Assembly: GCA_041694835.1 (NCBI GenBank)
Contig: JBGFRZ010000051.1
Coordinates: 1 to 14,107, forward strand
DNA length: 14,107 nucleotides
Direction: 5' to 3'
Source of the DNA: Ignavibacteria bacterium
GTDB taxonomy: Bacteria > Elusimicrobiota > Endomicrobiia > PHAN01
Part shown: positions 1-14,107 of the stretch, one piece after another
How positions within the stretch are numbered: position 1 is the stretch's first letter
Layout of the letters: every line of letters starts with the position of its first letter
The notes under the pieces: generated by a model
The model's database searches: none
What the model saw: the letters and a program-made list of their open reading frames with translations, nothing else
Told to the model about the DNA's origin: nothing
Position numbers and translations under genes: made by a program

Positions 1-1
1 G

Positions 2-3000
2 ACGGCGTTTAGTTCAACAATAAGCGTATTGACGGAAAGTTTCCCGGTGATGTATCTTAAAATAGCTAATCCAGGATTTGAAATGTCGCCTGATTTGACT
101 GGTTGGACAAAGGAGGGCACAGCAGCTTCCATTGAGCGAAACAACACCATCAGGAGAACAGGAACATCCTCTTGTAGATTTGATAATCCGACAAGTGCCT
201 ATACAGGCAGAGGAATCGTTTCATCTACTTCAAGTGTTATAGCAGGTGTAACATACCAGGTCGGCGCATGGTTTTATGTAGCACAAGCAGGCGGAGTTAT
301 AGCAGATACCCAAATTCGCATAGGAATGAGATGGACAAACGTCTCAGGCGCCATAATTTACACAAGCACATCAACCGACTTAACACTTTCCGCATTTACA
401 ACCTGGCAAAGTGTAACATATTCTACAGTCGCTCCTTCGGATGCTGTCGGCGCGGTTATGACAATTCATGTCAAAGAAACGGCCGATAATAACAATGATG
501 TTTATGTTGATGATGTTTTTACCAGACCAGACACAATACCACCGGGCGCAATAACAAATTTGACAGCGGAAAAAGGCGTAAATCCCGGTGAAGTCAATCT
601 AACATGGACAGCCGTCGGTGATGACGGATATTCCGAGAATAACGGCGCTTCTGCCGGCTATATTTTAAGATACGCCACATATCCTTTGGTCGCTGCTTCG
701 TCGTGGACATGGTATAATTCGGCAGTAGAGTATTTCCAGCAGTGGCCAGTTGCCTCCGTTGGCGCTGTGGAGTTGAGAACCCTGTCGCTTGTGTCCGGTG
801 TTACGTATTATTTCCTGATAAGAACCCGGGACGCCGCAGGAAATGTATCTGCTTTTGATGTACGAGCCATAGATGCCCCGCAGGCGTCTGCCGTCGCAAG
901 AGAAGGGGTTAGGGCGGGTGTAGTTATAAACGAAGTCGCTCCCGACCAGACATCCACACAAGGTCACGATTTCATAGAATTATATAACCCTGGACCGGGG
1001 ACTCCCAACATATTTGGGTGGGAATTATTTGAATACAGCGCTCAGGACACATATCTTGAAAAGGTTGAGGGCAACTGGAACTTTCCTGCAAATTCGTATC
1101 TGGTGATAAGGTTTAATCAGACCAGACAGATGACTTCTCCGGTGCAAATCACTTCCAATTACTTTGAGTTATACACCAATAAAACCGGCATTGCTCAGAC
1201 CGACAATGTCATCATGATTTCTACCGGTGGGCCCAACTCCACCATTCTTGACGTGGTCTGTTTCGCCGACATGAGCGGCTCTCTTACAAATTCAACACGC
1301 TTGAGGGCCGCCTACAACATTGCTCTCTCAACAGGGCAGTGGTTCGGGCCCCTTGCCGACGGCACAAATGATTCGGTTGTAGAAAGTTATATGGCGTCAA
1401 CGCTTTATAACACATCTTCCGGCTGGGCGATAGCCAGAAACAATCTCTCTGCTGACGGCACTAATCCAAGTTATAGAGAATGGGCAATGAACTATACAAC
1501 GTCTCGCGGCGCGCTCAATACAGCATTTGACTCTGTGGCGCCGTCAGCTATAAGTAATCTGGTTGTTGTGGCGGGAGAGAACCGCGGCACAATGCGACTC
1601 ACATGGACGGCCGTCGGAGACGATAGCACAACTGGCACAGCCGCGGGGTATATTCTCAGAAGCCGTTCTGATTTGATGACCGTGGACAACTTCGACACCT
1701 CAGCAAATTACAGCTTTGCCTCTAAGGAAGGTCAGGGTGACACAGCTCGTTGGGTCCCGAGGGCAAGCGGTCAGCCGGAGTCGTATCTTGTTGGAGGTTT
1801 TTTTGCAGGCACGACATATTACATCGGACTAAGAGTACAGGACGAGCGACCGAACACATCCGCTGTCTCTAACATCGTCTCCACCATTGCCGCCAATGTC
1901 ATTGGCTCCAATGTCAGAATAAATGAAATCGCGCCTCTTACCCCCGGCAATGATTGGATAGAGTTTTACGGTGCTCGTGGTCCGGTAAATATAAACGGAT
2001 GGAAAATACTCGGAATAATAGCCGGCGGAACAAGCGAGGTTACATTAAAGACACTTCCCAATATAACTCTTCAGACGGGCGACTATCTTGTTTACAATTG
2101 CATCGATGGGACGGATGAGACCGACGCCACCGGCAGGGGTGCGAACGGTTACTGGGATGTTTTTGGAGCGGCGGACTTGCGTGGATTTGAAGGCGTTGTG
2201 GTGTTAGAAGATAACTTCGGAAACATTGTTGATTTCCTTGCATATTCTCAAGGGGTAGAGCTGTCGTGGGGACCGATATGGACAAACGCTGCCAACTGGC
2301 AGCAGTGGTCTCCTCCGACGGCGTCGGTGGGCAATGCCGCCGACTGGAGCGGTGGAACAGCAACTCATTCGCTCGGCAGAGATGGGTTCTCAACGGATAC
2401 CGACAACACATTGTCTCAGGCGAAAGTTGACTGGAAGATATTTGCCGTCCCGACAAAGGGCGTTCAGAACGACGATATTCCGCCTAGCGCGATAACAAAT
2501 CTCTCGGCTCTGGCAGACGCCAACGTGGAGGGGAAAATCACACTTACATGGACAGCGCCCGGTGACGATATTTATGTCGGCAACAACTTCGGCGGCTATT
2601 ACATAATCAAATACGCCACATTCTCCGTTTCCGTAGAGATGAGTTCCTGGACATGGTGGAACTCTATTTCAACGACAGTTGCGTCTGATGTCAACAGGGG
2701 CTGGGCGTTCAAGACGCCGTCGGCAGTCGGTGCGACGGAAACTCACGTGTTCACGAATCTCTATCCCGCTACGACTTATTATTTCGCCGTCCGCACGGTT
2801 GACGATATGTCTAACTGGTCGTCGTTGGATGTTCAGATAGGCGCAAACAACCCCGCCAATCAGGCGCAGGCGCTCGTCACAAATCTACCGCCTTCGGCTC
2901 CGACGGGAGTTGTCGCGGTTTCAAGCAACACCGCCGTTCTTTTGTCGTGGTCGGCTAACACCGAACTTGACTTAAAAGAATATCGCGTGTCGTCCAACAC

Positions 3001-4612
3001 GGTAAATAATTTTAACACCGCCACAGTCGTTGCGGTCGTCTCATCGGGGACGATTTCCATAAACGCCGGCGGACTCATAAACGGAGTCACTTACTATTTT
3101 TGGGTGCAATCGACAGACGTCTTCGGTATGCTCAGTTCAACCTCGTCCGTTGTTTGGGAGGTGCCGAGGATTCGTCCGCCGTCGGGAGTTGTTTCAAATC
3201 ACAGAGGAACTCATGTGGATATAAGTTGGACACATTCGCCAGACGTGGGTGCTGCGAATTTTGCAGGATATCTTATTTACCGCTCCACCGACCTTTCTAC
3301 CTTCTACCCTCTACTCTCTACTTTATTAAAGGGAACGACTCATCAAGACACAGCGGGCGTAGATGCGACCAAAACATATTATTACTTCCTGCGCTCCTCA
3401 GACACCGCGGGGACGATTAGTTATGCGACGGCGGTTTCTAGCGCAATTCCGGACAGCGTTCCGCCAACTATTGCTTTGATTGCGCCGGCTATCGTGGAAC
3501 TCGTAATTGAGATAAAAGGCGGTCAAATCGTTTTTGAGGCGGATGTTGCGGATTCGCAAGGGACTCCTTACATTTCCGGCGTCGCCACTGAGACGGTAAA
3601 AGTCAACTTTGTCGTTTCAGGAGTTACGACGACGCTTGTTCTTGACGGAATATCTAACATTACATATGTCGGCGGGACGAGAGTGCTTTCTGCCCGGTTT
3701 AGAAAATCCATAGACGCCCAAAGTGCAACTATAAGCCCTGCGCTTAAAGACATACTTACCACTGGTGGAACATTCTACTATTATATCACCGCCCGGGATG
3801 GCGTGGGCAACTCTGCCGTCGCGATGACTTTGCGCAAAATCATTGTCAATGCAGAGTCAATAACATCCGATCCCGTCGGCGCTGCATCTGGCGGCACTGT
3901 TTCATTGAGCGATGGCAACCCTGACGATGGCGAGACATCAATAGTAATTTCGCCCGGCGCACTTGAAAGGGACACAACGATTATCATAACGCAAAAAGAC
4001 CCGCAAAAAACAGCAGACGCCGTTCCGCTGGCAAATAGGGAACCATCGATACTGCTTGACAAAAATAACAGAATGCCTATTGCCATCTATGAATTCAGAC
4101 CGAAAGGCATGAGATTCAAGAAACCTGTCACACTCACGCTTTTATATCTTGAAAGAGATGGGAAACTCGTGAATATAGACGGCACCGAGATTTCGGGAGT
4201 CGATGAAAAGACACTAAAAATTTACTGGCACGACGGTTACGAGTGGCGTTATGTTGGCGGCACCAACGACACGGCGAAAAATACTGTCACAGCCAAAGTC
4301 AACCACTTTACGCTTTTCGCTTTATTTGCTTCAAGAGGACCTTCTGAAAAACCGACGGCGGCCGAGAAATTCATAACTCCTGCGACTGCCGACGGAATAA
4401 ACGACGCCCTTGTTTTTGACGGCTCGCCTGACGATTTCAAAGAAATTACGATTTATGACATCAACGGCAGGATTGTAAAAAAACTTGAGAACACAAACAG
4501 CTGGAACGGCAAAGATGAAAACGACAAGATTGTTGAAATTGGCGCATATATCTGGCGTGCCGTCTATATCAACGGAAAAGTCAATTACGGCACGGTGGTT
4601 GTTGCAAAATAG
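2..4612 (+). CDS. Giant secreted multidomain protein, 5'-truncated: CBM_4_9-like domain, FN3-like repeats alternating with lamin-tail domains, further FN3/Ig, ZU5-like region, and a C-terminal gliding-motility/T9SS type-B-like sorting domain
   Basis: The frame is open from base 2 (acg gcg ttt agt... TAFSSTISVL) into the 29..4612 ORF, so the true start is upstream of the window. Motifs: 'IANPGFE...GW...VYVDDV' (CBM-like); three 'D.xPP.AI.NL...LTWTAxGDD' FN3-like units; LTD 'VVINEV...DFIELYN' and 'VRINEI...DWIEFY'; C-terminal 'FITPATADGIND...TIYDINGRIVKKL...WNGKDENDKIVEIGAYIW'. Confidence 0.85.
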   Translation, partial: TAFSSTISVLTESFPVMYLKIANPGFEMSPDLTGWTKEGTAASIERNNTIRRTGTSSCRFDNPTSAYTGRGIVSSTSSVIAGVTYQVGAWFYVAQAGGVIADTQIRIGMRWTNVSGAIIYTSTSTDLTLSAFTTWQSVTYSTVAPSDAVGAVMTIHVKETADNNNDVYVDDVFTRPDTIPPGAITNLTAEKGVNPGEVNLTWTAVGDDGYSENNGASAGYILRYATYPLVAASSWTWYNSAVEYFQQWPVASVGAVELRTLSLVSGVTYYFLIRTRDAAGNVSAFDVRAIDAPQASAVAREGVRAGVVINEVAPDQTSTQGHDFIELYNPGPGTPNIFGWELFEYSAQDTYLEKVEGNWNFPANSYLVIRFNQTRQMTSPVQITSNYFELYTNKTGIAQTDNVIMISTGGPNSTILDVVCFADMSGSLTNSTRLRAAYNIALSTGQWFGPLADGTNDSVVESYMASTLYNTSSGWAIARNNLSADGTNPSYREWAMNYTTSRGALNTAFDSVAPSAISNLVVVAGENRGTMRLTWTAVGDDSTTGTAAGYILRSRSDLMTVDNFDTSANYSFASKEGQGDTARWVPRASGQPESYLVGGFFAGTTYYIGLRVQDERPNTSAVSNIVSTIAANVIGSNVRINEIAPLTPGNDWIEFYGARGPVNINGWKILGIIAGGTSEVTLKTLPNITLQTGDYLVYNCIDGTDETDATGRGANGYWDVFGAADLRGFEGVVVLEDNFGNIVDFLAYSQGVELSWGPIWTNAANWQQWSPPTASVGNAADWSGGTATHSLGRDGFSTDTDNTLSQAKVDWKIFAVPTKGVQNDDIPPSAITNLSALADANVEGKITLTWTAPGDDIYVGNNFGGYYIIKYATFSVSVEMSSWTWWNSISTTVASDVNRGWAFKTPSAVGATETHVFTNLYPATTYYFAVRTVDDMSNWSSLDVQIGANNPANQAQALVTNLPPSAPTGVVAVSSNTAVLLSWSANTELDLKEYRVSSNTVNNFNTATVVAVVSSGTISINAGGLINGVTYYFWVQSTDVFGMLSSTSSVVWEVPRIRPPSGVVSNHRGTHVDISWTHSPDVGAANFAGYLIYRSTDLSTFYPLLSTLLKGTTHQDTAGVDATKTYYYFLRSSDTAGTISYATAVSSAIPDSVPPTIALIAPAIVELVIEIKGGQIVFEADVADSQGTPYISGVATETVKVNFVVSGVTTTLVLDGISNITYVGGTRVLSARFRKSIDAQSATISPALKDILTTGGTFYYYITARDGVGNSAVAMTLRKIIVNAESITSDPVGAASGGTVSLSDGNPDDGETSIVISPGALERDTTIIITQKDPQKTADAVPLANREPSILLDKNNRMPIAIYEFRPKGMRFKKPVTLTLLYLERDGKLVNIDGTEISGVDEKTLKIYWHDGYEWRYVGGTNDTAKNTVTAKVNHFTLFALFASRGPSEKPTAAEKFITPATADGINDALVFDGSPDDFKEITIYDINGRIVKKLENTNSWNGKDENDKIVEIGAYIWRAVYINGKVNYGTVVVAK

Positions 4613-4618
4613 AAAGGC

Positions 4619-4668
4619 AGATACATGATGCAAGATACAGGTAGAGACAAATGTAGAAGGGTAGAAAA
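4619..4668 (+). repeat. Degenerate purine-rich short tandem repeats (AGATACA-TGATGCA-AGATACA; GTAGAAGG-GTAGAAAA)
   Basis: 7-mers at 4619-4639 and 8-mers at 4653-4668 fill the gap between the giant gene's stop and the MNT start. Confidence 0.5.
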
Positions 4669-4671
4669 GTA

Positions 4672-4962
4672 ATGAGTAATTATTTGGAAATATTAAGGCG
4701 GAAAATTACCGAATTATTTAAGGACGAAGACATACAAATATTTTTATTTGGTTCAAGAGCGCGCAACAACGCTTCAAATGTATCTGACATTGATATCGGA
4801 GTAATACCAAACACTGACTCGGCCAGAAAGAAACTCACGTTATTCAAGGGAAGCATAGAGGATTTGAATATACCTTATAAGATAGAGGTTGTAAATTTCA
4901 AGGAGGTCTCGCAAGAATTTAAGGAAGAAGCGCTCAAAAACAAGGTTGTATGGAAATACTAA
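4672..4962 (+). CDS. Minimal nucleotidyltransferase (MNT) antitoxin, MntA-like
   Basis: 96 aa with the GS-x10-DxD motif (LFGSRARNNASNVSDID). It overlaps the downstream HEPN gene by 13 nt. Confidence 0.9.
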   Translation: MSNYLEILRRKITELFKDEDIQIFLFGSRARNNASNVSDIDIGVIPNTDSARKKLTLFKGSIEDLNIPYKIEVVNFKEVSQEFKEEALKNKVVWKY

Positions 4963-5339
4963 AATTGCGATGCGACGATGCGCTCAAAGCGCTTGGCACA
5001 CTTGAAGAAATATTAAAAGAGCCGTATTCGGTTATAGTTCGCGATGCCGCCATACAAAGATTTGAATATACTTTCGAGGCATTGTGGAAATTTTTGAAAG
5101 AGTATCTGAAAGAGAAAGAAGGTGTTATATCCAATTCGCCGAAATCATGTTTTAGAGAGATTTTCTCGCTTGGTTTCATAACGGAAGATGAGACAATCGC
5201 GTATATGGAAATGACTGACACAAGGAATGAAACATCGCATACGTACAAGGAAGAAATGGCGAAAATAATTTATGATAAAATTGCTGGATATTTTACCTTG
5301 ATGAAAAATATTTTAGATAAAATAAAGGTAGAAAGATGA
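4950..5339 (+). CDS. HEPN-domain protein (HI0074 / nucleotidyltransferase substrate-binding family), putative RNase toxin
   Basis: 'RDAAIQRFEYTFEALWK', 'SPKSCFRE', and an intact Rx4HxY motif (RNETSHTY). It is paired with the MNT gene. Confidence 0.9.
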   Translation: MEILKLRCDDALKALGTLEEILKEPYSVIVRDAAIQRFEYTFEALWKFLKEYLKEKEGVISNSPKSCFREIFSLGFITEDETIAYMEMTDTRNETSHTYKEEMAKIIYDKIAGYFTLMKNILDKIKVER

Positions 5340-5548
5340 AAAAACGAAATATGAAAAAAATTTGGGCGAATGTATCGTCGTCATTTAATGAGTCTGAAAA
5401 ATTTGAAAAAAAGTATAATGCAAGTAAAACACCACGACAACTTTTGAGTGATATTCAGGTATGCAGAGAGCAGTATTATAAATTGAGAGGATGTCTTGAA
5501 GGTAGAAAAGGACTACGAAGAGTTTTTAAGATTGTTAAACAAACATAA
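5336..5548 (+). CDS. Small basic hypothetical protein, probable partner of the downstream nucleotidyltransferase
   Basis: ATGA overlap with the HEPN stop. The 'Y..SKTPRQLL..IQVCREQ' pattern resembles small ORFs found beside DUF6036-type NTases. The start could instead be ATG 5351. Confidence 0.6.
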   Translation: MKKRNMKKIWANVSSSFNESEKFEKKYNASKTPRQLLSDIQVCREQYYKLRGCLEGRKGLRRVFKIVKQT

Positions 5549-5936
5549 GGTCAAGTATTGCATAACCGGCTCTTTCGCCGTCGGTATTTATGGTTATGCG
5601 CGATATACAAAAGACATTGATATTTTAGTTGAGCCATCTGAGAAAAACGCTATAAGAATACTAAGAGCACTTAAAAATTTCGGATTTGGCGGAGTCGGAT
5701 TGAAGACGGGCGATTTTACAAAAAATGGAAATATAATTCAGTTGGGGTATGAACCCGTCAGAATAGACCTTATGACTGCAATAAGCGGTGCGGGTTTTAA
5801 TGAGGTTTGGAGAACGAAGAAAGAAATGTTTTTCGGTAAGACAAAAGCATTTTTCATAGGAAAGAAAGAATTGCTCAAAACAAAAAGAAAAACGGCACGA
5901 AAACAGGACTTGCTTGATATTTTGAAAATAAAATGA
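5496..5936 (+). CDS. Nucleotidyltransferase-fold protein (DUF6036-like)
   Basis: 'KYCITGSFAVGIYGYARYTKDIDILV' (G-x-x-A...G..R.T.DxD) and C-terminal 'K..TARKQDLLD'. TTG start with GAGAGGA about 5 nt upstream. Confidence 0.8.
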   Translation: MKVEKDYEEFLRLLNKHKVKYCITGSFAVGIYGYARYTKDIDILVEPSEKNAIRILRALKNFGFGGVGLKTGDFTKNGNIIQLGYEPVRIDLMTAISGAGFNEVWRTKKEMFFGKTKAFFIGKKELLKTKRKTARKQDLLDILKIK

Positions 5937-6997
5937 AAAAACTTACTAAATCAGTGATTAAGCAAATAGCGATTAAGCGATTAAGTGAAAAACACTATTT
6001 GCTATTTGCTATTCGCTATTTGCTATCCACTATTTGCTATTTGCTATTTACTACTTGCTATCTTTACGGCGCTTTTAAGGAAAACATCTGGACGGCTCGC
6101 ACTGCTGCGATGGGCGGGGCGTTTTCTGCCGTCTCCGATGATGTCTCGTCGACAATATTCAATCCCGCGGGACTCGCTCAGATTGAAAGAAACGAAGCCA
6201 ATTTTACCTACGCTCAGAAATTTTTGAATCTTCCCAATGTTCAAACGTCCAATATGAACGGTCTTTTTGGATATACAGTGCCGAAAATCGGAGCGTTCGG
6301 TCTGGGGTATCTCTCAAGCGGTGTATCTGATTTATACACAGAGCAATCCATTATTTTAACATACTCTGCGCCGCTTCATATCTTGCTCGGCGAAAAAACC
6401 GTGACCGTTGCCAGAAGAACAAAAGAATTTCCAATTTTACCCATTCCAATTTATGCGGGTTTAAATATAAAATATCTTTCTGTCGGATATAATCTGGACG
6501 AGAAAACTAAATTGAGGAGCGGCGGCGACCCTGTTTTTAAAGACGGGACTTCAAAAGGCGGAGTTGCGGTTGACATCGGATTTTTGGTTATGCCCCTTGA
6601 AAAACTCTCAGCGGCGCTTTCGGTGAAGAATCTTTTAACGCCAGATGTGGGACTTAAAATATCTGAAACTGTGCCTCTGGAGTTAACGCTCGGCGGTGGC
6701 TACAAGTTTGGGGATGCGGGAGTTTTTGAGGATTTGAAAGTTTCTTTGGATTTGTCGAACAGGATTCCGCAGGGCGCCTCTCCCGAGTTCAATTGGCGAT
6801 TTGGTGTAGAGTCATGGTTTAGCTATCACAGATATGCGGCGCGGCTCGGCCTCAACAATACCGAAATCGCTTTGGGCGGTGGAATAATTCAGAGCTTGGG
6901 TCATGTAGAGCTTCAGTTGGATTATTCATTTACCATGCCGATGCATCTTTCTGATAATTTTGGCTCTCACCGCCTCTCTTTGTCTACGCGTTTCTAA
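5933..6997 (+). CDS. PorV/PorQ/PorP-like outer-membrane beta-barrel (T9SS-associated, FadL-like superfamily)
   Basis: Signal peptide ending LYG/AF, then 'ARTAAMGGAFSAVSDD...FNPAGLAQ', alternating beta-strand patterns, and a C-terminal 'HRLSLSTRF' ending in Phe. Confidence 0.8.
   Translation: MKKLTKSVIKQIAIKRLSEKHYLLFAIRYLLSTICYLLFTTCYLYGAFKENIWTARTAAMGGAFSAVSDDVSSTIFNPAGLAQIERNEANFTYAQKFLNLPNVQTSNMNGLFGYTVPKIGAFGLGYLSSGVSDLYTEQSIILTYSAPLHILLGEKTVTVARRTKEFPILPIPIYAGLNIKYLSVGYNLDEKTKLRSGGDPVFKDGTSKGGVAVDIGFLVMPLEKLSAALSVKNLLTPDVGLKISETVPLELTLGGGYKFGDAGVFEDLKVSLDLSNRIPQGASPEFNWRFGVESWFSYHRYAARLGLNNTEIALGGGIIQSLGHVELQLDYSFTMPMHLSDNFGSHRLSLSTRF
5956..6064 (+). repeat. GATTAAGC 8-mer arm followed by ten CTATTTG-type heptamers inside the barrel's signal-peptide coding region
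   Basis: GATTAAG(C/T) at 5956, 5971 and 5979. Heptamers run 5995-6064. AGCAAATAGCGA (5961-5972) is the exact reverse complement of TCGCTATTTGCT (6013-6024). Confidence 0.9.
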
Positions 6998-7007
6998 CGG
7001 CTCTTCT

Positions 7008-7124
7008 CCAAATGTTGTTGTAACATTGGGTAAGGATTCTATGATGTGTAAAAACAAAGTATTTTCACTCATTCTCGTCCCGATAAATCGGGACTGCGAG
7101 GCAATCAAGTGTTCACACTTGATT
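7008..7124. repeat. Cluster of intergenic palindromes (REP-like or structured RNA)
   Basis: AATGTT/AACATT (7011-7027), GTCCCGAT-aa-ATCGGGAC (7077-7094), and AATCAAGTGT-tc-ACACTTGATT (7103-7124). Confidence 0.6.
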
Positions 7125-7208
7125 AAACCCGCTCAAACACTTTGTTTTTATACGCACAACAAAAAATGGAGAAGACACAATTTTACAAATGTGCAAATTT
7201 TGGAAATT

Positions 7209-7217
7209 TGATATAAT
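7209..7217 (+). promoter_or_regulatory. Extended -10 sigma70-type promoter element (TGnTATAAT) for the SpoVG-like gene
   Basis: TG-A-TATAAT at 7209-7217, about 45 nt upstream of ATG 7263, with RBS AAGGAGG at 7251-7257. Confidence 0.6.
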
Positions 7218-7262
7218 AAGTTAGGTCGCGTTCAGAAAAATCTCAAAATGAAGGAGGAAAAG

Positions 7263-7877
7263 ATGCGCAAATTTTTAAGTGCATTGGCAGTTTTGCTTGC
7301 CGCCAGTTTGTTTTCGTTTGCTCAGGTTAGCAAAGACATAGTTGTTACCGAAGTAGAAGTCGCCCCTGTCAGCGAAGGCGCCGTTAAGGGACTCGCCACG
7401 ATTGTGTTAAACAATGTTATTGAAATCAGCGAGATTCAGGTTTTGAAAGTCGGAGGAAGGACTTCCCTAAAATTTCCGGAGTACATCTCAAAAAAGGGTA
7501 AGGTCTATCCTCAGATAACTATCCACACGAAACAGGCCAACGACGCTATCGTAGAGGCTGTTGAGACGGGAATGCCGAGCGATGAAAAAGCGAAGGCGAT
7601 TTCATTCAAGGTGACGAAATTTTCAAGATTCACCAGGCCCTCGAAACTCAAAGTTTTTGCCGCGGTTATTTTCAACGATGCCGTGGAAGTGGAATGCAAG
7701 GTTATGGAAGGAAAAAGGGGGCCGTGGATTTCATGGCCGGCGAGAAAACCGGAAGAGGGCGGGAGATGGATACAGCAGGTAAAAATCAGGAACAAAGCCG
7801 TAAAAGACGCCATAGAAAAAACCCTTCTTGAGAGATACTCGAAGATGATTTCCGAGGGCGGCTCAGACGACGAATAA
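7263..7877 (+). CDS. Tandem SpoVG-like protein with an N-terminal Sec signal peptide
   Basis: Start moved to ATG 7263 because of the AAGGAGG RBS. 'MRKFLSALAVLLAASLFSFA/Q' is a signal peptide. Two SpoVG-like repeats follow: 'VKGLATIVLNN...IQVLKVGGRTSLKFPEY' and 'KLKVFAAVIFNDAVEVECKVMEGKRGPWISWPARK...AIEKTLLERY'. Confidence 0.75.
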   Translation: MRKFLSALAVLLAASLFSFAQVSKDIVVTEVEVAPVSEGAVKGLATIVLNNVIEISEIQVLKVGGRTSLKFPEYISKKGKVYPQITIHTKQANDAIVEAVETGMPSDEKAKAISFKVTKFSRFTRPSKLKVFAAVIFNDAVEVECKVMEGKRGPWISWPARKPEEGGRWIQQVKIRNKAVKDAIEKTLLERYSKMISEGGSDDE

Positions 7878-7982
7878 AACACACAAAAATATAGAGCACA
7901 AGCACAATTACAGAATAACGGAAGTTAATTGCCTCTTAATCTCTTTCCTGTTTTATTATCTTTTATCTTATGTAAATAAATT

Positions 7983-8012
7983 AAAAGCGGGGATAATCTC
8001 TCTGCTTTTTTT
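7983..8012 (+). terminator. Intrinsic terminator-like hairpin, possibly bidirectional
   Basis: AGCGGGGA (7986-7993) pairs with TCTCTGCT (7999-8006) using G-U pairs. It is preceded by an A-run and followed by a T7 run. Confidence 0.6.
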
Positions 8013-8020
8013 GTTATGAT

Positions 8021-8503
8021 ATGGATTACTATGAATTTTTTAAAAAGTTAAACGAAAAGAATGTCAAATATATCACAGTCGGCGGTCTTGCCGTAAATCT
8101 GCACGGTATACCACGTCTTACATACGACATAGACCTTATTGTTGAGATGAGCGATGAAAACATACAGGTTCTTATGAAATTATTGAACGAAATGGGATAT
8201 AAGCCAAAAATCCCCGTCAACATCTTGGATTTCGCAAATATGCAAAAAAGGAAAGAGTGGATTGAAAACAAAAATATGAAAGCATTTTGTCTTGTAAGCG
8301 ACAAGTTGGCCATAAGAGAGGTGGATATAGTCGTAAACACTCGGGTCAACTACGATTCTGCAAAAAAGAATGTCGTATTTTATGATTTGTATGACACAAA
8401 AATCGCGACTGTGGGCATCGACGACCTTATTAGAATGAAAAAAAACACAGGCAGAAAACAAGATGAAACGGATATAGAACATTTAAGAAGAATTAAAAAG
8501 TGA
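8021..8503 (+). CDS. Nucleotidyltransferase-fold protein (DUF6036-like), second copy
   Basis: 'KYITVGGLAVNLHGIPRLTYDIDLIV' and C-terminal 'DLIRMKKNTGRKQDETDIEHL'. Confidence 0.85.
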   Translation: MDYYEFFKKLNEKNVKYITVGGLAVNLHGIPRLTYDIDLIVEMSDENIQVLMKLLNEMGYKPKIPVNILDFANMQKRKEWIENKNMKAFCLVSDKLAIREVDIVVNTRVNYDSAKKNVVFYDLYDTKIATVGIDDLIRMKKNTGRKQDETDIEHLRRIKK

Positions 8504-8706
8504 AAAACTCGCATACGACAAAACCCGTTGAAAAAATCGAGGTCAAAGGCTTTTCTTATTATATTGGCGACGAAATGCTCAAAGAGTATAGTGCGCTCTC
8601 TGTGGAAAAAAAACTCGCGTGGCTACATTCCGCTAATGTATTTGAAAATGGATTAAGCGCGAAAGTCAGAATACTTCATGAGAAATTCAGAAAAGCGAAA
8701 ATGTAA
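8500..8706 (+). CDS. Small hypothetical protein coupled to the nucleotidyltransferase
   Basis: GTGA overlap with the upstream stop. 68 aa with the helical motif 'LKEYSALSVEKKLAWL'. Confidence 0.65.
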   Translation: MKNSHTTKPVEKIEVKGFSYYIGDEMLKEYSALSVEKKLAWLHSANVFENGLSAKVRILHEKFRKAKM

Positions 8707-9462
8707 TTGGGGACGGTCCTCAATTATCAGTATGGTTCTGTAAAATGTGGTAAAAAATGGGAAGATTAGCGAGATTTATTCCTGGAAATTCGTATTTTCA
8801 TGTTTTGTCACGCGGCAACAATCGGCAGAAAGTATTTTTTGACGTTTCAGATTATGAAAATTTCATAAAAATATTGGTGTTTTGCAAAGGACGTTTTTCA
8901 TGGCGCGTCATTCACTATGTATTGATGAGCAATCACTACCATCTGATTGTTTATAATGAAACGCCTAAAAATTTAAGTGACGGGGTAAAGATGTTGAATC
9001 AGAGTTATGTTAAATACTACCGAAAAAAATATCAGGGATGCGGACACCTTTGGCAAGATAGGTTCAAAAGTTTCGTGATAGAGGATGGCAGATATATCTT
9101 GGAATGCGGGAGGTATATAGAATTGAATCCCATCAATGCCGATATAATTGAACGTCCCGAAGATTACAAATATAGCAGTTATAGTTTTTACGCTTTTGGC
9201 AAGAAAAATTCGCTGATAGATTATAATCCGGAGTATTTGAGATTATCGGATGATTTTGAAAGAAGGCGGTTTATTTATCGTGAGTTTGTTCAAAATGGAT
9301 TAAAGGAAAGGCGTGGGATTGAGCGATATTTCCGGACAGGATTTTATGGCAGCGATGAGGGAAAAAGAAAATATGACACATTGGGATTGCGCTCCAGGAA
9401 TTTCAAGACAGGTCCCCGGTCACCAAGAAGCAGTAGTTGCCAATTGAGGACCGTCCCCAATT
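8705..9462 (+). mobile_element. RAYT-type element bounded by perfect 21-bp inverted repeats
   Basis: AATTGGGGACGGTCCTCAATT (8705-8725) and its exact reverse complement AATTGAGGACCGTCCCCAATT (9442-9462) enclose a Y1 HUH transposase. Each end is itself a near-perfect palindrome. Confidence 0.8.
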
Positions 9463-9467
9463 CCTGA
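8757..9467 (+). CDS. rayT: REP-associated tyrosine transposase (RAYT, Y1_Tnp/IS200-like HUH superfamily)
   Basis: 'YFHVLSRGNNRQKVF', HUH motif 'YVLMSNHYHL', 'HLWQDRFKS', catalytic Tyr region 'RYIELNP', and 'DYKYSSY'. Confidence 0.9.
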   Translation: MGRLARFIPGNSYFHVLSRGNNRQKVFFDVSDYENFIKILVFCKGRFSWRVIHYVLMSNHYHLIVYNETPKNLSDGVKMLNQSYVKYYRKKYQGCGHLWQDRFKSFVIEDGRYILECGRYIELNPINADIIERPEDYKYSSYSFYAFGKKNSLIDYNPEYLRLSDDFERRRFIYREFVQNGLKERRGIERYFRTGFYGSDEGKRKYDTLGLRSRNFKTGPRSPRSSSCQLRTVPNS

Positions 9468-9508
9468 CCAATTTCGCCAATTTCGATTAGAACCGTCGCA
9501 TTTTTTTT

Positions 9509-11068
9509 ATGAATTCTTTTGTAGTATCAATATTCGGTATCGCACTTACTCTGTTATTTTATTTCAGTGATTTGAGTGCGCAAGAGGTTTTATTAAGTGA
9601 GAATTTTGAGGGTGTTAGCGTCGGACAACTGCCTCCTGGATGGGCCAAATACGGCACAGGCAGTTTCGGCGTTGTCGACGCCGACCCGTCAAATCTCAAT
9701 AGAAAATCTCTGCGGATAAGCTCCAACACAATTTCCGACAAAACTTCGGTGTCCACAATTTACGTTTATTTCGTCATTCAGACGACGCCCGGCTACACTT
9801 ACAGTTTTTCATCGGATATTTACGATAATTCTGCCACCACATCCACTATTTCCATTTACTGGTATCCAACTGCGGACGGTTCGGGTTCCAATGTTGGCAT
9901 TGTAGAGAGCGATATGAGTGTCGACTCCGCAGTATCGTGGAGGAACCTGAATGTGAAAGACGATGCCCCATCCGGCGTCTATTCGGCAAAATTTCGCCTG
10001 AATTTCAAGGTCCCGCGGCCAGCTGGCGATTATTCTATTTTTTATGATAGTGTGACTGTGCTTGCCACTAAGGGTTTTATACCCGAAGATACAATCGGGT
10101 CACTTGACGCTATTATTACGGAAGTGGCGCCGTCTGAATCCCAGGACTGGATAGAATTTTTTGTGCTCGCGGATGGCAATACCTGCGGAATGAGAATCTA
10201 TGAAAACAAGGTGCCGGTTAAAAAACTGCAATGGCTGCCGAAGGGCTCTACTTATTATGTCGGAGCTGATGTTAAAAAAGGCGACTTCATTTTGCTTCGT
10301 TTTAACTCAAACGCTGATGATGAACGGAGTGTCAGGAACGGTGTAATAACTTTTCACACCACGGATTCCGGACTTACCGGCACGGACAACGTGGTGTCTC
10401 TGATGCGGAGCCCGACGAATTACGTCGATGTGTGCGCATATTCAAATTACGATGGTACCTTATCGGCTGACAATATACGAGAATTTGGCAATGCAATGAT
10501 TGCTGGCCTATGGATGCCTTCCATATCCACTGCCACGGCGACTAAATCAGAATTAGAAAATAACATGGTGGGTAAATGGACAGAAAAATCGGGGAGTGCC
10601 ATTGTAAGAAAAGTCAAAAATGTCGCGGGCAGCCGACTGCCTGTGCTCAATACCGATGTCGCCGCGTCTAAAGACGCTTGGGAAATAAAAACAACACAGA
10701 CGCCCGGCAGAGGATACACTTTTATCGAAATAGAACCCATTGCTCTAAAAATAAAAGGTCCAAATCCGTTTAACTCGCTCAAGCAGAAAGTTGAACTTAC
10801 TTTTAGCATAGGTGATAAAAGCATCAAAACCCTTCGGGTCTTTGACGTGAAAGGCAGGGAAATCAGACGTTTAATTGACCAGGACAAAAAATACGACGCT
10901 TCATCGCTTGGCGGCATAGGCGCCGATATAGTTTACTGGGACGGTAAGGATTCCGATGGCGACAGAGTCCCGACGGGAATATATATATTGCATCTTGAAG
11001 CGTATGATGCTACATCAGGTGAAACTTCTAAAACATTTGCAACAGTCGGGGTCTTCAGGGGAAAGTAA
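9509..11068 (+). CDS. Secreted CBM-like + lamin-tail-domain protein with a FlgD-Ig/T9SS-like C-terminal domain
   Basis: Signal peptide ending DLSA/Q; 'ENFE...PPGW...IFYDSV'; LTD 'IITEVAPSESQDWIEF'; C-terminal 'PNPFN...RVFDVKGREIRRL...YWDGKDSDGDRVPTGIYI'. Confidence 0.85.
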   Translation: MNSFVVSIFGIALTLLFYFSDLSAQEVLLSENFEGVSVGQLPPGWAKYGTGSFGVVDADPSNLNRKSLRISSNTISDKTSVSTIYVYFVIQTTPGYTYSFSSDIYDNSATTSTISIYWYPTADGSGSNVGIVESDMSVDSAVSWRNLNVKDDAPSGVYSAKFRLNFKVPRPAGDYSIFYDSVTVLATKGFIPEDTIGSLDAIITEVAPSESQDWIEFFVLADGNTCGMRIYENKVPVKKLQWLPKGSTYYVGADVKKGDFILLRFNSNADDERSVRNGVITFHTTDSGLTGTDNVVSLMRSPTNYVDVCAYSNYDGTLSADNIREFGNAMIAGLWMPSISTATATKSELENNMVGKWTEKSGSAIVRKVKNVAGSRLPVLNTDVAASKDAWEIKTTQTPGRGYTFIEIEPIALKIKGPNPFNSLKQKVELTFSIGDKSIKTLRVFDVKGREIRRLIDQDKKYDASSLGGIGADIVYWDGKDSDGDRVPTGIYILHLEAYDATSGETSKTFATVGVFRGK

Positions 11069-11072
11069 AAAT

Positions 11073-11253
11073 AGGTGAAGGTAAAGGTAGAGGTGGAAAG
11101 TTAAAAGCGAATAGTGAATTATGAATTCAGAATTATGAAAAACGACATTGGAAAACTTTTTTCATTCATCATTCATTATTCATTATTCAGCACCGCAAGG
11201 CGGTGCGGCTACTATTTGCTATTCGCTATTTGCTATTCGCTATTTGCTGTTCC
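11073..11253 (+). repeat. Nested repeat arms: (AGGTRR)x4, GAATT-type heptamers, inverted TTCATTA heptamers, a GC hairpin, and CTATT(T/C)G heptamers
   Basis: Hexamers 11073-11096; heptamers 11107-11141; TTCATCA/TTCATTA 11165-11192; GCACCGC-aag-GCGGTGC 11190-11206; five CTATT(T/C)G units 11212-11246. Confidence 0.85.
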
Positions 11254-12106
11254 CCGTCTATTCGCTCAGGCAAATATCAGCACCGGCATTGAAGTAATAG
11301 AGATCAATTTCGACGACGATATCGACGACGACGGCTTTGAATGGCTCAAACTACAAAACAGAACCGGCCGTTCCATAGATATTTCCGGATGGAGAGTCGT
11401 AGGAAAAACACTATCGCAAGCGCCCGGTTGGGGCGATATCAAAAACATCCCGCAAGGCGCTACCTTTGTTATTTCCGAGCCCGCTGTCGGTTTAAACAAT
11501 TTTGCCACAAGATATGGTTCATTTAAAAATACCAATAACTATCTTGCCATAGCCAGTGGTAATTTATCGCTCAGCAATACGGGCGGACGCATAACAATAT
11601 CATCGATGACATCGGGGGATATCCAGGATTTCAATTATTATCCCGTAGAAGAGAATTATTCCGTCGTGAAAATATCTTTTGACGCCGACGAAACATTGCG
11701 GTCTTCATGGAGAATTGGGACGCCTGGCGGGACGCCTTTTGAGGTTGGCGCTGTATCGACCGCCCCTGCTACGATTTTGCTTACCATTGACGAAAACACA
11801 AACCCGTTTAATCCCCATGTTTATCAATCTGTTGCCATTAACTTTGAATCGGATAGTTCCGCTGTGAAAAATTTGTATATAATTGATGTTACAGGAAAAG
11901 AAGTCGTGAGATTGGTTTCAAATGATATAACGTTTTATGGAGCTTCGCTTGCTGGTATAAATAAAGCCATACTATATTGGAACGGGAAAAATTTTGCCGG
12001 CGAGATAGTCCCCGTCGGTATTTATGTAGTGTGCTTTGAAACCGTCGATACGAACAAAAAAATCAACCGTCTTAAAAGGGTTGTTGTCGTCGGCAGACAA
12101 TTTTAA
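11114..12106 (+). CDS. Secreted lamin-tail-domain protein with a FlgD-Ig/T9SS-like C-terminal domain
   Basis: Repeat-encoded signal peptide ending RLFA/Q; LTD 'IEINFD...FEWLKLQN...IDISGWRV...LSNTGGRITI...GTPGG'; C-terminal 'TNPFNP...IIDVTGKEV...WNGKNFAGEIVPVGIY'. The start is GTG 11114 or ATG 11135. Confidence 0.8.
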   Translation: MNYEFRIMKNDIGKLFSFIIHYSLFSTARRCGYYLLFAICYSLFAVPRLFAQANISTGIEVIEINFDDDIDDDGFEWLKLQNRTGRSIDISGWRVVGKTLSQAPGWGDIKNIPQGATFVISEPAVGLNNFATRYGSFKNTNNYLAIASGNLSLSNTGGRITISSMTSGDIQDFNYYPVEENYSVVKISFDADETLRSSWRIGTPGGTPFEVGAVSTAPATILLTIDENTNPFNPHVYQSVAINFESDSSAVKNLYIIDVTGKEVVRLVSNDITFYGASLAGINKAILYWNGKNFAGEIVPVGIYVVCFETVDTNKKINRLKRVVVVGRQF

Positions 12107-12192
12107 CACACCCCCGCCCCCTCTTGATAGAGGGGAAAAAGACGCACTTGATATTGAATGTCAAATTCAACATAAATTTAGGGTGTGTTAAA
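12102..12192. repeat. 91-bp REPIN/MITE-like element with 12-bp terminal inverted repeats and an internal REP-like hairpin
   Basis: TTTAACACACCC (12102-12113) is the exact reverse complement of GGGTGTGTTAAA (12181-12192). Internal CCCCTCT-tgat-AGAGGGG at 12118-12135. Confidence 0.75.
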
Positions 12193-12204
12193 GAGGTTAA
12201 ATTT

Positions 12205-13998
12205 ATGAAAAAACTAATAATGCGCAAGAGCACAAGTGCACAAGAGCGCAAGGGACAAGACAATGCAGCAGAGCAGCAGAGCAGCAGAGCAGTGGCTCGT
12301 GGTTCGTGGTTCGTGGCTCGATTTCAACATCTCCCAGTCACCAGCCACCAGTCACCATCCACTATTTGCTATTCCCTACTGCCTATTGTCTATTGCCTAT
12401 TTTTAACTATTTCCTATTCCCTATTGCCTATTGCCTGTCTTTACGGTGCTTTCGAAGAAAAAATACCTTCCGCGAGAAACGCCGGTCTCTCAGGTGCAGC
12501 AGTTGCTTTGTCAAACGATTCCGATCTTATTTTTTACAACCCCGCATCGCTGGGGCAACTCCCCGGGGCGAGTTTTTCATTCTCTCATACATCGCTCTTT
12601 AATATATCCGATTTATCTTACATGGTTTTCACGGGGGCAGTTCCGACAAGAGCGCTTGGAAGTTTCGGTTTTGCGTATTCTCAGTTTGGTCCGGCAATTT
12701 ATAAAGAAACTGAGGTTGTCCTCTCGCACTCCTTTTCTTTGGGCAGAAAATTTCTTTTCGGCTATAACATAAAAAATCAGTCGGTGAATATTAAAAATTT
12801 CGGCTCGGCAAGCGGAATGGGTATAGATGTCGGCGTCTACAGCATCGTGCTCAATAATGTTGCGGCCGGATTTTCCGTCAAAAACTTAAACAACCCCACA
12901 CTTGGAGCGACGGCAGAAACGCTTCCGCAAAACTACAGAATCGGCATAACATATTTTCCCGAGTTGGGCATTGTTTTTCTTCTTGATATGAGCAAGGATA
13001 TTCTGGCGGATGAACTTTCATATCATGCCGGCGGAGAAATCAATATCACGAAAAACTTTATTTTCAGAGCGGGCACAAGAACAAATCCTGCCGGATTTTC
13101 TGCTGGTTTTGGCGTTGTTTTCAACGCTTTCAGATTAAACTACGCTATGCTCACTCACCCCGTCCTTGACGCTCAGCACTTCTTTACTCTCGGAGTGAGA
13201 TTCGGCCAGGAAGAAGTGGATGTGTCGCCCGGGCGTCGGCCGGGACGCCGCACAAGAAGAAGAACCGCCGACACAAGAGCGCGGGAAGACACCGACGAAG
13301 CGTTAAAGAGTTTGATAGTCAATATAAACACCGCTACGCTCGAAGAGTTAGACCAGATTCCCGGCGTCGGCGCTTTGACTGCCCAAAGAATTATTGACTA
13401 CCGTCAGGAAAGAGGACGGTTTGGCACAATCGAAGATCTGATGAATGTCCAGAGAATAACAAAAAAGACATTCGAAAAAATAAGGCCTTATATAACGGTT
13501 GAAGATGTAAAAAAGGCGCCGAAAGAGATTGCGCCACCTGAAGAAGTTGCACCGAAGCTCGTTCCGAAAGTTCCGGTTCAAAAGACAGAAGAGTTTCCCG
13601 ATGAACCCGAGGAAGAATCATCTGCCCCGGTTTTGCCTCCCGCTAAAGAAAAGAAAAAACCGCAGCCAATAAAAGTCGAGCCGGAAGTTGTTCCGGTTCT
13701 GGATGCTCCCGTTATTCCTGTTGTGCCCCCGGCACCTGCGCCAACGCCTTCAGCCGCGCCGGTCGGTGAAAAAGAAATTGAACCATCTCTCATCAGCGAT
13801 GACCGTTTGGATGTAAACTTAGCGACGGAGCAGGAGTTGGAAGTCGCTGGTTTTACATCTACTCAGGCAAAAAACATAATCAGATATAGAAAGAAGAGCG
13901 GAAATTTCACTTCCGTTGATAACCTGTTGAAAGTGCCCGGGGTTGACGCAAGAACGGTTGAAAGAGTGAGGGAATTGATAAAAGCAAATAGCAAATAG
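12205..13998 (+). CDS. comEA: PorV-like outer-membrane barrel fused to two ComEA-type helix-hairpin-helix DNA-binding domains
   Basis: Start moved to ATG 12205 (AAGAGG upstream) because the ORF-track start lies inside a palindromic element. 'SARNAGLSGAAVAL...YNPASL' is the barrel N-motif. HhH domains are 'VNINTATLEELDQIPGVGALTAQRIIDYRQERGRF' and 'LDVNLATEQEL...AKNIIRYRKKSGNFTSVDNLLKVPGV', separated by a Pro/Glu/Lys-rich linker. The symbol refers to the ComEA domains only. Confidence 0.8.
   Translation: MKKLIMRKSTSAQERKGQDNAAEQQSSRAVARGSWFVARFQHLPVTSHQSPSTICYSLLPIVYCLFLTISYSLLPIACLYGAFEEKIPSARNAGLSGAAVALSNDSDLIFYNPASLGQLPGASFSFSHTSLFNISDLSYMVFTGAVPTRALGSFGFAYSQFGPAIYKETEVVLSHSFSLGRKFLFGYNIKNQSVNIKNFGSASGMGIDVGVYSIVLNNVAAGFSVKNLNNPTLGATAETLPQNYRIGITYFPELGIVFLLDMSKDILADELSYHAGGEINITKNFIFRAGTRTNPAGFSAGFGVVFNAFRLNYAMLTHPVLDAQHFFTLGVRFGQEEVDVSPGRRPGRRTRRRTADTRAREDTDEALKSLIVNINTATLEELDQIPGVGALTAQRIIDYRQERGRFGTIEDLMNVQRITKKTFEKIRPYITVEDVKKAPKEIAPPEEVAPKLVPKVPVQKTEEFPDEPEEESSAPVLPPAKEKKKPQPIKVEPEVVPVLDAPVIPVVPPAPAPTPSAAPVGEKEIEPSLISDDRLDVNLATEQELEVAGFTSTQAKNIIRYRKKSGNFTSVDNLLKVPGVDARTVERVRELIKANSK
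12222..12441 (+). repeat. Mosaic of five tandem-repeat types within the N-terminal coding region
   Basis: GCRCAAGN x4 (12222-12253), GCAGCAGA x3 (12265-12288), GTGGYTC x4 (12292-12319), CCAKYCA x4 (12334-12361), and about 11 CTATTNN-type units (12362-12441). Confidence 0.9.
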
Positions 13999-14012
13999 CG
14001 AATAGCAAATAG
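13984..14012 (+). repeat. (GCRAATA)x4 heptamer arm, the reverse complement of the CTATTTG arrays
   Basis: gcaaata gcaaata gcgaata gcaaata g spans the ComEA-fusion stop codon and ends just before the next ATG. Confidence 0.9.
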
Positions 14013-14013
14013 T

Positions 14014-14107
14014 ATGAGGCCGCATAAAAATCTTAAAATTTGGGAAAAAGTGATGTTGATGATAGAAGAAATTTATCAGCACACTGGCGGTTTTCCGAGA
14101 GAAGAAG
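14014..14107 (+). CDS. Four-helix-bundle protein (23S rRNA intervening-sequence protein / Avd-like family), 3'-truncated
   Basis: Not in the ORF track. ATG 14014 gives MRPHKNLKIWEKVMLMIEEIYQHTGGFPREE, which matches the family N-terminus 'x(H/F)xxLxVWQKAMxLxxEIYxxTxxFPxEE'. Confidence 0.8.
   Translation, partial: MRPHKNLKIWEKVMLMIEEIYQHTGGFPREE

Follow-up and report, generated by a model that had tools for sequence, protein, structure and literature searches.

Tandem heptamer arrays as predicted signal peptides of envelope proteins in an Ignavibacteria bacterium

Introduction

Repeats that lie beside genes, or within them, take several described forms. The 23S rRNA intervening sequences hold an S23p (PF05635) gene between complementary stem arms; Rickettsia palindromic elements (RPEs) and other MITE/REP-type repeats insert in frame into genes, RPEs adding surface loops; and the STRR of cyanobacteria are heptamer repeats. 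Among long SSRs of 5-11 bases, PMC4679880 summarises the heptanucleotide repeats that Mrazek et al. 2007 described. The same paper describes intergenic TAACTGA repeats in Beggiatoaceae, cyanobacteria and Bacteroidetes, which stand upstream of start codons and are candidate regulator sites, and it mentions signal peptides 0 times (PMC4679880). In Neisseria opa genes, CTCTT pentamers lie in the coding region of the leader peptide and act as an on/off switch (PMC5354566, PMC3745409), and the tandem repeats of Borgs create intrinsically disordered protein regions (PMC9879509).

Here we describe a repeat family of an Ignavibacteria bacterium, found in the window (the whole stretch of DNA that was analysed, GCA_041694835.1 JBGFRZ010000051.1:1-14107, 14,107 nt) and throughout the genome, a MAG of 89 contigs. 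Like 23S rRNA intervening sequences, some of its copies bracket a PF05635 gene with complementary arms, and a long stem is possible. These cassettes, however, lie between protein-coding genes and have arms made of tandem 7- and 8-base words; their 5' arm provides the stop of the gene before it, and their 3' arm is the predicted leader of the gene after it, via an ATGA stop/start overlap. RPEs resemble the family as dispersed palindromic repeats that are tolerated in coding sequence and join proteins; they do so in varied proteins, whereas the preferred coding site here is the signal peptide and a putative targeting module is supplied. With TAACTGA repeats, STRR and other SSRs the family shares abundant tandem heptamers that are mostly intergenic, often adjoin start codons and are lineage-specific, but unlike TAACTGA repeats its arrays appear to be read through as protein, and which way they face goes with the class of gene that follows. 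The opa tracts are alike in having a non-triplet unit in the signal-peptide region of outer-membrane proteins, with hydrophobic residues in each frame. They are nevertheless homogeneous, hypermutable, limited to a single gene family and switching, whereas the arrays here are degenerate, form a genome-wide intergenic family in both orientations and adjoin many unrelated proteins, with no evident switching. In Borgs too (PMC9879509), fast-arising tandem repeats enter ORFs under composition selection; the products there are disordered regions inside proteins, while those here are predicted cleavable targeting peptides. A literature search on heptamer or tandem repeats with signal peptides, and on RPEs, returned no description of array-encoded signal peptides.

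Results

Arrays and leaders in the window

TRF reported CTATTTG x9.6 at 5995-6061 (80% matches), CTATTCG/CTATTTG x5.9 at 11212-11252 (as a 14-mer x2.9, 96% matches) and CTATTGC x9.3 at 12369-12436, and a separate repeat scan placed CTATT-type arrays at 5995-6064, 11212-11253 and 12362-12434. An earlier note on this DNA had claimed these three arrays; they are present, the peptides it quoted are exact frame translations at all three, and each array does lie over the h-region of a putative signal peptide, between an in-frame ATG and the mature N-terminus. The peptide LFAICYL that it had read from (CTATTTG)3 agrees with our translation and is stop-free in the sense frames; the reverse complement contains TAG. 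The longest run of identical units in the three arrays is 2, 1 and 2, and each leader holds further arrays 5' of its CTATT array. All features given below are on the + strand.

Gene 1 follows a 146-aa ORF (5496..5936) that has a weak nucleotidyltransferase-like Pfam match, and the TGA stop of this ORF overlaps the gene 1 ATG (ATGA, read from the sequence). Leader 1 (5933..6070, 46 codons, MKKLTKSVIKQIAIKRLSEK + HYLLFAIRYLLSTICYLLFTTCYLYG) stops directly before the conserved AFKENIW. Its Lys/Arg-rich n-region is coded by a 5' arm, a GATTAAGC/CAAATAG-like array detected by TRF (5956..5985), which pairs with the CTATTTG array in a predicted RNA hairpin (-31 kcal/mol, z -3.1). The latter array, with 10 units by TRF, scan and unit listing (5995..6064), corresponds to the hydrophobic core; one Arg lies within the hydrophobic stretch. 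The mature part (6071..6997) is a PorV/PorQ-like outer-membrane barrel (NF033709, E 5.3e-17, 62.4 bits, under the 90-bit cut-off) with homologues in 24 of the 31 genomes searched. A PDB sequence search with the gene 1 alignment (A2) yielded nothing beyond PorV (E 0.51) and an unrelated chain (E 0.21), neither of them a usable match.

Leader 2 (11135..11266, 44 codons by frame translation, MKNDIGKLFSFIIHYSLFSTARR + CGYYLLFAICYSLFAVPRLFA) precedes QANIS. Its start ATG at 11135 falls inside the first of two TRF arrays, TGAATTA and TCATTCA (11115..11189), complementary arms with a predicted hairpin (z -3.95). The hydrophobic core is coded by six CTATTTG/CTATTCG units (11212..11253; TRF, scan and units). 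The mature protein (11267..12106) is a lamin-tail-domain surface protein (PF00932 LTD, E 2e-6) with a C-terminal sorting-type domain, and its C-terminus is similar to those of p519 homologues.

Leader 3 (12205..12447) comprises 81 codons; it starts at an ATG preceded by a GAGG box and ends in CLYG, after which AFEEKIP begins. Its polar, Arg-bearing part is coded by ordered arrays of CAAGAGCA, GCAGCAGA, GTGGCTC and CCAGYCA (12225..12362; TRF), an order that recurs elsewhere in the genome. In folding, the GTGGCTC::CCAGYCA inner hairpin stands out, and the fold of the whole composite against shuffles is insignificant (z -1.4). A CTATTNN array of about 11 units with a 3-base break (12362..12441; TRF, scan and units) corresponds to the hydrophobic core. 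The mature protein (12448..13998; Pfam, PorV_fam) combines a PorV/PorQ-like barrel (PorV_fam, NF033709, E 2.9e-18, 66.6 bits, cut-off 90) with two ComEA-type helix-hairpin-helix domains (HHH_3, E 2e-38). Since their NF033709 scores lie below the curated cut-off, we call genes 1 and 3 PorV-like and not members of that family.

The leaders have the make-up of Sec signal peptides. The n-regions of leaders 1, 2 and 3 carry net charges of +7, +3 and +6, and their h-regions contain uncharged runs of 18, 17 and 42 residues, against the about 10 or more expected. By descriptors of charge and hydropathy that are crude, the maximal 12-residue Kyte-Doolittle mean is 1.8-2.5 in the leaders and 2.3 in the conventional leader of the G001 orthologue. 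The predicted cleavage sites, L-Y-G|AF, L-F-A|Q and L-Y-G|AF, conform to the -1/-3 rule with G, A and G at -1, and the mature start is fixed by orthologues or homologues. Leu at -3 of signal peptides is tolerated and permissive, not typical. At 44-81 residues the leaders are of unusual length, and they contain much Tyr and Cys.

Orthologues in sister genomes

In two sister genomes, the orthologues bear ordinary signal peptides of 23-27 residues in the slot of the arrays. Those of gene 1, from G001 and G002 (61% identity), read MKRMFSATIAVTAALGIIFSAAAPSRA|AFKENIW and MKILKKILLLLFLLLPIAYPLYP|AFKENIW, and those of gene 3 read ...GTLRA|AFEEKIP and ...LALRA|AFEDKIP. This is the pattern that the earlier note had proposed to look for, with the mature AFKENIW and AFEEKIP conserved while the leaders differ. 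Alignment A2 is invariant at M1 and then not again until A47, from which invariant columns continue. P0007, a homologue of 56-58% identity whose leader has 27 residues, has MKKLT and LYG|AFKENIW in common with gene 1. In G002 the orthologous leader contains an array of 4 units, and an antisense array follows the orthologue of the upstream gene.

At the DNA level, a MAFFT alignment of leader 3 with its two orthologues places the orthologue starts over the arrays and is uninformative on start-codon homology. By eye alone, the GAGGTT-spacer-ATGAA contexts of gene 3 and its orthologues look alike.

Genome-wide distribution

The genome (1.9 Mb) contains 800 period-7 and 403 period-8 arrays. Among these 1203, 768 lie between genes (720 tandem, 29 divergent, 19 convergent), although genes cover 79% of the genome. 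CTATTYG x3 was counted 76 times in the genome and the reversed (uncomplemented) pattern 0 times, and CTATTYG x3 has 0 occurrences in the 30 relatives searched; CTATTYG arrays are far more abundant than expected by chance. With tandem 7-base units, an above-chance frequency and a mainly intergenic position, they are heptanucleotide arrays of the long-SSR/STRR type. They are also degenerate: in 128 of 150 CTATT arrays, identical units follow one another in runs of no more than 2, and the maximum in any array is 5. Type A intergenic regions are the reverse complement of type B ones, and a 90%-identical copy of a leader composite, 234 nt long, lies antisense elsewhere in the genome.

We found 125 CTATT-type loci genome-wide. 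Fifty-eight are antisense and untranslatable, mostly at stop codons, and at 12 sense arrays a stop closes the frame before the next gene. At 45 of the 54 sense loci joined to a long ORF, an upstream ATG stands in the frame of the gene, compared with 7/54 and 8/54 in the other two frames (Fisher p 3e-18), these 54 loci being non-independent, with four near-identical S23p-linked leaders and several paralogues on C62 among them. The longest open upstream frame is the gene's own at 40/54 loci (binomial p 1.4e-9), and the median open stretch is 172 nt in that frame versus 78 and 81 nt in the others.

Envelope-type Pfam families were found in 26 of 45 sense-array genes versus 4 of 40 genes behind antisense composites (Fisher p 3.5e-6), where the envelope class comprises matches at E <= 1e-3, many under the gathering score, 14 of the 45 genes have no match, and the control scan took in 40 of 41 genes (C9:9578-11353 omitted). 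The families counted were OM barrels, T9SS C-terminal domains, LTD, fn3, LysM, SBP, LptE, SLT and ComEA HhH; behind antisense composites stand DnaK, DnaJ, ribosomal L6/S8, V-ATPase subunits, SAM synthetase and others. The enrichment before exported genes that the earlier note had proposed to test for is borne out by this comparison, but the arrays are not specific to export, given the antisense loci and the stop-closed sense arrays. Where the next gene is cytoplasmic, either a stop closes the frame of the array or the gene starts at an ATG of its own 3' of the array. Among the 14 PorV-like paralogues in the genome, 13 have at least one period-7/8 array in frame before the barrel; the one on C17 has no array, and its leader looks conventional.

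S23p cassettes

PF05635 profile matches number 15 in the genome, 12 of them full length. In 8 of these 12, arrays begin at most 25 nt from the ORF's first in-frame stop, and a ninth copy (on C6) has its array at an ATGA junction. The 5' junction is (CAAATAG)n-ATG in four copies and the 3' junction ATGA-(CTATTCG)n in four. S23p/PF05635 genes are bracketed by complementary arms, (CAAATAG)n at the 5' side and (CTATTYG)n at the 3' side, in agreement with the earlier note's view of the repeat as the arm of a cassette system. Four different exported genes have as their predicted leader the 3' arm, entered from an ATG that overlaps the stop of S23p (ATGA). The mature products are unrelated (one ComEA-like, one S8 protease, two PorV-like barrels) and have this one leader in common.

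In the window, no S23p gene adjoins the three leaders. Of a cassette, the window has no more than a 5' arm and 93 bases from the beginning of an S23p gene: an antisense heptamer array (CAAATAG/CGAATAG)n at 13983..14012 forms the last four codons and TAG of gene 3, and the S23p (PF05635-type) gene starts at 14014..14107, where the contig end cuts it. It was recognised by identity to the C6 copy, 14015-14107 being 100% identical to C6:3779-3871, the 5' part of a PF05635 match. A RAYT-like gene (8757-9467; NF047646, 62.7 bits vs cut-off 80) was also considered as what drives the arrays and was rejected; it is flanked not by heptamer arrays but by the GGGGACGGTCCTC palindrome, which has only 3+1 genome copies.

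Discussion

It is very probable, judging from the sequences compared here, that sense CTATTYG composites, translated between the start codon and the cleavage site, act as Sec signal peptides. We infer a start at the upstream ATG, export, and cleavage before AF. The composites belong to a dispersed repeat family of tandem 7- and 8-base units that sits at gene junctions in both orientations, often as two imperfectly complementary arms, some copies enclosing an S23p (PF05635) gene. The CTATTYG strand, stop-free in three frames, codes for Leu, Phe, Ala, Ile, Cys and Tyr, and the purine-rich or GTGGCTC-type arrays upstream of it for a polar, Arg/Lys-bearing peptide. The signal peptide would then take its n-region from the 5' arm and its h-region from the CTATTYG arm, and keep the native c-region, (C)LY[GA]. 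Antisense arrays, with TAG or TGA in every frame, terminate the upstream gene, stay untranslated and precede cytoplasmic genes. The signal peptide has probably been invaded because it is the sole coding segment with a function set by composition and not by sequence. The arrays were not made for export, since 58 loci are antisense and the same heptamers form the arms of S23p cassettes.

The earlier reading, in which a repeat arm was co-opted as a source of signal peptides, is largely right. Its notion of a frame-independent generator holds for peptide composition but not for expression, which needs the ATG in frame; a start is rare in the other two frames. Its further suggestion that an array could expand without abolishing export is not supported: adding or removing a single unit would disrupt the gene.

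A rather unlikely alternative is internal initiation at GTG (in GTGGCTC) or TTG (in CTATTTG), by which the hydrophobic array would be translated and the long polar arrays would be 5' UTR. Any GTGGCTC/CTATTTG array of at least three units offers a GTG or TTG in each frame, leaders of 80 or more residues are uncommon, and GTG 12292 would give a more ordinary leader 3 of 52 residues (MARGSWFVARF...). The excess of upstream ATGs in frame nevertheless speaks against it, as does the gene's frame, which is open across the composite far more often than the others, unexpected for a UTR. Moreover, genes 1, 2, C62:1481, C62:11589 and C6:2487 have short MKK/MKR n-regions adjoining the array.

We doubt that the arrays are phase-variation switches, selected for 7-base slippage that turns surface proteins on and off as do the CTCTT repeats of Neisseria opa. 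Their unit is not a multiple of three and lies in the coding region 5' of the functional part, within the leaders of outer-membrane and surface genes, and the other frames seldom hold a start, an opa-type architecture as outlined in passages of PMC5354566. The arrays are, however, degenerate where opa has a long homogeneous tract, identical arrays are untranslated at antisense sites, and none of the 12 unjoined sense arrays (0/12) resembles the OFF allele of an exported gene.

It is highly improbable that the arrays are non-coding leader or terminator elements, that the true starts lie 3' of them, and that frames are open merely because the repeats lack stops. The repeats are indeed stop-free in all sense frames regardless of function, about half of the copies are clearly untranslated, and a coding-potential model favours downstream starts. 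Against this, conservation among orthologues starts at the first residue after the array and leaves no other room for a signal peptide, the excess of in-frame ATGs comes together with the enrichment of envelope genes, and before cytoplasmic genes the array frame is stop-closed or the gene starts at its own later ATG. In our own coding-potential gene calls, the starts of genes 1 and 3 fall 3' of the arrays. Such downstream starts cut conserved mature residues, and the codon statistics of the repeats are atypical.

An assembly artefact, with arrays misjoined to gene 5' ends in the MAG, has a negligible chance of being the explanation: among its contigs, C6, C79, C87 and the window end start or end in S23p copies beside arrays, but the arrays are 20-100 bases long, well under read length, contig-interior and in frame with the flanking genes, they vary between copies, and G002 has its arrays in the orthologous leader and after the upstream gene.

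If the predicted role of the sense composites as signal peptides is correct, they present a genome-scale natural case of how little sequence information signal peptides need. Leaders of 7-base words seem to direct the export of dozens of envelope proteins, and sister species have ordinary leaders on the same proteins. This offers a concrete route for the birth or replacement of targeting sequences out of non-coding repeat DNA, and links that route to the enigmatic, widespread S23p four-helix-bundle cassettes with complementary arms. Such genes are likely to be given wrong starts by gene callers, or to be misclassified by signal-peptide predictors, so that estimates of the secretome in uncultured lineages of this kind may be biased. 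Should the arrays slip as well, surface genes subject to phase variation would have a new reservoir outside pathogens. As a speculative proposal, to which we give a low probability, the armed S23p cassette or its empty hairpin could be a portable junction module: the 5' arm would stop the upstream protein, the 3' arm, coupled at ATGA, would give the downstream export signal, and the long stem would make expression of the exported gene depend on how the RNA folds or is processed, comparable to the action of RNase III on rRNA intervening sequences. The one leader common to four unrelated mature proteins speaks for this proposal. Were it true, new signal peptides could arise from simple repeats at any time, and proteins could be moved into the envelope in this way.

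Probable array-built leaders of three exported proteins

The window is a complete contig (C41, 14,107 bases) of a 1.9-Mb genome in 89 contigs with 42.5% G+C, whose DnaK shares 70-76% identity with the nearest records; eight of the best 10 rows carry Elusimicrobia or Endomicrobiaceae names. All three CTATTTG-type arrays described in the earlier note were found again by TRF, each on the forward strand: CTATTTG (9.6 copies, 5995-6061) in leader 1, CTATTTG/CTATTCG (5.9 copies, 11212-11252) in leader 2 and a CTATTGC-type array (9.3 copies, 12369-12436) in leader 3. These leaders are the 46, 44 and 81 codons between an upstream ATG and the mature N-terminus of gene 1 (a PorV-like barrel), gene 2 (a lamin-tail surface protein) and gene 3 (a PorV-like barrel with a ComEA-type HhH). 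The three peptides quoted in that note are identical to the translations of the frames at these loci, and (CTATTTG)3 does read LFAICYL without a stop, as it had claimed; the complementary strand contains TAG.

Every leader carries net positive charge ahead of a stretch of 17-42 uncharged residues; position -3 is L, and position -1 is G or A. The sequence of gene 1 places its start in an ATGA overlap with the preceding ORF. The earlier note did not remark that all three leaders contain additional arrays upstream of the CTATT-type array, that an antisense heptamer copy at 13983-14012 overlies the stop codon of gene 3, or that the right end of the contig cuts off an S23p-type gene after 93 bases. 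The arms within a leader are complementary: in leader 1 a 5-base loop separates a short CAAATAG/GATTAAGC arm from the CTATTTG arm with which it pairs (z -3.1), TGAATTA pairs with TCATTCA in leader 2 (z -3.95), and GTGGCTC pairs with CCAGYCA in leader 3, where the entire composite fold is non-significant (z -1.4). The polar, Lys/Arg-bearing half of the leader comes from the purine-rich or antisense arm, and the hydrophobic half from the pyrimidine-rich arm.

The exported proteins at 7248 and 9509 have ordinary, array-free leaders. The former (7248-7877) is a 209-aa SpoVG-domain protein with a conventional-looking signal peptide, MKEEKMRKFLSALAVLLAASLFSFA before QVSKD, as has its orthologue in the sister genome G001. 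SpoVG domains are as a rule cytoplasmic, and this sequence may represent an exported SpoVG-like protein.

Within 8709-9467, a gene for a 236-aa protein resembling REP-associated tyrosine transposases scores below cut-off against NF047646 (E 3e-17). Inverted palindromes of the GGGGACGGTCCTC type lie on either side of it, at 8709-8727 and 9444-9465; they are unrelated to the heptamer arrays, and the genome contains just 3+1 exact copies of them. Small nucleotidyltransferase/HEPN-type pairs at 4672-5936 (MNT with NTase_sub_bind/HepT-like at 4672-5339, small ORFs alongside) and 8021-8706 (DUF6036 NTase at 8021-8503, again with small ORFs) separate genes that are direct neighbours in both sister genomes, and look like inserted toxin-antitoxin-type cassettes.

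A genome-wide, dispersed repeat family

Genome-wide, TRF detected 800 period-7 and 403 period-8 arrays with 181 heptamer motifs. Three consecutive CTATTYG units occur 76 times, versus 0 for the reversed pattern, and a search of 30 relatives gave 0 in every one. The 150 CTATT-type arrays merge to 125 loci, 44 of them upstream of a same-strand gene, 15 within its first 300 nt, 58 antisense and adjoining the 3' end of a gene, and the remaining eight at contig edges or deep inside genes. Antisense loci hug the stop codon (38 of 58 within -27 to +47 nt; 14 overlapping it). Intergenic composites run in the order CAAGAGCA, CAGAGGA, GTGGCTC, CCAGYCA, CTATTYG, gene, and the exact reverse complement of this composite occurs after stop codons. 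One leader composite has a second, antisense copy elsewhere (234 nt, 90% identical); local slippage is thus not their only source, and the composites count as dispersed repeats. In-frame CTATT-type arrays were also seen deep inside, rather than at the N-terminus of, a radical-SAM protein (contig C10), a 704-aa ORF (C9) and a 5422-aa surface protein (C77).

Reading frame and gene classes

We collected 57 ORFs in which a sense (CTATTYG-strand) array is followed by 100 or more open codons, and removed three whose array is located over 450 nt into the ORF. The 54 left are non-independent, since they include paralogues and four near-identical leaders. Of these, 45 have an upstream ATG that shares the gene's frame, compared with 7 and 8 for the two alternative frames (Fisher p 3e-18), and in 40 the gene's own frame stays open furthest upstream (p 1.4e-9). 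The median length of open sequence is 172 nt in the gene's frame, compared with 78 and 81 nt in the alternative frames. Given that pure arrays are open in every frame, this asymmetry indicates that junctions and variant units avoid stops solely in the frame of the gene. Among antisense loci, at least one of the three frames holds an ATG at 28 of 58. At 12 more sense arrays a stop closes the frame before the ATG of the next gene, and those genes appear by eye to be mostly cytoplasmic.

Mature regions encoded by the 45 genes whose upstream ATG is in frame were searched with Pfam, as were, for control, 40 of the 41 genes behind an antisense composite. The earlier note had connected the arrays with exported genes, and the genome scan bears this out: envelope-type families were found in 26/45 array-led genes versus 4/40 controls (Fisher p 3.5e-6), or 26/31 versus 4/39 among Pfam-positive genes alone (p 2.6e-10). 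Those of the array-led genes comprise FadL/TraF_2/UPF0164/PorV/PorP barrels, OmpA, CHU_C/FlgD_ig/Por_Secre_tail sorting domains, LTD, fn3, LysM, SBP_bac_1, LptE, SLT, CBM48 and ComEA-type HhH. Another five array-led genes fell in other families (HEAT, TPR/HEAT, metallo-beta-lactamase, a FliG fusion, and a radical-SAM protein in which the array is an internal insert), and 14 had no Pfam match. The controls were otherwise cytoplasmic or inner-membrane housekeeping genes (35/40; for example DnaK, DnaJ, L6, S8, V-ATPase A/D/E, MetK, PriA and RadA), with one lacking a match. The nine sense loci without an upstream ATG precede two cytoplasmic enzymes, aldehyde dehydrogenase and GalT, each with an ATG of its own beyond the array, and seven short ORFs of no family. 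An array precedes the barrel in 13 of the 14 PorV-like paralogues, two of the 13 having just 2.2-2.7 copies; the fourteenth has a conventional leader.

Leaders in orthologues

Homologues of the mature part of gene 1 were found in 24 of the 31 genomes searched (the window's own included), with 61% identity in the sister genomes G001 and G002. There, ordinary leaders precede the conserved AFKENIW: MKRMFSATIAVTAALGIIFSAAAPSRA in G001 and MKILKKILLLLFLLLPIAYPLYP in G002, the latter with four CTAYTGC/CTATCCC units present. Gene 3 orthologues read ...GTLRA/AFEEKIP and ...LALRA/AFEDKIP within a conserved gene order. In the comparison that the earlier note proposed, the mature regions of genes 1 and 3 are conserved while the N-termini differ. 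When gene 1 was aligned with six database homologues, M1 was the sole invariant column before A47; one of these (56-58% identical) has a leader of 27 residues and shares MKKLT and LYG/AFKENIW with the window protein. Together, these comparisons leave no space for another export signal, and the arrays lie between what look like the retained ancestral start and cleavage region.

In G002, 7.1 copies of GCAATAG (5794-5843 of the stretch L015) directly follow the stop of the gene orthologous to that for the 1527-aa surface protein of the window, whereas the syntenic 12 kb of G001 holds zero period-7/8 arrays; arrays therefore come and go among close relatives.

Possible mechanism and precedents

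Array anatomy, frames, orientation, gene classes and the orthologue comparison are direct observations, and the sense arrays are probably translated as signal peptide. The upstream ATG would serve as the initiation codon, Sec would be engaged by the array-encoded peptide, and signal peptidase would cleave before AF or Q. For the long composites, a start at an internal GTG or TTG, which also falls within the signal-peptide reading, seems rather improbable. Phase variation is permitted by the architecture, but the degeneracy of the arrays makes it unlikely to be their main role: in 128 of 150, no more than 1-2 identical units stand in a row.

The nearest precedents include rRNA intervening sequences that bear S23p, and palindromic elements inserted in frame. 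They also include the opa CTCTT leader repeats (PMC5354566) and intergenic heptanucleotide repeats such as TAACTGA, where the available part of the source nowhere mentions signal peptides (PMC4679880). The literature searched gave no description of array-encoded signal peptides.

Arms of S23p cassettes as probable leaders

S23p cassettes have arms made of the same heptamers as the leaders; the genome matches PF05635 at 15 places, at 12 of these over the full length. Four copies start with (CGAATAG/CAAATAG)n-ATG, one being the right end of the window, where 93 bases match C6:3779-3871 at 100% identity. At the 3' end of four copies the stop and the next start overlap as ATGA, and MRKPFT and (CTATTCG)n come next, a leader common to a ComEA-like protein, an S8 protease with a T9SS domain and two PorV-like barrels. 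In other S23p subfamilies the arms are AGAGCACA and TCTTGTGC; their 3' arm is fused in frame if the next gene encodes an outer-membrane protein, and its frame stops after ~17-20 codons if that gene is cytoplasmic.

From C81:7433 onward, an outer-membrane protein takes its hydrophobic leader from 11.4 copies of the antisense octamer strand TCTTGTGC (read as CALVLL...), so a word may be used on either of its strands provided that the strand is hydrophobic and stop-free. In three stretches from genus g4 (L009, L010 and L011), an S23p-like ORF without a stop continues into the CTATCAC/CTACCTG leader of a PorV-like homologue of gene 1, a layout indicating that the use of a cassette arm as a leader recurs in other genera of the class.

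Follow-up and report, generated by a model that had tools for sequence, protein, structure and literature searches.

We describe here a gene on the forward strand of the window (the whole 14,107-nucleotide stretch of DNA that was analysed) whose product is, in both sequence and fold, a member of the SpoVG superfamily, and which combines two SpoVG-fold domains in one chain with a predicted export signal. SpoVG is a cytoplasmic DNA/RNA-binding regulator of Bacillus, Staphylococcus, Listeria and Borrelia. The tandem form is a distinct paralog of this canonical protein, and we see about an even chance that its role is to bind nucleic acid in the cell envelope, as part of a module for DNA capture, uptake or scavenging. 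Our search of the open full-text literature found no secreted, periplasmic or tandem SpoVG.

Two SpoVG-fold domains in a single chain

An earlier note on this DNA had read two SpoVG-like repeats in the translated chain, and had named a search with the Pfam SpoVG model, from which two matches were expected, and a structure prediction as ways to check this. The following features lie on the gene.

7263..7877, forward strand: coding sequence for the tandem SpoVG-fold protein with its export signal, 204 aa and a stop codon (ATG at 7263, stop at 7875-7877)
7332..7577, forward strand: SpoVG-fold domain 1, residues ~24-105 (Pfam stretch, N-half model, hhalign)
7593..7859, forward strand: SpoVG-fold domain 2, residues ~111-199 (Pfam, VIA structure match, hhalign)

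The Pfam model PF04026 (SpoVG) matches the protein with an E-value of 2.6e-13 and 50.3 bits (cut-off 29.6) in the two stretches expected, which a six-frame search of the whole genome locates at 7344-7556 (24.6 bits) and 7617-7841 (30.1 bits); the best stretch, residues 119-193, falls in domain 2. The score against the NCBIfam equivalog of the septation regulator SpoVG, NF009749, is 36.1 bits and lies below the cut-off of 108. A single-sequence phmmer search recovered no SpoVG among the PDB sequences at E <= 1, while the family profile reached 2i9x at an E-value of 0.0033. The homologs carry the source-database names 'septation protein SpoVG family protein' or 'hypothetical protein'.

The AlphaFold2 model of the whole chain, built with 23 homologs in the alignment, has a mean pLDDT of 89.6 and a pTM of 0.81, and in it four to five strands followed by a helix occur twice, at residues 28-102 and 115-199. 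When the whole model was compared with the PDB by Foldseek, SpoVG chains (2ia9, 2i9x, 2i9z) occupied nine of the first ten ranks with a probability of 1.00, but with E-values of 6e-3 to 2e-2, weaker than the 0.001 line. Superposition of model residues 111-204 on 2ia9_A with VIA-align gave a Z-score of 8.8 and an rmsd of 2.9 over 93 residues; the matches listed for the whole model covered the C-terminal half only, and the next unrelated entry had a Z-score of 3.9. The N-terminal half was modelled separately from 12 sequences (pLDDT 90.2). Against 48,161 representative chains this model has a single clear match, 2i9z_A (Z-score 11.4, rmsd 2.3 over 79 residues), the second-best structure having a Z-score of 5.7, and the top ten Foldseek matches are all SpoVG with a probability of 1.00. 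SpoVG is thus the only clear structural match for either half, and since both the whole-chain and the N-half models match SpoVG crystal structures, the two halves are, as modelled, both SpoVG folds. The idea of a single-chain pseudo-dimer fits this compact and confidently predicted two-domain model.

Profile comparison by hhalign against canonical SpoVGs of the same phylum gave a probability of 97.7% and an E-value of 2.3e-12 for domain 2 (30% identity at profile level), and a probability of 87% and an E-value of 4.1e-6 for domain 1 (16% identity). The two domains align only weakly to each other (E-value 1.2e-3, probability 19%, 22% identity), which suggests that the duplication is old; because of this weak half-to-half alignment, the case for internal duplication is carried mainly by the fold and by the match of each half to SpoVG.

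A conserved export signal

7263..7322, forward strand: predicted Sec/SPase I signal peptide, residues 1-20, with cleavage after S-F-A (hydropathy, -3/-1 rule)

The chain begins with MRK, followed by a 16-residue hydrophobic stretch and then S-F-A|Q, in agreement with the Sec signal peptide that had been read here before; in the AlphaFold2 model this region is a low-confidence helix (residues 2-16). Signal peptides in this study were judged by hydropathy and the -3/-1 rule of thumb rather than by a trained predictor. By these measures all 58 of the close homologs of at least 195 aa have the hydrophobic segment and the -3/-1 site, and 56 have a lysine or arginine before the segment. Among 118 wider representatives of 180-260 aa, the corresponding numbers are 108 with the hydrophobic segment, 105 with the -3/-1 site and 101 with the preceding basic residue. 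The earlier note had named two findings that would refute it, the lack of a SpoVG fold match and homologs lacking the signal peptide, and on both points the results favor the observation; most of the ten wider representatives that lack the hydrophobic segment appear to be truncated gene calls. A loose lipobox pattern is found in ten of the 118, several of them doubtful. Conservation of the signal-like segment extends to proteins that share as little as about 25-30% identity, and a hydrophobic N-terminus is present in all 21 copies from 20 genomes picked across the phylum. The canonical SpoVGs of the phylum, by comparison, begin directly at the first strand of the domain without a signal (12/12).

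Basic charge, the Arg-Lys doublet and the acidic tail

The predicted mature chain, about 20 kDa in mass, is rich in lysine and arginine, as the earlier note had said: it has 30 K+R against 25 D+E residues and a pI of 9.2. Mature family members have a median pI of 9.4, and the value is above 8 in 107 of 116.

According to a study of SpoVG proteins (PMC3688583), a basic doublet is essential for DNA binding, K50/R51 in S. aureus and R53/R54 in B. burgdorferi; the doublet adjoins a helix, and the helix sets specificity. Domain 2 of the tandem protein keeps the L-K-x-F-A and G-P-W-x-x-W-P-A-R-K signature, including the doublet R161-K162. In the alignment the canonical M-P-S-R-K corresponds to W-P-A-R-K of domain 2, and at least 90% of the 23 homologs in the alignment have Arg161. 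The counterpart of M-P-S-R-K in domain 1 is F-P-E-Y-I, so that Y-I replaces R-K; Tyr74 is invariant, as is an F-P-x-Y-x-S-K motif, and Lys77 and Lys78 lie three residues after Y-I. The two halves are not equivalent, because the doublet is kept in domain 2 and replaced in domain 1.

7851..7874, forward strand: flexible acidic C-terminal tail (…EGGSDDE; sequence, and pLDDT under 50 for residues 201-204)

The acidic tail, which had been likened to that of SSB proteins, stands as a feature of this chain, which ends in SDDE with residues 201-204 at a pLDDT under 50, and of all 58 close homologs, but it is not family-wide, being present in 37 of 116 wider representatives. A basic body of nucleic-acid-binding type followed by a disordered acidic tail is a likeness to SSB. 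SSB tips typically end in an aromatic residue, and a C-terminal aromatic residue is found in 47 of the 58 close homologs, though the window's own SDDE tail lacks it. The protein differs from SSB in having no OB fold and no SSB family match at E <= 0.1, the SpoVG fold accounting for both domains, and in the absence of the tail from most distant family members.

Expression signals

7209..7217, forward strand: extended -10-like element TGaTATAAT, 46 bases 5' of the start codon (read from sequence)
7251..7257, forward strand: Shine-Dalgarno sequence AAGGAGG, 5 bases 5' of the ATG at 7263
7983..8009, forward strand: terminator-like hairpin followed by a T run (sequence scan)

The start codon at 7263 is favored over an upstream ATG at 7248 because homologs start at the equivalent methionine in the alignment. 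A strong promoter and ribosome-binding site had been proposed for this gene, and for the promoter the proposal finds partial support. The ribosome-binding site is canonical and the extended -10 element is perfect; however, no convincing -35 element accompanies TGaTATAAT, and the site is absent from our consensus scan, which requires a -35 match. With the Shine-Dalgarno sequence and the extended -10 element upstream and the terminator-like hairpin downstream, the tandem SpoVG gene looks like its own transcription unit.

Distribution of the tandem form and its relation to canonical SpoVG

The architecture is no chance occurrence, as at E <= 1e-3 we found 60 homolog clusters that share all of it. 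A profile search of 1.84 billion representatives returned 179 proteins at E <= 1e-10, most of them 185-230 aa long and matched end to end. In the ESM Atlas the protein falls in a SpoVG cluster of its own, and the only others recovered were unnamed clusters from Elusimicrobiota. Within the phylum, 176 of 201 sampled genomes have a SpoVG match of any kind and 88 of the 201 have the tandem form (E <= 1e-10). The tandem form clusters in the class to which the window belongs; one large family of the phylum has none in the 58 genomes searched.

All five genomes checked for both forms contain a canonical SpoVG (98-117 bits) together with the tandem form. In the window's genome, which is 97% complete, the tandem form is the sole SpoVG by six-frame search, and two family relatives of this genome have only weak, tandem-type SpoVG matches. 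The same holds for a genus with very small genomes (about 1.0-1.4 Mb), where the tandem form was found in 21 of 30 and the matches are of tandem type only.

Genomic context

To describe the neighborhood of the gene we gathered 14 loci from species genomes, 61 from metagenome contigs and 20 from the phylum sample, the last chosen by hand and not at random, with one or two taken from each family. The metagenome scan used the alignment of closer homologs and so reaches the closer subfamily only. Neighboring reading frames were clustered by blastp with single linkage, and representatives were named with Pfam. The resulting counts are descriptive and are not a test, as related genomes are not independent and the picked loci are non-random. 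In the window the relevant neighbors are as follows.

5933..6997, forward strand: PorV/PorQ-family-like outer-membrane barrel, the upstream neighbor (NCBIfam PorV_fam, E-value 5.3e-17, 62.4 bits, cut-off 90)
11114..12106, forward strand: LTD (lamin-tail-domain) protein with a signal-like N-terminus (Pfam LTD, E-value 3.1e-6, 28 bits, cut-off 34.3)
12124..13998, forward strand: PorV-like barrel fused to two ComEA-type helix-hairpin-helix (HhH) domains (Pfam HHH_3, E-value 2e-38, 2 stretches)

The LTD protein falls in the same blastp cluster as LTD+FlgD_ig proteins that are encoded downstream of the SpoVG gene elsewhere. The fusion protein (624 aa) scores 114 bits for the NCBIfam comEA repeat region (cut-off 53.1) and 66.6 bits for PorV_fam. 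The window's gene order, a giant surface protein, the PorV-like barrel, the tandem SpoVG, LTD proteins and the PorV-ComEA fusion, is shared by a close relative (locus L107), which is without the nucleotidyltransferase pair and the IS200-like gene that are inserted in the window. The window's genome has ComEC; its ComEC and PLD genes have unrelated housekeeping surroundings, the latter on other contigs.

Direct neighbors were counted in 55 non-redundant loci. Immediately downstream of the SpoVG gene, 25 of 48 loci have the LTD-type cluster (LTD with FlgD_ig or a sorting-type C-terminal domain) and 6 of 48 have Mfd. In 22 of 53 loci the gene immediately upstream encodes a small PLD-family protein (about 187 aa) that bears a signal peptide itself, and the similarity cluster of the window's PorV-like barrel takes this position in 10 of 53; locus L104, from another family, has a two-domain PLD protein with a sorting-type C-terminal domain directly upstream. 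A ComEC-cluster gene is present in 6 of the 55.

A recurrent gene order begins with a phosphate transporter, a PhoU-like protein, two nucleoside phosphorylases, a Clp1-like kinase, a HAD phosphatase and the PLD protein, and continues with the tandem SpoVG, the LTD protein, a PorV-like barrel, a 690-aa HhH protein and a FadL-like barrel. Signal-like N-termini are found on the PLD, LTD, PorV-like, HhH and FadL-like proteins and are absent from the Clp1-like kinase and the HAD phosphatase. In five non-redundant loci (L008, L010, L061, L069 and L011, the last counted among the ComEC-bearing loci by an earlier clustering) ComEC lies further downstream of this arrangement. The gene order of the envelope module varies, and the module recurs in several families of the phylum as well as in MAGs labelled Clostridia.

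In a domain-based count, PLD, LTD, PorV-like or HhH proteins are encoded within 7 kb of the gene in 40 of 70 non-redundant loci, and this envelope DNA-handling context is absent from the other 30; where at least 3 kb was available on both sides (n=33), 15 loci have the envelope context and 12 have HhH. By the stricter domain search LTD is found in 19 of the 70 loci, fewer than the blastp cluster suggests. An alternative context is seen in nine loci, where two polytopic membrane GAF-GGDEF cyclases follow the gene directly, often in overlapping reading frames and with very short predicted loops outside the membrane; a PilZ protein adjoins the gene in one locus. Other copies lie beside mfd or pth, or after pth-thrS-infC. 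The link to ComEA-type proteins, which the earlier note had suggested for the window's fusion, is therefore real and common, with HhH in 12 of 33 loci and in several gene orders, but not universal. In a maximum-likelihood tree, computed in a quick version, the envelope context gathers mainly in a single supported clade (43 rows), whose members include the window, the MAGs labelled Clostridia and three further families of the phylum, and it is also seen outside this clade; the cyclase context sits mostly on deeper, long branches.

Discussion

We propose that a cleavable Sec signal peptide would export this small protein across the inner membrane. It would therefore act in the periplasm or cell envelope of this diderm Elusimicrobiota bacterium, and we infer a periplasmic rather than a surface location. 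The mature chain consists of two SpoVG-fold domains that trace back to an old duplication within the gene and are predicted to form one compact body, with domain 2 as the conservative SpoVG domain that keeps the Arg-Lys pair, which in characterised SpoVGs touches the DNA backbone, and domain 1 diverged at this point. Four grounds lead us to suppose that the mature protein would bind nucleic acid beyond the cytoplasm: what the fold is known to do, the doublet retained in domain 2, the basic charge, and neighbors that include a secreted nuclease and ComEA-type binders. It would work as part of a conserved group of envelope genes. This module brings together a PLD-type nuclease that is secreted, LTD surface proteins that end in a sorting-type domain, PorV-like outer-membrane barrels, ComEA-type HhH proteins and a FadL-like barrel; ComEC, nucleoside phosphorylases and a phosphate transporter are often encoded close by. 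It would capture extracellular DNA and hand it on for uptake or breakdown, and the protein would have a role in DNA uptake or scavenging. The loss of the doublet from domain 1 and the 30 of 70 loci without the envelope context count against this reading, and the persistence of the gene in one genus with very small genomes is a hint that its envelope role is more basic than DNA scavenging.

A more specific and tentative proposal, which we regard as possible but rather unlikely to hold in full, is that the protein is the periplasmic DNA-holding component of an undescribed outer-membrane system for DNA capture and import in Elusimicrobiota and related diderm lineages. In such a system PorV-like barrels would tether the LTD proteins at the surface, barrels would also carry fused ComEA domains, and both ComEC and the salvage of nucleosides and phosphate would be supplied with DNA by the secreted PLD nuclease.

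The loss of the doublet from domain 1 also fits an exported SpoVG scaffold that no longer binds nucleic acid but serves as an envelope adaptor or signaling partner, an explanation that we consider a serious though minority possibility. Such a protein might bind another polyanion, the PorV-like barrel or sorting-domain cargo, or it might signal to membrane diguanylate cyclases, some of which are controlled by small periplasmic proteins. The nine loci with paired GAF-GGDEF proteins, the adjoining PilZ gene, the PorV-like barrel as a frequent direct neighbor and the persistence of the gene in reduced genomes without canonical SpoVG all fit this role. It accounts less readily for a SpoVG signature and basic doublet that are almost unchanged in domain 2, for a strongly basic family and for a most widespread context that holds a nuclease and ComEA-type DNA binders; moreover, the short external loops of the cyclases would offer little periplasmic surface to a partner. 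The nuclease itself raises the question of whether the protein is a dedicated partner of the secreted PLD-family enzyme, presenting its substrate or restraining it in the periplasm. The signal-bearing PLD-type protein that so often lies immediately upstream, and the two-domain version in L104, are in favor of this, but no PLD gene adjoins the SpoVG gene in the window or in its closest relatives, and the PLD proteins of the window's own genome are encoded on other contigs in unrelated contexts, which leaves a dedicated partnership improbable.

An ordinary cytoplasmic SpoVG-type regulator, whose hydrophobic N-terminus is an artefact or an inward-facing anchor, is very improbable. While the window's genome has no other SpoVG, and some relatives lie beside mfd or pth, which is the canonical spoVG neighborhood in Bacillus, the positive N-terminus, hydrophobic segment and small-residue cleavage motif are maintained at high divergence. 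Some members match the lipobox pattern instead, and carriers usually also have a signal-less canonical SpoVG (5/5 checked).

The tandem protein shares with SpoVG the fold, in both domains, and the character of a small, basic protein, and its domain 2 also shares L-K-x-F-A and the P-[AS]-R-K doublet. However, canonical SpoVG is a single domain of about 90-130 aa with no export signal, whereas the tandem protein has 204 aa, two domains and a signal, and its domain 1 is without the basic doublet. It also falls under the NCBIfam equivalog cut-off, coexists with canonical SpoVG as a separate paralog and, unlike the cytoplasmic regulator, is encoded among envelope genes. ComEA is the periplasmic or membrane-anchored DNA receptor of natural competence. 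If our reading is right, the tandem SpoVG would be an analog of it in function only, a small protein that is exported and keeps incoming DNA bound in the periplasm. It is encoded beside ComEA-type HhH proteins. The two differ in fold, and the tandem protein has no helix-hairpin-helix (PF12836) match at E <= 0.1.

An exported, duplicated paralog would extend the SpoVG fold to the cell envelope, and if the import-system proposal is true a fold so far known only from a cytoplasmic regulator would also serve as a receptor for nucleic acid outside the cytoplasm. The tandem form is conserved in roughly two fifths of the sampled Elusimicrobiota and is the sole SpoVG in some of them, and its neighborhood provides a testable candidate for the way in which poorly studied, mostly uncultured diderm bacteria may capture or consume extracellular DNA.

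Gene content of the envelope module

The envelope module around the tandem SpoVG gene of the window (7263-7877, + strand), which encodes a two-domain SpoVG-fold protein with a predicted export signal, is broken up by nucleotidyltransferase and transposase-like genes and carries short internal repeats in three of its own genes. The relevant features are as follows:

2-4612: surface protein exceeding 1,500 aa, running past the window start
4672-5936 and 8021-9467: genes breaking up the module, identified by Pfam-type family matches
5995-6061: CTATTTG-type array, inside the N-terminal coding region of the PorV-like protein (5933-6997, +)
11212-11252: CTATTTG-type array, inside the N-terminal coding region of the 330-aa LTD protein (11114-12106, +)
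12124-13998, +: PorV-ComEA fusion of 624 aa, with a PorV/PorQ-family-like barrel (residues ~115-360) and two ComEA-type HhH domains
12369-12443: CTATTTG-type array, inside the N-terminal coding region of the fusion

The interrupting genes include nucleotidyltransferase/HEPN-type pairs (Polbeta with NTase_sub_bind), two DUF6036-like nucleotidyltransferases and an IS200-like Y1 transposase homolog. At L107, a locus from the family of the window, the module is present but lacks the genes that separate SpoVG from LTD in the window. The large surface protein ends in a sequence resembling a FlgD_ig/sorting-type C-terminal domain, and when neighboring open reading frames are clustered it falls together with LTD proteins from related loci.

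Tandem Repeats Finder confirmed the arrays, each of which holds 6 to 10 copies of the 7-base unit CTATTTG and its variants, and the encoded peptides are repeats of the I-C-Y-L-L-F type. The SpoVG gene of the window carries no array of this type.

Pfam naming of the neighbors showed that some relatives encode the barrel in one gene and an HhH protein of 690 aa in the gene next to it, and that other fusions occur, such as the PorP/SprF-like, TPR and HhH combination at L004. A small gene for a bAvd-like four-helix protein ('23S rRNA intervening sequence protein') recurs between the LTD and PorV-like genes in the subfamily of the window (5 of 55 non-redundant loci; for example L003:5852-6217 and L004:10987-11460, among others).

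In nine genomes of the class to which the window belongs (L093-L098, L108-L110), two membrane-protein genes lie directly 3' of the tandem SpoVG gene (for example L094:6855-10156). Both products have 3-4 predicted helices and a GGDEF domain, with a GAF domain in the first protein in the three loci scanned, and the reading frames of these loci often overlap. At L111, a PilZ protein adjoins the tandem SpoVG gene.

Distribution and probable duplication of tandem SpoVG genes

The locus is also present in MAGs recorded as Clostridia or Bacillota (L006-L012 and related metagenome loci). These loci hold several outer-membrane barrel genes, and their tandem SpoVG proteins are nested within Elusimicrobiota diversity in a quick maximum-likelihood tree. 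The label or bin of these MAGs may be wrong, or else the locus may have been transferred.

The family-profile search also recovered longer multi-SpoVG proteins (P0196, P0061, P0064, P0065, P0087). P0196 (388 aa), with four SpoVG repeats that resemble the canonical form (331 bits), lacks a signal-like segment at its N-terminus; several proteins of ~390 aa with signal-like N-termini gave two matches each to the tandem profile. At three loci (L036, L072, L106) two tandem SpoVG genes lie side by side. As the adjacent copies fall into different sub-clades of the quick tree, these pairs suggest an older gene duplication.

Follow-up and report, generated by a model that had tools for sequence, protein, structure and literature searches.

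A PF05635/S23p gene with inverted heptamer arms as a probable cassette between a ComEA-type gene and a HhH gene in an Ignavibacteria bacterium

The window analyzed here is a stretch of 14,107 nucleotides that comprises the whole of contig C41 (JBGFRZ010000051.1 of the GenBank assembly GCA_041694835.1, Ignavibacteria bacterium). Its 3' end is occupied, on the forward strand, by the end of a long gene, a tandem array of 7-base units and the beginning of a gene that belongs, by all appearances, to a four-helix-bundle family. The upstream gene (12124..13998), delineated from the ORF list and Pfam, is a 624-aa ORF in which a beta-barrel-like N-terminal part is followed by two stretches that match the ComEA-type HHH_3 domain (E 2e-38), in agreement with the label of ComEA fusion given to it in a preliminary description of the locus. 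The array at 13983..14012, which is characterized by Tandem Repeats Finder (unit AGCAAAT, period 7, 4.3 copies, 91% matches), three-frame translation, motif count and alignment of copies, reads ...GAATTGATAAAAGCAAATAGCAAATAGCGAATAGCAAATAGTATGAGG... and can be written as (CAAATAG/CGAATAG)n, a purine-rich 5' arm. The two-unit pattern CAAATAGCAAATAG, with at most one mismatch, has 12 matches in the window against 0.01 expected, a number that was reached in none of 200 shuffles. The C-terminus of the 624-aa protein, ...ELIKANSK*, runs into this array such that the last four codons (ANSK) and the TAG stop at 13996-13998 are array sequence, whereas the orthologs from the relatives G001 and G002 end in ...ESITVK* and ...ESITAR*, respectively. 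Translation of the array meets a stop in each of the three frames (SK*QIANSK*, ANSK*RIAN and QIANSE*QI), and its reverse complement reads through without a stop, as a hydrophobic peptide, in all three frames (LFAIRYLLFA, YLLFAICYL and ICYSLFAIC). Thus, the earlier claims that (CAAATAG)n carries a stop in every frame and that the ComEA fusion terminates inside the array are both borne out, and so is the claim that a four-helix-bundle ORF begins just after it, given that the ATG is located 1 nt beyond the end of the array and 15 nt beyond the host stop.

The frame that opens with this ATG (14014..14107) runs for 31 codons to the contig end, MRPHKNLKIWEKVMLMIEEIYQHTGGFPREE. The 31-aa fragment alone has no Pfam match at E<=0.01; its residues are identical to the start of the paralog P0001 (C6:3778-4137), and the left end in the window is 98.4% identical over 127 nt to C6:3745-3871. 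P0001 matches PF05635 with 119.6 bits (cut-off 33.8) and, among proteins of solved structure, PDB 2GSC (E 1.7e-26) and PDB 2RLD (E 4e-5). From the identity of its 31 assembled residues to P0001, the window ORF can be predicted to belong to the PF05635/S23p family, in which the S23p protein is a pentamer according to the part of PMC4990558 considered here. The contig ends inside this ORF because the genome contains the cassette in at least four nearly identical copies; the window copy is assembled as its first 31 codons, and the middle of the gene is absent from the assembly. The four-helix-bundle protein is under strong purifying selection, with dN/dS of 0.00-0.23 in the 9 pairs that give a ratio, of the 11 pairs compared.

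The preliminary description predicted that a complementary arm would follow the four-helix-bundle stop and run into the N-terminus of the next gene. With the window ending where it does, the right arm of its copy sits on another contig, and an arm of this description is found at the start of contig C6, to which it is assigned by synteny. Contig C6 opens with the terminal 50 nt of a four-helix-bundle gene, after which come, in this order, a start codon that overlaps the stop (ATGA) and (CTATTCG/CTATTTG)n at 66-128. The gene after the arm reads MRKPFTIRYSLFAICLLFAIRYSLFA..., with the arm encoding the hydrophobic core of its N-terminus, and its product is a 787-aa HhH protein; ComEC was considered as its identity and rejected because Pfam gives HHH_3 domains only. 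The gene located directly 3' of the ComEA-type ortholog in relatives matches the C6 gene (59% over 472 aa in G001 and 64% over 356 aa in G002), the match extends past the HhH repeats in 8 of the 9 other loci, and in 10 of the 11 relatives' loci, the gene immediately after the ComEA-type gene is a homologue of the C6 gene, all of which suggests that the end of C41 joins the start of C6. The start of C6 and the end of C79 are identical over the first ~121 nt, so that synteny is the sole basis for pairing C41 with C6 in particular.

All four copies of the cassette are followed by genes that begin MRKPFTIRYSLFAI... and encode, respectively, the 787-aa HhH protein, a subtilase with a CHU_C tail, a 311-aa protein and a protein that is called beta-barrel-like after its conserved N-terminal motif. 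The N-terminus of the downstream protein is MKKAISLAAFSVFMAFAAAAILRAAPELVDINTAS in G002 versus MRKPFTIRYSLFAICLLFAIRYSLFAQQLIDLNTAS in this genome. The array-coded leader probably acts as a signal peptide, and insertion at an operon junction, as the preliminary description had it, would be of little cost to the host. Sites that lack a four-helix-bundle gene were searched for the MRKPFT leader, which turned up nowhere other than in the four copies; one related leader, MKKLFAI..., is located at C6:2511. Given that the MRKPFT leader is confined to the four copies, lone arrays are at most candidate footprints of the cassette.

A blastn search locates two internal copies of the cassette in contig C6 (3749-4237 and 5740-6201), as well as left halves at the ends of C41 (98.4%) and C87 (99.2%) and right halves at the start of C6 (96.9%) and at the end of C79 (96.1%). 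The complete layout on a single contig is found in the internal paralog at C6:3749-4237, which is called intact in this respect. When the four copies are aligned, homology starts in the left array and stops within the right one, the host sequences on either side show no relationship to each other, and no target duplication is seen at the junctions. The left ends of three of the four copies are 98.4-100% mutually identical, and the fourth copy is at 83%. The interrupted array is identical across the four copies, which implies that the cassettes were copied as a unit. Two of the four copies in the window family are broken, by an in-frame TGA at C6:3790 in one case and by reduction to fragments (C6:5831-6035) in the other. 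The four-helix-bundle ORF is the only content of the cassette. The presence of several near-identical copies with sharp ends at terminal repeats is what would be expected of a transposon or a MITE, but there is neither a transposase nor a target-site duplication, and this classification was rejected. The Y1 transposase encoded in the window, considered as the mobilizing enzyme, shows no link to the cassette, being single-copy and associated with its own, different 19-bp inverted repeat.

In none of the 11 relatives' loci does the junction that follows the ComEA-type gene contain a four-helix-bundle ORF or a heptamer array, so that the comparison of empty and filled sites that had been suggested earlier yields an orthologous junction that is empty in all these loci and occupied here. 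In locus L019 of G002, which is syntenic with the window, a four-helix-bundle cassette is found where the window has MNT/HEPN/NTase genes (4672-5936).

The association of the gene with inverted arms extends far beyond the window family. Inverted arrays of 7- or 8-base units are present on both sides of 11 of the 12 full-length paralogs in this genome, and a complementary-flank score of at least 13, the 99th percentile of controls (n=3000 random), is likewise attained in 11 of the 12; the remaining paralog sits at a contig end. The genome-wide link between paralogs and arms anticipated in the preliminary description is accordingly upheld. In relatives, the score is at least 14 in 15 of 22 paralogs, and among homologues from many phyla, this value is reached in 64 of 77 compared to 15 of 77 in the reversed-sequence control, with an arm period of 7 in 51 of the 64, 8 in 12 and 9 in one. 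These tandem 7-base units form convergent pairs, as in inverted heptamer arrays of the Xanthomonas type, and among short-loop inverted pairs, the purine-rich arm is 5' in 25 of 26. The upstream stop is located 17-43 nt 5' of the four-helix-bundle start in all 12 paralogs. The ATGA overlap with the downstream start is observed in 3 of the 12, in each case before a protein with a hydrophobic leader; for eight of the other nine, the listed start is not an ATGA overlap (five of these starts are 17-142 nt past the stop), and for one, no start was found. In all 11 cases folded, the two arms are paired with each other in the minimum-energy fold of the sense strand (23-58 pairs), with a z-score of -2.5 or lower in 9; the arms of the paralog at C6:3749-4237 have 29 matches and 1 mismatch, and form 32 arm-to-arm pairs in this fold. 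The sense folding energy is below the antisense one in 10 of 11, but these energies include the coding region and were not counted toward selection at the RNA level. Among the stem mismatches, G:T and T:G together (11) are as frequent as A:C and C:A (11), that is, there is no wobble bias and hence nothing that would indicate selection of the stem as sense RNA.

Other arrays on the forward strand of the window have different settings. A (CTATTTG)9.6 array at 5995..6061, which represents the opposite orientation of the CAAATAG unit, is translated in the N-terminus of the beta-barrel gene 5933-6997 (Tandem Repeats Finder, ORFs, Pfam and synteny) and has no matching left arm. An empty nested hairpin (11070..11260, Tandem Repeats Finder rows 11073-11252) is located at the junction of the genes 9509-11068 and 11114-12106; its sequence consists of purine arms, an ATG-bearing loop and the two pyrimidine arms TCATTCA... 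and (CTATTTG/CTATTCG)n, both of which are translated as the leader peptide. The N-terminal region of the ComEA-type ORF itself contains successive 7- and 8-base arrays (12206..12445, Tandem Repeats Finder rows 12221-12443), with purine arms preceding the pyrimidine arms CCAGTCA and CTATTGC. The genome as a whole contains 634 arrays of period 7 over 1.9 Mb (0.33 per kb, as against 7 arrays in 84 kb of the relatives' sampled flanks). Perfect repeats of at least 3 copies number 100 for period 7, 13 for period 8, and no more than 5 for any of the remaining periods between 4 and 12. Stops of ORFs that are 100 aa or longer fall inside 44 array blocks, and 100 blocks are within the first 60 codons of an ORF. 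Most arrays of the CAAATAG unit have neither a partner nor a four-helix-bundle gene, and a pyrimidine partner within 400 nt was found for 4 of the 38 purine-type blocks of this unit. The commonest unit family, ACAGAGG (42 arrays), matches no flank given for any four-helix-bundle gene, and seed clustering of all inverted repeats is dominated by pairs of common units. The region C55:35869-36360, in which CAAATAG/CTATTTG arms are 400 nt apart, was rejected as a cassette because it contains nested arrays and no gene.

The data show directly the anatomy of the cassette, its copies with their limits, the orthologous junctions that lack it, the family-wide association and the purifying selection on the protein. 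With a probability that we put at roughly 0.8, the array at 13983-14012 represents the 5' arm of a PF05635/S23p gene cassette with heptamer arms, located between the ComEA-type gene and the 787-aa HhH gene. The preliminary description had arrived at the left arm of an occupied cassette, (CAAATAG)n - cargo - (CTATTTG)n, from the window alone, and the arm on C6, the flanks of the paralogs and the empty junctions support it. The cassette would operate as follows. The purine-rich arm, with a stop in each frame, closes the upstream ORF, and the four-helix-bundle ORF begins 15 nt after that stop. Its own stop would overlap, within ATGA, a start codon carried by the cassette and followed by MRKPF and the pyrimidine-rich arm, which, being hydrophobic and open in every frame, would replace the signal peptide of the downstream protein. 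Because the arms are complementary, a single strand, RNA or DNA, could close a stem around the gene. The cassette might spread by recombination or gene conversion between arrays, with no transposase involved, and the protein might act on its own arms. A far more speculative extension, which we consider rather unlikely, is that of a transposase-free mobile gene whose arms are frame-proof adaptors, whose pentameric protein reads its own units, and for which lone arrays and empty hairpins are landing pads or footprints. The purine arm would then halt any incoming frame and the pyrimidine arm, together with the cassette ATG, would rebuild a signal peptide in any frame, so that the cassette could thereby colonize operon junctions ahead of genes for secreted proteins.

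Two further proposals are compatible with the cassette reading. The cassette could be an IVS-like RNA element whose arms form a dsRNA stem that is cut by RNase III, freeing the four-helix-bundle mRNA from the operon transcript. The pairing of the arms in all 11 sense-strand folds and the single RNase III gene of this genome (C30:8179-8559) are consistent with such a process, and so is the Coxiella IVS, which, in the part of PMC4990558 considered, combines an S23p ORF, a 28-bp terminal stem and GACAGAT heptamers before the ATG with cleavage by RNase III at the first of the repeats. However, the stem mismatches show no excess of G:U over A:C, and in the window family, the right arm is coding sequence located 3' of its start codon, so that a cut in the stem would part the downstream coding sequence from the cassette-borne start and inactivate the host message; this proposal appears possible but doubtful. 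About as tentative is the proposal that the four-helix-bundle protein recognizes its own arm units, for autoregulation, protection or copying, with the arm sequence matched to the protein lineage. Within one genome, different protein lineages indeed have different units. The paralogs C52:47911 and C52:36825, with dN 0.004 but dS 0.546, both retain AGCACAAG arms, a unit that is shared by a G020 homologue with saturated dS. Arms of the AGGG type, like those of C52:44972, are found in 35 of 80 of its homologues, from many phyla, and GTGA-type arms in 12 of 17 homologues of the window's protein as opposed to 22 of 80 of those of C52:44972 (Fisher p 0.0014), although these arm motifs were picked once the data had been inspected, and the loci cannot be treated as independent. 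Furthermore, the CAAATAG unit of the window family differs from the GTGA type of its cross-phylum homologues, and L017 and L036 both have GTGGTTA/GTGGATA arms, yet their proteins are 27% identical over 48 aa.

The remaining explanations carry much less weight. The sheer number of period-7 arrays, the prevalence of this period among perfect repeats, and the many arrays at ORF stops and starts would all be expected if the array were a generic product of slippage in a genome rich in 7-base repeats, next to a four-helix-bundle gene by accident. This explanation is largely refuted and very unlikely, given that the complementary arms of 11 of the 12 paralogs are at or above the 99th percentile of controls, that the association persists in the array-poor genomes of relatives and across phyla, and that the same interrupted array recurs in all four copies. 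A phase-variation switch, for which a parallel exists in Neisseria opa genes, with CTCTT repeats in their leader, would rely on the translated right arm gaining or losing a single 7-base unit, shifting the frame between the cassette ATG and the mature secreted protein. Seven is not divisible by three, and in four secreted-type proteins the arm separates the start codon from the mature portion, with a length that varies among the copies; yet all four copies are in frame, and the arrays are imperfect (a mix of CTATTCG and CTATTTG with a TTA interruption), which would lessen slippage, so we view such a switch as quite improbable. The Avd accessory proteins of diversity-generating retroelements have a pentameric four-helix-bundle architecture, and the weak bAvd Pfam match of P0001 (32 bits) points to a distant sequence relationship with the cassette protein. 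The score is, however, under the bAvd cut-off of 40, and this genome, which is 97% complete, has no reverse transcriptase (no RVT_1 match), which makes the identification of the cassette protein as Avd extremely improbable.

The closest published system is the S23p-bearing intervening sequence (IVS) of 23S rRNA, as described for Coxiella burnetii, and for Leptospira as cited there, in the part of Warrier et al. 2016 (PMC4990558) considered here. Both contain a PF05635/S23p ORF within terminal inverted repeats that form a stem (with the right arm of the window copy assigned by synteny) and tandem heptamers immediately 5' of the ATG, the number of which differs between strains in the IVS, and both are sporadically distributed, with ORFs that frequently decay. 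Unlike the IVS, the cassette is located between two protein-coding genes rather than in an rRNA helix, its arms are used as host coding sequence (a stop codon upstream and the core of a signal peptide downstream), it supplies the start codon of the next gene, and it is present in at least four copies in one genome. The GGGAATC heptamer arrays of Xanthomonas, many of them in inverted pairs (Rehm et al. 2015, PMC4692102), similarly are intergenic arrays of 7-base units, and their convergent pairs can form stem-loops. In a table of that paper, a 4-unit array overlaps the start of XCC0516, labelled only 'conserved', and XCC0516 is the protein in PDB entry 2GSC, which among solved structures matches the cassette protein best. 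Xanthomonas has one unit per genome compared to dozens here; in the portions of PMC4692102 covered, coding use of the arms is not described, and its main text and supplements, to the same extent, contain no match to 'S23'. The cyanobacterial STRR heptamers (as cited in PMC4692102) and the TAACTGA repeats of Beggiatoaceae (MacGregor 2015, PMC4679880) are also plentiful intergenic arrays near start codons, some of which overlap ORF ends, but, as far as these sources were covered, they are direct repeats with almost no inverted pairs, in contrast to the cassette arms; the text of PMC4679880, within the same limits, has no match to 'four helix', 'S23' or 'intervening sequence'. In open-licence PMC papers and bioRxiv preprints, we found no description of a four-helix-bundle gene flanked by inverted heptamer arrays at any site other than rRNA. 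REP/RAYT elements, MITEs and Rickettsia palindromic elements are hairpin-forming repeats in operon junctions that are sometimes tolerated in frame within genes; the cassette differs from them in that its arms are tandem arrays of variable units and that it carries a conserved gene that does not encode a transposase.

For about thirty years, both the heptamer repeats of bacteria and the S23p/PF05635 family have been puzzling, and they are handled separately in the literature searched. The locus described here presents the two as one unit that is copied in the genome and absent from the same junction in relatives. The design of this cassette keeps the operon unbroken: the upstream gene ends, translation can pass on, and the downstream secreted protein retains a hydrophobic leader. 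If this design is general, it would account for the tolerance of such cassettes between essential genes and inside rRNA, and would provide an annotation rule for repeat-coded leader peptides and contig breaks. Should the reading of the arms as frame-proof adaptors prove true as well, it would link rRNA intervening sequences, a large 'unknown' protein family and the heptamer repeats of bacteria.

The window takes in all of contig C41, one of 89 contigs in this 1.9 Mb assembly, and breaks off inside a four-helix-bundle gene. Near its end, Tandem Repeats Finder reports an array of 4.3 copies of AGCAAAT (13983-14012), the interior of which contains the TAG stop and the last four codons of the ComEA-type ORF (12124-13998, + strand; 624 aa, two HHH_3 domains in Pfam, C-terminus ...ELIKANSK*). 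Upon translation, the array has a stop in every frame, and on the opposite strand each frame is open and hydrophobic; the window contains 12 occurrences of the two-unit heptamer pattern versus 0.01 expected. An ATG at 14014, 15 nt past the ComEA-type stop, begins a frame of 31 codons that is still open at the contig end, and the encoded peptide is identical to the N-terminus of a paralog on another contig (C6:3778-4137) that scores 119.6 bits against PF05635 (cut-off 33.8) and matches PDB 2GSC with an E-value of 1.7e-26. The preliminary description, in which the array supplies the stop of the ComEA fusion and a four-helix-bundle ORF follows immediately, is borne out by the repeat analysis, the ORFs and this identity.

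A blastn search with the intact paralog (C6:3749-4237) identified two internal copies, both on C6, along with the left half of the cassette at two contig ends (C41, C87) and the right half at two others (C6 start, C79 end). Because these contig ends carry cassette halves, the assembly broke within a repeat. The first 50 nt of contig C6 are the 3' end of a four-helix-bundle gene (...EVSRMLEGIIQNLRDRQ*), after which an ATGA-overlapping start leads into (CTATTCG/CTATTTG)n at 66-128, translated MRKPFTIRYSLFAICLLFAIRYSLFAQQLIDLNTAS...; this is the complementary arm that had been expected to run past the stop into the N-terminus of the next gene. That gene encodes a 787-aa protein in which Pfam detects HHH_3 domains only, so that an identity with ComEC was rejected. 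It matches a protein encoded immediately after the ComEA-type ortholog in two relatives (59% identity over 472 aa in G001, 64% over 356 aa in G002), and in eight of the nine remaining relatives' loci the match extends past the HhH repeats. Contig C87 terminates in an FlgD-Ig-type secreted protein and a beta-barrel-like protein begins on C79, the usual pair in this genome. Given the synteny of the genes at the contig ends, C41 is predicted to join C6, and C87 to join C79.

The junction that is filled here is empty in the relatives. The ComEA-type gene directly precedes the next gene in each of the 11 relatives' loci, at distances from an overlap to about 120 nt, and neither a four-helix-bundle ORF nor a heptamer array was found at this junction in any of them. 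The ComEA-type orthologs in G001 and G002 end in ...ESITVK* and ...ESITAR*; the protein encoded here is two residues longer, and its terminal ANSK* is array-coded. On the other side, the downstream ortholog in G002 carries an ordinary leader, MKKAISLAAFSVFMAFAAAAILRA, ahead of the conserved ELVDINTAS, and the leader of similar length found here is encoded by the cassette ATG and the right arm.

Alignment of the four near-identical copies of this cassette shows that identity starts in the left array, continues across the four-helix-bundle gene, the ATG and MRKPFT, and reaches ~55 nt into the right array, across a TTA interruption common to the copies, before it fades inside the arrays. The host flanks bear no relation to one another, and these alignments show no target duplication at the junctions. 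All four downstream genes begin with one cassette-coded leader that the search found nowhere else. Domains or motifs mark three of the four products as the secreted type: the HhH protein, the beta-barrel-like protein and a subtilase that has a CHU_C tail. The 311-aa protein encoded downstream of the remaining copy has no Pfam match. Since the copy ends fall inside the arrays and the distal array parts differ, the pattern fits copying of the cassette by recombination between arrays.

The association holds across the genome, as the preliminary description had anticipated. Of the 15 PF05635 matches, 12 are near full length, and complementary flanks score at least 13 (the 99th percentile of 3000 random segments) in 11 of these 12 and at least 15 in ten; for the 12th paralog, a contig end is 115 nt away. 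The repeat unit differs from lineage to lineage: GGGTRTA, the octamer AGCACAAG (in four copies), GTAGATA, GGTTGGA and others. A host stop lies 17-43 nt ahead of the four-helix-bundle start in 12/12. The ATGA overlap of the four-helix-bundle stop with the next start is present in three paralogs, each preceding a protein with a hydrophobic leader; among the other nine, eight have a listed start other than an ATGA overlap, five of these 17-142 nt past the stop, and for one no next-gene start was found.

Among 30 relatives, PF05635 has 0-5 matches per genome (any in 17), versus 15 here. The flank score reaches at least 14 in 15 of the 22 relatives' loci inspected, and most of the others have arrays on both sides by eye. 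Using one paralog as the query, we collected 80 loci in named genomes across phyla, 77 with enough flank, from Aminicenantes, Omnitrophota, Nitrospirota, candidate-phyla-radiation groups, Bacteroidota, Cyanobacteria, several proteobacterial classes and others; 64 of the 77 score at least 14, versus 15 in the reversed control, with an arm period of 7 in 51, 8 in 12 and 9 in one. At the junction 4612/5933 of the window, G002 has a four-helix-bundle cassette with GCAATAG-type arms (L019:1419-1900). In the window this junction is filled by 4613-5936: a degenerate purine-rich run (4613-4671), an MNT gene (4672-4962), a HEPN gene (4950-5339) and another nucleotidyltransferase-like gene (5496-5936), with a (CTATTTG)n arm behind them, a possible cargo swap. 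Two related genomes, G024 and G016, carry a four-helix-bundle cassette between two tRNA genes, with arms of the GAGTT type (L025, L026).

Heptamer arrays are abundant in this genome, with 634 period-7 arrays in 443 blocks and a density of 0.33/kb versus 0.083/kb in the relatives' sampled flanks. Counting perfect repeats with at least three copies gives 100 at period 7, 13 at period 8 and no more than 5 at other periods. ORF stops (ORFs of 100 aa or longer) fall in 44 of the 443 blocks, 41 of these purine-rich on the coding strand and none pyrimidine-rich; 100 blocks fall within the first 60 codons of ORFs (66 pyrimidine-rich), 108 deeper in ORFs and 180 in intergenic regions. In 25 of 26 inverted pairs with loops of up to 140 nt, a purine-rich, G-over-C arm is 5' and a pyrimidine-rich arm 3'; the reverse order was not found among these 26 pairs genome-wide, and the arrangement reads alike on either strand. 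CAAATAG-unit arrays are mostly lone, with a partner within 400 nt for just 4 of 38 purine-type blocks. Elsewhere, a phosphopentomutase-like ORF (C87:3846-5174) contains a mid-gene, in-frame purine-arm/pyrimidine-arm heptamer hairpin (...EVRGQRSEDREQRTENREERREKIKEKKLISHPSPFTLSALRHFILSPLTSHLSPLNSQL...), a V-type ATPase D-like gene (C75:19900-21000) sits between two multi-layer heptamer hairpins, each nearly the mirror image of the other (flank-complementarity score 70.5, the highest in the genome), and a long inverted repeat of non-heptamer type (score 58) surrounds a membrane pyrophosphatase-like gene (C49:15469-17523).

The dN/dS ratio of the four-helix-bundle gene is 0.00-0.23 in the 9 pairs, out of 11, for which a ratio was obtained; therefore, the protein is kept by selection. 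The arm units are retained despite diverged (dS 0.55) or saturated synonymous sites. Arm motifs, picked after inspection of the data, differ between two protein lineages across phyla; against a strict arm-protein match, two sister genomes share the same arms, yet their proteins are just 27% identical over 48 aa, and the commonest unit family matches the inspected flanks of no four-helix-bundle gene in this genome. An identity of the protein with DGR Avd was rejected because no reverse transcriptase was found in the genome. The arms pair with each other in the sense-strand fold in 11/11 and an RNase III gene is present, but the stem mismatches show no wobble bias (11 vs 11), and cutting of the stem would sever the downstream reading frame in the window's cassette family. 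The sole Y1 (IS200-like) transposase of the genome (8706-9467, 236 aa) lies between the arms of a 19-bp inverted repeat (TTGGGGACGGTCCTCAATT), the core of which recurs at 5-7 more sites; it resembles a RAYT accompanied by a small REP family, and no connection to the heptamer arrays was found. Next to it, at 8021-8706, a DUF6036-type nucleotidyltransferase gene (8021-8503) and an overlapping 68-aa ORF behind it form another toxin-antitoxin-like pair in this gene row.

The Coxiella 23S IVS comprises an S23p ORF, a 28-bp terminal stem and, ahead of the ATG, tandem GACAGAT heptamers of strain-variable number, the first of which is the site of RNase III cleavage (Warrier et al. 2016, PMC4990558), and Xanthomonas has inverted GGGAATC arrays (Rehm et al. 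2015, PMC4692102), one of which, in a supplementary table, overlaps the start of XCC0516, the 2GSC protein; the latter text and its available supplements contain no mention of 'S23'. In the literature searched, we found no account of heptamer-armed four-helix-bundle cassettes between protein genes. The proposed architecture, (CAAATAG)n - cargo - (CTATTTG)n, is supported, and what is new at the window's locus is the coding use of both arms together with a cassette-borne start codon.
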